NCBI GenBank assembly: GCA_965222075.1
Contig: OZ244937.1
Coordinates: 2,496,001-2,560,000, forward strand
Reading direction: 5' to 3'
DNA length: 64,000 bases
Source of the DNA: Candidatus Latescibacterota bacterium
Lineage (GTDB): Bacteria > Latescibacterota > UBA2968 > GCA-2709665
This document shows positions 1-64,000 of the stretch, in pieces (within the stretch, counting starts at the first letter, position 1; each line of letters begins with the position of its first letter). Under the pieces are notes generated by a model, which was given only the letters and a program-made list of their open reading frames with translations, did not search any database and was not told the DNA's origin. The translations under genes were made by a program, and so were the position numbers.

Positions 1-2
1 TT

Positions 3-475
3 GCTTCAATGAGGCCGCGATCTAATGACCGCGGAAATCATGTTGTATACGGTGAAAAACGGCATCATGATTTGCTTCAATGAGGCCGCGATCTAATGAC
101 CGCGGAAATGAGCTGGGCGTCGTCACACAGATGCGTGGGGGCCTCCTGCTTCAATGAGGCCGCGATCTAATGACCGCGGAAATAGTAAAAAACTTTGAGG
201 ACCGAGAGCATGGAACGAAAGCTTCAATGAGGCCGCGATCTAATGACCGCGGAAATGCATAAGGGGCTGATCATGACAAAAGTCTACGTATCAGCTTCAA
301 TGAGGCCGCGATCTAATGACCGCGGAAATTCTGGGCGCGTATGTTGCACGCAGGGTCCAAAACAGGCTTCAATGAGGCCGCGATCTAATGACCGCGGAAA
401 TGATCTGAACGAAGAGCGGGCCGAGCGGGACGATACCCTGCTTCAATGAGGCCGCGATCTAATGACCGCGGAAAT
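3..475 (-). CRISPR. CRISPR array, type I-G-like: 7 identical 36-bp repeats and 6 spacers of 35-38 bp; probably continues left of the window
   Basis: GCTTCAATGAGGCCGCGATCTAATGACCGCGGAAAT starts at 3, 74, 148, 221, 294, 366 and 440. Minus-strand form ATTTCCGCGGTCATTAGATCGCGGCCTCATTGAAGC has an internal hairpin and a TTGAAGC end. Orientation inferred from the leader and cas genes on the right. Confidence 0.98.
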
Positions 476-659
476 AGCCTATACCGTAATCAACTTATTT
501 TCAACAACCTGCCCAGGCAAATGCGAGCGGCCACATCCCAGACGCCTGAATCCGAATCCTCCACTGATCCCTCCTATGTTTAAGTGACTGTAAACATTGC
601 CTCTTCAACCGACGCGAGCACCCTCCGGATTTTCCTCGCCGCCTCGCCGCTCGCAAGGC
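476..659 (-). promoter_or_regulatory. CRISPR leader
   Basis: Non-coding, relatively AT-rich stretch between the last repeat and the cas1 stop. IHF-like AATCAActtaTTT at 488-500; GCGAGC motifs at 523 and 614, inverted copy at 649. Confidence 0.75.
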
Positions 660-2482
660 TCAGCGCGTTACAAAAACCGGGTACCTGCTCAACTCGCCCT
701 GAAGCGTTTTGGCGAGCAGACGGGCCTGGATTTCGAGTAATCGCCGATAACTGACACGATAGTCGAAGAGAGGATGCGTAACCAGCGTGTTCATCCGAGC
801 CTCATACGCGCGGAAGAACCCTTTTCGACCTGCAACCGTCAACGCAACCGCGTTCCCCGAAGACACGAAGTCGCGCTCGGAGACCATCTTTGTGTTCACC
901 GCGCTGAGCACGGCAGAGTCCACGATCAGGGGACGTAGCGGTTCCATCAGATCTAACGCCAGCGCCGGCCGGCCATGACGCGGCTGATGATAGAAACCGA
1001 TCATCGGATCAAAGCCAACAGCATAGCAGGCAACGGTCAGATCCTTCGTCAGGAGGCTATAGCCGAGCGACAACAGGGCATTGACGGGGTCGCGCGGCGG
1101 CCGGCGATTCCTGGCCTGAAAATTGAAGGAGAACGCCGGATCGCCGTCCCATTCTTCGTCGCGTTTCAACATGCCTCCGAACAACCCGAAATAGATGCGT
1201 GCCGCCCAGCCCTCAAAGCCCAACAGTTCTTCAAGCGACCCGGCCGTTTCCGCTTGACCTACGATCCACGTCAATTCACGCAACACCGCCCTGGACGGTT
1301 CGATGTGATTGCGCCGCAGCATCGTTCGTTGATTGCGAATCTTGCCTGCCACGAGTTGGCGGGCAAGGCGCAGGCAGTACCAGGGTTCGTCGGATAGACG
1401 GAACTGCGCCTGCCGCAAGAAGACGTTCTTCGTGTTGAGCCCGGACGTGACCCCGTAGAACCATCCCCCCTGGGAAAAGTAGCAGATAGGGATCTCCGCC
1501 GTACACAATGCCTGCACGGCCTGCGTGGTCATTTGAACACTGCCCATCAGGCTGACCTGGCAGATCTCGTTGATGCGCACTTCCTGAACCACCTTGTCAC
1601 GCTCTTTGACGCGGAGGACGCCGTTGCTCTTGCCCACGCGCAGTCTATGGGAATTCAAATACAGAGGCTTCTGGTCGGTGCGCGGCGCGACAAGGCGTCG
1701 GACCTCCTGGACCGCAGGTTTCAGGCTTTGTCGCGTGCCATGGAACAAGTCGAGCTGTTCCGCGCCTTCGGGCTCGATGTGAGCTTGCAGATGCCAGGTC
1801 TCATCCGGCATACAGATACCGACCAACGAGCAGCCGGGGCACTTGGGCGAGTCAATGAGTGGCGGCGGTATCTCGATCGCCGCGGCCGTCGTCCACGCCT
1901 CCGCGATGGCTCGCTCGGCTTCGGCGATCGTCTCGTCGTCGAAAGGCACACGCACCCGCTGTCGCGTCTTATGGTAGAAAATGACGCCTTCGTCACAGCA
2001 ATAGCCGTGGGCGCGCAACACGAGCGCCTGGACAGATAGTTGAACGCGGTCGTTGGGCCAGGCTTCCACACCGTGCTCACTGGCCATTGGACGGCCGTGT
2101 TTGTAATCGACCGGCGTGACCCGCCCCTCCGTGAATTCTGCCAAATCCAGCTTGGCGATGACGCGATGTTCTTCCGACGACAGCGTGATTGACCGCACGA
2201 CGACGGGCGCTTCCGATTCTTCACCTGTCTGCGTGCGGTGACGCACAGGCAGGTCGGGCCGGGGCGCCGCCTGTGCTTCCCGGTCGACGCGCTTGTGCTG
2301 GACCGCCCCCTCGGCGGTGTGCTCGTTGTGGACAAAGATACCTTCCACTTGTTCGAAGTAGAACAGCCGCGGGCAATAGACATACTCATTGATCATGCGC
2401 GCGGGGAGATAGTCGGGCAACGGCCGACGGGACGCGTGAAGTTCCTGAGCGGGGGGAGCGCTCATATTGACTCTCACCTCCA

Positions 2483-2483
<1 letters not shown>
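660..2483 (-). CDS. cas4-cas1: Cas4-Cas1 fusion
   Basis: N-terminal Cas4 (YCPR, VDYK, C-x2-C-x5-C: CPGCSLVGIC); C-terminal Cas1 (GFEG, RRPPRDPVNALLS, GFYH, LDLMEPLRP). Confidence 0.96.
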
Positions 2484-2779
<296 letters not shown>

Positions 2780-2875
2780 TCAGAAGGTTGATCTATGTTT
2801 CGGTGCTGTGCGCTGGAGCATTCGTGCGAGATAGAGAACTTGGACTGTTCAACACGCGCCGTAAACCCGTCGGGC

Positions 2876-2908
2876 TTACGGAATAACCTCAAAGCCCATC
2901 TGTCGGTA
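2876..2908 (-). pseudogene. C-terminal relic of a VapC/PIN toxin
   Basis: Reads YRQMGFEVIP-stop directly after the antitoxin stop; resembles the typical C-terminus of PIN toxins. The rest of the gene is absent. Confidence 0.55.
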
Positions 2909-2912
2909 GACC

Positions 2913-3164
2913 TCACCGGTACAGCACTTCATCGTGCAGTGCGGCAACGTCCCCCGATTCGGATTTACCAACGGCTGGGGCCTGGTACAGCGAATCAGAT
3001 TCCAGTGGCGCGTTTCCGATCGGTGGACTGCCAACCGGGACGATGTCGAAAGCCGGACGACTGCGGTATAGAACGGTAAATCGCTCCCCGCGCCGCACTC
3101 TCTTAACGACATCCTGCAGGCGCTCTCGAAGCTGTTTGGCGCTGATCACCTCTGGCATAGTCAT
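2913..3164 (-). CDS. Phd/YefM-family antitoxin (orphan)
   Basis: ISAKQLRERLQDVVKRVRRGERFTVLYRSRPAFDIVP fits the Phd N-terminal DNA-binding fold; AAGGAG RBS. Confidence 0.85.
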   Translation of the reverse strand: MTMPEVISAKQLRERLQDVVKRVRRGERFTVLYRSRPAFDIVPVGSPPIGNAPLESDSLYQAPAVGKSESGDVAALHDEVLYR

Positions 3165-3171
3165 GCTCCTT

Positions 3172-3213
3172 TCAAGTTTAACTCAAGATAATCTTTTCTC
3201 GAAAGCGATACAA
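3172..3213 (-). promoter_or_regulatory. sigma70-like promoter and operator of the antitoxin
   Basis: TTGTAT-17-TATCTT followed by the near-palindrome GAGTT-A-AACTTGA; 28/30 identical to 12674-12703. Confidence 0.65.
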
Positions 3214-3234
3214 GCACCCAAGCTCTACTGGACG

Positions 3235-4845
3235 TTAATCACGTGCGAACATTCCAAGGCCAAAATGGCAGGCATAGCCAAGAGCTAAGGGTCCCTTAAT
3301 TGGCTCGTTAAAACTCAGGCGCAGCAAGGCCCCTTGCGCGTCGGGTTGTTTCTCTCGCCCCCGCGAACGGAACCGGTGAAAATGGACTGGTCGGCGGGAA
3401 ACACCATGGACCTTGATGTTGCTCAAGATCTCGACTTGAACAGGCCCAGTACGCGAACTGGATGCGATCTCCCGGCGTTTCCAAAGCCGGTTTACCTCGC
3501 CCTCATAGCCAGCCTTTTTCAAATGACCAGCCGCCAAAAAGGGCGTTATGCTGACCCATTCATCGGAACAGCCAAATAGCCTTGATGTATCCGCAAAGTC
3601 CTCCGGGCGGCCAAAGCCCTCCAGGGCCAGCCGCCATTCCTGGCGGCCGCTCTCTTCATCTCCTTCTTCTCCACCGGAATCGTTTCTGCTGACCCACAAT
3701 CGGGTCAAGCGATCCAGCTTCTCGCGCACTGCGGCATCGAAACCTTCCTCTGCGTAAACCGATATGTGGTCAATCCAGCCATCGCCATCGGCGTCCTCGG
3801 GCAGCCAAAAAGCGTGAGAATGCCGACCGTCTCGCAAAGGTTTGTTGTCGGGACCGCGGCCCGAGATCACCGACGGCGCTTTGGGTCTCCTGTTCTTCCA
3901 ACCGAACTTGGAAAGCACGGCCAGCCGCATGAGTTCGCCGATCTTGACTGCGTCCTCAATGCGAGGTAGTGGACGGCCGGCCAGGAGATAGCGCGCTACG
4001 GTGAAACGATTGCGGCCAACGGCGTGGCGACGCGGACTAACATGTCGCGGAACGGGCGACAGCGGCGGACGAATGTAAACGATCTCGCGTGCGGCCGGCG
4101 GCCGATTCCAGCGGTACTTCTGGTAATCGGCCGTATCAAGCGTCAAGGCGTCGGACAAGCGTTCCGGCAAGGTCGGCCCAAACGCCTCGTTGTGCGCCCT
4201 TTCAAGTGCTTTGGGCGTGGGGAGTCTCTTGCCGGAAGCAGCGGCGCGGGAACGCTCTGCATCGTCGGCTTCCTCTAACAGGCGCGTGCGTTCTACGGCA
4301 TAGTCCCTGGCACTGCGCGGCACGAGCAACCGCACCGCTTCCCCGTCAGTGGCCCCATTTTGGCCGACCAGGCGGCAGTTTGTCTCTCCCCCCCAGTCGA
4401 TTGTCGCTTCGCAGTCAACCCAACTCTCGGCACGGCCCAAGTAGCCGATCCCTTCGGCGAGGTCGGCCGCCAAGTCAAAAAGATTTGCGTCCAATTCGAG
4501 TTCCGGCCAAACCGCTACGATCTTCTCGCCTTTGGGAAGGTGTGCGAAGGCGTCGAAGACGAGCGTCGTCTTCACCGGCGCGGGCATGTAGTGCCGGGTA
4601 TGCGCATGGATCGCGCCTTCGGGCAGGTGGTAGATCGGCACATCCTCGGCGAGCGCGTCCATTAGCCGGGCGAGCGCGTCCTCGGACCAGCGCACCCTGT
4701 CTCCCTTACGCCAATAGCTGGCGACGAGCGCCCGGAGAATGCGCCACGGCTCCGGCGGCCAAGCGACATCGGCTTCGTTGACATGGCGTCCCCACGGGGT
4801 GGCGTGATAGCGGCCCGTGGGGAAGCTGAAAGTAAGCGCGAACAT
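3235..4845 (-). CDS. csb2: Csb2 (Cas5/Cas6 fusion, type I-G)
   Basis: GRYHATPWG...WPPEPWRILRAL, YLGRAES, and the C-terminal Cas6 glycine loop GPLALGYACHFGLGMF. Confidence 0.93.
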   Translation of the reverse strand: MFALTFSFPTGRYHATPWGRHVNEADVAWPPEPWRILRALVASYWRKGDRVRWSEDALARLMDALAEDVPIYHLPEGAIHAHTRHYMPAPVKTTLVFDAFAHLPKGEKIVAVWPELELDANLFDLAADLAEGIGYLGRAESWVDCEATIDWGGETNCRLVGQNGATDGEAVRLLVPRSARDYAVERTRLLEEADDAERSRAAASGKRLPTPKALERAHNEAFGPTLPERLSDALTLDTADYQKYRWNRPPAAREIVYIRPPLSPVPRHVSPRRHAVGRNRFTVARYLLAGRPLPRIEDAVKIGELMRLAVLSKFGWKNRRPKAPSVISGRGPDNKPLRDGRHSHAFWLPEDADGDGWIDHISVYAEEGFDAAVREKLDRLTRLWVSRNDSGGEEGDEESGRQEWRLALEGFGRPEDFADTSRLFGCSDEWVSITPFLAAGHLKKAGYEGEVNRLWKRREIASSSRTGPVQVEILSNIKVHGVSRRPVHFHRFRSRGREKQPDAQGALLRLSFNEPIKGPLALGYACHFGLGMFARD

Positions 4846-4852
4846 TCAAGAC

Positions 4853-8118
<3,266 letters not shown>

Positions 8119-8129
<11 letters not shown>

Positions 8130-10551
8130 ATCCACCATCCAGTTCTTCTTTTGCTGATGCCCGCCAGTCCGCAATACGCACCAGTGCCTCCAGCAAAGCA
8201 AGCCGGAAAGGGCCGTACTGGGAAAGCAAGTGGCGCGTACGCTCGGTCCAACTCGCGCCTGTTTCCGGATGCTCCCCCAACTCCATCACGGATAGTGCGA
8301 GCGGCCCGCCGGACCAGGTTTCCCCATCGCCCAAGTCAACCGGCGGTACCTCATCACCCTCCCACACACCGCGTGCAAAACGGCGGCTACCATCTTCCAT
8401 TGCCGGCCTTTCGGCCGGAAGCGGACGCAAGTTCAGACGCACCTTGCCGTGATGGGCGGCGATCAGGTACGCAACCAGATCCGCCTCACGCACCCAGTCC
8501 GCTTGTGAGAGGATCGCGAGCGCAGACGCCAGCTCGTGCCGGAAATACGCACGTCCTTTCGTCCGGTCGTATTTCGGAGCCTTGGCTAACAACCCCTTCG
8601 GTCTTGAATCGGCCTCCAGATTACTCGCAACCATCCGTGCCTGAAATTCAGGGTGTGCCTTGCCGAGGTCGTGCCAGTACGCTGCCCGCACAATCGCTGC
8701 TTTCCAAGCTTCACAAACGCCGAGGCCATCGCACAGGTGACCAGCTTCAAAAGCCACGTGATCCAGATGGTCCGTCAGGCCCACGAACCCTCCCTGCTCG
8801 CTGTCAGAATCGGCGTCGTTCGACTCGTCTGCTGCCTGTGAGGGCAACTTCGCCGACTCCACGGGCTCGACTGCTGCTTTAATTGTCTGATCGAATCCCG
8901 TTTCCGGCGCGTACCCTCCGGCATTCGCATGAACCAACAATACCAAGCCCGGCCAAGGTGCCTCGCTGAACTCGGTCCAAGCAGGGACCCTGCCCTTACT
9001 TTCAGCTCGTGCCTGCGGGTCTATACGAAACACCCGCTGTCCTTCCTTTTTTCTTACATTCTCAAGCCAATTGCGCGCGCGCCCAATCGGAACCGCACAA
9101 AGCTCGTCCCGCATCGGCGCGGGCTGATCCTCCAGTCCAGTCGAAACGTCGAAATTGCGCCAGAAAACGCGAATATCGGTATCCTCGGCATCGCGGATGT
9201 AGGGAGCGACATCGACATCAAAACCGGTCAAATCTGGATCGGTGTCGTATAGGTCCAGCATATCCCTAGATCGCATCACCCACTGATGGGCGCAATCGTC
9301 GACTGCCGGCGGCACGAGATTGGACGGCCGGGCGTCCGTCAACACAGCAATCCGCTCGCGCCCGATTTTGAGCTCGTCAATCTCATAAGGAGCGGCCAGC
9401 GAATCATCGAGATCGCCACCGCTGAGATCAATCCAGCGGATCCTCCCGCCGCCGGAATCGTTCAATTCTCCGTAGCGGTTCACCCGACCAAACCGCTGGA
9501 CGAGGGACGAGGCGGGCGCGAGTTCGGTGAGCATGACCGCCGCCGAAAGATCGACACCCGCTTCAATCGCCTGCGTCGCAACGACAATCAAGTCTTTCAC
9601 TTCCCCAGGCTCCGGCAGCTTGTCCATCTGCGCTTTGCGGTCTTTGGGCCGAAAGCGCGAGTGAATGAGGGCGAGGCGGGTGGGCGGAATATCCTTTTTC
9701 TGGAGTTCCTTATGCACAGCTTGAGCGCGGGCGACGGTATTGACCACCACGAGCGTCGTGCGGTTCCCTTGGTGCAGATGCAGAGTTTCCTCCGCCAACG
9801 CCGTGGCGTAGGCATCCAGATCGTCTTTCTTGTCGCTCACAGGTGCGACGGGTGTCTGTTGAATCGGCTTGGGCGCGTCAATCAGCTTGCGGACATGCGG
9901 CGATTGCGCGTCTTCGGGGAAATCGTCTGGAACGCGCCAAACTGTCGGACTTTGCTGGAAATCAACCGTGCATAGCCAGTCTGGATGAAGGGTCGCCGAC
10001 ACCCAGAGACTGCGCGAGGCAATCTCCGTCCCCAATTTGCGGCGAAAGCCTTCAAGTTGTGTGGAGGTCGCCAGTCCCGAGCCCATGAGTTGCACCTCGT
10101 CAAAGACCCACTGCGCGTCGTTGTGCAGCAACGCGAAGTCCACCGGCCAGCGGAAGCGGCTCATGGCGTACCCCCGCATCAGGGCGCGACTGAGCAGCAT
10201 GTCTTGTGTCCCAATCAGGATGGCCGGATGCTCGGGGTTTTCAAACCAGCGCGGTTCGTCAATGCCCCCCATCAGGACATGGACTCCGGTTTCGGGATCC
10301 GGCAGGCGCGATTTCCAGTGCATATCTGCTTCGCCCAGCCGTCGCAGCCATTCTCTGACATTCCGCTCCGTCTGGTCAACGAGTGTGCGCATCGGCAGGC
10401 AATAGACGAGGCGACGTGGATCGTATGGCGTCAACATCCGGTAAGTGGCCGAGGCGCCCATTATCCGTTTGAGTTTGGCCATCGAAGGAGTGAGTCCAGT
10501 GTTCTCGCCATCACTCTCCAAAGGCTGCTTCGTGTCGTTGTCGGAGTTCAC
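8119..10551 (-). CDS. cas3: Cas3 (helicase plus C-terminal HD), N-terminally truncated/chimeric, lacks Walker A
   Basis: PRRLVYCLPMRTL, GTQDMLLSRAL, DEVQ, SAT, ATQAIEAGVD, QRFGRVNR; HD motifs HDLGK, RHE, HHG, ADWRAS. No TGxGKT upstream. Likely GTG start at 10551 after an AGGAG RBS. Confidence 0.85.
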
Positions 10552-10587
10552 GCAATTGCTCCTGTGAGGGTTCGACCCGGTTCCCGA

Positions 10588-10933
10588 CGCCAACATGAAC
10601 GCGTCCACGGGAATGAGCCGCTCATTCACGGGGTCAATGCCCAAGCTGAATATCTCCAAAGTGACAGCGCCAAGCAGCGGTTGCACGCAGAACACAACAG
10701 GCGAAATGTCCTCGCGGCCGCAGTCGCATCCAGGTCCTTCCAAAGCCTCGCTCAACGCGGCTGCCATCGGCGAGGACGAACCTCCGGACACTGTGCGGAA
10801 CCACGCCCAAGCGCTCGAGGATCGAAGCCGGAAGGACTGTGCAGGTCGCCCCGGAGTCCACCATGGCTTCGACGGTTTCGTAATGGCGGCCTTCCGGATC
10901 AGCCACCTCGAGCGGCACAATAAACGTACGCAT
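10588..10933 (-). pseudogene. Retropepsin-like (clan AA) aspartyl protease, frameshifted at about 10720
   Basis: MRTFIV...EAMVDSGATCTVLP...RTWMRL in one frame, then GREDISPVVF..PLLGAVTLEIFSLGIDPVNERL in the cas3 frame. Confidence 0.85.
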
Positions 10934-11011
10934 GGTCTTTACGCCCTCCTCAGGGATGGTCGACGTAATGGACTTCGACGCCTGCCCCCGCTTCGTGCGC
11001 CTCCCGAACAC

Positions 11012-12559
11012 TCAAGCCCGCTCTACCTCGAACGCCGTCAGGTTGCGCGCGTCCTTGCTGAACTCCACGGCGACCAGGTAAATCGGCTGGCCCAGGCCTC
11101 GATACTTGTCGGCGTAGCGCTTCTCTTTCAACTGGGCCAGCGCCGCGCCCTCCGGCGTCATTTCCACTACCTTGAACTCGAAGAGGTAGACGTTGTCGTT
11201 GAAGCGAACCGCCATGTCTACGCGGCCGTGGCTGCTGCTGTCCTCCACCGTGATGTCCAGCCCCAGCGCCGCAAAATAGGAGTAGAACACGCTGGCGTAA
11301 TAGCCCTCGTAGCGGGCGATGTCGTTGTTCGTGTACCACTCGTAGGGTATGCTGGCAAAGAAGGCGTGGAATAACGTCTCAAGGCCGGCGAAGTCGTTGG
11401 CCTCCAGCAGCCGGTAGAGCCGGACGCTGTTCGCCATCTGCCGCGATGGGTCCTTCACCAGGTAGCGCAACAGACTCCGGTTCAGGCTCTGCCACACTTC
11501 CCGATTGGGATAGCCGAGGCGATAGACAGGCTCGCCGCCGAGGTCCTCCTCGTCGGTTATCGTGAGGTAGCCGGTCTGGAACAGCAGCGCCTCCGTCGCC
11601 ATATCGTCCACGTCAAAGGTGGACAGCAGATCCCCGCTGCCGACCATGTCATCCAGAGCAAGGGCACTTACCCGGCGCTTGCACAGCGTTTCGACCAGGA
11701 ACGCCGGCGTGCCCGTCTCGAACCACCAGGCACCGAACCTGCGCTTGTCGAAGAGCAGCAGGATGTCGAAGGGGTTGTACATCTTCTCGTCGCCCAGCCA
11801 GCTGTAGCCGTTGTACCAGTCGCGGATCTCGTCCCGGTCGAGGCCGGGGAGCTCCGGCGCGAACACCGTGTCGAGGTCCGCCTCGGTGTAGCCGCAGATA
11901 GCGGAATAGCGCGGGTCGAGGGTGATGTCGATGAGGTTGTTGAGGCCGGAGAACAGGCTGACCTTGGAGAACTTGCTCACTCCGGTAATAAAGGTGAAAC
12001 GGATGTGGGCATCGCTGTCCTTGATCGTCGCATAGAAGCCGCGCAGAAAGTCGCGGTTGGCGCGGGCGACCTCCGGCGTATCCAGTGCGTCCAGGATCGG
12101 CTTGTCGTATTCGTCAATCAACACCACAACGCGCTGACCAACACGCTCGTGCAGCGCCTTGATCAAGTGGCGGAAGCGGGCCGGCGTGGTGTTGTAGCGA
12201 GCAGGGACCGCCGTTTCGTCCCCCAGGGCCTCCAACCGGTCCATCACTTCCGCGCGCAGATCGTCCGGGCGCTGGAAGTTGCCGCTGCCGAAGCTGAGAC
12301 GCAGGACGGGGTGGCGCACCGACCAGTCCCAGTGATCGTGGATGTCCAGCCCCTCGAACAGCGGCTTGTTGCCCTCGAACAGCTCCTTGCACGTGTCCAG
12401 GAACAGGCTCTTGCCGAAGCGCCGCGGGCGCGACAGGAAGTAGTGCTTGCCCTCGTCAAGCAGCCTGCGGATGTAGGCCGTCTTGTCGACATAGTAGCAG
12501 TCCTCCTCGCGGAGCTCGCCGAAGGTCTGCATACCGATGGGTAGTCTGCGTCTGGGCAT
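11012..12559 (-). CDS. AAA-ATPase-like protein with C-terminal PD-(D/E)XK nuclease domain
   Basis: LPIGMQTF, YYVDKT, SRPRRFGKS, LIDEYDKP, YNGY, GRVDMAV...FEFK. Confidence 0.92.
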   Translation of the reverse strand: MPRRRLPIGMQTFGELREEDCYYVDKTAYIRRLLDEGKHYFLSRPRRFGKSLFLDTCKELFEGNKPLFEGLDIHDHWDWSVRHPVLRLSFGSGNFQRPDDLRAEVMDRLEALGDETAVPARYNTTPARFRHLIKALHERVGQRVVVLIDEYDKPILDALDTPEVARANRDFLRGFYATIKDSDAHIRFTFITGVSKFSKVSLFSGLNNLIDITLDPRYSAICGYTEADLDTVFAPELPGLDRDEIRDWYNGYSWLGDEKMYNPFDILLLFDKRRFGAWWFETGTPAFLVETLCKRRVSALALDDMVGSGDLLSTFDVDDMATEALLFQTGYLTITDEEDLGGEPVYRLGYPNREVWQSLNRSLLRYLVKDPSRQMANSVRLYRLLEANDFAGLETLFHAFFASIPYEWYTNNDIARYEGYYASVFYSYFAALGLDITVEDSSSHGRVDMAVRFNDNVYLFEFKVVEMTPEGAALAQLKEKRYADKYRGLGQPIYLVAVEFSKDARNLTAFEVERA

Positions 12560-12673
12560 GGGCACGTTACTCCAGGCACCGGGCGATGTAATCCTTAACC
12601 AGTTCCGTTTGGGCTGCACTGCGAACGGAGCCCGTTTTCCGTACTTGACGAATCCGGAATCGCAGCACCTTTC

Positions 12674-12715
12674 TCAAGTTTAACTTAAGATAAACTTTTC
12701 TCGGAACCGGGGCAA
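12674..12715 (-). promoter_or_regulatory. sigma70-like promoter/operator, paralogue of the antitoxin promoter, at the head of the defence island
   Basis: TTGCCC-17-TATCTT followed by AAGTT-A-AACTTGA; 28/30 identity with 3172-3201. Confidence 0.65.
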
Positions 12716-12759
12716 GACCGTCCGGCTGCGGTCGGAACATTTCCATAAAGGCCATAAGC

Positions 12760-12798
12760 AACAAACGGGGCGCTCTTAAACAGAGCGCCCCGTTTGTT
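12760..12798 (-). terminator. Intrinsic terminator downstream of groEL
   Basis: Perfect 17-bp stem AACAAACGGGGCGCTCT / AGAGCGCCCCGTTTGTT with a 5-nt loop. Confidence 0.85.
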
Positions 12799-12814
12799 AT
12801 TCGGCTTGTGTTGC

Positions 12815-14449
<1,635 letters not shown>

Positions 14450-14472
14450 TTATAAAAGTCACAAAGCCCCGG

Positions 14473-14769
14473 TTAGCTTTCGATAATCGCCAGAATGTCG
14501 CCTTCCGACATAATCAGGTGCTCCTCATCGTCTAATTGTACCTCGGTACCGCCGTACTTTCCGTACAGCACCAGATCCCCGGGCTTGACCGAAAGGGCGA
14601 TCCTTTTGCCCGAATCGTCGACCTTACCCTCGCCCACGGCCACGACTTTGCCCCGCTGCGGCTTCTCCTTGGCCGTATCGGGAATGATAATGCCGCCCTT
14701 GACCTGCTCTTCCTCCTCTTCAGGCTTAACCAAGACACGGTCGCCCAGTGGTTTAACATTTACTGCCAT
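14473..14769 (-). CDS. groES: Co-chaperonin GroES
   Basis: [24 protein letters not shown]. Confidence 0.99.
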
Positions 14770-14840
14770 GTCCCTATCCTCCTTTAGATACGGGAAGTTG
14801 GGTTAACATCAACCGAATGATAACATGTTGCCACAGTTTG

Positions 14841-14867
14841 TTAGCACTCTCTATTGTTGAGTGCTAA
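14841..14867. promoter_or_regulatory. CIRCE element (HrcA operator)
   Basis: Exact TTAGCACTC-N9-GAGTGCTAA upstream of groES. Confidence 0.97.
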
Positions 14868-14876
14868 CACATGAAC

Positions 14877-14905
14877 AATATATAAAAGCACCCTCTGTTT
14901 GGCAA
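14877..14905 (-). promoter_or_regulatory. sigma70 promoter of groESL
   Basis: TTGCCA-17-TATATT just upstream of CIRCE. Confidence 0.7.
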
Positions 14906-14948
14906 GAGAAATCTACCTTTTTTGCAGGCGCAAACGCCCTTTGCTTCC

Positions 14949-14988
14949 AAAAAAATGAGGGCCTGTCTCGTCGCTTCAAGACAGACCC
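14949..14988 (-). terminator. Terminator after sodN
   Basis: GC-rich stem (14959-14970 / 14977-14988) followed by a T-tract on the minus strand. Confidence 0.6.
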
Positions 14989-15013
14989 GTATACTCCCGC
15001 AGCCCCCAATTTC

Positions 15014-15475
15014 CTACTTCTTTTCGTAGAGACGCTGGAACGTGTGCAGCAGATCGTGAAGTTTCTTCACATTTGTCAGATCGGTGGTCTGCTTGCACTT
15101 CATCGCGGTGACGATCATCTGGTGCAGCAAGACCAGCTTCTGCGTGTAGTCCGCATAGGCCGCCTGATCCTCCGTGGATGGAGCCTTGACCCGCTGTGCC
15201 AGAAAGTACTGAGCCACGACCTCACGGATATGATTGGCGTGGCTTTCCTTGTTATTCACCCAGCGCACCAGCTGGTTCATATTCGTCTGGGAGTCAGCCG
15301 AAAGCGCAACGATCATCTTCATAGACTTCTCAATCGTCGTGAGGTCTTCGGTAATCGCAGCAAAACGCACATCGTCGCCGTATATTCCACAGGGGATCTC
15401 ACAGTGGGCAAACAGGGGCGCGTGAAGCGACAGGACAAACGCCGGTAACAGGACAGCAACGATCAGACGTCTCAT
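15014..15475 (-). CDS. sodN: Nickel superoxide dismutase precursor with signal peptide
   Basis: Ni-hook HCEIPCGIY directly after a hydrophobic leader ending LFA. Confidence 0.93.
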   Translation of the reverse strand: MRRLIVAVLLPAFVLSLHAPLFAHCEIPCGIYGDDVRFAAITEDLTTIEKSMKMIVALSADSQTNMNQLVRWVNNKESHANHIREVVAQYFLAQRVKAPSTEDQAAYADYTQKLVLLHQMIVTAMKCKQTTDLTNVKKLHDLLHTFQRLYEKK

Positions 15476-15798
15476 AGCAACCTCCTCAAAATGAGATGAG
15501 CACCAATATATCGTGAGCATCGAAAACACTCACGAATCTTAACCTCGCCGCTGAAATCAGAATCTCATGAGGGTGCAAATCGAACCCTTTCTCCGCCATC
15601 ACCTCCTTAATATGGCGCCAAAGCGGTCTGCTGCAACTGTTAATAGCTCGCTACCCTGGCCTTTTACATTGATTTTTCTCACCGTTTCTTTATATTTCAA
15701 ATGGTCCCGGTCCTGCCGTTTTAAGGTAAGGAAATTTCGCCCCCCAATCAAGCAAAGAGCGAATAGAATCGAACGTCCAGGAATACGACCTCCCCCCT

Positions 15799-15981
15799 GT
15801 GTTTCCCCCTCACCCGCAGGCAGCCGCAGATGAAATCCCCGATGCAATTCCGAAAGCAGAGATCCAAAAACGCTGCGACCTTCAAGACCTGGCCTGCGTC
15901 ACCATCGACCCCAAAGACGCACAAGATGACGATAACGCCGTCTCCTTAGAGATCCGAGCAGTCAGCGAACATACTTTCTAA
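15799..15981 (+). pseudogene. Internal fragment of an RNase R/RNB-domain gene
   Basis: FP...IPDAIPKAEIQKRCDLQDLACVTIDPKDAQDDDNAVSLE resembles the RNB catalytic segment R.DLR.L...TIDP.DA.DFDDAVS, here degenerate. Confidence 0.75.
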
Positions 15982-16008
15982 CATCTAACCCCAACGTCAG
16001 GAGAGTCC

Positions 16009-17406
16009 ATGGACCCCCATGTGAAACACTACTGCGGCATCTTCGGCATCTATGGACACCCCGATGCGGCCCAGCTGACCTCGCTGGGGCTGCATGCGCT
16101 CCAGCACCGGGGGGAAGAGAGCAGCGGCATTGGCACGGGCGACAACAAGCGGGTGCATGTCCACACGGGCATGGGCCACGTAGCCGATGTCTTCATGGGG
16201 GGGCCCGAGGTCCTGGACCGACTTCCCGGCCACCTGGCCATTGGGCACAACCGCTACTCCACCACCGGTTCCGATACCCTGTGCAACTCTCAGCCCTTTT
16301 TGGCCGAGTGCAGAGACGGGTGCATCGCCGTGGCCCACAACGGCAACCTGATCAACACCACTCAGCTTCGCAGCCAGATGCAGGAGGACGGCGCCATCTT
16401 CCAGACCACGACCGACAGCGAGCTGATCCTCCACCTCATCGCACGGTCTAAGGAAGAACACATCGTAGACCGCGTCATAGACGCCCTCCAATACATACAG
16501 GGGGCCTACTGCTTTGCCCTTTGCACAGAAGACAAACTCCTCGCCGCTCGGGACCCCTACGGATTCCGTCCCCTCTGCCTGGGTCAGCTCGGGGATAGCT
16601 GGATCATCGCCTCCGAATCCTGTGCCCTCGACATCATCTCGGCCCGCTACATCCGCGACATCGAACCGGGCGAACTGGTGGTCATCGACGCCAACGGCCT
16701 GCGCACCTTTTCTCCTTTTGAAGCCGACAGACACGCCTTCTGCATCTTTGAGTACATCTATTTCTCACGCCCCGACAGCATCATCTTTGGGGACACCGTG
16801 GACAAAACCCGGCGGAAGCTTGGCAAACAGCTCGCCATCGAACACCCTGCCGATGCGGACATCGTCATCCCGGTTCCCGACTCCAGCAACACAGCAGCGA
16901 TGGGATATGCCGACCAATCGGGTATCAAACTCGAAATCGGACTCATCCGAAACCACTACGTCGGACGGACCTTTATCACGCCCGGCCAGGACACCCGCAC
17001 GGCCATGGTCCGCCTCAAATACAACCCGGTGCGCGGCGTCCTCAAAGGCAAACGCGTGGTCGTGGTGGAAGACTCGATCGTGCGGGGCACCACCCTGCGC
17101 TACCTCGTCCGGATGCTCCGGGAAGCCGGCGCCTACAAGGTCCACGTCCGGGTAAGCTGTCCCCCCATCATCTCCCCCTGTTACTACGGCATCGACTTCC
17201 AAACCGAAAACGAACTGATTGCCAACGAAAAAACCATCGCACAGATTCGGGAACACCTGGGCGTAGACAGCCTCAGCTACCTCTCCCTAAGAGGGATGCT
17301 CAGCGTTGTGCCCAACACCACCAGCCAGTACTGTACCGCCTGTTTCACCCGGAATTACCCCATCCCCATCGAAACCGAAATCAACAAACTGATCCTGGAA
17401 AGGTAG
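16009..17406 (+). CDS. purF: Amidophosphoribosyltransferase
   Basis: Short propeptide then CGIFG; LQHRGEES, GHNRYST, CIFEYIYFSRPDS, VEDSIVRGTT. Confidence 0.98.
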   Translation: MDPHVKHYCGIFGIYGHPDAAQLTSLGLHALQHRGEESSGIGTGDNKRVHVHTGMGHVADVFMGGPEVLDRLPGHLAIGHNRYSTTGSDTLCNSQPFLAECRDGCIAVAHNGNLINTTQLRSQMQEDGAIFQTTTDSELILHLIARSKEEHIVDRVIDALQYIQGAYCFALCTEDKLLAARDPYGFRPLCLGQLGDSWIIASESCALDIISARYIRDIEPGELVVIDANGLRTFSPFEADRHAFCIFEYIYFSRPDSIIFGDTVDKTRRKLGKQLAIEHPADADIVIPVPDSSNTAAMGYADQSGIKLEIGLIRNHYVGRTFITPGQDTRTAMVRLKYNPVRGVLKGKRVVVVEDSIVRGTTLRYLVRMLREAGAYKVHVRVSCPPIISPCYYGIDFQTENELIANEKTIAQIREHLGVDSLSYLSLRGMLSVVPNTTSQYCTACFTRNYPIPIETEINKLILER

Positions 17407-17529
17407 GAACGCATCGCGGTGCGCCCTTAAAATCCGATTCCTCTGGAGCAACCTTTTTCGCTCTCAAACGTAGAAAATATATACCCTATTCCCGGTTGTG
17501 TGTTTCGTCGCTCTCCAGAGGAGTCCGCC

Positions 17530-18801
17530 ATGTCTCACCCGCCCGTCAATCGCTTTTGTCGCAGCCTGCTGGTCATCTGTGCGGTCTTCGCCGCCGGCCC
17601 TCTCACCGCTGCAGACCTGGAAGACCTTCTGCACCCGGACAAACTGGCAAAACACCTCAAAGCGAAGGTGGACCAAAAACCGGTCCTGGCCGGGCACGTC
17701 CAGAGGCTTCGGCAGACAATTGCCGACTACCAGTGGGAACGGGAAAAACAGACCTGTGAGGCCCGGCTCTGGCAGGCGCATCGGATTCGTCCCGATATCC
17801 GCGAACTTCGCGAACTCCGGAAGAACACCCGAAAAGCGGTGGATGCAATTCTCGACACCCTAAAGGCCGGACTCGACCCAAAACAGGCCAAGCGGTTCCG
17901 GAAACTCCTGAAAGAGGAAGGCAACATACTCGACCTGCCCGTTTCCGAGGTTCCGTTTTCCCACATCAACAATACGCCCCTCTTTCCCCAGTTTCAAACC
18001 AAAGTCAGAGCTTACAGCGTGACCCTGCCGGGGTCCCCCTCTTCCGACGACACCTGGACCTATGCCGATTATTTGCGCACCTGGACCGTTCGGGGGTACA
18101 TCCCCACCCAGCGTCCCATAGATGCCATCGGCCGGGAACAGGCAATAGGGATCAACCAGCCCGGCATGCAGGTCCGAACCATGCCTGGCCAGTCCCGGAC
18201 GCGTGTCGTCAAGTCTCCCCTCCTCCTCGCAGCCACTCTGCTGGTCCCCGACCTGGGCCGGGCCGAATCCGAACTCCTGTGGGATTACTACGCCCGCGAA
18301 TCGGAAGACAAGGAAGCCGCCTGGGCCCACTACCGGACGCAAAATCGGCTGGATGGCGCCGTTTTGGTGCGCCTGAAGCTGAGCACGCCCTTTGCAGAAG
18401 GCTATCTCAGCTTAGACCGCTGGATCATCTACTTGGAAGACAGTGAGGGCACCGGTTACGAATCGGTGCAGGTCGACCAGGGCGCCTTCTACCCCCTCGA
18501 AGCACTCGAAATCTCCCTGCCCGGCCGGGAGGCCGAAGTCACCGACGTCTTTGGCACCTACTACCCCTACATCCCCGGCCACAAGGAACGCATCTATCTG
18601 GAGGCCCCGGCCAAAATTGTCTACGCCGGACACGAGAAACTCCTCAAACTCTTCTTCCCCGGCAAAAACTATCAGGGCCAGCCGGTTATCACCGAAAAAA
18701 CCGAATACCTCAAGCTCATCGTGCAATCACAAGAAGACGAATTCGGCCGCGCCGAACTTATCTGGGACCTGAAACCCCGCAAACCCAGGCCCCCCAAATA
18801 A
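17530..18801 (+). CDS. Hypothetical exported protein
   Basis: Long ORF with host codon usage, GAGGAG RBS and an N-terminal signal peptide; no recognised domain. Confidence 0.75.
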   Translation: MSHPPVNRFCRSLLVICAVFAAGPLTAADLEDLLHPDKLAKHLKAKVDQKPVLAGHVQRLRQTIADYQWEREKQTCEARLWQAHRIRPDIRELRELRKNTRKAVDAILDTLKAGLDPKQAKRFRKLLKEEGNILDLPVSEVPFSHINNTPLFPQFQTKVRAYSVTLPGSPSSDDTWTYADYLRTWTVRGYIPTQRPIDAIGREQAIGINQPGMQVRTMPGQSRTRVVKSPLLLAATLLVPDLGRAESELLWDYYARESEDKEAAWAHYRTQNRLDGAVLVRLKLSTPFAEGYLSLDRWIIYLEDSEGTGYESVQVDQGAFYPLEALEISLPGREAEVTDVFGTYYPYIPGHKERIYLEAPAKIVYAGHEKLLKLFFPGKNYQGQPVITEKTEYLKLIVQSQEDEFGRAELIWDLKPRKPRPPK

Positions 18802-18810
18802 GGATAGAGA

Positions 18811-20748
18811 ATGAAATCGTCCTTCCGCCCGATCTTCCCGATCCTATTCCTTGTAGCAGGCCTCCTGGGCTGCGCAGCCTCGCAGCCTCCCTCCATCGTC
18901 CTGCGGCCTGCCCGCAAGCCCCCGCCCGACCCGGAGGCCCTTGGCTACTTTATCGACGCCAAACGCTTCGAGATGAAGGGAGAGAGAGGTGCGGCCGTCA
19001 ACGCACTCTACGCCGCCATTGACATCGACAGCACATCTGCCACCCTGTATGGCGCCCTGAGCCGCAATCTCAACGCGCTCCGGCGCTTCTCCGAAGCCGT
19101 CGCCCCTGCCCGCCGGGCCGTCCGCTTAGACCCCCGCAACCTTGAGAACCGGCGGCACTTCTACCACGCCCTGATGGAAGGCCCGAAGGATACCACCGCA
19201 GCCGTCAAACAGCTCGAAGCCATCACCCGCATCGCTCCCAACCCGCTGGCGGCCTACGATGGACTTCTGAAAATCTACGCTGCACAGAACCGCCGGGACG
19301 ACGTCCTCCGAACCGTGGACCGCGTCCTGACCATCCCTTCGTTAAATACCCGGGGGCAGATCTTTGCTGCTGAAACCTACATGCGCACCAACGTCCCCGA
19401 ACGCGCATCGGCCGTTTACCGGCAGGTCCTCGCGCAAAACCCCCGGCAGGCAAACATCTGGGGCCGTCTGGGCAGCATCGCCCTGACCGTAGGGGATACC
19501 CTCAAGGCTGAAGGGATCTATCGAGAAGGCCTCACCCATTTTCAAAACCGAATCAACCGTCTTACGGCCCCCATCTGGAGGCAGCTCTTTCTCATCTACG
19601 ATTCAGACACCTACCTGGAGGGCCTGATCTCGGAAACCCCCCTGGATACGACCTTTGTCGAACACCTCGCCAAGATCGTCATGGACCTCGCCCGGAGGCC
19701 TGAAAACAATCCCAAAACGACGGAGCGCAGGTACAACCGGGCCGAAATCCTCCTGGATCACCTCATCCATGCCAATCCGAGCCGGCACGACCTTCTGGCC
19801 CGGAAAGGCTACCTCCTCCTGAACACCAATCGCCCCGAAGAGGCCAGGGCGACCTTCGGTCGGGCCTACAAACAGGACCCCAAGGCCGAATACTGGCTCG
19901 GCATCGGTCACACCTACCTCTCCCAGGGCCGGAAGAACAAGGCCCTCACCCTCTTCCAGGCCCTCTACGAAAAGGCCCCCACCAACTCACCGCTCTACCC
20001 CCAGATCGTCTCTGAACTGGGTCGGCTCTATCGCGCCACCGGCCAAATGGCAGACGCCCGGGGCGTCTACGCGAAGGCCGCAGAGGCGGATACCTCCCGG
20101 CCTGAGTACCGCTTTGAACTGGGCTACACCTATGCCTCGGAAAAGGCGTGGGAGAAAGCCATTCCCATCTTTGAGGCCCTGCTTGACCGTGTCGGCGACG
20201 ATTCCGAACTCTTCCGCCGCACCCTCCTTGAACTGGCGCAAAGCTACGAACGCGCCGGTCGTTTTGACAGCGCCGTAGCGGAGTTTCAGCGTCTGATCAC
20301 CCTGGATCCCGACAACCATCGCGCCCTCAACAACCTTGGATACATGCTCGCAGAAAAAGGGATTCGCCTCAACGAAGCCGAGCGCCTGATCGAACGCGCC
20401 CTCAGGGCCGAACCCAAAAACGGTGCCTACCTGGACAGCATGGGCTGGGTCTACTACCGGCAGGGCCGGTACGACGAAGCCATGGAATACTTAGATCGCG
20501 CCCTGAAGGTGGAAGAGGCCGAACTCCAGAACCACACGGACGACGACCGGTACAGGGCCTCCTTGTACGAAAATCTGGCGGTGATTTACGACCATGCCGG
20601 AGACGCCGCCCGTGCCCTGGGGGACCTCAACAAGGCACGCCGGCACTGGAAACGCGCCTCCCGGTTCAATCCGGACAACGCGGCCATCCACCAGAAACTC
20701 CAGACGTTCACCGCTCCCGTCGGTAACGCCCCGGCAGGCCCTGAATGA
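18811..20748 (+). CDS. TPR-repeat lipoprotein
   Basis: Lipobox LLGC; TPR motifs such as ALNNLGYMLAE and YLDSMGWVYYRQG. Confidence 0.9.
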   Translation: MKSSFRPIFPILFLVAGLLGCAASQPPSIVLRPARKPPPDPEALGYFIDAKRFEMKGERGAAVNALYAAIDIDSTSATLYGALSRNLNALRRFSEAVAPARRAVRLDPRNLENRRHFYHALMEGPKDTTAAVKQLEAITRIAPNPLAAYDGLLKIYAAQNRRDDVLRTVDRVLTIPSLNTRGQIFAAETYMRTNVPERASAVYRQVLAQNPRQANIWGRLGSIALTVGDTLKAEGIYREGLTHFQNRINRLTAPIWRQLFLIYDSDTYLEGLISETPLDTTFVEHLAKIVMDLARRPENNPKTTERRYNRAEILLDHLIHANPSRHDLLARKGYLLLNTNRPEEARATFGRAYKQDPKAEYWLGIGHTYLSQGRKNKALTLFQALYEKAPTNSPLYPQIVSELGRLYRATGQMADARGVYAKAAEADTSRPEYRFELGYTYASEKAWEKAIPIFEALLDRVGDDSELFRRTLLELAQSYERAGRFDSAVAEFQRLITLDPDNHRALNNLGYMLAEKGIRLNEAERLIERALRAEPKNGAYLDSMGWVYYRQGRYDEAMEYLDRALKVEEAELQNHTDDDRYRASLYENLAVIYDHAGDAARALGDLNKARRHWKRASRFNPDNAAIHQKLQTFTAPVGNAPAGPE

Positions 20749-21554
20749 AACACATCCGGCAGGCTGGCGGTCAACGGGGCAGTCGGGCATTCCTTCTGTA
20801 CCTGCCCCTCCTTTTTCTCCCGGCCTGTGCCGCCCACCTTCCTCGTCCACCCGATGTTGGCCCTGTTTTAAACGCCGCCGATCTCCTCCACACCGTCTCC
20901 GCCCGTACAGAGGGCCTCCGCGACCTGGAGGCCAAAGCCCGGATTACCCTCCGCATCAACAGTGTCCGGCAGAAGGCCTCCGCCTTCCTGGTCTACCGGT
21001 CTCCCAACGTGCTGAAATTCGACGTCAGGGGCCCCCTCGGCGTAGGCATCCTCTCCGCCCTTGTCCTGAACGACTCCCTCTACCTCTACCTGCCCAGAGA
21101 CAACCACTACCTGGACGGCCCCCCCGAAGAAGTCCTCTATCGCGTCACCGGCGTCAACCTCGAATACTACGACGCCCGCTGTGCCATCCTTGGCCTCCCC
21201 AACCTCTCCCCGCTCGACCTGCCCCGCGTTGCCCGGTTCGAAGCGGAGGACAAACACTTCTTCCTGGAGCTTCACACGCCCCTCTGGACCCGCCGCCTCT
21301 GGCTCGACCGGCGCACGGGCACCCTCCTCGAAGAACAGATCTACACCCCCCAGGGCGGCCTCCTGTCGGCCCGCGTGATGGGCGACTATCGGGACGAAAA
21401 CGGCGTGGTCCTCCCCCGCCGAATCGAAATCATCCAGGGCGATGACCGCGTCCGGATCGAAATCACCCGCCGGCAGGTCAACGCCGGGCCCTCCGACGAC
21501 CGGTTCCGGATGAAGCTCCCTTCCGACGTCATCCGCCTCAACGGTGGAGACTGA
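20745..21554 (+). CDS. Lipoprotein, LolB/DUF4292-like
   Basis: Lipobox LPAC; beta-rich LolA/LolB-like pattern; overlaps the TPR gene stop. Confidence 0.65.
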   Translation: MKHIRQAGGQRGSRAFLLYLPLLFLPACAAHLPRPPDVGPVLNAADLLHTVSARTEGLRDLEAKARITLRINSVRQKASAFLVYRSPNVLKFDVRGPLGVGILSALVLNDSLYLYLPRDNHYLDGPPEEVLYRVTGVNLEYYDARCAILGLPNLSPLDLPRVARFEAEDKHFFLELHTPLWTRRLWLDRRTGTLLEEQIYTPQGGLLSARVMGDYRDENGVVLPRRIEIIQGDDRVRIEITRRQVNAGPSDDRFRMKLPSDVIRLNGGD

Positions 21555-21626
21555 ATGCAAAAAAAACCCGGAGCATCTGCCCCGGGCCCTTGAATCCCTC
21601 CATACGCTGCGGTAACGTTCTGCCCG

Positions 21627-22469
21627 CTAAGCCTTCCGCCTCTGCCACCAAGTCGCAAGTCGCGCACCCGTACGCTGGGCCACGTGTCCGAACAGGGCCT
21701 TTACCGACTGTCCCGACGCTTCACGGGCGGACCACCGATTGCGCAGCTCAATCATCGTCAATACGGTCACCTCGCCGCTCGGTTCCAGCCCACATACGAC
21801 CTGGAACTGCCGCAGGGCGTCGCGGCAGGCCTCCTTCATTTCCCCGTCAATCCCCCCCACGTCATAACCCAGGTTGTGGAGGATAACCTGCGCCTCATAA
21901 ACGTGCTCGGGTCCCGCCGGCCTGTCAGGCTCCGAAACCGCCTCCGGGGCTTCCGTTTGCCCAACAGCCGCCGTATCCTCCGAAATCAGCACCCGGTTGA
22001 CCAACCGTGCCTCAAAAAATGCCGCACCCAAAGCAAGCAGGGCCAGCAGCCCCAAGAGGGCGGCAGCTCCCCCCCGAACCACGTAGAGCCCCCCCAACGT
22101 ATCGGCCGGTTCTAAGCGGTAAAACAGATCAAAAGAGACGGTGTAACGCCCCCCTGCCCAGAGCCCCAGGTGAAACGCCGCCAGGATCGGGGGCGTCTTG
22201 ACCGGCACCCGCAGGGGAGTCCGCTGCGACTGTCTAAACAGCGCTATCCCCAGGGCCCAGAGATCCAGCAGCAGCAGCGTCAGCGGCAGTTCGACCAGCG
22301 TCCGAGCCGTAACCTCCGTCGGATTGGCCTCCATATGCAGACCCAGCCCAACCGCCCCCAAAAGGGCCAGCCCGAAAACGGACCATGTCCCTCCCCGCAG
22401 ATAACGTGCCACCCTCGAACGGGGAGGCCGGGCCACAAGCTGTCCGGAAACAGGATCGAGTCTGTTCAT
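21627..22469 (-). CDS. Membrane protein with C-terminal peptidoglycan-binding domain
   Basis: About 4 TM segments, then AQVILHNLGYDVGGIDG...ALRQFQ...GLEPSG (PG_binding_1-like). Confidence 0.75.
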   Translation of the reverse strand: MNRLDPVSGQLVARPPRSRVARYLRGGTWSVFGLALLGAVGLGLHMEANPTEVTARTLVELPLTLLLLDLWALGIALFRQSQRTPLRVPVKTPPILAAFHLGLWAGGRYTVSFDLFYRLEPADTLGGLYVVRGGAAALLGLLALLALGAAFFEARLVNRVLISEDTAAVGQTEAPEAVSEPDRPAGPEHVYEAQVILHNLGYDVGGIDGEMKEACRDALRQFQVVCGLEPSGEVTVLTMIELRNRWSAREASGQSVKALFGHVAQRTGARLATWWQRRKA

Positions 22470-22682
22470 CCTCTGTTCCCCGTTGCGCCTTTACAGACTT
22501 TGATGCATTCGCCTTGGTAGGGTCACCCAGTGTCAAACAAATCGTAATATAGGGCCATTTCCTCCGCTTTGCAACCCGAGATCGCAGGGCCGAAAAACCC
22601 TTTCCACTCCCCTGAAAATTGGCTATATTTTAGTGTTACAAACCGCAGTAAGGTATAGGCCTACAGGAGATTTCACAAATTT

Positions 22683-24809
22683 ATGGACAGTCAAACCGCC
22701 ATCCTTGCCGTCGAACTCATCGGCGGCAACCAGATGGTCTTCTACACCCAGGACGGGCAGTACACGCAACCCTTCTCTCCCTGGCTGCTTGTGGAAGCCC
22801 CCGAGGACTGCAACCGCGCCGGGCTCTCCGGCATCCGCGAGGTCGTTTCCCTCAAAGGGGGGGGAGAATTTCGCTTTCGCGCCCATTTCCACACCTGGTC
22901 CGACTTCTTAGAGGCGAAAGGGCGCCTCTCTGAAGACGGCATCGCCCACTTCAGCATCAACACCCCCGTCCGCCAGCACCTCCTTCTCTCCGGTCAGACC
23001 CTCTTTTACAAGATGAGATACGCTGAGGCCCACCGCCTCCAGCTCGACATCGAAACCCTCACCCTGCACCCGCAGGCCCCCGGTGCCGAAATCATCCTCA
23101 TCGCCCTCTCCGATACCTGTGGCTACGAAGAGATCCTCAATGGTCAGGACATGTCCGAAACCGAACTCTTACAGCAACTCAACCAGCGTATCGCCGATCG
23201 CAACCCCGACGTGATCGAAGGCCACAACATCTTCGATTTCGACCTGTTCTATATCAGCGCCCGGGCCGACCGCCTGAAGGTGCCCCTTACCTGGGGCCGC
23301 GATGCATCCCAGCTCAAAGTCGGTCACGGCACGCGCCGCTACAAAGTCGGCGCCCACAACCCCCTCTTCCGCCCCGCCTACATCCACGGCCGCCACATCA
23401 TCGACACCCTGCAACAGGTCCGGCGCTACGACGTGGGCGGACGCCTGGAAAGCTATGGCCTCAAAAATGCCATCCGGGTCCTGGGCCTGGAGCGGAAAGG
23501 CCGGGTCTTTGTGGAAGGCAAAGACATCCCCCGGCTCTGGCGGGAAGACCCGGACCGCCTCACCGAATACGCCCTGGACGACGTCCGCGACGTCCGTGTG
23601 CTCAGCGAACGCGTCGTTTCCACCGAATTCTACCAGACCCAGATCCTCCCCTACAGTTTCCAGGACACGGCCATCACCGGTCCCGGCGAAAAGATCAACG
23701 CCCTCATGGTCGGGGCATACCTTCGCCGCAACCTCGCCATCCCCCGCGCCCGCGCCTCCAAATCGTTCGGGGGAGGCTACACGCAGCTCTTCGCCTCCGG
23801 CATCTTCAAACGGGTCGTCAAGGCCGATGTCGAAAGCCTCTACCCCTCCATCATGCTTACCTACGGCATTCGCCCCACCGCCGATACCGAAAACGCCTTT
23901 CTCCCCATGCTGAAACGCCTCACCCGGCGGCGGCTTGAAGCCAAAGCCCACTACCAGGAGGGCGCAAACGAAGCCGAAGAGACCTACTGGGACGGCCTGC
24001 AAAGCAGCTACAAGGTCCTCATCAACGCCTTCTATGGCTACCTCGCTTACGGTCGTGCGAATTTTAACGACTACAAAGCCGCCGAACAGGTCACCGCGAT
24101 GGGTCAGGAGATCGCCCGACAGCTTGTGACACAACTCCGGAATAGGGGTGCGGAGATCATCGAAGTAGACACCGACGGCGTCTACTTTGTCGTCCCCTCC
24201 CGAATCGACACCGAAAAGGGTGAACATCGGTTCATCGAAGAGATCTCCGAGGAACTCCCCAAGGGCATCCATCTCTCCCACGACGGCCGCTACCGGGGCA
24301 TGATCAGCCTGAAGACCAAGAACTACATCCTGATCGGATATGACGATGTCTTAACGGTCAAAGGCAGCAGCCTTCGAAGCCGGCGCGATGAACGGATTTT
24401 TCGGAGCTTTATCAAACAGCTTGCATATCTGCTCATCGACAGAAAAACGGAAGAGGCCTCGGCTTACTACCTCGGCCTCGCCGGACGCCTTCAGGAAGGC
24501 CAGGTCCCTCCGAAGAACTTCTGCCGTTGGGAGAGCATCACCGAAAAGACCTTCTCCAACCCGAATCTCCGCCGTCTGGCCGCAGCGGCAAAAGGCGGCA
24601 AAATAGGCGAAAAAATTGCCGTCTACCAGAAACGCGACGGGAGCCTTGCCCGGATCGAAACCTATGCGGAAGACGAAGACCGGGACTATCTCCTCCGGAG
24701 GCTACACGACATGGCCGGACGCTTTCGAAGCCTCTTTGGCGATGCCGAATTCCGCCGCCTCTTCCCCCTGGTACAGAAACCCGCCGAAGAACAGCTCAGC
24801 CTGTTTTGA
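22683..24809 (+). CDS. polB: Family B DNA polymerase with 3'-5' exonuclease
   Basis: Exonuclease motifs DIET, GHNIFDFD, YALDD; polymerase motifs DVESLYPS, KVLINAFYG, VDTDG; C-terminal QLSLF. Confidence 0.93.
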   Translation: MDSQTAILAVELIGGNQMVFYTQDGQYTQPFSPWLLVEAPEDCNRAGLSGIREVVSLKGGGEFRFRAHFHTWSDFLEAKGRLSEDGIAHFSINTPVRQHLLLSGQTLFYKMRYAEAHRLQLDIETLTLHPQAPGAEIILIALSDTCGYEEILNGQDMSETELLQQLNQRIADRNPDVIEGHNIFDFDLFYISARADRLKVPLTWGRDASQLKVGHGTRRYKVGAHNPLFRPAYIHGRHIIDTLQQVRRYDVGGRLESYGLKNAIRVLGLERKGRVFVEGKDIPRLWREDPDRLTEYALDDVRDVRVLSERVVSTEFYQTQILPYSFQDTAITGPGEKINALMVGAYLRRNLAIPRARASKSFGGGYTQLFASGIFKRVVKADVESLYPSIMLTYGIRPTADTENAFLPMLKRLTRRRLEAKAHYQEGANEAEETYWDGLQSSYKVLINAFYGYLAYGRANFNDYKAAEQVTAMGQEIARQLVTQLRNRGAEIIEVDTDGVYFVVPSRIDTEKGEHRFIEEISEELPKGIHLSHDGRYRGMISLKTKNYILIGYDDVLTVKGSSLRSRRDERIFRSFIKQLAYLLIDRKTEEASAYYLGLAGRLQEGQVPPKNFCRWESITEKTFSNPNLRRLAAAAKGGKIGEKIAVYQKRDGSLARIETYAEDEDRDYLLRRLHDMAGRFRSLFGDAEFRRLFPLVQKPAEEQLSLF

Positions 24810-24891
24810 AATCGCAGACGTAAAGATTCACTTTGCAGGGGCGGACCCCTGTCCACCCCGGTGTGGAGCGGGAGTCTGTTTGCCCTTTGCG

Positions 24892-26130
24892 CTATGCCCT
24901 TTCACGGACCTCCCACCAGACCATCCCCCACAAAATCCCCGCAAACAGGCATCCGGTGATTGCAGGTGCCAGCGTCGCCTGCGCAGCACCCCAGGTCCGG
25001 ACCGCTGCAATACCCAGCCCCGTGCCCGCCGTCAACAGGGCCAGCAGCGTGAGCATCCCTCTCCCTTCCCGGTTCATGGCCAGCAGCGCCGTATGCGCCA
25101 GCCCGCACAGCGCAAATGGAGGCACCGTCCAGGCCAGCAGCCGGAATGCCTCTGACGAAGGTGCAAACTCGGCCCCGAAAATCCACACCGTAACCGGACG
25201 GGCCGCCACCTGCACAATGCCCACGCCCAGCAGCGTAATCCCCAGCAGCGCCCAAAACGTTCGCAGGAGCGTCCCCTTCAGGTCCGATGCCTCCTGAAAA
25301 CGGTGCGTCAATGCCGGCAGAATCGCCTCTAAGTTGGCGGTGGCCAGCACAACCAGCGCCGAAACAACCCGGTAGCCGATGGCGAACTGTCCCGATTCAG
25401 TGTCGCCCACAGCCAGATAGGTCGTGATGTAGGTGAGATTCAGAAGGTTCCCCAAAAAATAAACCGCTGGCAAATGCCGTAGTCCCAGAAGGACCAGATC
25501 CTTGTTGGCCAAAGGCCGAACAGAGGGACGCAGACCCGGCGCCACGCGGCCGACCAGCAAAAGGCCAGCGCCCAGGTACCCGCCCCGACACAGGAGGTAA
25601 CATGCCCCCACCCCTACCAGGCCCAGCCCGGCGGCCATCGCCCCGACACCGGTCCCAAACAGCAGCCCGTTCAGTCCCCCCACCAGAAGCACACTACAGG
25701 CCGGCCGCTGCAGGCCCTTAAAAATCGCATTGACCGCGTCCCCCAGGCTCATCGCCACGGTGGAGCCCCCCACCAGGAGCACCGCAATTAAAATCTCCGC
25801 AGGCATGTCCGAAGCCCAGGCCACCGCCCCCATCACCACCAGCACAGCAGGCGCCAAAGCCAGCTTGAACCCCACGGCGTCCACAGCCGTGGCCTTCGCC
25901 TCGGGCCCTCCTGAGGCAACGGCCTTGATGACCCGGTTGTTCAGCCCAATATCCAGAACCGGCACGAAAAGGGCCGTCAGCGAGATCACATAAGCATAGT
26001 CGTCCAGCCCCTCCGTCCCCAGCAGGCGAGCCACCCCGACCATCAGCAGCATCGCGCCTATGAGGTGGGCACCCTTTTCAGCCGTCAGGGCAATCGAATG
26101 GACCGACAGTTGTCCCACGACCTCCTCCAA
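24892..26130 (-). CDS. Oligosaccharide flippase (Wzx/MOP family)
   Basis: About 12 TM helices; VARLLGTEGLDDY, LDIGL, GQFAIGYRV. Confidence 0.8.
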   Translation of the reverse strand: MEEVVGQLSVHSIALTAEKGAHLIGAMLLMVGVARLLGTEGLDDYAYVISLTALFVPVLDIGLNNRVIKAVASGGPEAKATAVDAVGFKLALAPAVLVVMGAVAWASDMPAEILIAVLLVGGSTVAMSLGDAVNAIFKGLQRPACSVLLVGGLNGLLFGTGVGAMAAGLGLVGVGACYLLCRGGYLGAGLLLVGRVAPGLRPSVRPLANKDLVLLGLRHLPAVYFLGNLLNLTYITTYLAVGDTESGQFAIGYRVVSALVVLATANLEAILPALTHRFQEASDLKGTLLRTFWALLGITLLGVGIVQVAARPVTVWIFGAEFAPSSEAFRLLAWTVPPFALCGLAHTALLAMNREGRGMLTLLALLTAGTGLGIAAVRTWGAAQATLAPAITGCLFAGILWGMVWWEVRERA

Positions 26131-26216
26131 TCTCGCAACACAAACAAAAAGGAGCAGGTGCCTTCGCCTGCTCCGCCTCTGGCTTCACAGCCCTCTTCCC
26201 CCGGGCCTCGGCCCCT

Positions 26217-26942
26217 TTACCCGCCCCGTCCCCCGCGGTCATTGACGCGTACGATCACGGTGTCCGGACCGCTGGTCAACGCACCTGTGGCGTCCACTAT
26301 GTCATCCCTCACCCGGAGCACAAACACGTAGTCTGCCGGTGCAACCGCCCGAAAAGATGGCGTCTCGCTTTCTCTGGGCTGAATGGTCACCCCGGGTCCT
26401 CTCGCCTGCAGCCAGAGATAGCGCAACTCGTCCCTATCCGGGTCGCTGCTGCCCGATCCGTCCAGCATAACCCGCAGCGTATCGTTATACGCCAGCACCC
26501 GGTCCTCCCCCGCATCGGCCAGCGGAGGCTCCTGCGTGACGGTAATCCGCACAGAAGAGGTCGCGCGTTCCCCAGACTTCCCATCGCTCACCTCCACGGT
26601 AAGATCGTACATCCCCACTTCGCTGGGGGCCTTCCAGACGACCGTAACCGAATCCTGAAACAGGTCCACCAGGGTATCCCGCCCGCTCTTTTTGAACGTG
26701 CCCCCCGAGGCAACCCAGAGAAAATCGAGTTCATCGTTGTCGGGATCTGCCGTCAGGAGGGTCACCTGGATCTGATGCCCCCGACCAACGGATGCAAGCG
26801 AGTCCCTATCGGTGCGGATACCCACAATTTGGGGTTCTTTCTGCCGGTCCAGAAGGCTGCAGCCAGCCAGCCAGACCACGCAGCTCAAAAGCACCATCCA
26901 GCGCACAGGACGCTCACAAAATTTCGCGGTTTTCAAAACCAT
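26217..26942 (-). CDS. Lipoprotein with Ig/PKD-like domains
   Basis: Lipobox LAGC; DPDNDEL and PPLADAGEDR...LDGSGSSDPD repeats. Confidence 0.8.
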   Translation of the reverse strand: MVLKTAKFCERPVRWMVLLSCVVWLAGCSLLDRQKEPQIVGIRTDRDSLASVGRGHQIQVTLLTADPDNDELDFLWVASGGTFKKSGRDTLVDLFQDSVTVVWKAPSEVGMYDLTVEVSDGKSGERATSSVRITVTQEPPLADAGEDRVLAYNDTLRVMLDGSGSSDPDRDELRYLWLQARGPGVTIQPRESETPSFRAVAPADYVFVLRVRDDIVDATGALTSGPDTVIVRVNDRGGRGG

Positions 26943-27128
26943 AAAGGCTATTGACGAAATAGTCCACCCCCGCTATCCCCCCTTCCACACCCCAAAGAAA
27001 TCCCTTGGCCAGATCCTGTAAACGGCTTTTATTCTGACTACTTAACGGCCCATCGGGTTCCACATTCAAACCGTATATTTCCGAATAAAGGCGCTTTATC
27101 AATCCGCATTCCGAAATCCGAAATCCGT

Positions 27129-27767
27129 TCACTCTCCTTCTTGCAGCAACCTCCTCACATCCGGTAAAAGCCTGCCTGCCAACTCGGCATCGGTCCCATC
27201 GTAGTAGGCGCGGACCTGCCCCTTTCGATCGACCAGCGCAAATCGAAGACTGTGCATAATCTGGTCGGTTCCCTCCTCCGGCTCGTCTCCGACCGCCACG
27301 CGGAATCCTTCCCGGATCAGCCTGTACACCGCCGGTTTTTCCCCCGTAATAAAAAGCCACCGGTCCCGGTCCGCCCCGTACCGGAACGCATAGTCGGAAA
27401 GCAACCGGGGGGTATCCCGTTCCGGATCCACCGTAATTGAAACCAGGCGAACGTCGGGCATCTCGCTCAAGGGGTCCTGAAGCGCGCCCATTTGGGCAGA
27501 AAGCAGCGGGCAGGGCCCAGCGCAGTGAGTGAAAATAAAATCGGCAATCCAGACCTTCCCGGCCAGGTCGGCAAGCGCGATCGGTCTGCCGCTGCGTTCC
27601 ACCAGAGAAAATTCCGGAACCTGTCCCAGCACCGGCAGGGCCTGCCCCTTCCGGGCCTGCAGCCCTTTCACCTCACGCCAGAAGAGCAACCCGCCCACCG
27701 TACCCATCAGCAGAACGGCCAGCACGATGCACAAAAAGACGTATCGCATCGGTCTTGGAAAGCTCAT
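27129..27767 (-). CDS. sco: SCO1/SenC copper chaperone
   Basis: FIFTHCAGPCP (CxxxC), SITVDPERDTP, IMHS. Confidence 0.93.
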   Translation of the reverse strand: MSFPRPMRYVFLCIVLAVLLMGTVGGLLFWREVKGLQARKGQALPVLGQVPEFSLVERSGRPIALADLAGKVWIADFIFTHCAGPCPLLSAQMGALQDPLSEMPDVRLVSITVDPERDTPRLLSDYAFRYGADRDRWLFITGEKPAVYRLIREGFRVAVGDEPEEGTDQIMHSLRFALVDRKGQVRAYYDGTDAELAGRLLPDVRRLLQEGE

Positions 27768-28588
27768 CGTCCTCTTCCTCGCTCCCTGCCCACCACAACG
27801 ACCGAAATCCCCAACATCACCAGAGCGAAAAGGGCCGTAATCGTCACACAAATCCCCAGCGGAGGAAGGTCGCCCACCGCAAAGGGAGCCTCCATATAAA
27901 GCACACGCCGCAGACTGGTCATCCCGTAAGTCAGCGGATTAACCCGCATCATCCAGCCCAGCCAGGCAGGCACCCCCCACGGCGGAAAGAATGCCCCCGA
28001 AAGCAGCCACATAGGCAGCAGAAAAAGGTTCATAATGGCATGAAAACCCGCCGTCGACTCCATCCGCCATGCAATCGCAAACCCCAGGCCTGTCAACCCC
28101 AGCGCAATCAGAAAAAGCAGCCCCACGGTCGAAACCAGCGCCTGGGCACTCAACGGAATCCCCAACCGAAACGCAAAAATCAGGAAAAGCAGTCCCTCCA
28201 GTACGGCCATGGTCGTCCCTCCCAGGACCTTGCCCAAAACGAGGCTTGTCCGGGGAATCGGAGCCACTAAGACCGACTGCATAAACCCCTCCCTGCGGTC
28301 CTCCACCACAGAGATCGTCGAAAAAATCGCTGTAAAAAGGAGGATCAACATCAGGGTGCCCGGATAAATATACTCCAGATAGCTCATCCCCTGCGAATAA
28401 CCCGCCGGTAGAAAGGAAGCATCCAGACCCGAACCGACCAGCAGCCAGAAGAGCAAAGGCTGCCCAATCGCCCCGAACAGCCGCTGCCGGTCCCGCACAA
28501 ACCGCACCAGCTCCCGTTTCCAGAGGGTATACACAGGCAAGAAAAAAGCCGATTTTACATTTTGCAATTTTAAATCTTCAATCTTCAA
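27764..28588 (-). CDS. ABC-2 type transporter permease
   Basis: Six TM helices; EDRREGFMQSVLVAP, LSGAFFP, NPLTY. Confidence 0.9.
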   Translation of the reverse strand: MKIEDLKLQNVKSAFFLPVYTLWKRELVRFVRDRQRLFGAIGQPLLFWLLVGSGLDASFLPAGYSQGMSYLEYIYPGTLMLILLFTAIFSTISVVEDRREGFMQSVLVAPIPRTSLVLGKVLGGTTMAVLEGLLFLIFAFRLGIPLSAQALVSTVGLLFLIALGLTGLGFAIAWRMESTAGFHAIMNLFLLPMWLLSGAFFPPWGVPAWLGWMMRVNPLTYGMTSLRRVLYMEAPFAVGDLPPLGICVTITALFALVMLGISVVVVGRERGRGR

Positions 28589-29520
28589 TTTCCTTCTGTC
28601 CGAAACCGGTGTCCGGTCCGCTGAATGAACACATCCTCCAGCGTCGGCCTTCCCAGGGTAATCGAATCAATCCGCTCCCGGAAGGACGAGCAAAGGCGCT
28701 CCATCAGGGCCTGCCCCTCGTCACACTTGATTCTCAGCATGCCGTCTAAAAGCGTGGGCCCCTCTCCAAACTGCGCCGCAATATCGTCCCGCAACCCCGC
28801 AGAATCGTCCGACGCAATCACAATCACATCCTTTCCCACCGCCTGCTTGAGCCCTGCTGGTGTCCCCAGCGCCACCAACCGCCCCCGGTCCAGGATGCCC
28901 ACCCGGTCGCACCGTTCGGCCTCCTCCATAAAATGGGTAGTCAACACCAGCGTCACGCCATCCCTTCTCCTCAGGGCCTCCAGATCGTTCCAGAACGCCC
29001 GCCGCGCCCCCGGATCCAAGCCGGTTGACGGCTCGTCAAAAATCAGCAGCGCCGGCCTGTGCAAAAGCCCTTTGGCCAGGTCCACACGCCGCTTGAGGCC
29101 CCCCGAGAGGACCTCCACCCGGTCCCCAACTCGGTCGAGCAGACGGACCAGGTTGAGTACCTCTTCAATTCGCCGGGCCAACCCCTGCCCCCGCAATCCG
29201 TAGAGGTGTCCCTGGTGGCGCAGGTTTTCGAAAATCGTCAGCTTCGGATCTACACTCGGGCTTTGAAACACAACGCCTATACACAACCGGATCTTCGTCG
29301 CCTCTGCCACAGGGTCCATCCCCAGCACCCGGACCTCCCCAAGGGTGGGAGAAAGCAGCGTACACAAAATGTGAAACAGGGTGGTCTTCCCCCCCCCGTT
29401 GGGGCCCAGCAACCCGAAGATCTCCCCCTCTTCAATCGCCAGGTCAATCCCATCTAAGGCCCGTCGATCTCCATAATCGTGACAGAGCCCCCTAACCTGT
29501 ATGGCAAAGGCACGGTCCAC
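28585..29520 (-). CDS. ABC transporter ATP-binding protein
   Basis: GPNGGGKTT, LSGGLKRR, FDEPSTGLDP, TTH. Confidence 0.95.
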   Translation of the reverse strand: MDRAFAIQVRGLCHDYGDRRALDGIDLAIEEGEIFGLLGPNGGGKTTLFHILCTLLSPTLGEVRVLGMDPVAEATKIRLCIGVVFQSPSVDPKLTIFENLRHQGHLYGLRGQGLARRIEEVLNLVRLLDRVGDRVEVLSGGLKRRVDLAKGLLHRPALLIFDEPSTGLDPGARRAFWNDLEALRRRDGVTLVLTTHFMEEAERCDRVGILDRGRLVALGTPAGLKQAVGKDVIVIASDDSAGLRDDIAAQFGEGPTLLDGMLRIKCDEGQALMERLCSSFRERIDSITLGRPTLEDVFIQRTGHRFRTEGN

Positions 29521-29624
29521 GCAAGCGTCCTTCCATCACAAAGTGAGACAACATAAAGATAAGGTGATAGGGTCCGGGGGCACCTATCACCTCCTGGCGG
29601 ATCGAAAGAACCACTTGAACCATC

Positions 29625-30530
29625 CTACAGTACGATCTTATCCAGAACCATCATCACCCAGAGGGTAGGCAAATAAACCAGTGTGGCTCGCAACAGGCGT
29701 CTGGCATCATGCTCGGTTCGGTACCTGGCAAAAGAAAAACTAAACCGCAGCAGCCCCAGGCCCAGCACAACCGCCGCAATAAAATAAACCGTCCCACTTA
29801 CCCACACCAGGGCGGGCAGCAGACTAAAAGGTAAAAGAACCAGGCTGTAGAGAACGACCTGTTGTGAGATGCGATCCCCCCCGGAGTCCTCCACCGAAAT
29901 CATCCGGTGTCCCCCCCGCACATAGTCCTCCCGATAAATCCAGGCAATGGAGAAAAAATGGGGAAACTGCCAGAGGAACATAATCGCAAACAGCACCCAC
30001 GCCTCGGCCCCGACTTCTCCCCGCGCGGCTGCCCACCCGCCAACCGGCGGCAGCGCCCCTGCAATAGCTCCCACGGCCGTGTTGTGCGCCGTTTTCTGTT
30101 TGAGCGGCGTGTACAGGAAAAGATAGATCCCCGACGTCAACCCCGCCAGAATGCCGGCCAGCCAGTTGACCACCATCCCCAGATAAAGAATCCCCAGCGC
30201 CGAAAGCAACAGCCCAAAAACATAGGCCTCCTCCGGCTGCAGCCGCCCCGCTGGCAACGGCCGGTTCTTCGTTCGTCTCATCCGAGCGTCTAAGTCCCGT
30301 TCGAGAAACTGGTTCAGCACCGCCGCCCCGCCAGCGATCACCAGCGTAGCCAGGACCGTATGCAACAACCGGGCAAGATCAAGTGAACCGGTGGCCCCCA
30401 GGACGAATCCCACCGCCGTGCTCAACGCGACAAACAGGGTAATCCGGGGTTTGGTCAAGGCCATATAGTCCGACACCCGTGTCCAGGTGAGGGACAAATT
30501 CGCTTCCCCGATGTCGGCCTGCGGCTTCAT
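29625..30530 (-). CDS. ctaB: Heme O synthase (protoheme IX farnesyltransferase)
   Basis: LTKPRI, NQFLERDLDARMRRTKNRPLP, WQFPHF. Confidence 0.96.
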   Translation of the reverse strand: MKPQADIGEANLSLTWTRVSDYMALTKPRITLFVALSTAVGFVLGATGSLDLARLLHTVLATLVIAGGAAVLNQFLERDLDARMRRTKNRPLPAGRLQPEEAYVFGLLLSALGILYLGMVVNWLAGILAGLTSGIYLFLYTPLKQKTAHNTAVGAIAGALPPVGGWAAARGEVGAEAWVLFAIMFLWQFPHFFSIAWIYREDYVRGGHRMISVEDSGGDRISQQVVLYSLVLLPFSLLPALVWVSGTVYFIAAVVLGLGLLRFSFSFARYRTEHDARRLLRATLVYLPTLWVMMVLDKIVL

Positions 30531-31573
30531 AAAGCAGGTTCTCCGGAAAGGCGAGACGGAACGTGAACGCCCGCACCTTTGGGTGCGGTCATCCGCCAGC
30601 TTCGCAGGGTCAAAACCAGGCTCAATGCCAGAATAGACGCCCCTACAACCACGTGGAACGTCGTCACGGAAACCCTTTTCTCCGTCCAGATCACCAGCGC
30701 CCCCAAAACAATCTGCAGGCTGACCAGCCCCAGCATCAAAAGCGCGGGACGGACGAGTTCCCCTCGACCCTGGTATAGCCGTAGAATGTGTACCGCCGCC
30801 CACACCACTGCGACCAGCACGACCACGGCCCAGGCTCGATGGGCAAAATGGATGAGCACACGGGTTCGAAACGTCTCGGGAGAAATGGGAAAAGGCACGT
30901 TTGGATCAACCGACAGAGAAGAAAGGGGTGGAACGAGATGACCGAAAGAAAGGGGGAAATCGGGAATGGCCAGCCCCGCTTCCGTATGCCGCATCAGGGC
31001 ACCCAGAACAAGCTGTACGTAGATCACGCCCGTGGTGATCACGGCCAGCCCTTTCAGTGGAATCCCACCCCTTTCGACCAGAAGCATCGAAGGTTGCCGC
31101 CAGCGGGGGGACGTGAACAGGGCAATCCCAACGATAAGACAAAAAAAGGTCTGAGCCAAACACGCATGGGCCACCGAAATCGGGGTCGGCAGGAGGTAAA
31201 GCACCGTGATCCCTCCCAGCACCCCCTGCAGCACAACAGCGACAAAGGCCGCAATGCCCAAGTACCGCAGCCACCGCCGAGGCTCCTGCTTCCAGAGCCA
31301 GATGGCCAGAACCGTCGTCAAAAAACCGACGAAAGTGGCGACCATCCGGTGGCCGTGCTCGTAGAAGATGCCGCCTATCATCGGCGGGAAAATCATCCCG
31401 TAAGACAGCGGCCAGTCCGGCACTGCCAGCCCCGAACCCGTGCTGGTCACCAGCCCCCCCGCAAAAATTAAAAAGAGGGTCGCCCCCGCCGTAAACACCG
31501 CAAACCGGTGCAGCCAGCGATCCCCCCCCGTCATCTCAACCGGGTGTCCCTGCATCCTGCTAACGCTCTGCAT
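30527..31573 (-). CDS. ctaA: Heme A synthase (COX15/CtaA family)
   Basis: SGLAVPDWP, YEHGHR, LQGVLGGITV, HFAHR. Confidence 0.92.
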   Translation of the reverse strand: MQSVSRMQGHPVEMTGGDRWLHRFAVFTAGATLFLIFAGGLVTSTGSGLAVPDWPLSYGMIFPPMIGGIFYEHGHRMVATFVGFLTTVLAIWLWKQEPRRWLRYLGIAAFVAVVLQGVLGGITVLYLLPTPISVAHACLAQTFFCLIVGIALFTSPRWRQPSMLLVERGGIPLKGLAVITTGVIYVQLVLGALMRHTEAGLAIPDFPLSFGHLVPPLSSLSVDPNVPFPISPETFRTRVLIHFAHRAWAVVVLVAVVWAAVHILRLYQGRGELVRPALLMLGLVSLQIVLGALVIWTEKRVSVTTFHVVVGASILALSLVLTLRSWRMTAPKGAGVHVPSRLSGEPAL

Positions 31574-31625
31574 CTGCCACAAGGTGCTTTCCGTTATTTC
31601 GGGGGAACGCAACCTGGAAATGCGC

Positions 31626-31883
31626 TTACAAGGACGCCATCTCCTCTGGGGTAACCCGCTTGAGCAAGCGCGCCCTCCGGATCCAGAACAGCGTCACCCC
31701 CACAATCGCCCCCAACACCGTGACGACAACCCCCAGCAGAATAAGAATACCCGCATTGGCCCCCTTCACCATGTCCGAATTCGGATCGCCAAAACAGACG
31801 GCGCAGGCCAGCAGGGCTTCAGAACCAAACAGAATGACCCCAAAAGCCAGCAGGGCCGAACAGAATCGGAAAACGCCGTTCAC
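31626..31883 (-). CDS. Small membrane protein with CxxC after a signal-like segment
   Basis: GTG start overlapping the upstream stop; ALLA-CAVCFGDPNS followed by a TM helix. Confidence 0.75.
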   Translation of the reverse strand: MNGVFRFCSALLAFGVILFGSEALLACAVCFGDPNSDMVKGANAGILILLGVVVTVLGAIVGVTLFWIRRARLLKRVTPEEMASL

Positions 31884-32086
31884 AGGTAGCTTACCCCTTT
31901 GAGTTTTTTCAAGAACCAGATCCCATACCAGATCAGCACCCCACACCCGACAAACGCCACCAGCCCCATGGTCAGGTTCACCCCATTCCCGGATACAAAA
32001 TAGTCCCGCACCGCCCAGTACCCGAACCCGAGGCAACAGAGGATTGAAACAATAATAAAGAAAACGTGAAACGCTTTTAAAGACAT
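31880..32086 (-). CDS. Small two-TM hypothetical protein of the oxidase cluster
   Basis: MSLKAFHVFFI...; two hydrophobic helices; translationally coupled to the next gene. Confidence 0.75.
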   Translation of the reverse strand: MSLKAFHVFFIIVSILCCLGFGYWAVRDYFVSGNGVNLTMGLVAFVGCGVLIWYGIWFLKKLKGVSYL

Positions 32087-32224
32087 GAGCGTATCCAGGT
32101 GGCTAAGCAGAGTCAAAGGGGAACGCCCCCCAACATCAGTGGAAGGACAAAGGGCCCATCCACCCTTCCTGCGGTGTTCTGGCTTCTATATTCCAGGAGC
32201 GGTGAGGCGGGGGCCTTTCACCTT

Positions 32225-32530
32225 TCACACTCCAAAAATCGACTCCACATCCGTAAACACCGGCAGAAGCATCAGAACGATAAAAAAGAGGACCGTAATC
32301 GCCAGCACCCAGAAAATGATCTGCTTTTCAGACACCAGGTGCATAAAGTAGCCGGCCACCAGCCCACCCTTAATGGTCGCGATAAACAGAGCAATCAGAA
32401 CCGTGATCGCTACTGACTGGATGTGGAGATACGAAACCCCAACGGTCACCACAGTCAGCACGGACAGCGCGGCAAAAACGGTCAGATAGATCCTGACGTG
32501 TTTTCTGATCTCTTCAGCGCTTTCGGCCAT
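32225..32530 (-). CDS. Cytochrome c oxidase subunit IV
   Basis: Three TM helices; IATIKGGLVAGYFMHL. Confidence 0.9.
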   Translation of the reverse strand: MAESAEEIRKHVRIYLTVFAALSVLTVVTVGVSYLHIQSVAITVLIALFIATIKGGLVAGYFMHLVSEKQIIFWVLAITVLFFIVLMLLPVFTDVESIFGV

Positions 32531-32540
32531 TGCAAACTCC

Positions 32541-33146
32541 TTACAGGAGGTAGAGCGTCGGAAACAGGAAGATCCAGACCAGGTCTACAAAGTGCCAGTA
32601 AAGCCCCGCGCACTCGATCCGGTTGGCAAACCGATCGGGTTCCGTCTTCCACATGGCGCTTCCGGGAAACAACAGATAGAGATTCACGATAATTCCGCCC
32701 ACCACGTGCAGCCCGTGGAGGCCGGTCATTGTAAAATAAGTCGCATAAAAGGTGCTGGTTGAAGGATGGATGCCAAGATGGAACTTGTGCGTATACTCGA
32801 AATACTTGACAACCAGGAAGACGAACGCTAAGAGAATGGTCAACCCCAGATAGAGCTGGAACCTGCCGAACTGGTCCATCTTCAGCGACGCCCATGCCAT
32901 GACCATCGTCACACTCGAAGCGATCAGCACAAACGTATTGAGGGTCGCCAGCGGGACGTTCAGCAGTTCCCATCCGTGCGGCCAGGTCTCGGCGCCAACC
33001 CGGAGCAGCACCAGGGTGGAAAAAAGCGCGCCGAACAGCATGACCTCGGAGGCCAGAAAGAGCCAGAGGCCCAGCTTCCCGTTGTAGACTCCGGTTATGG
33101 GATGAGGTTCAACATTGTATGGAATCTCGACAGACACGATTGACAT
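32541..33146 (-). CDS. ctaE: Cytochrome c oxidase subunit III
   Basis: LFLASEVMLF, TGLHGLHV, YWHFVDLVW. Confidence 0.96.
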   Translation of the reverse strand: MSIVSVEIPYNVEPHPITGVYNGKLGLWLFLASEVMLFGALFSTLVLLRVGAETWPHGWELLNVPLATLNTFVLIASSVTMVMAWASLKMDQFGRFQLYLGLTILLAFVFLVVKYFEYTHKFHLGIHPSTSTFYATYFTMTGLHGLHVVGGIIVNLYLLFPGSAMWKTEPDRFANRIECAGLYWHFVDLVWIFLFPTLYLL

Positions 33147-33200
33147 CTCCTTTTTAAGCCCCCCCTCAATTGCGGAATGCGGATTGGGGAAGGGAGGGGT

Positions 33201-35018
33201 TCAGTCATCCGCGGGTATGGGTGCCAACTCGGCGGCAGCCCCTTCCTCCGGCACATATTGCGGCGAGAAATCCGTTGAACTCCCGGACACGCTGTACTCA
33301 TAAGGCCCACGGTAAACTTTTGGTGTTTCAAGAAAGTTCCCGTGCGGCGGCGGTGTGGGCGTCGCCCACTCTAAGGTCGTGGCCTCCCACGGGTTGTCCG
33401 ACGCCACCTGCTCACCCTTCTTCAGGCTCCAGATAAAATTGATGATGAAAAATATCTGCGCCAGCCCCAGCAGCCAGGCCGACCAGGAACTCATCACCGT
33501 GAGCCCCTGAACCTGCTCCCCGTAAGCGTACTGCGTCTGGTCGTAAAGCCGCCTGGAGACCCCGGCCATTCCCACGAAGAGCATTGGAAAGAAGACACCG
33601 TTCATAAAGATCAGGGAAAACCAGAAGTGGAGCTTACCCAGCGTTTTATTCATCATCCGTCCCGTGATTTTCGGGTACCAGTAGTAGATCCCCGCAAACA
33701 GGGCAAAGATCGTGCCTGGCGCCACCACGTAGTGAAAGTGACTGATCACATAGTAGGTATCGTGCAGGTGCAAATCCGATGTGGTCAGCCCCAGGGGCAG
33801 CCCGGTCAGCCCGCCGATGGCAAACATCGGAATAAACGCCAGGGCAAAAAGCATCGGCACCGTAAACCGCATGGACGCCCTATATAAGCTGAGGGCCAGC
33901 GCGGTCAGAATAACCACCGAAGGGATCGAAATAATCATCGTGGTGGCCTGGAAAAAGTTGCTCATCACGGTCCCCATCCCCGTCATAAACATGTGATGAG
34001 CCCACACGACGAAGGACATGAACCCTAAGAAGATCAGCGAATAGACCATCGTCCGGTAGCCCCACAGCGGCCTGCGGGTATTGTTGCAGAGGACCTCGGT
34101 CACAATGCCCATAGCCGGCAGAATCAGCACGTAGACCTCCGGGTGCGCCAAAAACCAGAAGAGGTGCTGCCAGAGCAAAGGGTTGCCCCCGCCGCTCACC
34201 TCCAGCGGCTGACCCGTAATCACCAGCCCGCTGGGCAGAAAGAAACTGGTTCCTGCCAGACGGTCCATCAGCTGAAGCACACCGGCGGCCTCTAAGGGTG
34301 GAAACGCCAGCAGCAGCAGGAAGGCCGTCACAAACTGCGCCCAGACGAAAAACGGCAGCCTGAAAAAGGACAGTCCCTCGACCCTCAACTGGACCGTTGT
34401 CACAATAAAATTGAGGGAACCCAGCAGCGAGGAAGTAATCAGAAAGATCATCCCCCAAAGCCACATGGTCTGCCCCATCGGCGCAATATTGGCAAGCGGA
34501 GTGTACGACGTCCACCCCGACTGGGCCGCTCCTTCGGGCACGAAAAAGCTGACGATCATCACGATCCCACCCGCCACAAAGGCCCAGTAGCTCGCCATAT
34601 TGATCTTGGGAAACGCCATATCCGGAGCGCCGATCTGAAGCGGCAGCACGTAGTTTCCAAATCCGCCCACCGCCAGGGGAACGACCCCCATAAAGACCAT
34701 AATGGTCCCGTGCATCGCCCCAAGCTGGTTGTAGAACTCCGGCAACATCTTCCCTTCCGGCATGGTGGATTCACTGAAAAGCGCGCCGATCAACGGCAGC
34801 GCCTGGCCCGGATAGGCGAGCTGCCACCGCATCATCATCATCAGGCAGAACCCGAAAAAGAGAAAGACCAGCGCGGTGAGGGCATACTGGATGCCGATCA
34901 CCTTGTGATCGGTGGAAAAAAAGTACTTCTGCCAGAATCCCAGTTCCTCGTGAGCGTGCTCCCCGCCGTGGGCGTGCGCCTCGTCCGTCTGTTTTTCCCG
35001 CTCAACGTGTTCACTCAT
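33201..35018 (-). CDS. ctaD: Cytochrome c oxidase subunit I (A1 type)
   Basis: TDHKVIG, MHG, PDMAFP, WFLAHPEVY, WAHHM, HDTYYVISHFHY. Confidence 0.98.
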   Translation of the reverse strand: MSEHVEREKQTDEAHAHGGEHAHEELGFWQKYFFSTDHKVIGIQYALTALVFLFFGFCLMMMMRWQLAYPGQALPLIGALFSESTMPEGKMLPEFYNQLGAMHGTIMVFMGVVPLAVGGFGNYVLPLQIGAPDMAFPKINMASYWAFVAGGIVMIVSFFVPEGAAQSGWTSYTPLANIAPMGQTMWLWGMIFLITSSLLGSLNFIVTTVQLRVEGLSFFRLPFFVWAQFVTAFLLLLAFPPLEAAGVLQLMDRLAGTSFFLPSGLVITGQPLEVSGGGNPLLWQHLFWFLAHPEVYVLILPAMGIVTEVLCNNTRRPLWGYRTMVYSLIFLGFMSFVVWAHHMFMTGMGTVMSNFFQATTMIISIPSVVILTALALSLYRASMRFTVPMLFALAFIPMFAIGGLTGLPLGLTTSDLHLHDTYYVISHFHYVVAPGTIFALFAGIYYWYPKITGRMMNKTLGKLHFWFSLIFMNGVFFPMLFVGMAGVSRRLYDQTQYAYGEQVQGLTVMSSWSAWLLGLAQIFFIINFIWSLKKGEQVASDNPWEATTLEWATPTPPPHGNFLETPKVYRGPYEYSVSGSSTDFSPQYVPEEGAAAELAPIPADD

Positions 35019-35028
35019 AGGAAACTCC

Positions 35029-35838
35029 TCAGAATGAAAATTCGTCCTCCTCTTCTTCGACCTGCTGCTCATTCAGCCAGGCCTCGAGCGCTTCGGGTGT
35101 CTGGATGTGCACCTGGCCCCGCATCCGGAAATGGCCCAACCCGCAAAGCTGCGCGCAGGCCAGGTCGAACGTGCCCGTCCTGGTGGCCTCAAACCAGAAC
35201 CGGATTTCCGTCCCCGGGATCGCGTCCTGGGTCAGGCGCAGCACCGGGACCTTGAAACTGTGGATCACGTCCTTGGAAGAGAGGCGAATGATGACCGGTC
35301 TGTTCACAGGAATATGCAGGTTATTAATAGAATTGATGTCGTCCTTCGCATTGGGATCGTTCGGGTCCAGGCCCAGCAGGTTATCGCTTCTCACAAACTC
35401 GGGGGCGGTCCGGCCGTAGACCCCATCCTTTCCCGGATAGTGAATGTTCCACGCAAACTGTTCAGGCACCACCCGCACCACAAAAGCATCCGCATCGGAC
35501 GGAAAATCGTGCTTGAATGCCGACCAGGCAGGTATGGAAATCCCGATCAAAAGAACCGCTTCTACAATCACAATGCCGATTTCCACGTACTTGGAGGTCG
35601 TTCCTTTGACATCCTCATAGGTAGCCCTCGGGTTGGCCCCCTGCCGAAAACGGATCAAACAATAAAAAAAATAAATTCCCCAGCCCACAAACAGCGCAAT
35701 CATAAACCAGTGGATCCAGTTGATCAGGAAATCGACAACGTGTCCATGGGTCGAGACATCCATCGGAAGCCAGTATCCGTAAACCTTTTCTTTCATAATG
35801 AGCAGCCCTCCCGCATTAGAGGCACCAATACCTATCAC
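35029..35838 (-). CDS. ctaC: Cytochrome c oxidase subunit II (CuA)
   Basis: Two TM helices; DVIHSF and CAQLCGLGHFRM CuA ligands; no fused cytochrome c. Confidence 0.96.
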   Translation of the reverse strand: MIGIGASNAGGLLIMKEKVYGYWLPMDVSTHGHVVDFLINWIHWFMIALFVGWGIYFFYCLIRFRQGANPRATYEDVKGTTSKYVEIGIVIVEAVLLIGISIPAWSAFKHDFPSDADAFVVRVVPEQFAWNIHYPGKDGVYGRTAPEFVRSDNLLGLDPNDPNAKDDINSINNLHIPVNRPVIIRLSSKDVIHSFKVPVLRLTQDAIPGTEIRFWFEATRTGTFDLACAQLCGLGHFRMRGQVHIQTPEALEAWLNEQQVEEEEDEFSF

Positions 35839-36578
35839 GGCTTCTTCTTTTTCTTAGGTATCTGGAACGTGAAATCAATCGCCGCAGACTCCCCATCCTT
35901 CACCGCCACCTCCTGGGTCTGAGAACCCAGTCTCTCGTGCCAGACCTCAATGGTATAAGTCCCGGCAGGCAGATCCTTCAACGCAAACGTCCCCCCATCG
36001 CCGGTCACATTGAAGAAGGGATGGTCCATCACCCCGATGTATGCCTGCATCCAGGGATGCACATCGCACTTGACCGGGATCATTATCTCCGTCTTGTCGA
36101 AGGTCTTGGTCATCTGCTTCCTGAACTTCGGCATGGCCTGGTTGAACTCGGTATTGACCTTCGGCTTGGGATGGATATTGTGCAGTGTGCCGTCGCTGTT
36201 CAAAATCTTGATCGGCTGGCCGGCCCGGACACCGAACACATGGGGCTTGTACATACATCCGTTCTGATCCAGAACAACCGGCTCTGTCGGCACGTCAAAT
36301 TTCTTGCCCTCCAGTCCCGTCTTGACATACACAAAGACATTGTGCAACGCCCCGTCGTCGTCCACCACCACCACCTCACTGAGCGCGGGGGCCTCGGTGT
36401 GTTTGCCCGCACAAACCGGGTCGGCGGCCATCTGGAGCTTCTTGCGTCCGGGCTTTTTCCCCCCGGGCAACTCCAGTTTAACCGTGCCCGCAACCGTAGC
36501 CCCTGCCATCGCCTCGGCCGCAACAAAACAGAAGAAACAAAAAGCCAGAAACGATGAACACAACCTTCGCCGAGTCAT
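35835..36578 (-). CDS. Exported cupredoxin-like / carboxypeptidase-regulatory-like domain protein
   Basis: Signal peptide; LDQNGCMYKPH, LHNIH, KCDVHPWM. Confidence 0.75.
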   Translation of the reverse strand: MTRRRLCSSFLAFCFFCFVAAEAMAGATVAGTVKLELPGGKKPGRKKLQMAADPVCAGKHTEAPALSEVVVVDDDGALHNVFVYVKTGLEGKKFDVPTEPVVLDQNGCMYKPHVFGVRAGQPIKILNSDGTLHNIHPKPKVNTEFNQAMPKFRKQMTKTFDKTEIMIPVKCDVHPWMQAYIGVMDHPFFNVTGDGGTFALKDLPAGTYTIEVWHERLGSQTQEVAVKDGESAAIDFTFQIPKKKKKP

Positions 36579-36652
36579 TGATCCTCTCCTTATAGATAAA
36601 GTGTTCAAAATTCTCCACACACATCCGATGAATCGAAAAGTTCCAGCCGCAT

Positions 36653-39600
36653 CTACCGCCGGCTCAACCGTTTCTCCTGGTGCAGGCCGTAGATAATATA
36701 ATCGGTCAGCACCTCAATCACGTACCGGGTTGGCAGTTCGATCCCGCCGCCTTCCGGTTCAACACCTTCGGGAAGCGTTAAATACCTGGCCAGTTCCATC
36801 CCGCCCGCCTCTTCCGGAAGATACGTCATCTCGTCCCCGAAAAACGTCGGCATCTTGGTCCCCGGCTGGATCTTCTGCGGGTCCCACAGCCAGTCCCTGA
36901 TCCACTCCGGCATCAGGCGCTGCCGGGCCATCGCCAGGTCGGGCGCCCAGCTTGCCGGATCCCCCTTCGGCTTGATATCGCCCTGCTGGTGGCAGGTAAA
37001 ACAGTTGTAAACCTCTACGCTGAACAGCGCATCTGCCCCCTGCATCTCTCTTGGGGACAGGCGCTTTTCTGCAAACGTATGGTAGGGGAACTGCTGCTTG
37101 TCCAGCCGGGAGAAATAGGTGACGATGTCAATCGCGTCCTGATCTTCAAACCCGAAAGTCGGCATCCGCACCTCCAGCCAGGGCCGGATCGGAACCGGCG
37201 CCTTCAGGAAGCTGAAGAACCAGTCCGGCTGCACCTTCTTCCCCTCGCCGTTGAGCACCGGCGGCGTAAACCCGACCGCCTCCGCCTCCAGCACACCTTC
37301 CTCCGCATAGGCCTTCACCAGCACGTCTTCGATGGCCCTGCCCTCCCCCTCGATCACGTGACACCCTTTACAGTTGCGCTTGTAAACCAGCCACCGCCCC
37401 TTCTCAATCTCAATCTCCTCGGGCGTAGGCTGCTTCTTGGCGGTCGGGAAGATAAACGACTTGGAAAAGCTCAGCAGCGCCGTCGTCACCGCATGCGCGT
37501 CCTCATCGCTGAATCCGAAGAACGGCATCCGCAGCTTCTCGTCGAAGGTCTTCACCTTCCCCTCGTCGAAAACCCTTGGCTTCTTCAGCTTGGTAAAGAG
37601 CCAATCGTGGCGGGTATAAGGAATCTTTTCCGATTCATAAAGGGTATGAGTACTCTTTCCCAGCTTGAGTGCGAGGAGCCCAAAATCCAGCTTGTCCACA
37701 TCCTTGCTCCCCTCCTCCGTCAACTCCGTCCCAACCGGCGTGGTGTCCTCAAATCCGGAAATGTGATGGCAGCCAAAGCACCCCTGCCGCGCAATAATCT
37801 TCTCCCCCAGCCAGAGATCCCGCTGCAGGCCAGACATCGCATCCAGCCTTTCCCTGGCCTGGGCAACAGGCAGCCGGCCCTGCAGATAGCTCAGAACGAG
37901 CTGGTCCCGCACCGCCCTGTCTACCTCCGCCGGCCGCCGATTCTCAAAGTCCGGGTTGCGCAGCGTCAACAGATAGGCCGTAATATCGGCCGCTTCCTGG
38001 TCCGTCAGCCGCAGGTTGGGCATCAGCGTTTCGGAAAAATAGGCCTCCGGGGCCTTCAACCAGGCGAAGAGCCATCCGGCCGACAGCTTACTGCCCACAT
38101 CGTTGATATTTGGCCCAAAATTGCGCAGTCCGTACTCCTGCCCCACATCGTCGTCTTTGCCCACCACGTGGCACCCCCGGCACCCCACCTTGGCCACTAA
38201 GGCCTCGCCCCGCACGCCATCCCCTTTCACGGGCGGATCGGGGTAGATCGGCCGCTCCGACGTCTCAAACAGGTAGGTCACAATCGCGTTGATCGCGGCC
38301 GTGTTCCGCGTCCTGTCCTCCGGAGAATCCACATTGGGCAGATCGAAAATCTTGGGCATCTTGGTGGCAGGCCGGAACCCCTTGGGGTCTCTGACCCAGT
38401 TGAGCGCCCACCGCCTCTCCACCTTTCCGGCGATCTTCCGAAGGTCCGGCCCCACCTTCCGCAGGTCCTGGAACCCCGGGATCGCAATCTTGTGGCAACC
38501 AAAGCACCCCACCGTTCGGATCAGGTGCATCCCCCGGTTCAGCCGATTGGCGTGCTTAACCTCCACCCCCCCCGTATGGCACTGGGCGCACGACGCCTCC
38601 CCGTACTGGCTCGAAAACATCGGATAGTCCCAGTACTTCATCTTTTTCCACCCGTATTGTTTTTTCCACCGCTCGGCCTCGGCCGCATCGGTGGGCGTGT
38701 GCGCCGTGTTGTTAAAGGTGATCCCCCGGTCCCGGCCCAGATGGCAGGTGGTACACCCCACCTGGTCGACCGGATGGGCCGACGCGCTGCTCAGGTAGAG
38801 GTCCATCCTGGGGTGTGTTGCAAATACCTTGGTTCGCGCAGGCCGTTCTTCCTCCGGATAGACCTCCTCGATGTATTTTCTGAGGACCTCATCCCGGAAG
38901 AATCCGGTCTCCGGATCGGTCTCATACCCCTCCCGATCAATGTTCGCATGGCAGGTGGTGCACCGATCCACCTTGGGTACCTGGGTAAAATTGATATCGT
39001 TTCGCAAATCTCCCAGCACAATCTGCCGCACCTCGACCGACGGATCGATAAAATCGACCATCGGCAGATTCCGGAACACATTGGGAAAACTGGGCACCAG
39101 GTTTATCAGATTCCGCTGGAGAAGCTCGGCCTTTTGGAAAAGAGCGCTCTTCTGCTGCTCCAATGCTTTTTTGCGACCGGCCACCTCGTCTACGATCTTC
39201 TGCTGCGCCGCCTGCTTTGCCTCTACCCCCTCTCTGACCAGCCGGAACACCCCGATCATACTGTCCATACGCGCCATTACAGCCTTCTTCCTGGCGGCCT
39301 CTTTCTCGTGCCCGTGATGAGCGGCCTCTTCATACTCATACTTAATCACATCGTACCCCGCCTTTTCAAACTTCCCATCCTGATCGGCTTTGTAGAACGC
39401 CCCCCTCAGGTCTTCCAATACCTCAAGAGCCGCCTCATAGCGCTCCTTCTGCGTCTGAATAGAGGCCTCAACCTCGGCAATCTCAGCCTCGATCTTTTTT
39501 AGTTCGCCCTGGTCAATCTCCCGCTGCGCCGCCTGCAAATCCGCCTCGACCTTGTATTGTTCCATAGCCATCGCTTCCCGCTGCAGGCCCTTCCACTCCC

Positions 39601-39730
39601 GATCATAGTCGTCCCAGACCATCCAGATGGTGGAAATAACCAGCGCAACGCTGGAAAGCGCAAAGACCGTATTCAGCTTATTGACATTGTAGACAAAGTC
39701 CAGAAAGCCCTGCTGTCGCTGCTCGTTCAT
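36653..39730 (-). CDS. Membrane-anchored octaheme cytochrome c
   Basis: N-terminal TM helix and coiled coil; 8 CxxCH motifs (CTTCH twice, CAQCH, CFGCH, CRGCH, CFGCH, CKGCH, CFTCH). Confidence 0.93.
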   Translation of the reverse strand: MNEQRQQGFLDFVYNVNKLNTVFALSSVALVISTIWMVWDDYDREWKGLQREAMAMEQYKVEADLQAAQREIDQGELKKIEAEIAEVEASIQTQKERYEAALEVLEDLRGAFYKADQDGKFEKAGYDVIKYEYEEAAHHGHEKEAARKKAVMARMDSMIGVFRLVREGVEAKQAAQQKIVDEVAGRKKALEQQKSALFQKAELLQRNLINLVPSFPNVFRNLPMVDFIDPSVEVRQIVLGDLRNDINFTQVPKVDRCTTCHANIDREGYETDPETGFFRDEVLRKYIEEVYPEEERPARTKVFATHPRMDLYLSSASAHPVDQVGCTTCHLGRDRGITFNNTAHTPTDAAEAERWKKQYGWKKMKYWDYPMFSSQYGEASCAQCHTGGVEVKHANRLNRGMHLIRTVGCFGCHKIAIPGFQDLRKVGPDLRKIAGKVERRWALNWVRDPKGFRPATKMPKIFDLPNVDSPEDRTRNTAAINAIVTYLFETSERPIYPDPPVKGDGVRGEALVAKVGCRGCHVVGKDDDVGQEYGLRNFGPNINDVGSKLSAGWLFAWLKAPEAYFSETLMPNLRLTDQEAADITAYLLTLRNPDFENRRPAEVDRAVRDQLVLSYLQGRLPVAQARERLDAMSGLQRDLWLGEKIIARQGCFGCHHISGFEDTTPVGTELTEEGSKDVDKLDFGLLALKLGKSTHTLYESEKIPYTRHDWLFTKLKKPRVFDEGKVKTFDEKLRMPFFGFSDEDAHAVTTALLSFSKSFIFPTAKKQPTPEEIEIEKGRWLVYKRNCKGCHVIEGEGRAIEDVLVKAYAEEGVLEAEAVGFTPPVLNGEGKKVQPDWFFSFLKAPVPIRPWLEVRMPTFGFEDQDAIDIVTYFSRLDKQQFPYHTFAEKRLSPREMQGADALFSVEVYNCFTCHQQGDIKPKGDPASWAPDLAMARQRLMPEWIRDWLWDPQKIQPGTKMPTFFGDEMTYLPEEAGGMELARYLTLPEGVEPEGGGIELPTRYVIEVLTDYIIYGLHQEKRLSRR

Positions 39731-39754
39731 CAAGCGTCTCCAGCGTTTCTCCGG

Positions 39755-40831
39755 TTAAATATTGAAGAAATGTTCCGGGATAGCAACGATATACTTCAAA
39801 TTGAAGATCCAGCGCAGCAGCATCTTAACGGGGAGGGCGACCATGGTGAGGAAGAGAAAGACCATCACGCTGTAACGGGCGAACCCCATGTTCTTGTAGA
39901 AATCCTTGAAAAGGGTTCGAGCAAGAATCGGCGGAGGGAGCAGGTAAAAAAGGCCAACGAGCAAGAACCCCCAGATCTCGCGGGTCAACCAAAAGGTGGG
40001 CAGCCCTGTTCCCAACATCTTGACGTAGATGTACTCGGAGAGGTTGACATTGACCAGGGCTTCTAACTTGTGCACATCCCAGTATTCGTAGGGACCAAAA
40101 ATGTTCCAGTTGGGGCCCCGCAGGAAGGTTCCAATGGTAATCATACTCACCCAGAGCACAACAAACCCGAACAGGAATACCGTAATTGCAAAACGTCGTT
40201 CCTTGAACGTATAATAGCCGGCCCCCCGGGGATTCCGATCCATGTAGGGGATGGCCATCAACCCCACAATCACCAGCGTGGGCAGCACGACCCCCGCAAT
40301 CCAGGGATCGTAATAGACCAGCATCTCCTGCAAACCCAGGAAGTACCAGGGGGCCTTGGAGGGGTTGGGCGTCTTGGCGGGATTGGCCGGCTCTTCTAAG
40401 GGGGCCTTGATCAGGATCGACCAGAGGATTAAAAACACGGTCGCCAGCGTGAGGCAAATCAGCTCTGTGTAGACCAGGTGCGGCCAGGTCAGCACCTTCT
40501 CCTTGAACTCCTGTTTCTCTATCGGGGCTTCGCCATTCGCCATTCGTTCATCGTTTTCATACCCCTGCTTCAGACTGTACCACACAAAGAATCCCACCAC
40601 ATAAAGCAGCATAACAATCGGGATATTGTCTCCCTTGGTCACAATAATCCGAAAGTTCGGATCCTGAAAACTGACAACAAAAAAAACAATCGAGCCGATC
40701 AGTGCAACAAGCCCGACCTTGTTGGTCCAGACCCACCGGGTACGGAGCGCCAGGAAGAAGAGGACAGCGAATAATGGTAAAAAAATCTTAGGGGCCGTAA
40801 TCCAGTTGATCAACCCTTTCAGAGCTTCCAT
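39755..40831 (-). CDS. Cytochrome b C-terminal (subunit IV-like) protein with extra TM helices
   Basis: TWPHLV, APLEEPANPAKTPNPSKAPWYFLG (PEWY variant). Confidence 0.88.
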   Translation of the reverse strand: MEALKGLINWITAPKIFLPLFAVLFFLALRTRWVWTNKVGLVALIGSIVFFVVSFQDPNFRIIVTKGDNIPIVMLLYVVGFFVWYSLKQGYENDERMANGEAPIEKQEFKEKVLTWPHLVYTELICLTLATVFLILWSILIKAPLEEPANPAKTPNPSKAPWYFLGLQEMLVYYDPWIAGVVLPTLVIVGLMAIPYMDRNPRGAGYYTFKERRFAITVFLFGFVVLWVSMITIGTFLRGPNWNIFGPYEYWDVHKLEALVNVNLSEYIYVKMLGTGLPTFWLTREIWGFLLVGLFYLLPPPILARTLFKDFYKNMGFARYSVMVFLFLTMVALPVKMLLRWIFNLKYIVAIPEHFFNI

Positions 40832-40906
40832 AATCTCCCTCTAATCTATTGAAAATTGAATATCGAAAACGCTTCCAATATTCAATAATTCAATTCTCAA
40901 TATCCC

Positions 40907-41692
40907 CTACATCGGCCCGGAAATTCCGCCGTCTTTTCGGACCCGCCAGAAGTGAAGGCCCATCAGGGCGGCCGCTACGAACGGAATGGCCAGACAGTGC
41001 AGCACATAGAAGCGCAAAAGGGCTCCCTCGCCCACAAACCTTCCCCCCAAAAGCGCAAACCGCGCATCGTTCCCTGCGTGGACCAGGCTAATATCCCCCA
41101 ATTTCAACAACGCCGCACCCGGCCCCTCGTGGCCTAAGAAAGGGGTCGCCCGCGCCATATTCGACCCAACCGTAATCGCCCAGATGGCGAGCTGGTCCCA
41201 GGGCAGCAGATAGCCTGTAAAGCTCAGCAGCAGCGTCAGCAGCAGAAGGATAACGCCGATCGCCCAGTTGAACTCCCGGGGGGGCTTGTAAGCCCCGGTC
41301 ATAAACACCCGGAGCATGTGCAGCCACACCGTGATCACCATCGCATGGGCACCCCACCGGTGGATCTCCCGCATAATTCCCAGGGGCACCTGCTCGCCCA
41401 GATCGATCATATCGGTATAAGCATACTCTAAGGTGGGACGGTAATAAAACATCAGCAGAATGCCCGTGATCGTCTCCACAAGGAAAATAAAAAAGGTAAG
41501 CCCACCCATACACCAGGTGTAGCGCACCCGGATGCCCGACTTGGGCGTCCGGACCGGATGCAGGTGCAGGAAAACGTTGGTCAGCACCACCTGCGCGCGG
41601 CCCCGTTCCTCCCTTGGAATATCGTGGCGGAAAATCGACTTCCAGATCTGCGAACGTTTCACCTGGTCCATCAGGCCAGATCTTTTTGGCAT
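40907..41692 (-). CDS. Cytochrome b6-like N-terminal subunit
   Basis: WCMGG (heme ci-type Cys), HRWGAH...[19 protein letters not shown]...LHF. Confidence 0.93.
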
Positions 41693-41744
41693 AAGACACG
41701 CTCCATCAAATTCAGTGTGATTCTCTGCAAAGGAGGCTTTAAGT

Positions 41745-42521
41745 TCAGATCTTGAGAAACGATTCCGGATTCTCCCACTGCCCCTTCTCGTACTGGTACT
41801 TATACGTCTTATCCACCATCACCTGCCCGTCGTCGGCCAGCACAATACGCGCCCGTTCCAGAGGCCGGGGCGCGGGGCCTTCAAAGTTGATCCCCGTAGA
41901 ATAGAACCCGCTCCCGTGACAGGGGCACTTGAACTTCCCCTCGTTGGCCAGCCAGTTCGGCGTGCACCCCAGGTGGGTGCAGACCGAAATCAGGGCAAAC
42001 ATCCCCTCTGTATTCTTAATGATCCAGATACTGAACTTATCCTTCCACCGTTCGTCCACCCCCAGATCGTACTCATCCGGAGTTCCGATCTTGAACGACT
42101 GGGGCGGCTCAAAAAGAACGTTTGGAAACATGAACCGTCCGGTTGCCGCCAGCCCTGCTGCGGCCGCCGAGGCGAACGCCACCCACGCCAGCGTCAGCCA
42201 GGACAAAAACCCCCGCCGGGTCGTGATCCCCCCCTCCGAAACCGGAACCGTCCTGGGAGGTCCGGGCCGGATCGTTGGCGGTGCGGGTGTCCTCTGGAGG
42301 ATCACCTCTCGCTCGACGGCGCCTTCCTCCTTTTTGGCGGTAAGCGCGCGAGCCGCAGCCGCCCGGTCGGCCGTTGTCGCAGCCTTCTTGGCCTGCGCCT
42401 TCTTCGCAGGCGCAGGCCCCACCCCGCCCTTCGCCTTTCGCATGGCCTCCGCCTTGGCCTTGGCCCGAGCCACACGGTCTGGAATATCGTCAAATTCCGA
42501 AAGATCGACGTTCTCTTCCAT
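41745..42521 (-). CDS. Rieske [2Fe-2S] protein with long N-terminal extension
   Basis: CTHLGC and CPCHGS, GPAPRPL; Tat-like TRRGFL motif and TM helix after about 100 residues. Confidence 0.95.
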
Positions 42522-42608
42522 AGATAAATCACTCCCGGAATATCAGCTGCCTGGAGGTAAAAAACACCGCCGTAGTAGAAAAATTAGCCTGATTTGAAAA
42601 CTTTGGCC

Positions 42609-42637
42609 AATATATCGAAACAAGCTCATATTGTCAA
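42609..42637 (-). promoter_or_regulatory. sigma70 promoter of the Rieske/cytochrome b/oxidase cluster
   Basis: TTGACA-17-TATATT. Confidence 0.7.
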
Positions 42638-42716
42638 GCTCGGATTTTGGACCTTTCAGGCTCCTTTTTAAAGATTGCTGGAAAGACCACGCACGACCGA
42701 CCGCAGACGGACGCCC

Positions 42717-43652
42717 TTACTCCCTCCACGCCTTCAGGACCTCGATGGCCGCCTGACGGACCTGCATATCAGGATCTACTCCCCGAAGATCCCGAAGCGT
42801 GGGCGCCATAGACCGGGCATCTAAGAGTTTCACCGCCCGGATCGCCTCTACCATAACATCCCGACGGCGCTCCCCGCTCATCTGCTTGAGCGTCTCCAGG
42901 TACTGGCGGTTCAACATCTCACTCAGAACATCCAACCCGGCGTCATTCCCGGCCCCCGCAAGCTGCAGGGCCGCATTCCAGCGAACGTCGGGCACCCGGT
43001 CCCGTAGCGCAGCCTCCAGCACGGGCCGTACACGGGAATCCTTCAACTGCCCCAGGGCGTAAACCGCCGCCTTTCGAATCCCGGCGTCGTCGCTGGAGGC
43101 CAGCGCAATCAGAGAAGGCACGGCCCGGGCGTCCCCCTGCGCGCCCAGGGAGAACGCCGCATAAATCCGGGTCTCGTCATCCGGATCGTCCAGCGCAGAG
43201 ATCAAAACAGGTACAACCGCAGGGTCCTTGACCATTTTCATCGCAAGCGCGAGATAACGCCGCACCTGGGGGTCGTCGGAACGGGAGGCCTCAAAAACCC
43301 GGATCATCTCCCCGACAAATTTTGGGCGCACCCGCCCCTGGCGCTGCTCTTCGGCCAGCACCTTGGAAAGTTCGTACGCCGCCTGCCACCGGCTGTTGAT
43401 CCCGCCGACCCGAATCGTATCGAGATAGTCCTCCGCCGTCTTGTCCTCTGCCGTCAAAAGTCCCAACAGCAGATAAATCGCCACGCCGACAATCACAATC
43501 GTCAGCGGAAAAACCACAAACTGTCCGATCAGCCGCGACCTGGGCACATCCTGCTCTTTGATCGGAGCGGTCGCTTCCTCCACGATCTGCCTGAGCTCCT
43601 CCGGTGCCGATGTCTGGCCGTCTGTAGGAGGAACTTTCTCTCCTTCAGGCAC
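42717..43652 (-). CDS. Membrane-anchored HEAT-repeat protein
   Basis: One TM helix, then HEAT repeats (VPVLISALDDPDDETRIYAAFSLG, VRWNAALQLA). Confidence 0.88.
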   Translation of the reverse strand: MPEGEKVPPTDGQTSAPEELRQIVEEATAPIKEQDVPRSRLIGQFVVFPLTIVIVGVAIYLLLGLLTAEDKTAEDYLDTIRVGGINSRWQAAYELSKVLAEEQRQGRVRPKFVGEMIRVFEASRSDDPQVRRYLALAMKMVKDPAVVPVLISALDDPDDETRIYAAFSLGAQGDARAVPSLIALASSDDAGIRKAAVYALGQLKDSRVRPVLEAALRDRVPDVRWNAALQLAGAGNDAGLDVLSEMLNRQYLETLKQMSGERRRDVMVEAIRAVKLLDARSMAPTLRDLRGVDPDMQVRQAAIEVLKAWRE

Positions 43653-43858
43653 GTAGCGACTCCCTTTGATAACCTATCCCACAAGCGGGTGTATGAATGT
43701 CAATAATGTAAACCAAATCATAAGCCCTGTCAAGAAATTGATGACACGATAATAAGAAAAAATGATTTCTTACATTAAGGGATATTCGGCGTCCACACCC
43801 TTCCGGCCGCGGGATATCAGCGGTTGTTCCCCGATACCATAAACAGGAGAGTTCTCCC

Positions 43859-43887
43859 TTGACAAGTCCGACAAAAGGCCGTATTTT
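43859..43887 (+). promoter_or_regulatory. sigma70 promoter of the ferredoxin gene
   Basis: TTGACA-17-TATTTT, upstream of an AGGAGG RBS. Confidence 0.65.
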
Positions 43888-43933
43888 ATGTCTTGGTCTA
43901 TCAATTTATTGGTTCTCTCCAGGAGGGCACAAG

Positions 43934-44671
43934 GTGGCCGAAGTCGATCTCTCCCAGTTTGACGGGATCTCAGACCGGGTTGCCCGCGCCAGGGCCAAAT
44001 CCGAGGCGATGCGCAAGGCAAAAGCGGGTGGGGGTGAAAGCGCCTCTGCTGCACCTGAAGCAGCCGTTGCGGAGGGGGCGCAGGGGGATGGAGGGGATGC
44101 CGTTGAAAAAGAGGCCCCGGGCCTCCCCATTCTCGAATTCAACCCCGGCATCCACTTCAAATGGAAAGGTCGGGCGGGCAGAACCATCGGCATCCGCTAC
44201 GACCTCGTCAGCTTTGTCTACGATGACGATCCCGACCAGGTCGTCACCGCCGACCGGTACCGGCTCAGCCATGCCCATGCGGAGGGAGACCTCGAATTTG
44301 CCCCCAAAGCCGAGGTCTATCGCCCCGACCGGGCCGGCAAGAGCGACCGGGTCGACTACCACGACTACCTGTGGCTCGACACCCGAAAGGGCATGACCGC
44401 GAAGAAAAGGCGCCCCAAGATTCTTGCCATCATCAACCCGGACTACTGTACCGGCTGCAACGCCTGCATCGAAGTCTGTCCTACCGACTGCATTGAAGAG
44501 GTCGATGTGGCCGACGCGGGTCTGGACGGTCTTGGCCACTTTTGCGAAGTCCGGCTCGAAGACTGTATCGGGTGCAAACAGTGCGTGCCGATGTGTCCCT
44601 GGGAGGCCATCGACATGTTCGACACCCAGCAGGTTGAAGAGGCCTACGGCATTCCGGTGGGAACCCTATAG
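43934..44671 (+). CDS. 2x[4Fe-4S] dicluster protein whose N-terminal module is shared with the Rieske protein
   Basis: GTG start after AGGAGG; CTGCNACIEVCP and CIGCKQCVPMCP; no signal peptide. Confidence 0.9.
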   Translation: MAEVDLSQFDGISDRVARARAKSEAMRKAKAGGGESASAAPEAAVAEGAQGDGGDAVEKEAPGLPILEFNPGIHFKWKGRAGRTIGIRYDLVSFVYDDDPDQVVTADRYRLSHAHAEGDLEFAPKAEVYRPDRAGKSDRVDYHDYLWLDTRKGMTAKKRRPKILAIINPDYCTGCNACIEVCPTDCIEEVDVADAGLDGLGHFCEVRLEDCIGCKQCVPMCPWEAIDMFDTQQVEEAYGIPVGTL

Positions 44672-44779
44672 TCTCACGCCCCAGGCCCTATGGTGAAGCG
44701 GAGGTCGACACCCGTCGGCTTCCGCTTTTCTGTAAGAAGCTGGCCCCCTTCACATTCGGTCAAAATAACGATTCGCGGC

Positions 44780-45742
44780 TCACGACTCACCACTCGCAAC
44801 GATCTTCTCCAACACCTCCCGCATATCCTCCGGCGGCTCGGCCTCAAACCGGAGGGTTTCTCCCATGACCGGGTGGACAAACCCCAGAGCCGCTGCGTGC
44901 AGCATCTGTCGCGTGGCCCTCTTGAGCAGCGCCCTGGCCTCGCCCCGAAATTGTGGGGCAATCCCCTTTATCCTGCCCTGTCCCCCGCCGTAGACCGTAT
45001 CGCCAAAGACCGGATGTCCGATATGGGCCATGTGCACCCGGATCTGATGTGTCCGCCCCGTTTCCAGCCGCACCAACAACAGAGAGAGAAAATCGTAGGT
45101 CGCCGCTACCTCAAACCGTGTGGCCGCATGGCGCCCGCCTTCCTCTCGCACGGCCATCCGCTTTTTTTCCTTCCGATGCCGGCCAATCGGCGCCTCCACC
45201 CGCCCCGTCCTCTCGGGCAGGCGGCCCCAGACCAGCGCCGTGTAGCGCCGCATCGTGGTTCTCTCCTCAAACTGCCGGGCAAGCCTCCGGTGTGTCAGGT
45301 CGTCTTTGGCCACCACCACCAGCCCCGACGTCTCCTTGTCCAGCCGGTGCACAATCCCGGAACGGAGCACCCCGTTGATTCCCGACAGCCGGTCGCAGTG
45401 TCCCAGCAGCGCATTCACCAGCGTCCCCGACCACACCCTCCCGGCCGGGTGCACCACCATCCCCGCCGGCTTGTTGACCACCAGCAGATGATCGTCCTCA
45501 AAAAAAATATCCAGAGGAATCGCCTCTGGATGAATCGACGTCGGTTCAGGCGGGGGAGGGGAGATCGCCACCCGATCTCCGGCCGAAACCCGATAGCTTG
45601 GCCGCACCTCCCGTCCGTTGACCCTGACGTGCCCTGCGGCAATCAAGTGCTGAAGGCGGGATCTCGAAAACGCCGGGCAGGCCGCTGCCAGGAGCCGGTC
45701 TAAGCGTTCCCCTTCACGGTCGGGGTTGATCTCCATCTCCAT
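44780..45742 (-). CDS. rluD: RluA/RluD-family pseudouridine synthase
   Basis: S4 domain; NKPAGMVVHP, GIVHRLDKETSG, TGRTHQIRVH. Confidence 0.95.
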   Translation of the reverse strand: MEMEINPDREGERLDRLLAAACPAFSRSRLQHLIAAGHVRVNGREVRPSYRVSAGDRVAISPPPPEPTSIHPEAIPLDIFFEDDHLLVVNKPAGMVVHPAGRVWSGTLVNALLGHCDRLSGINGVLRSGIVHRLDKETSGLVVVAKDDLTHRRLARQFEERTTMRRYTALVWGRLPERTGRVEAPIGRHRKEKKRMAVREEGGRHAATRFEVAATYDFLSLLLVRLETGRTHQIRVHMAHIGHPVFGDTVYGGGQGRIKGIAPQFRGEARALLKRATRQMLHAAALGFVHPVMGETLRFEAEPPEDMREVLEKIVASGES

Positions 45743-46202
45743 CCGTCTCTCCCTCACCCTTCTTCTGGAATCCATAGGAAAGAATCAGCAGACCGGCCCC
45801 GGTGGTCACACAGGAATCGGCCAGGTTAAACACCCACCAGCGGAGTGACCCGACCCCAAAATCCAGGAAATCGATCACCACGCCAAACCGCAGCCGGTCC
45901 ACCACATTTCCGATCGCACCGCCCAGGACCAAAGCCAGGCCCACAGCAGCCAGCCGCTCTGCTGCCGGCAGCCGCCACAGCAACACCCCCACCAGGACCA
46001 GAGCCGCCCCCGCAAAGAGGAGGTGGAGGACCTTCCCACCCAGCGTCAGCCCGAAAACCGCCCCCGGATTGTGGATATAGGTCAATTTAAAAAATGACCC
46101 CAGGACGGGAATCGATTCCCCCAGGGCCATCGTCTCCATTACCAGCCACTTGGAAGCCTGATCCAGCAGCACCACGATCCCTACAATCCAGAGCGTCCGC
46201 AC
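45714..46202 (-). CDS. lspA: Lipoprotein signal peptidase II
   Basis: LDQASK, NPGAVFG, GGAIGNVVDR, VIDF, FNLAD. Confidence 0.95.
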   Translation of the reverse strand: MRTLWIVGIVVLLDQASKWLVMETMALGESIPVLGSFFKLTYIHNPGAVFGLTLGGKVLHLLFAGAALVLVGVLLWRLPAAERLAAVGLALVLGGAIGNVVDRLRFGVVIDFLDFGVGSLRWWVFNLADSCVTTGAGLLILSYGFQKKGEGETDGDGDQPRP

Positions 46203-46217
46203 CCCACCTCCTGTTGA

Positions 46218-46270
46218 ATTTCGGATTGCGGATCTGCGGATTGAAGCGCTTTTGTTCCGCAATCCGAAAT
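46218..46270. repeat. 15-bp perfect inverted repeat built from heptamer units
   Basis: ATTTCGGATTGCGGA ... TCCGCAATCCGAAAT between dksA and lspA. Confidence 0.8.
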
Positions 46271-46287
46271 GATGTTCCTCCATCTAC

Positions 46288-46674
46288 CTAAACGAACTTA
46301 CGCTTCTGTTTCTGTTCCGACTCTTTACAGGGCACACAGACCGTGGTGGTGGGCACCGCCTCAATCCGCGCTTTGGGTATCTCCTTACCACAGACGCGGC
46401 ATATCCCGAACCTTCTATCCTGAATCCGCTTCAGAGCATCCTCCACCTGCTCCAAATACGCGCCGTTCCGGGAGGAGAAGTAATAGGCCTTCTCCCGTTC
46501 AATAGCGTCGCTGCCCAGTTCGGCCATATGATCGGAATAGGTCAGATCTCCCGAAGAATCGGCCACATCCGCATTCATCGAATGCGCTTCCAGCAGCCCC
46601 ATATCCCGCATTATCGACAACCGCTTTTCTTCGAGCAGCCGTCTGAAATGTTCGAGATCTTCCTCAGCCATCAT
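46288..46674 (-). CDS. dksA: DksA/TraR C4 zinc-finger protein
   Basis: Coiled coil with HMAELGSD; CRVC...CVPC. Confidence 0.88.
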   Translation of the reverse strand: MMAEEDLEHFRRLLEEKRLSIMRDMGLLEAHSMNADVADSSGDLTYSDHMAELGSDAIEREKAYYFSSRNGAYLEQVEDALKRIQDRRFGICRVCGKEIPKARIEAVPTTTVCVPCKESEQKQKRKFV

Positions 46675-46737
46675 CCCCCTCCTGTGCCGCCGAAACCCCA
46701 TCCGATCCGGCTCAGCCGCTTTTTCTTAGAAACACCT

Positions 46738-49700
46738 TCACCGGCTCTGCGTCAATCTTATACGCGATATACCGATGGTGCCGGACAACCCGTTGAGCTG
46801 ACACTCCTGCTTCAGCAAACAGACGTCCGGTAGCTCGCCGATGAGCACATCCTCCGCGAGCGTCTCACCGCCGACGTAGTCACGGTGGCGCGCCACGGCC
46901 TCCTCCAGCGCCCCAGCGCCCCGAACGCCCACCCGGATGCGGTCGGAGACGTCCAGTCCGGTCTCCTTACGCATATTCTGTACCCTGTTGACAAACTCGC
47001 GCGCCGTGCATTCGGCGATCAGCTCGTCGTCTAAGCGAACGTCAAGCCCAACGCCTAAGTTGCTCTCAATGGCCACGATCAGATCGTCCTTCTCTCTGCG
47101 CTGGACTTCCAGGTCGTCGAGGCCGATCTCACCGGAGGCGGCCTCGATCTTTTCACCGGCGCGTAGGCGTTTGATCTCATCGGGCGTCAACTGCTGGATG
47201 CGCGTTACAACCTCCACCATCCGTTTTCCAAAACGGGGCCCCAGGATCCGGAAGTTGGGCTTGTAGGACACCTCGCTCAGTTCGGTCTCGTCCTCGATCA
47301 GCACCACGTTCTTGATGTTCAACTCATCGGCAATCAGTTTCTGAATCTCCATCAGCGCATCCTGGCTGCGTTCATCGGGCGGCAGCAGATAGAGCCGTCG
47401 CAGCGGCTGGCGGACCTTCAAATTGTGCTTGCTTCGAAGCGAGCGGCCCAGGCCCACGGCGCGCATTGCCAGGTACATCTGTTCTTCGAGATCCGGGTCG
47501 CGCAGCGACTCGTCGGCCTGCGGCATGTCGCACAGGTGTACGCTCTGGGGCGCATCGGCATTGTACGAGCGGACGAGGTTCTGGTAGATCTGTTCCGTCA
47601 CGAACGGAAGCACCGGAGCCAGGACCTTGACAAACGTGACCAGCACCTCATAAAGCGTCGCATAGGCCGACGCCTTGTCGGCATCGTCCTCCGACTTCCA
47701 GAAGCGCCGGCGGCTACGCCGGATGTACCAGTTCGTCAACTTTTTCACGAAGGCCACCATCACCGGCGCCGTCTTGTACAGCCGGTAGGCCTCCATCTCG
47801 GCATTGATGTCGTGCAGCAGCGTCTGGAGCTCGGAAATTATCCACCGGTCGAGCTTGTGCTCGCGCTCTACGCCCTCCGCCCGCTCCGGCGTCCAGCCAT
47901 CGATATTCGCGTACGTGACGAAAATGCCGCTGTAGGCATTCCACAGCGGGATGATCACGGCTCGCAGGCTCTCCTGGATCCCCCTCTCGCTGATGCGCAG
48001 TTCCTCAGCCTTGAGCGCGGACGAGTTCAGGAGGTAGAGCCGCAGGGCATCCGCGCCGTAGGCATCTAACATCTCGGTCGGATCGGGGTAGTTCTTCAGC
48101 CGCTTGCTCATCTTGCGCCCGTCTTCGGCAAGTAGCATGCCCGACACGATGCAGTTCTTGAACGCCGGCCCGTCGAACAGCGCGGCCCCCAGCACCGTGA
48201 GGGTGTAAAACCAGCCGCGGGTCTGGTCCAGGCCCTCCGAAATGAAATCAGCGGGAAAATTCGCCTCAAAAAACGCCCTGTTCTCAAACGGATAGTGGGT
48301 CTGCGCGTAAGGCACCGAACCCGACTCGAACCAGCAGTCGAGCACCTCCGGGATACGCCTGAGCACACCCCGTCCCGTTGGGCTGGGGATCTCGATCCGG
48401 TCGATCAGGTGCTTGTGTAAATCCTCTACCTTCTGTCCGCTGAGCGCCTCGAGTTCCTCCCGGCTGCCCACGCAAACAGCCTCCCCAGTCTCCTCGTTCC
48501 GCCACACCGGCAGCGGCGTGCCCCAGTACCGGTTCCGGCTGATCGCCCAGTCGCGCGCGTCTTCCAGCCAGCGTCCGAACCGGCCGTCTTTGATATGTTC
48601 TGGAACCCAGTGGATCTGCCGGTTTGCGGCGACCATCCGCTCCTTGATCGACTCGATCGCCACAAACCAGGTCGAAACCGCCCGGTAGATCAGCGGGGAC
48701 TCACACCGCCAGCAGTAGGGGTAGCCGTGGACCAGCGTGCCTTCGGAAAACAACAGCTCTTCCTCCCGCAGCCGCCGGGTAATGGCGCGGTCCGTATCCT
48801 TGACGAACTGCCCCTCGTAGCCCGGGACCTCATCCGTAAACGCGCAGTCCTCGTCGATTGGACACACCACCGGGATGCCCTGCGTCTGCCCGAGCCGGTA
48901 GTCGTCCTCCCCGAATCCCGGCGCGATATGAACGATCCCCGTGCCGTCTTCCGTCGACACGAAATCCGCCGCAACCACCCGAAAGGCTCCTTCCTCCCGC
49001 TTATCCTCAAAATCCTCGAACAGCGGCTCGTAGGTCATCTGCAGCAGCGCCTCAACCGGCTGGTCATCCACCCGGTCCACCCCTTCCCTGTGCGCCTTGA
49101 ACACCTCCTCGAAAAGCGGCTTTGCAACGATCAACTGCTCCCCGTCCACCATATGCACGCGCACATAGGCAATCTCTTCCCCCAATGCCAAGGCCATGTT
49201 CGACGGCAGCGTCCAGGGCGTGGTCGTCCACGCCAGGATCGACGTGTTCTCTTCCCCCCGCACGCTGAAGCGCACCGTAATGGACGGATCCTGCGTGTCC
49301 TGATAGCCGCCCAGGTTGACCTCGAAGTTCGACAGCGGCGTGGCGCAGCGGGGGCAGTAGGCTAAGGAGTAATATCCCTCGTAAATCAGTTCCTTTTCCC
49401 ACAGGCTCTTGAACACCCACCACACTGACTCCATAAAGTCCGCGTCCATCGTGCGGTACTGGTTGTTCCAGTCCACCCACCGGCCACACCGCTGGATGAT
49501 CTGTTTCCACTCCGATGTGTACCGAAGCACCAGTTCGCGGCAAAACTCGTTGAACTCGCTGACCCCGAACTTGAGAATGTCGCGCCTTGACTTCAGCCCC
49601 AGCTGCTGCTCGGCCTCGTTCTCGACGGGTAGGCCGTGGCAGTCCCACCCGAACCGTCGTTCCACACAATAGCCGCGCATCGTCCAGTACCGGAGCACAA

Positions 49701-49926
49701 CGTCTTTAATAATCGAGGGCAGAAGATTCCCGTAGTGGGGCAGGCCGCTGGCGAACGGAGGGCCGTCGATAAAGATAAAAGACTTCGATTCCGGACGGCC
49801 CGCCACGGACTTCTCGAAGGTCCTGTTCTCCTCCCAGAAGCGAATGACCTCCGCCTCCATCTTCGGAAAATCGGCCTGGCCTGAGACCTCTTGAAACACG
49901 GCGTTGCTCTTTTTTGCAGTTCCCAT
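46738..49926 (-). CDS. ileS: Isoleucine-tRNA ligase (type 2-like)
   Basis: DGPPFASGLPHYGN, GWDCHGLP, WTTTPWT, DQTRGWF, KMSKR. Confidence 0.98.
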   Translation of the reverse strand: MGTAKKSNAVFQEVSGQADFPKMEAEVIRFWEENRTFEKSVAGRPESKSFIFIDGPPFASGLPHYGNLLPSIIKDVVLRYWTMRGYCVERRFGWDCHGLPVENEAEQQLGLKSRRDILKFGVSEFNEFCRELVLRYTSEWKQIIQRCGRWVDWNNQYRTMDADFMESVWWVFKSLWEKELIYEGYYSLAYCPRCATPLSNFEVNLGGYQDTQDPSITVRFSVRGEENTSILAWTTTPWTLPSNMALALGEEIAYVRVHMVDGEQLIVAKPLFEEVFKAHREGVDRVDDQPVEALLQMTYEPLFEDFEDKREEGAFRVVAADFVSTEDGTGIVHIAPGFGEDDYRLGQTQGIPVVCPIDEDCAFTDEVPGYEGQFVKDTDRAITRRLREEELLFSEGTLVHGYPYCWRCESPLIYRAVSTWFVAIESIKERMVAANRQIHWVPEHIKDGRFGRWLEDARDWAISRNRYWGTPLPVWRNEETGEAVCVGSREELEALSGQKVEDLHKHLIDRIEIPSPTGRGVLRRIPEVLDCWFESGSVPYAQTHYPFENRAFFEANFPADFISEGLDQTRGWFYTLTVLGAALFDGPAFKNCIVSGMLLAEDGRKMSKRLKNYPDPTEMLDAYGADALRLYLLNSSALKAEELRISERGIQESLRAVIIPLWNAYSGIFVTYANIDGWTPERAEGVEREHKLDRWIISELQTLLHDINAEMEAYRLYKTAPVMVAFVKKLTNWYIRRSRRRFWKSEDDADKASAYATLYEVLVTFVKVLAPVLPFVTEQIYQNLVRSYNADAPQSVHLCDMPQADESLRDPDLEEQMYLAMRAVGLGRSLRSKHNLKVRQPLRRLYLLPPDERSQDALMEIQKLIADELNIKNVVLIEDETELSEVSYKPNFRILGPRFGKRMVEVVTRIQQLTPDEIKRLRAGEKIEAASGEIGLDDLEVQRREKDDLIVAIESNLGVGLDVRLDDELIAECTAREFVNRVQNMRKETGLDVSDRIRVGVRGAGALEEAVARHRDYVGGETLAEDVLIGELPDVCLLKQECQLNGLSGTIGISRIRLTQSR

Positions 49927-49983
49927 GACTGTTATCACAAACTTTTGAATTCATCCGGTTGATTGTTCAGCTTTCGATTCTTG

Positions 49984-50247
49984 TCACTCATAAACCTCTC
50001 GACGATGTCCGACTTTTAAAACCGTCAACTTCTCAGCAGACCAGTCTATTTGGTAGATAATCCAATAATCGCCAATGCGGTATTTAAAACATCCCCTCCA
50101 CTCCTCTCCCTGGAGCGCCTGGTGACGCAACAGGTCTGTGTTTTTTCCCATCCACTCTATCTTGTCCAGAATACGTGTCTGAAAATCAGAAGTGAGGCGC
50201 CTGACATCTGCCTGTGCTTCAGGCGTCAGAATAATTTCAAGAGGCAT
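49984..50247 (-). CDS. relE: RelE/ParE-family toxin
   Basis: YRIGDYWIIY...VLKVGHRREVY. Confidence 0.9.
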   Translation of the reverse strand: MPLEIILTPEAQADVRRLTSDFQTRILDKIEWMGKNTDLLRHQALQGEEWRGCFKYRIGDYWIIYQIDWSAEKLTVLKVGHRREVYE

Positions 50248-50484
50248 TCATCGTCCAATCTGATCTCGAAAAGTCTTCAGATCGACGCCTTCTCCTGCAC
50301 GTGCCTGTTTCAGAGAACGCCTCAAAGATGCTGCGAACTCAGGCCGAAGTTCTCCCTCTTCTTCCTGTGAGCCTGTCAGAGCATCCATCAACTGAGTAAG
50401 CCAGACGTCGAGCCGCCTGTCTATCGTACGTCCGATCAGTTCCTCAAGCTCTTCTTGTGACAGGTCTGCCAAAGTCCTGCTCAT
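50248..50484 (-). CDS. Putative antitoxin
   Basis: Small acidic ORF directly upstream of relE; ELRPEFAASLRRS...G pattern. Confidence 0.75.
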   Translation of the reverse strand: MSRTLADLSQEELEELIGRTIDRRLDVWLTQLMDALTGSQEEEGELRPEFAASLRRSLKQARAGEGVDLKTFRDQIGR

Positions 50485-50504
50485 CGCTCAATTCCCTTAA
50501 CGTC

Positions 50505-50636
50505 AAAGTTCTCTAAACCGAGATCGCATACCGACTTGGAATTGAAACCCAGATCCTTCTCCACCTCCACCTCCACCCACAGCCCCTGGCAGTCGAACCC
50601 GTTCTGATAGCGCTGGTCGAACCCCTTCATCGTCTT
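50505..50636 (-). pseudogene. 44-codon relic of a second, divergent isoleucyl-tRNA synthetase
   Basis: KTMKGFDQRYQNGFDCQGLWVEVEVEKDLGFNSK aligns with TMRGYCVERRFGWDCHGLPVENEAEQQLGLKSR of the intact ileS. Confidence 0.85.
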
Positions 50637-50750
50637 TAATCTCAACAAATGAATTCGAACTTAACTCCATCTGGCTATCCAACGATCCTTTGTTGAGTGG
50701 CTGATAAACACCAGATAATTTTCTATTGTTCTTTTTGACACCAGCAGAAT

Positions 50751-51638
50751 TCATTCCTTAAAATAATGTCCGTAAAGCACCCCCAATCGCTCTTTCACCT
50801 CATCTGAAATCATCCCCGGCGCCGTGATGATCGCGTACTTTGCCGCGTGCAAGCATTCGCAGTCGGATGACGCCGGCAGCATCCGCGCGACCTCCTGCAC
50901 AATCAGATTCGCCCGCTCCGAATTCGCTTTCAGAATCGCCAGCACCGCATCGATGGACACATCCTCTTCCGCCTCGTGCCAGCAATCGTAATCAGTCCCC
51001 GTCGCCAGCATCGCGTAGCACATCTCCGCTTCCCGCGCCAGCTTGGCTTCGGGCAGCGCGGTCATTCCGATCACGGTGGCGCCTACCGCCTTGCGATAAA
51101 AATGGGACTCTGCGTGGGTTGAAAACTGCGGGCCTTCCATGCAGATATACGTGCCGCCCTCGCGCACCGTCGCCCCCTGGTTCTCCGCGGCCTCAACCAC
51201 GGTGCGGCTCAGTTCCTCGCAGAACGGATCGGCAAACGCCACGTGCCCCACGACACCATCTCCGAAAAAGGTCGAAGGCCGGATGCCCTTCGTGCGGTCG
51301 AAAAGCTGGTCCGGCACCACCATATCCCCCGGGCGGATGTGTTCCTGCATAATCCCCACTGCACTCACCGCCAGCACGTGTGTCACGTCCAGTTGTTTGA
51401 GCGCGTGAATATTGGCGCGGTACTTCACCTCTGAGGGCAGCAAATGGTGGTTGCGGCCGTGGCGCGGAAGGAAAAGCACCGTCCGCTCTCCAACCCTGGC
51501 CTCAACGACCGCATCGGACGGGCTGCCAAAAGGCGTTTCGAGCGTGTGCTCGCCCACCACATCCACCCCGTCCATCTGATACACCCCCGAGCCGCCAAGC
51601 ACACCCAGACGCACCGGTTTTGCCGTTCCCTCTGCCAT
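50751..51638 (-). CDS. mtnP: S-methyl-5'-thioadenosine phosphorylase
   Basis: GVLGGSG, TPFGSPS, LPRHG, MEGPQFST, IGMTALPEAKLAREAE, TDYDCW. Confidence 0.95.
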   Translation of the reverse strand: MAEGTAKPVRLGVLGGSGVYQMDGVDVVGEHTLETPFGSPSDAVVEARVGERTVLFLPRHGRNHHLLPSEVKYRANIHALKQLDVTHVLAVSAVGIMQEHIRPGDMVVPDQLFDRTKGIRPSTFFGDGVVGHVAFADPFCEELSRTVVEAAENQGATVREGGTYICMEGPQFSTHAESHFYRKAVGATVIGMTALPEAKLAREAEMCYAMLATGTDYDCWHEAEEDVSIDAVLAILKANSERANLIVQEVARMLPASSDCECLHAAKYAIITAPGMISDEVKERLGVLYGHYFKE

Positions 51639-51657
51639 CGCATCCCTCCCTGTGTGC

Positions 51658-52221
51658 CTATCTCCCCCCTCCCGACTCCTCCGGCAGGGCCTCCACCTCC
51701 CCATCCATCTGACCGTTTCCCCCTTCGTCGGAAGACGCTTCGACCGACTCTTTTACCACATCCGCATCAGTAAACGAAAGCTGCGCTAAGAAATCCGACT
51801 GCGCCTGCACCAGCGCCTGAAATCTGGCCACAAACATGTCCCGCTGGTTTTTCAGAACCACAATCTCGGAACGGATCGTCTGGATCTGCACCCGGGCCTT
51901 CTCCACCGCCCGATTTCCCAGAACCTCCGCCTCCTTAACGATCAGCTGCGCCTCCTTGCGGGCATTCTCACGCACATCCTCCGCGGCCTGCTGCGCCGTT
52001 TGCAGCGCCTCCAGCAGCGTCTGCTCGATCTTGCGGTACCGCGCCACCTCCGACTGCAGCGCAGTCTCCTGATCCTTGAGGTCAATATTCTCCCGGTTCA
52101 GCCGCTCGAACTCCTCGGCAGTCATCTCTAAGAAGGCCTGAACCTCGTCCTGGTCGTATCCCCGCAGGGTCCGGCGGAACGTCTGCTTCCGAATGTCCAG
52201 AGGGGTCATCTTCAACGGCAT
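51658..52221 (-). CDS. divIVA: DivIVA-domain protein
   Basis: MTPLDIRKQTFRRTLRGYDQDEVQAFL followed by a coiled coil. Confidence 0.92.
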   Translation of the reverse strand: MPLKMTPLDIRKQTFRRTLRGYDQDEVQAFLEMTAEEFERLNRENIDLKDQETALQSEVARYRKIEQTLLEALQTAQQAAEDVRENARKEAQLIVKEAEVLGNRAVEKARVQIQTIRSEIVVLKNQRDMFVARFQALVQAQSDFLAQLSFTDADVVKESVEASSDEGGNGQMDGEVEALPEESGGGR

Positions 52222-52290
52222 CACCTCCTTAAGGCTTTCACTGCAAATGGGAAGACCTTAAAAATCCGTTGGGGAAAAAGCGCCGATCCA

Positions 52291-52884
52291 TTACCGGATC
52301 AAAATATTGTAAACAGCGTTCTGCACAAAATGCAGCAGAAAAATCAGAATAATTGGGGACAGATCGAACATCCCCAGCGGCGGAATCAACTGCCGGAACG
52401 GCGCCATAATCGGTTCGGTCAAGCTGTAGAGCGGCCACATCAGCCGGCTGTCCCGCCCAAACGGCAGCCAGGACAGTACAATCCGGGCCACGATCAGCGC
52501 CAGGATAACCGACACCGCGCCGTAGAGCAACCAGCCCAGACTCACGATCAGCGCACCGGCCGACAGTCCGTCGAGCAGTCCCAACAGCGCCTCCAGCACA
52601 TCCCCCACCACCCACTTAAAAAAATAGGCCGACAGCACCGTAATCAGGATCACCATCAGCGGGGCAAGGCCCATACTGTTGGGAACAGGCAGGGCCTGGG
52701 CAAAGGGCCAGATCATCGGATCGGTCATACGGCGAACCTGATAGGACGCCCATCCAAAGGGACTCACCTTCAGCAGCACCCACCGCAGCACCATCAGCAC
52801 CACCACGATCAGGATGACCACCTTCACCAGCACGTCCACTCCCACAAGCGCATAGACGATCAACTTCTCCAAAACATCGATCAT
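52291..52884 (-). CDS. yggT: YggT-family membrane protein (two YggT units)
   Basis: RMTDPMIWP and LTEPIMAPFRQLIPPLGMFDLSP. Confidence 0.9.
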   Translation of the reverse strand: MIDVLEKLIVYALVGVDVLVKVVILIVVVLMVLRWVLLKVSPFGWASYQVRRMTDPMIWPFAQALPVPNSMGLAPLMVILITVLSAYFFKWVVGDVLEALLGLLDGLSAGALIVSLGWLLYGAVSVILALIVARIVLSWLPFGRDSRLMWPLYSLTEPIMAPFRQLIPPLGMFDLSPIILIFLLHFVQNAVYNILIR

Positions 52885-52888
52885 TTTC

Positions 52889-53578
52889 TTATGACCTCGG
52901 CCCAAAGACCGCCGTTCCGACCCGTACCAGCGTCGCCCCCTCTTCGATGGCCGCCTCGAAATCGTTCGTCATCCCCATCGACAAACACCCCATCGAAACC
53001 CCCACAAGCCCTACCGCCGCGATCCGATCCCGCAGTTCGCGCAACCGCACAAAACAGGGCCGTACCGCCTCCGGATCGGGCAGAAATACCCCGATTGTCA
53101 TCACCCCCTCCACACCCACGCCCTCGACCTCTGAAATCTTTCCCACCAGATCCAGCGCACCTTCCGGCGCAACCCCGAACTGCGATTCTGTCCCGGAGGT
53201 ATTCACCTGCACCAGCACCCGCGCGACCTGCCCGTCCTGCACCGCCCGCTTGCCGATCTCCTGCGCCAGCCGCAGGCTGTCCACCGAATGGATCAACTCG
53301 AACATCTGCAGGGCGCTTTTCACCTTGTTTCGCTGCAGGTGCCCCACCAGGTGCCAGACCGCCGGGCCGTTCACGGCCCCCACCTTCGCCTCCGCCTCCT
53401 GGATCCGGTTCTCACCCAGCACCCGCACCCCTGCGCACACCGCTTCCTCAATCGCCGCCACAGGCTGGGTCTTGGAAACGGCCACCAAGGTAACCTCATC
53501 GGCCGACCGCCCCGACCGCTCCGCTGCCCGGGCGATCCGCTCCTGCACCCGCTTCAGGTTCTCCGAAATCGCAGACAT
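52889..53578 (-). CDS. yggS: PLP homeostasis protein
   Basis: LVAVSKT, GENRIQE, WHLVGHLQRNK, LSMGMTND, VRVGTAVFG. Confidence 0.96.
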   Translation of the reverse strand: MSAISENLKRVQERIARAAERSGRSADEVTLVAVSKTQPVAAIEEAVCAGVRVLGENRIQEAEAKVGAVNGPAVWHLVGHLQRNKVKSALQMFELIHSVDSLRLAQEIGKRAVQDGQVARVLVQVNTSGTESQFGVAPEGALDLVGKISEVEGVGVEGVMTIGVFLPDPEAVRPCFVRLRELRDRIAAVGLVGVSMGCLSMGMTNDFEAAIEEGATLVRVGTAVFGPRS

Positions 53579-53667
53579 CGCCCTCTCCCCAGGCCTCGGT
53601 CCCGGACGTCTGAAAAATCCAGTGAAGTCTGTAAATATATTATAAAATAGGCGTTTTAGCAACATGA

Positions 53668-53697
53668 AAAGCGGAACCCATTCTGGAATTCCGCTTT
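53668..53697 (-). terminator. Hairpin downstream of ispH (probable terminator)
   Basis: AAAGCGGAA...TTCCGCTTT stem, followed by Ts on the minus strand. Confidence 0.55.
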
Positions 53698-53841
53698 AAA
53701 ATCCCCACCACCGGGACGTTTTTCCTCACCGGCTCAAATACGCGCTGTCGGTCATACGCCAGACCACCTCAACGGGGTCTCCAGTCTATCTCAGCGCGCT
53801 CAGTTGTCGCTTTGCCCAGGGTTCTGAAATCTAAGATATCG

Positions 53842-55086
53842 TCAAATAACCTCCTGTTCGACAACCGGATAGGGCGCCAGTACCTCCTCCATCGGCCGAC
53901 ACCATTCGAAGAAGGAAAGCACCCGGAGCAACACCTCGTCCATGACAGCGTCCGGGCACGACGCGCCGCAGGTGAGAACCACATCCAGCGAGCCCCTGTC
54001 GGGCAGCCAGCCTTCGGTTGTCACGACCTGTCGGGTCTTCAGTAAAAAGTGTCGAATACAGGATTCCGAGACAACCTCATCCGCATTCTGGATGAAATAG
54101 GTCGGCATCGCCTCTTCGCACAGCGCCACAATGTGCGAAGTATTGGACGAGTTGTAGCCCCCCACCACCAGCGCTAAGTCCGCCCCGTGCTCGATCAGCG
54201 CGTAGGTCGCATTCTGGTTCTCATTGGTCGCATAGCACAGCGTATCGGAGGTATCCGCAAAGTGGTCCTTCAGATCCTCCTCCCCATAACGATCGACCAG
54301 CGCCTGCCGCAGCACCTGCGCGACCTCCCGGGTCTCCGGCGCCAGCATCGTCGTCTGGTTCACCACGCCGATCCGCTGCAGGTCCCGGTCCGGATCGAAA
54401 CCGGAGGAAGACTTATGCCCGAAGCGTTCAAAAAAGGCCTCCCTGTCCAGCTTCCCCCCAATCACATCTCCCAGAAGATGGGCCTCTTCCAGGTCCAGCA
54501 CCACCACCGTCGGCGCATTCTGGATGCTGTGTGAGAATGTTGCCCGGGTCTCCTCGTGGGTCGCCTTGCCGTGCACCACCACCGTGTAGCCCTCGTCACC
54601 TAACCGGGCGCTTCGGTTCCACACCTTCTCCACAAACGGGCAGGTCGTATTGTAGGTATAAGGGTCAATCCCCCGATCCGCCAGTTCCTTCTGGACCTCC
54701 AGCGTGGTCCCAAAAGCGGGTACCACAACAATATCCTCCAGAGCAAGTGTTTCCCACTCGACCCGTTGTTCTCCGGATGGCTCGAAGATGAACCGTATGC
54801 CACGCTCCTGCAGATCCCGGTTCACATTCGGGTTGTGGATCATCTCGCTCAGGAAGAAGATCCGCCGGTCCGGGTGCTCCTCCAGCGTCCTGTAGGCGAT
54901 CTCGATCGCATTTTCTACCCCGAAGCAGAACCCGAAATGCCGGGCTAAGACAAACCGCACCGGGCCAAAATCGAGCACCGCCGGCGAGAGGTCCCGCTTG
55001 AGCCTATCCTGCACCTGCCGGGCCTTCTTCACCCGCGAAATAATCGGACTCTTGTAAAAGGTCGGAATCTCAAACTGCCGGGCCAT
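53842..55086 (-). CDS. ispH: 4-hydroxy-3-methylbut-2-enyl diphosphate reductase
   Basis: FGFCFGV, IHNP, TCPFV, HEET, NQTT, TLCYATNE, SSNT, GASCPD. Confidence 0.96.
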   Translation of the reverse strand: MARQFEIPTFYKSPIISRVKKARQVQDRLKRDLSPAVLDFGPVRFVLARHFGFCFGVENAIEIAYRTLEEHPDRRIFFLSEMIHNPNVNRDLQERGIRFIFEPSGEQRVEWETLALEDIVVVPAFGTTLEVQKELADRGIDPYTYNTTCPFVEKVWNRSARLGDEGYTVVVHGKATHEETRATFSHSIQNAPTVVVLDLEEAHLLGDVIGGKLDREAFFERFGHKSSSGFDPDRDLQRIGVVNQTTMLAPETREVAQVLRQALVDRYGEEDLKDHFADTSDTLCYATNENQNATYALIEHGADLALVVGGYNSSNTSHIVALCEEAMPTYFIQNADEVVSESCIRHFLLKTRQVVTTEGWLPDRGSLDVVLTCGASCPDAVMDEVLLRVLSFFEWCRPMEEVLAPYPVVEQEVI

Positions 55087-55119
55087 GGGGTATCCTCAAA
55101 AACAGCGTCAAACGGCAAA

Positions 55120-55572
55120 TCATCCCGTGCTCCCAAACCCTCCCCTGCTCTCCTCTTCCATCTCTACCTCACCCACCCATTCCACCTGCGCCACCCGCAC
55201 AAAGATCCCCTGCGCCAGGCGCTCTCCCCGCGCCACCTCCACCGGCCGGTCCGTAAAATTGTACACCTGCACCCTAACCTCGTCCTCCGGCCCCCGGTAA
55301 TCCTGGTCCACAATCCCCACGCCGTTCGGGATCATCAACCCCTTCTTCAGCGGCAGGCTGCTGCGCGCGGCGATCATCAGCATGTAGCCGGGCGGCACGG
55401 CCACAATCACATTCGCAGGAACCCGATAGAGCCCCTGCGGGGGCACCGTCACCCGCTCCCGGCAGATCAGGTCGAACCCGACCGCCCCGGGCGTCTCGTG
55501 CCTGGGCAGGGGCAGCGAAGGGTCCACCCGTTTGATTCGGACCTTCAGCGCAGCATCAGCCAGGGCACTCAC
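55120..55572 (-). CDS. dut: dUTP diphosphatase
   Basis: GAVGFDL, ARSS, GIVDQDYRG, RLAQG, RGGFGSTG. Confidence 0.96.
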   Translation of the reverse strand: MSALADAALKVRIKRVDPSLPLPRHETPGAVGFDLICRERVTVPPQGLYRVPANVIVAVPPGYMLMIAARSSLPLKKGLMIPNGVGIVDQDYRGPEDEVRVQVYNFTDRPVEVARGERLAQGIFVRVAQVEWVGEVEMEEESRGGFGSTG

Positions 55573-55575
55573 TCC

Positions 55576-55790
55576 TCATGCGGCAGCGCTACGGAAGGCG
55601 CCCGTCTCAATGGACCGGTAGGCTGCCAGGGCAATCTCCGTCGCCGCACGGCCATCCGCGCCGGTCACCGGTGGGTCCTCTCCCTCAAGCACGGCCTCTG
55701 CAAACGCCCGGATCTCCTGGGCCACCGGGCTCTCCTCCTGTGACAGCTCTGATGTAGAAATCGACACCTCGTCTCCGTCGTGCCGTAGGA
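55576..55790 (-). pseudogene. C-terminal fragment of a Gfo/Idh/MocA oxidoreductase
   Basis: EIRAFAEAVLEGEDPPVTGADGRAATEIALAAYRSIETG; the N-terminal Rossmann domain is absent. Confidence 0.8.
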
Positions 55791-55799
55791 CGAATACTA

Positions 55800-55828
55800 A
55801 GTTTAACTGTCGGCACCCCCGCTGTCAA
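55800..55828 (-). promoter_or_regulatory. sigma70 promoter upstream of the fragment/dut/ispH
   Basis: TTGACA-17-TAAACT. Confidence 0.65.
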
Positions 55829-55902
55829 CAGTTTTCACAAAACCGGTGACTCCCACAAACGCAAGATAGCTCCGCCCCGTCAATTTCGGTTGACATCCGG
55901 CG

Positions 55903-55921
55903 GATAATGTACATCATTATC
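55903..55921. promoter_or_regulatory. Fur-box-like operator
   Basis: GATAATGTACATCATTATC, 16/19 identical to the classical GATAATGATAATCATTATC; lies just downstream of TTGACA at 55890. Confidence 0.6.
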
Positions 55922-55983
55922 TACACCCTGTGGGGTAGGGCAAGGGAATCACCCCGTAAGAAAAAACAAAACATGAGGGTGTA

Positions 55984-57966
55984 ATGGTCTCCAAAACCGA
56001 GGAAAAAGAGTGGCTCAGGTATCTCATCCCGCTCCCCCACGAGATATCCATCCAGGACAGAATCGAATGTCACCCCAGAGACATCTCGATTCAGGTGAGC
56101 CCGGATGCGGGTGAAATCGAAAAAAACGCGGCCGCCGAACTGGAACGGCTATTTGTCGAAAAAGCCGGTGTGAAACCTGCAGGCCAAGGCTTTGAAATCC
56201 TCATCGGCGTCGCAGACCCCCAGGGGAAGTTAGGAGGCCATTCGGTCGATGTCCAGAGGCTCAACCGGCTTCCGAACAAAGAACAGGCCTACGTCATCCA
56301 GCCCAGGGGCAGCAGGGGTCTGCTGCTGGCGGCCCTGGATGGGAGAGGGGGGTACTATGCGGTCAGGACGCTGTACCAGCTCCTCGAATCGAAAATCTCC
56401 AAAGACCGCGTCTCGATCCCCCTGGTAACCGCGACGGACTGGCCGGATATGAACGAGCGGGGGATGTGGAACTTCCCCGACCTCGAAACCTGGATTCCCT
56501 GGATGTCGTCGATCAAACTGAACTACGGCAAAATGGCGTCCACGAAACTGGCAACCGTAGAGCGGGGCAAACCGAATCGAGCGACCATAAACAAAGACTC
56601 CATGCAGAAAGCACGCCTGAAGGCATTTAACTATCTGCCCTATATCCTGCATCTGAACTTCCTGAACGACTGCGGCCTGTTCACGGCCTATCCCGAACTG
56701 GCCGGAGTGGGAGACGGCGCGCTGGCCGGGCGGTATTTTGCGCACAAACAGGGCGACCAGCACCGGGCGCCCTGCGCCTCTAACCCCCTCCTGGCCGAAA
56801 TCCTCGCCGAGTGGATGGCCGACATCGCCTCGCAGGGCGCCGACGAAGTGAGCTGCTGGCTCAGCGAGCGTCCCTGCCAGTGCGGCTGCGTCAACTGTAC
56901 CGCAGTAGGCCAGTTCGTGCTGGAATCCCGCGCCTTTGTGGCGGCCTGGGAGGAAGTCCGCAAACACTACCCGGACTTGCAAATCCGCATCTTCCTGTCC
57001 ACCACAACAACCGTAAGAAACTACAGGGTCCTGGCGGAACTGCCTCCCGAAGTCAAAATCGAGCGGGCCTGCGCCACAGGCCTCGAACGCGTGACCCGCA
57101 TCCCCAGAGACCTGCTGGCCAACCCGCTCCTGGACCACGACGCGGCCCAGGGCCGGTGGATCGCCAGCTACGACGTGCCCATTGGCGCAAACGGGCTGGT
57201 GGACACCCCCGAATTCAAGGTTCCCCAGTCCTCCGCACACCGCATCAGGGACTTCGTCGGCCAGCTCATCCGCCGCAACTACAGCGGCGCCTATGGCATG
57301 ATGGCCTGGTCCAGTCTGGGCGTGGAAACGTCCGGATTTAACATCCACGCCCTCGCCGAATGGTCCTGGAACCTGAACGGGCGTAGCGAAAAGGAATTCG
57401 CGGTCGCCTGGGCCACGCGCGGTAGCTATGAGCACCCCGATGCAGTGGGCGAATGGGCCGAACTCCTGGGGCCTGTGGAATTCGACGTCTACGACTCGGA
57501 TTTTCCCATCTGTTATTCCTGGGGCAAGGCGATTGCCATGGTGCAGAACAAGCAGCGGCCCTATCTGGGGGAGGGGATATTCCGGTATTATACGGATGAT
57601 GGTGCTTTCGACCGCAAAAAAGCGGTCTGCGATCAGGCCCTGGAGATCGCAAAAGGCTTCGAGAACCTTGATCTGGCCAATGAGACCCGTATCGTCCGCT
57701 CCTACGTCGAACTCGCCAGGTGTGTCTACCAGATAGCCGAACAGGTGGCCACCCTCGACTTAACCGACCCGACCGTTCAGGACAAACTGCGCGAATCGAT
57801 CGCAGACCTGGAACAGGCGGGCGAGGGGAACGCCGCTACCATAAAAACCTGGCGGAGCGCGCTGGGGCCGGAGCCGTGGCACCACAGAGTGCACGATGCG
57901 ATCAAAGCGACCGAAACAACCGTTCGGGAAATCTCCAGGTTTGTGTCCGAACGGTATCTTTATTAA
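55984..57966 (+). CDS. Glycoside hydrolase family 20 zincin-like N-terminal domain protein
   Basis: LIPLPHEI, EQAYVIQ, GGYYAVRTLYQLL, TDWPDMNERG; catalytic domain not recognisable. Confidence 0.7.
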   Translation: MVSKTEEKEWLRYLIPLPHEISIQDRIECHPRDISIQVSPDAGEIEKNAAAELERLFVEKAGVKPAGQGFEILIGVADPQGKLGGHSVDVQRLNRLPNKEQAYVIQPRGSRGLLLAALDGRGGYYAVRTLYQLLESKISKDRVSIPLVTATDWPDMNERGMWNFPDLETWIPWMSSIKLNYGKMASTKLATVERGKPNRATINKDSMQKARLKAFNYLPYILHLNFLNDCGLFTAYPELAGVGDGALAGRYFAHKQGDQHRAPCASNPLLAEILAEWMADIASQGADEVSCWLSERPCQCGCVNCTAVGQFVLESRAFVAAWEEVRKHYPDLQIRIFLSTTTTVRNYRVLAELPPEVKIERACATGLERVTRIPRDLLANPLLDHDAAQGRWIASYDVPIGANGLVDTPEFKVPQSSAHRIRDFVGQLIRRNYSGAYGMMAWSSLGVETSGFNIHALAEWSWNLNGRSEKEFAVAWATRGSYEHPDAVGEWAELLGPVEFDVYDSDFPICYSWGKAIAMVQNKQRPYLGEGIFRYYTDDGAFDRKKAVCDQALEIAKGFENLDLANETRIVRSYVELARCVYQIAEQVATLDLTDPTVQDKLRESIADLEQAGEGNAATIKTWRSALGPEPWHHRVHDAIKATETTVREISRFVSERYLY

Positions 57967-58145
57967 AATTCTCGGCAAACGGCAAACAGGGTGGGGAGAC
58001 GATCCTGTGAGCCGGAGACAGGCGTTAGCCAATCGTCCGGGGCGGCGCCCCCTCTACCCTTCCCTGGAACCCCGGTTTCCGGATTTGGGAGAGGTGGCAC
58101 ATTTCACGTTTCACGTCTGCCGTCTGCCCTTTCACAGGAGACTCT

Positions 58146-59201
58146 ATGCCCGTTATCTCTCACACGGTTCTGCGACAGTTCGGCTACGCCATCTTCCAGG
58201 CCGCGGGCCTGCCTGAAGACCAGACCCGTATCGTTACCGACCATCTCGTCAACGCCAACTTGGTGGGGCACGACTCTCACGGCATGATGCGGCTCCCCGG
58301 ATATGCCCGTGCCCTGCGCAGGGGAGGCATCCGGCCTGCCGGAAACCACGAAATCGTTCGGGAGACCCCCGCATCCCTCGTCATAGACGCAAACTGGGGC
58401 ATCGGCATTGTCGTGGCCCACCAGGCCATGCAGATGGCCGTGGATCGGGCGGTACAGCATACCCTGGGCGCCGTGGCCGTCCACCGGTCCAGCCACATCG
58501 GCCGCCTGGGCGACTTTCCACCCCGGGCCGCAGAACAGGACTGCGTCGGCATCCTCATCCTCAACGGCGGTGGCCGTTTTACCGCCCCCTTTGGCGGCAC
58601 CGCCCGCCGTCTCCCGCCCAACCCCATCGCCATTAGCGTGCCCACCCACCACGGCCCACCCATGATGCTCGACATCACCACCAGCATGGCCGCCGGGGGC
58701 AAAGTCGACATCTACCGTGCCCGGAACCAGCCCCTTCCCGAAGGCTGGCTCATCGACCGGGAAGGCAACCCCGTGACCGACCCGGACGCCTTCCGGGCAG
58801 GCGATGTGGCCATGCTCCCCTTAGGCGGTGCGGCCGGCCACAAGGGCTATGGCCTGTCCATGATGATCGACGCAATTGCCGGAGGGCTGTCCCGGGCCGG
58901 ATGCAGCGCCGAACATCCCACCCGGGGCGGCAGCGGCTTTCTGGCCCTCGCGGTCAAAATCGAAAGCTTTATCGACCTGGATGACTTCAAGCGGGAAGTA
59001 CAGGTCCTCATCGACTGGGTCAAATCCTCTCCCACCCAGACCGGCGTGGACCGGATCTACCTCCCCGGCGAAATCGAAGACGAAACCCGCCAGCAGAGGG
59101 AGGTCGAAGGCATCTTCCTGGAAGCGTCTACCTGGAGCGACATTCTGGATGTCGCCGGAGAACTGGACATCCCCCAACCGGAAACCGGAGGCGCCCCATG
59201 A
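58146..59201 (+). CDS. Ldh_2-family (malate/lactate/ureidoglycolate-type) dehydrogenase
   Basis: GHDSHG, SHIGRLG, NPIA, LDITTS, GHKGYGL, YLPGE. Confidence 0.92.
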   Translation: MPVISHTVLRQFGYAIFQAAGLPEDQTRIVTDHLVNANLVGHDSHGMMRLPGYARALRRGGIRPAGNHEIVRETPASLVIDANWGIGIVVAHQAMQMAVDRAVQHTLGAVAVHRSSHIGRLGDFPPRAAEQDCVGILILNGGGRFTAPFGGTARRLPPNPIAISVPTHHGPPMMLDITTSMAAGGKVDIYRARNQPLPEGWLIDREGNPVTDPDAFRAGDVAMLPLGGAAGHKGYGLSMMIDAIAGGLSRAGCSAEHPTRGGSGFLALAVKIESFIDLDDFKREVQVLIDWVKSSPTQTGVDRIYLPGEIEDETRQQREVEGIFLEASTWSDILDVAGELDIPQPETGGAP

Positions 59202-59443
59202 GGGTTCAGGAACTCATCGACTTCTACCTCGCCATTCGCACGCCCGGACAGCTCCTGGGATTCGACCCGGTCTTCAGCCAGAAACTGGATGGCCTCAAAG
59301 GTGCCATTCAAACCTACTACGGCAGCCAGGAAGTCTGGCTGGCTCTGCCCGAAGATACGGAACTGCCAGAAGAGATTGCCAAAATGGTGCAGGACCTCAT
59401 AGAAAAATATCAGGCGTGGAACAAGGGTGAGGATGGAACATAA
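59198..59443 (+). CDS. Hypothetical protein
   Basis: ATGA overlap with the upstream stop, GGAGG RBS, host codon usage. Confidence 0.7.
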   Translation: MRVQELIDFYLAIRTPGQLLGFDPVFSQKLDGLKGAIQTYYGSQEVWLALPEDTELPEEIAKMVQDLIEKYQAWNKGEDGT

Positions 59444-59554
59444 ATTTAGCTTCTTCGCCTGCGGACAACCAGCCAGAGGGAAACAGCAAGGGCAGCGCCG
59501 TCGCCACATCAGGATGGTCTGACCCCAGGGCCTCCTTTTTTTCCGAGATATCCC

Positions 59555-62188
59555 ATGCCTTCTCACACACCTCGTTCCATCACAAAATTCTGCAAAACCG
59601 TTCTTCCCCTGCTCCACAAACACACGGACGGACGGCGCACCCTCAACGACATTGCCGCAATTGCGGAAACCGACCGCTGGAACTCCTTCGACCGCTTCCA
59701 CGAAACCACGGAAACCCTTGTCCGGCGCTACACGGATGCGGGCGCTGTCGCCGAGGTCCACCCCATCCAGACGGGCGGCCGGATCGGATCGGGCCGCTGG
59801 ATCATCCACGAGGCCGCCGACGTGCGGTCGGCAACCGTGGACATCGTCAAACCCGTCCGGCAGCGCATCCTCGACTACAGAGAGAACCCCTGGCACGTCG
59901 TCCAGTGGAGCGGGGCTACCCCCCGGGGCGGGATGGTCAACGAACTCGTCGTCGTAGATGACGTGAAGGCACTCCAGCGCATGCCTGTGGGAGCGCTCGC
60001 CGGCAAGATGGTCCTTACACAAATCGACGTTCGCAGCGACATGCGAATATTTGCCGAAAAAGGGGCCGCGGGGGTTATCTACGACCGCCCGGTGCCTCAC
60101 CTGCCCAATGCCACGCCCTGGACCAAGTTCGGCTGGGGCGGCATCCCCATCGAAAACGCCCCCTTTCACCTGGTCGGACTTGTGCTCTCCGGCAATGAGG
60201 GAAAAAGAGTTCGCAGACTCGTGCAAAAACACGGCAGCCTCACCCTGCGCACCAGAGTCGACATCCGAAAATACGTGGGCACCCACGACATGGTCAGCGG
60301 CGTCGTCAAAGGCGCAGACGACCCGCAGGATGAGGTCTGGGTGCTTGCACACAGCGCCGAACCCGGCGCGCTCGACAACGCCTCGGGCGTTGCGCTCTGC
60401 CTGGAAATCGCCCGCATCATCGAGAGCCTGGTCGCCAGGGGGCTGCTGCCCCGTCCCCGGCGGTCGATAAGACTGCTCAACGCCTACGAATGTCACGGCT
60501 TCTTCAAATACCTGGAAGACGTAAGGCGTCTGCAGACCCCGCTGGCCGGTGTGGTCATCGATACCGTTGGGTCCAGACCCGGAGTCTGCAACGGCCGGCT
60601 CGAATGGCACGCCACCATCCCCATGTCGGCGGGGTTTGTGGACCGCGTAGGTGAAGCCATCATTCGCGCTGCACTGCGCCTCAATAACCCCGGCTACAAA
60701 CTCTACCTCGAACCCTTTATGTCCACCTCGGACACCCTCATCGGAGATCCGAAATACGGGTTTCCCTGCCCCTGGATCACCACCCACCACCGCGATGTGA
60801 ACACGGCCTCCTACGCCTATCACACCTCCGCCGACACCGTGGACCTCGTAAGCCCGCGGGGGCTGGCCGCCTGCGCCACTGCCATGGCCGGCTACCTCTA
60901 CTACCTGGCCGATGCCGGCAGCCGGGAGGTCGTGGACCTGGCAGCGGCGGAAACGCGTAGAACGCTGGATCGGCTTCAGCGCCAGCATAAAAAAATCTCC
61001 GAGGCCCAGGCGGCCTACATACGCAACGAACACCACGTCACCACGCAAAAGCTCCAGCGCTGGATGTGGGGTGGGGACCGCTCGGCAATCCTTTCCCGCC
61101 TCGCCGACTGCGAGCGCCGGGTGCGAGAAGCGGCCGAAAGAGCCGGTCGAAAGCAGGTGCGCAACCAGAAGCGGCGTGTGCCGGGTGCCTCCCGCGTCCC
61201 CCACCGCACCGCACCGCTCTCCCCCATACCCGAAAACATGCCTGCCGCCATCTCCAAACACATCGGAAGCGCAAAGCTCTCGTCCTGGGCGCTGTTCTGG
61301 GCGGACGGCAACCGCACACTCCTGGAAATTGCCGAGGCCATCTCCTGTGAAACGGAGCAGAACGTCGCCCTCAAGCGCGTTGTTACCTTCTTTGAAGCCC
61401 ACGCAGAACTCGGATACGTCAACCTGTTCGACCAGAAAGAGATGATCTTGAAGGCGCGGCTCGTCTCCGACCTCAAGGCCCTGGGCCTGGAGCGCGGCAT
61501 GGATGTCATAGTACACAGCTCCCTGTCCGCAATCGGCCACGTCATCGGCGGTCCCGACACAGTGATTGACGCCCTCCTGACCGTCATCGGCAAAAAGAGC
61601 ACACTGATGATGCCCTCCTTCAACCACGCCAGCGCAGTGGTCTACAACCCCATGACCACGCCGACCACCAACGGGGCGGTTCCCGACGCCTTCTGGCGCC
61701 GCCCCGAGGCGGTGCGCAGCCTGCAGCCCACCCACCCTGTTGCGGCCATCGGTCCCAGGGCCGAAGCCTACTGCCACGGCCATCTCGAAAACGGCATCTG
61801 GGCGCCCGACAGCCCCATCGGCCGACTCATCTACGGGGGAGGCTACGTCCTCTCCCTGGGCGTGGACCACAACGCCACCACCGCCTACCACGTGGCCGAA
61901 ATCCAGCTTCCGTGCGGCTGCATCGACTCCTTCGGCAACACCGACCGCATCGTCAGACCCGACGGCAGCGTTCAGGAAGTCCCCGGCCTCGCCTTCCGTT
62001 CCGGGGTCTGTCCCATCTCACCCGGCAAACTCAACACGACCCTCGACCGATGCAAACGCCAGAAACACGGCTGGGTCGGCAACGCGCCATCGACCCTGGT
62101 AAAAGCGATCGACGTCTGGAAAGCGCGCACCGACCATCTAAAAAACGTCTGCCCCACCTGCACGATTAAACCCAGAATAAGGACGTGA
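59555..62188 (+). CDS. M28/DUF4910-like metallopeptidase + wHTH + AAC(3)-family N-acetyltransferase fusion
   Basis: LAHSAEPGALDNASG, YE, SD, YHTSADT; WADGNRTLLEIAE; VHSSLSAIGHVIGG, LMMPSF, RSLQPTHP, LGVDHNATTAYHVAE. Confidence 0.85.
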   Translation: MPSHTPRSITKFCKTVLPLLHKHTDGRRTLNDIAAIAETDRWNSFDRFHETTETLVRRYTDAGAVAEVHPIQTGGRIGSGRWIIHEAADVRSATVDIVKPVRQRILDYRENPWHVVQWSGATPRGGMVNELVVVDDVKALQRMPVGALAGKMVLTQIDVRSDMRIFAEKGAAGVIYDRPVPHLPNATPWTKFGWGGIPIENAPFHLVGLVLSGNEGKRVRRLVQKHGSLTLRTRVDIRKYVGTHDMVSGVVKGADDPQDEVWVLAHSAEPGALDNASGVALCLEIARIIESLVARGLLPRPRRSIRLLNAYECHGFFKYLEDVRRLQTPLAGVVIDTVGSRPGVCNGRLEWHATIPMSAGFVDRVGEAIIRAALRLNNPGYKLYLEPFMSTSDTLIGDPKYGFPCPWITTHHRDVNTASYAYHTSADTVDLVSPRGLAACATAMAGYLYYLADAGSREVVDLAAAETRRTLDRLQRQHKKISEAQAAYIRNEHHVTTQKLQRWMWGGDRSAILSRLADCERRVREAAERAGRKQVRNQKRRVPGASRVPHRTAPLSPIPENMPAAISKHIGSAKLSSWALFWADGNRTLLEIAEAISCETEQNVALKRVVTFFEAHAELGYVNLFDQKEMILKARLVSDLKALGLERGMDVIVHSSLSAIGHVIGGPDTVIDALLTVIGKKSTLMMPSFNHASAVVYNPMTTPTTNGAVPDAFWRRPEAVRSLQPTHPVAAIGPRAEAYCHGHLENGIWAPDSPIGRLIYGGGYVLSLGVDHNATTAYHVAEIQLPCGCIDSFGNTDRIVRPDGSVQEVPGLAFRSGVCPISPGKLNTTLDRCKRQKHGWVGNAPSTLVKAIDVWKARTDHLKNVCPTCTIKPRIRT

Positions 62189-62299
62189 AACGGCAAACGG
62201 TCCCCTCCACCCTACCCCAAAGCCCTGGCTCCGGCTTCCGGTAGGTGATGTGTGGGGACGTTTCACGTTTCACATCCCCAACAAGGAGACCAACCGCCG

Positions 62300-63610
62300 A
62301 TGAAAACCGACCGATCGGCCGAACTGTTCGCCGAAAGCTCCAAATACCTGGCGATGGGCGTCTCTTCGGGGATGCGAAAGGCCGTCACCGCCCCCCCGCT
62401 CTTTTTCAAGCGCGCAGAGGGATCTTACTACTTCGATGTGGACGGCAACAAACTGCTGGACTACACCCTCGCCTGGGGGCCCCTCATCCTGGGGTCCAAC
62501 CATCCGGCTCTCAACGCCGCTGTTGTTGAGGCGGTTCAGAAGTCCTACACCCTGGGTGCCCAGCATCCGGGCGAAGTGGAACTCGCCAGACGCCTCACCG
62601 AACTCCTCCCCGGAGTCGAACAGGTCATCCTCTCCAACACCGGTTCCGAAGCTGTCCAGGCCGCCTTCCGCCTGGCCCGCGCGGCCACCGGCCGCAGCAA
62701 GATCCTCAAATTCGAGGGCCACTACCACGGCTGGCTCAACAACACCTTAGTCAGCTATCACGCCCCCGAAGCGGCCATGGGTCCGCTCGAATCGCCCCAC
62801 ATTGTCCCCGCCTGCGAGGGCCAGCCCCCCTCCGAGTACGCCGAGACCCTGGTCCTGCCCTGGAACCGCCTCGACCTGCTCGAAGAGACCTTCGCCGAAA
62901 AAGGATCGGAAATCGCCGCCGTCATCGCCGAACCCATCCTCGCCAATTCCGGTTCCATCATGCCCGGGGAGGGATACCTGGAGGGCCTGGTCGACCTCTG
63001 CCGCCGCTGGGGCGCCGTCTCCATCTTCGACGAGGTCATCACCGGCTTTCGCATCGCCCTGGGCGGCGCCCGCGAATACTTCGGCCTGCAGCCCGACCTC
63101 TCCGTGTACGCAAAGGCGCTTGCGGGCGGCTTCACCCTGGCCGCAGTCGGCGGGCGCCGGGGCCTGTTCGACGTGCTTCGGGAGGGCAAGACCATCCACG
63201 CCGGGACATACAACGGCAGCTCGATCAACTTAGCCGCCGGCATCGCCACCCTGAATGTCCTCAGCGCCGACCCCGACGCTTATACCCGTATGCACGCGCA
63301 CGGGAATGCCATTCGTGAAACCTTTGAAAAGGGTGCAAAAGCCAGAGGCCTCACCCTCTGCACCTCGGGGGTAGGCACCGTCTTCACCATCCACTTCGGC
63401 GTCTCTGTGCCCCCCACCCACTACCGGGAATGCGCCTCGGTAGACACTGATCTCTACACCCGCTTCCGCGCTCAGATGCTCGAGGACGGCATCCAGCTCT
63501 TACCCGACGGCCGCTGGTACGTGGGCCTGATGCACACGGAGAAAGAACTGGCCCTCACACAGGCCGCCATCCAAAAAGGCCTCACCGTGCTTTCCCGGCT
63601 CAAAGCGTGA
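62300..63610 (+). CDS. Class III aminotransferase (glutamate-1-semialdehyde aminomutase-like)
   Basis: NTGSEA, KFEGHYHG, IFDEVITGFR, PDLSVYAKAL, HAGTYNG. Confidence 0.9.
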   Translation: MKTDRSAELFAESSKYLAMGVSSGMRKAVTAPPLFFKRAEGSYYFDVDGNKLLDYTLAWGPLILGSNHPALNAAVVEAVQKSYTLGAQHPGEVELARRLTELLPGVEQVILSNTGSEAVQAAFRLARAATGRSKILKFEGHYHGWLNNTLVSYHAPEAAMGPLESPHIVPACEGQPPSEYAETLVLPWNRLDLLEETFAEKGSEIAAVIAEPILANSGSIMPGEGYLEGLVDLCRRWGAVSIFDEVITGFRIALGGAREYFGLQPDLSVYAKALAGGFTLAAVGGRRGLFDVLREGKTIHAGTYNGSSINLAAGIATLNVLSADPDAYTRMHAHGNAIRETFEKGAKARGLTLCTSGVGTVFTIHFGVSVPPTHYRECASVDTDLYTRFRAQMLEDGIQLLPDGRWYVGLMHTEKELALTQAAIQKGLTVLSRLKA

Positions 63611-63713
63611 GGGGGGCAGGCGCCCACAAGGGGCTTTTCCGCGCGGTTCCCTCCATCACCTGTTCGGCGTATCCCGGACCTTTTGGGAGTTACGGGGCTG
63701 GTTTGGAAAACCC

Positions 63714-63742
63714 TTGACAACGCAATAGCATTATCGTAAACT
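63714..63742 (+). promoter_or_regulatory. sigma70 promoter
   Basis: TTGACA-17-TAAACT. Confidence 0.65.
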
Positions 63743-63810
63743 GATTTTAGGATCAGGTTGTTTTTCCAGTTCAGAATCAACAGTAGAGAAACAGGCTCGG
63801 AGGACATTGT

Positions 63811-64000
63811 ATGACGGACAAAGACATCCAACCCTTCCTGGACGCATGGCCCTATGAGTCGGATAAGCTCTGTGTGCGAGAAATCAAGGGGGAGGATGGA
63901 CGTAAAAAGATCCAGCTCCGCATCGAAATGGGCATCTTGCAGATGGAGATCGCCGGCCGTCCCGATGGCCAGCGTCCACACGGCCACGAATCTCTCCTCC
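63811..64000 (+). CDS. Partial CDS, probably a UvrB/UvrC-motif-containing protein (runs off the window)
   Basis: GGAGG RBS; MTDKDIQPFLDAWPY...KIQLRIEMGILQMEIAGRPDGQRPHG. Confidence 0.65.
   Translation, partial: MTDKDIQPFLDAWPYESDKLCVREIKGEDGRKKIQLRIEMGILQMEIAGRPDGQRPHGHESLL

Follow-up and report, generated by a model that had tools for sequence, protein, structure and literature searches.

The window analysed here is a stretch of 64,000 nucleotides from Candidatus Latescibacterota bacterium (contig OZ244937.1), and it contains an operon for a Rieske/cytochrome b complex next to a gene for a ferredoxin-like protein (Table 1). The Rieske and ferredoxin genes are divergent and lie 1.4 kb apart, and the haem-copper oxidase genes (COX2, COX1, CtaA, and a UbiA-type CtaB) continue the same cluster. 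The start of the ferredoxin gene is most likely the GTG, which stands 7 bases behind the GGAGGG of its putative ribosome binding site; the TTG at 43859 is probably not the start. The HEAT-repeat protein, a conceivable receptor, accompanies a Rieske protein that has no module in another genome (G048), and its charge pattern is compatible with either side of the membrane.

Table 1. Features of the Rieske/cytochrome b operon and of the divergent ferredoxin-like gene (positions in the window).
Feature	Positions	Strand	Remarks
Multihaem cytochrome c subunit, 1026 aa	36653..39733	-	Pfam scan
Subunit IV-like protein (cytochrome b C-terminal part), 358 aa	39755..40831	-	PF00032
Cytochrome b6-like subunit, 261 aa	40907..41692	-	PF00033 + PF13631
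Rieske [2Fe-2S] subunit gene, 258 aa	41745..42521	-	PF00355
Rieske hydrophobic anchor, residues 109-127	42141..42197	-	Highest Kyte-Doolittle window
Rieske twin-arginine motif T-R-R-G-F-L	42204..42221	-	Invariant in 14/14 and 18/18 aligned orthologues
Rieske cytoplasmic N-terminal extension (predicted), residues 1-98	42228..42521	-	In order: module, Gly/Ala/Pro/Lys linker, Ala/Arg helix, Pro-rich stretch
Rieske N-terminal module, residues 5-31	42429..42509	-	Short helix, turn, basic Ala-rich helix
HEAT-repeat protein, one N-terminal membrane helix	42717..43652	-	First gene of the operon, between both module genes
Ferredoxin-like gene, 245 aa, GTG 43934	43934..44671	+	Shine-Dalgarno GGAGGG at 43921-43926
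Ferredoxin N-terminal module, residues 4-30	43943..44023	+	Modelled helix 15-31, pLDDT 71-76
Gly/Ala/Glu linker, acidic, variable, residues 31-62	44024..44119	+	Net charge -6; column entropy 2.0 bits
Conserved small beta-barrel, residues 63-131	44120..44326	+	SH3/Tudor/KOW-like in model
Basic connector, residues 132-165	44327..44428	+	Net charge +5
2x[4Fe-4S] ferredoxin domain	44429..44668	+	Two C-x2-C-x2-C-x3-C-P motifs; net charge -14

The Rieske protein possesses a [2Fe-2S] domain (PF00355, E 1.3e-7), and every aligned sequence keeps its C-T-H-L-G-C and C-P-C-H-G-S boxes. Among NCBIfam families the b6f iron-sulfur subunit matches it best, with a score of 70.5 bits that falls short of the equivalog cut-off (250). 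Cytochrome b is split across two ORFs, one b6-like and one subunit IV-like, and cytochromes b6 are the best matches among solved structures (E 2.4e-40). The earlier note had pointed to a haem ci-type cysteine in this protein, and Cys61 (41510-41512) does align with the F-Y-C-L-G-G cysteine of a solved b6 (chain 7r0w_I), the residue that binds haem ci/cn there. Cys61 is a candidate ligand, with the attachment predicted from this alignment. With a haem-copper oxidase downstream, the cluster looks like one for plain aerobic oxidation of quinol, to which a cytoplasmic iron-sulfur partner has been added.

Rieske proteins have a cytoplasmic N-terminus and are anchored by an uncleaved Tat signal. The Tat motif read earlier is present here and is followed by the hydrophobic anchor, and because the module precedes this motif it should lie on the cytoplasmic side. 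The remainder of the extension includes a second conserved helix, rich in Ala and Arg, at about residues 46-62, while the Pro-rich stretch comes immediately ahead of the Tat motif.

The ferredoxin-like protein is built, in order, from the module, an acidic linker, a small barrel that is SH3-like in the model, a basic connector, and a 2x[4Fe-4S] domain (PF00037 at E 6e-14, PF12838, and PF14697) in which all eight Cys are invariant in 18/18 sequences. In line with the earlier claim that it has no signal peptide, there is no hydrophobic segment, and the top 19-residue Kyte-Doolittle mean is 1.0. The AF2 model of the whole protein is poor (mean pLDDT 49.6, with the Fe-S domain unfolded), and the barrel reaches a pLDDT of 76-84. 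The best fold matches to the barrel fall in the range expected for a common fold (TnsB, Z 7.3, rmsd 2.2 over 61 residues; FeoA, 6.7; CarD and Tudor, 6.5), and no sequence family matched it.

Translation at the coordinates in Table 1 reproduces both module peptides exactly, and the module sits at the extreme N-terminus of both proteins; the Rieske protein starts M-E-E-N and its module follows from residue 5. A recount by script returned the 22/27 identical residues given in the earlier note (61/81 bases at the DNA level) and also its figure of different synonymous codons at 12 of the 22 identical residues, the same codon being used at 10/22. Directly behind the module, both proteins have the Gly/Ala/Pro-rich stretch that the note had described. 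When the full-length proteins are compared using BLASTP, 24/31 residues are aligned, with an E value of 2e-11 for the pair. The acidic/hydrophobic first half, D-L-x-x-F/L-D/N-x-I-x-D, is invariant, as are the small residues of the helix, which carries a charge of +5 over 17 residues, has a hydrophobic moment of 0.12-0.26 (i.e., it is not amphipathic), and has a negative mean hydrophobicity.

The match is specific. A profile built from the two modules and run against 96,718 six-frame ORFs from the whole 5.36 Mb genome recovers only the Rieske protein and the ferredoxin (E 2e-18 and 7e-18), with the next-best ORF at E 0.65, and a motif pattern of 13 positions picks out these same 2/96,718 ORFs and has 0 matches in 5 shuffles. 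Since both genome-wide searches find these two proteins only, the resemblance between them exceeds chance. Across 1,835,955,588 representative proteins, only 30 match the module at E <= 0.001. The earlier note did not recognise the module as a named domain, and the family databases likewise returned no match over it, neither Pfam (E <= 0.01 to 5) nor NCBIfam (E <= 0.01), in scans that took in the window proteins, the third family described below, the NuoI/NuoC carriers, and 23 NuoI-type units. A search of a limited literature collection found no paper on the module or on a ferredoxin that serves as a subunit in a complex of this kind.

Within the Latescibacterota, the module is present in 30/168 genomes, always on both neighbours, and each of these genomes has 2-3 matches, all of them on the Rieske protein or the divergent gene beside it; the carriers were sequence-checked in 30/30 genomes. 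These genomes represent three related families, so that the co-occurrence counts are not independent and may reflect a single gain. The note had considered that the module might be a generic tail scattered over unrelated proteins, and this is not what is seen: the profile finds no unrelated proteins in the genome, and the orthologues retain the tag. Rieske proteins carry one or two copies (two in tandem in 18/24), and proteins with the module and the barrel carry 1-3. Five further genomes contain Rieske relatives that lack the module (catalytic domain 42-62% identical), and the barrel and connector were not found in 5/5. The unit of inheritance is the whole operon, module included.

In the third family (f3), the same locus encodes two proteins, one with two modules, the barrel, and two membrane helices, the other a small ferredoxin on its own; the latter has no module, and the membrane-anchored barrel protein retains 2-3. 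Comparison of the fused form with this split form using hhalign gave a probability of 99.5 (E 1.4e-22). A homologue search with the barrel region recovered 42 close relatives (60-100% identical), all of them the same ferredoxin, and missed the third family. One genome (G079) has a second Rieske/b6 operon that contains a related small ferredoxin gene. Matches from outside the phylum (Planctomycetota, Myxococcota, Rhodobacter, and others) were set aside as they cover the generic Fe-S domain only, and none of the seven such loci that were examined (L066-L069, L072, L104, and L111) has Rieske/cytochrome b neighbours.

The module is under strong purifying selection and the linkers vary freely. The module has a column entropy of 0.42-0.43 bits and the catalytic domains one of 0.31-0.37, as against values of 2.0 and 1.14 for the linkers. 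The earlier proposal of selection at the protein level rather than a recent DNA copy holds up: dN/dS in the orthologue sets is 0.066-0.089, synonymous sites between paralogous module copies are saturated (pS 0.74-0.80), and module identity within a genome (19.75/27) equals that between genomes (19.65/27). Neither the synonymous saturation nor the comparison of identities gives any sign of gene conversion between the copies.

A related motif is found on other respiratory proteins. Among 48 complex-I-like loci, 17 carry it on NuoI and 11 on NuoC, in each case on an extension borne by a linker and never on both subunits; it is also found on membrane-anchored SRPBCC/Coq10-like proteins. The module and the NuoI/NuoC motif align using hhalign with a probability of 96.4 (E 1.1e-9), a similarity that is not an independent test of homology because the motif set was gathered with a pattern derived from the module. 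These carriers are known from marine metagenome loci, and five genomes reached via other loci contained no match to the NuoI, NuoC, or SRPBCC versions. The Pfam gene order at one locus (L183) is nuoA,B,C,D,H,I,J,K,L,M,N, with nuoEFG absent; its NuoC protein scores 132.8 bits against TIGR01961 (NuoC_fam; cut-off 122.45), and the NuoI protein P0024 matches TIGR01971 at E 6.8e-17, below the family cut-off. There are up to 4 motif copies per carrier, and on NuoI they are arranged in tandem at the C-terminus. Several carriers possess neither Fe-S motifs nor Tat signals, namely the barrel proteins with membrane helices P0005, P0007, P0019, P0021, L128, and L129, NuoC, and the SRPBCC proteins. All motif carriers belong to quinone-linked respiration and would face the cytoplasm.

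On NuoI, a four-helix unit is modelled with confidence (pLDDT 90.3), and the module makes up its helices 1-2; on this model, the 27-residue module is half of a bundle that a partner could complete. A suspected likeness to the PCP_red-like helical domain found no support in Pfam or fold searches: PCP_red gave 0 matches in Pfam (E up to 10 for 23 NuoI-type units, up to 1 for 13 carriers), and no PCP_red chain is among the fold matches listed for the NuoI unit. The best of the fold matches (Z 6.1, rmsd 3.1, 62 residues) is at noise level for helical bundles. Foldseek returned nothing for the unit at E <= 0.001, and a protein atlas search with the NuoI extension gave no usable match.

Our preferred reading, to which we assign a probability of roughly one half, is that the module is a portable, tethered docking unit by which the ferredoxin is kept on the cytoplasmic (n) side of the Rieske/cytochrome b complex. 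The 27 residues would form a small helix-turn-helix interaction module on flexible, fast-evolving linkers, carried on the one side by the cytoplasmic N-terminus of the Rieske subunit, ahead of its Tat anchor, and on the other by a dedicated accessory protein in which the module is followed by the acidic linker, the SH3-like barrel, and an acidic 2x[4Fe-4S] domain. The ferredoxin could be retained at the n-side if the two half-sized helical hairpins pair, or if both bind one shared assembly site, and either arrangement would place a low-potential iron-sulfur carrier near haem bH/ci and the quinone-reduction side. The evidence for docking is genomic: the two carriers strictly co-occur, the module is built like a peptide on a tether, and other respiratory subunits bear the same motif. 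From it we infer that the tagged proteins bind each other or a common partner; electrons may pass between the ferredoxin domain and the complex. Complex predictions for the ferredoxin (245 aa) with Rieske residues 1-98 and two 4Fe-4S clusters scored 0.52, 0.49, and 0.53, the level of a control with an unrelated first chain (0.50), and so weigh neither in favour of binding nor against it. As the small ferredoxin of the third family has no module, the module is not the sole localiser of the Fe-S domain there.

It is possible, if on the unlikely side, that each module instead captures the same third, soluble cytoplasmic partner (e.g., an acidic ferredoxin or a dehydrogenase) much as a fishing line would, raising its local concentration, and that the motif on NuoI or NuoC does the same for a complex I without an NADH-oxidising module. 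The carriers include proteins that already sit in the membrane (the Rieske protein, the barrel with membrane helices, and SRPBCC proteins) and the copy number goes up to 4, as would suit the capture of a soluble protein, and since the anchored barrel protein of the third family needs no tether yet has modules, capture of another partner fits it equally well. NuoI and NuoC adjoin the place where the electron-input module of complex I docks, and both their location and the operon without nuoEFG favour such capture, as does a basic helix that complements the acidic surfaces typical of ferredoxins. PMC11238625 states that the electron donor of the 11-subunit complex I is still to be settled and that a platform on which several donors dock was proposed. 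The genome encodes the alpha subunit of a 2-oxoacid:acceptor oxidoreductase above cut-off (634.8 bits), and no RnfC or long PFOR in it reaches its cut-off, so that a route for re-oxidising ferredoxin would be useful. However, the Latescibacterota module is strictly tied to a module-bearing, ferredoxin-like neighbour, and the simpler view is that the two belong together.

Binding to a polyanion or to the membrane surface, in which the basic Ala/Lys/Arg helix would hold acidic lipid head groups or nucleic acid and do no more than keep its carriers at the membrane or nucleoid, is improbable. The charge of the helix and the Lys/Ala-rich Rieske linker would suit it, but the low hydrophobic moment and negative mean hydrophobicity would not, three kinds of carrier are already anchored in the membrane, and the invariant first half and small helix residues suggest a specific fold or interface rather than bulk charge. 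The modelled NuoI version, moreover, would pack the module inside a four-helix unit.

More improbable still is a maturation or targeting tag, an epitope for chaperones of Tat proofreading or iron-sulfur cluster delivery. Some N-terminal peptides of Tat-related redox enzymes bind maturation chaperones, both proteins in the window are Fe-S proteins, and the Rieske module stands ahead of a Tat motif; yet the membrane-helix barrel, NuoC, and SRPBCC carriers have the module without Fe-S motifs or Tat signals, the small Fe-S ferredoxin of the third family does without it, and tandem copies at the C-terminus of NuoI are unlike a signal peptide. Finally, a functionless low-complexity tail kept alike by gene conversion is hardly credible, for though the genes are close neighbours and the helix is rich in Ala and Lys, the pS and dN/dS values and the equal identities contradict it and the adjacent linkers drift freely.

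There are several known systems that the reader should keep in mind when considering tethered docking. The peripheral-subunit-binding domain of 2-oxoacid dehydrogenase E2 is helical, about 30-35 residues long, flanked by flexible Ala/Pro/charged linkers, and docks subunits; the module resembles it as a small helical unit, single or repeated, set off from a catalytic body by linkers, and differs in that no Pfam scan matched it and that it serves a membrane respiratory complex rather than a soluble multienzyme core. Docking domains of polyketide synthases and NRPS are short terminal helical tags, portable and thought to pair into small bundles. The module is likewise a terminal helical tag on partner proteins and portable between carriers, but its sequence is unrelated, both partners bear the same type of tag, and pairing would have to be inferred. 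The conserved N-terminal peptide on Fe-S/redox proteins, beside or replacing a Tat signal, recalls the remnant Tat peptides of maturation chaperone systems, which differ from a module found on carriers with neither feature, at C-termini, and in tandem.

In cyanobacterial/chloroplast NDH-1, the SH3-like NdhS with NdhV/NdhO beside NdhI, and in photosystem I, PsaE/PsaD, use a barrel and basic surfaces to position acidic ferredoxin on the cytoplasmic or stromal side of a quinone-linked complex. A small barrel, SH3-like in the model, and a related motif on NuoI/NuoC of operons without NuoEFG recall these systems, whereas the barrel here is fused to a ferredoxin domain or to membrane helices. There was no NdhS profile match at E <= 0.01, and NdhS is absent among the 50 fold matches listed for the barrel. 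With b6f the complex shares a split cytochrome b, a Cys aligned with the haem ci Cys, a Rieske subunit, and a genetically coupled ferredoxin-type protein. It differs in being respiratory and non-photosynthetic, with a multihaem cytochrome c of 1026 aa and, downstream, a haem-copper oxidase, in having a dedicated fusion protein as its ferredoxin, and in having no small b6f subunits and no FNR. For cytochrome b6f with haem ci/cn, a ferredoxin:plastoquinone reductase route in cyclic electron flow is debated (e.g., bioRxiv 10.1101/2020.08.22.262592).

One may go further and suppose an undescribed, portable respiratory docking motif with which bacteria hang low-potential carriers on the cytoplasmic side of quinone-converting complexes, the Rieske/b6 complex being ferredoxin-linked with ferredoxin-to-quinone input at the n-side, and NuoI or NuoC docking a donor; we regard this wider proposal as doubtful. 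If it is true, the Latescibacterota complex would give bacteria an equivalent of the ferredoxin:plastoquinone reductase activity long debated for b6f, and the NuoI/NuoC motif would supply the docking device so far missing for the electron donor of the 11-subunit complex I. Both n-side ferredoxin input into a b6-type complex with haem ci and the donor of a complex I without the NADH module could then be tested with defined parts, and the linker-borne tag on the Rieske protein, the ferredoxin, NuoI/NuoC, and the Coq10-like proteins offers a concrete experimental handle. Should the tag merely stabilise assembly, it would still be a new small domain family for annotation, and the module would mark an accessory subunit of Rieske/cytochrome b complexes that had so far escaped notice.

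The 27-residue unit that the Rieske protein shares with the divergently encoded ferredoxin-like protein is most likely a tethered interaction module, since it is a small conserved fold carried on a drifting linker in variable copy number, is portable between N- and C-termini and among carriers, and is confined to the cytoplasm-facing parts of quinone-linked respiratory proteins. Known linker-borne docking domains include those of E2, PKS, and NdhS-type systems. The module is like E2 peripheral-subunit-binding domains and PKS docking domains in being a linker-borne docking unit and can be likened to NdhS-type ferredoxin docking on NDH-1, although no profile matches it to any of the three.

Both peptides lie where the earlier note had placed them, and its counts of 22 identical residues in 27, 12 of these 22 with different synonymous codons, were reproduced by script; the module DNA is identical at 61 of 81 bases. 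Whole-protein BLASTP between the two proteins gives only the module stretch as significant (24/31 residues, E 2e-11). The profile search of the genome proposed in that note recovers only the Rieske and ferredoxin proteins: the genome, a single contig of 5.36 Mb, gives 96,718 ORFs in six frames, among which a two-module profile scores these two at E 2e-18 and 7e-18, with the next best at 0.65. They are also the only matches of a 13-position pattern, which has none in five shuffles. Because both scans match two proteins only, the module can be regarded as real and specific, and not as a generic tail. The ferredoxin start is most likely the GTG listed in the table; a TTG at 43859, which comes from a mechanical listing of frames, is unlikely to be the true start, and the orthologues of the module genes start at the same place as those of the window.

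Features of the window and of related loci (window positions unless a locus, contig or residue range is named)
Feature	Position	Strand	Remarks
Rieske gene	41745-42521	minus	258 aa; start codon four residues ahead of module
Rieske module	42429-42509	minus	
HEAT/PBS-lyase-like repeat protein	42717-43652	minus	single N-terminal membrane helix
Ferredoxin-like gene	GTG 43934 (most likely start)	plus	245 aa; GGAGGG upstream; start three residues ahead of module
Ferredoxin module	43943-44023 (residues 4-30)	plus	
Ferredoxin acidic variable linker	residues 31-62		charge -6
Ferredoxin conserved domain	residues 63-131		
Ferredoxin basic connector	residues 132-165		charge +5
Ferredoxin 2x[4Fe-4S] domain	residues 166-245		charge -14
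CarboxypepD_reg-like to UbiA-type stretch	33201-36620 and 29625-31612	minus	CtaA and UbiA-type further on
Two complex-I-type loci, genome of the window	G000:C1:363692-367210 and 728494-731764		
2x[4Fe-4S] gene, second Rieske/b6 operon of G079	L130 (G079:C69:8000-22000), 8397-8654	plus	86 aa
Module-less Rieske frame of G048	L124 (G048:C2:1990000-2006000), 8792-10015	minus	N-terminal extension ~235 residues
Rieske frame of G008	L038 (G008:C5), 7065-7445	minus	gene in two frames

Conservation was assessed in the locus from 23 relatives plus the window (n=24). Every Rieske protein and every ferredoxin in this set (24 of each) bears the module, and 18 of the Rieske proteins carry two tandem copies split by a variable acidic/Ala/Pro linker. 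Nine columns are invariant among the 43 copies, whose consensus is [VIL]-D-L-[ST]-x-F-D-x-I-x-D-R-V-A-R-A-[KR]-A-K-[AS]-E-A-x-R-K-A. Module columns have an entropy of 0.42-0.43 bits and those of the catalytic domains 0.31-0.37 bits; the linkers are more variable (ferredoxin 2.0 bits, Rieske 1.14 bits). Pooled Nei-Gojobori dN/dS, approximate because dS is near 1, is 0.066 for the ferredoxin module and 0.075 and 0.089 for Rieske copies 1 and 2, and synonymous sites are saturated between paralogous copies of one genome (pS 0.74-0.80). The protein-level selection claimed earlier is thus borne out; the docking that the note proposes is inferred. Rieske-ferredoxin module identity is equal within and between genomes (19.75/27 and 19.65/27), giving no sign of gene conversion between module copies. 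In one relative (G008), ambiguous bases (X in translation) follow the second module of a Rieske gene that falls into two frames; the gene is probably not broken but interrupted by a gap in the assembly.

The minus-strand genes run in the order HEAT-repeat protein, Rieske, cytochrome b6-like, subunit IV-like, and a 1026-aa multihaem cytochrome c, followed by a CarboxypepD_reg-like protein, COX2, COX1, CtaA, and a UbiA-type prenyltransferase. Together they form an aerobic quinol-to-oxygen cluster, which resembles a combined bc-type/haem-copper oxidase cluster. The closest solved relatives of the b6-like protein are cytochromes b6 (E 2.4e-40), and the haem ci-type Cys noted previously on cytochrome b is Cys61, which aligns with the haem ci/cn-binding Cys of b6. 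The HEAT-repeat gene is the first of the operon in every module-bearing locus inspected.

An AF2 model of the ferredoxin (16 sequences) is poor overall (mean pLDDT 49.6), but residues 15-31 form a helix in it (pLDDT 71-76) and residues 65-122 a beta domain (pLDDT 76-84). The latter resembles SH3/Tudor/KOW-type barrels at the level of a common fold only (best Z 7.3, rmsd 2.2 over 61 residues). One family of module-bearing genomes (f3; G077 and G079) has two genes at the divergent position, one for a protein that combines two modules and a degenerate third helix with the barrel and a C-terminal pair of membrane helices, the other for a module-less ferredoxin of ~105 aa corresponding to the window protein's C-terminal half; the Rieske protein of this family has one module. 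G079 also has a second Rieske/b6 operon, in which an 86-aa gene lies between the subunit IV and multihaem genes; its product shares 41% identity with the window ferredoxin's Fe-S domain. Two independent gene arrangements thus tie the ferredoxin domain to Rieske/b6 operons.

The module occurs in 30 of 168 genomes of the phylum, with two to three matches each on opposite strands a little over 1 kb apart; inspection of the sequences places it, in all 30, on the Rieske protein and the divergently encoded protein next to it (locus L058 and the G085 match are the same contig). Rieske catalytic domains of this clade are found in 35 of the 168, five extra genomes having module-less versions. Four of these loci (G048, G049, G050, and G071, not G073) were inspected as 16-kb stretches, and none contains a ferredoxin orthologue; the ferredoxin barrel and connector were not found in any of the five genomes, which are 96-99% complete. 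Module and barrel/ferredoxin are therefore together in 30/30 genomes and both missing in 5/5, which may reflect very few evolutionary events because the genomes are kin. In G049 and G050 the module-less gene is in another gene context, and G071 has no HEAT gene. In G048 the HEAT gene is present downstream, 3' of the multihaem gene, and the long Rieske extension has another helical repeat, 40 residues long and present twice on Ala/Pro linkers, with sub-threshold Pfam matches only (Ribosomal_S3_C 22.6 bits, Rho_N 13.9 bits).

A profile of the 43 copies was searched against 1,835,955,588 representative proteins, yielding 30 at E <= 0.001 (17 at E <= 1e-10), which were sorted by inspection and Pfam. 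There are 16 Rieske- or ferredoxin-type proteins or fragments, five module-barrel-membrane proteins (P0004, P0005, P0007, P0019, and P0021), five NuoI-like 2x[4Fe-4S] proteins with related repeats in long C-terminal extensions, two membrane-anchored SRPBCC proteins, one unassigned fragment, and one spurious repeat protein. The module-barrel-membrane family matches the fused ferredoxin across module and barrel (profile-profile probability 99.5, E 1.4e-22). The SRPBCC proteins (P0028 and P0032; Polyketide_cyc2/Polyketide_cyc, Coq10-type family) bear three to four C-terminal repeats of the variant seen at the NuoC N-terminus.

Among 2,283 ORFs of 80 marine metagenome loci with NuoI-like relatives (L134-L213), the motif occurs 69 times in 42 ORFs, every one NuoI- or NuoC-like (0 in 20 shuffles). 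It lies in NuoI C-terminal extensions of 200-480 residues as one to four units of ~60 residues, or alternatively as an N-terminal motif of ~75 residues on NuoC; the 48 loci with both frames have it on NuoI only (17), NuoC only (11), neither (20), or both (0). One such operon (L183) reads nuoA,B,C,D,H,I,J,K,L,M,N without nuoEFG, then an NqrA gene. An hhalign comparison of the Latescibacterota module with these motifs (probability 96.4, E 1.1e-9, 29 columns) shows likeness and is no independent test, as the motifs were picked with a module-derived pattern. The 64-aa NuoI unit is modelled confidently as four helices (pLDDT 90.3, pTM 0.78), the module being helices 1-2. Fold searches with this unit gave no outstanding solved structure: the best Z was 6.1, and Foldseek had no match at E <= 0.001. 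In the window's own genome, one complex-I-type locus has a 611-aa NuoC-containing frame adjoining a NuoF-like gene (544.8 bits, just below cut-off) and the other a short NuoC frame; the profile scan found no module on either.

In the simplest reading, the tags of the window would hold a dedicated, putative ferredoxin-like partner at the cytoplasmic face (n-side) of the Rieske/b6 complex. Pairing of the two module hairpins with each other is an attractive mechanism, since the 27-mer corresponds to two of the four helices of the NuoI unit. Binding of both modules to a shared receptor would fit nearly as well, as would capture of a third soluble partner, which is favoured by the retention of several tags on membrane-anchored carriers. 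A maturation tag is at odds with carriers that have neither Fe-S clusters nor Tat signals, and simple insertion into the membrane with a helix that is very basic and non-amphipathic.

The genome encodes a 2-oxoacid:acceptor oxidoreductase above its cut-off, with no RnfC or long PFOR reaching theirs; on these circumstantial grounds, it would be physiologically plausible for reduced ferredoxin to have a route into the respiratory chain. The module is covered by no Pfam or NCBIfam model, in keeping with the earlier failure to recognise it as a named domain, and a literature search found no published description. Judged from sequence, the locus would add an undescribed small motif family and a putative, hitherto unnoticed ferredoxin-type accessory of the Rieske/b6 complex.
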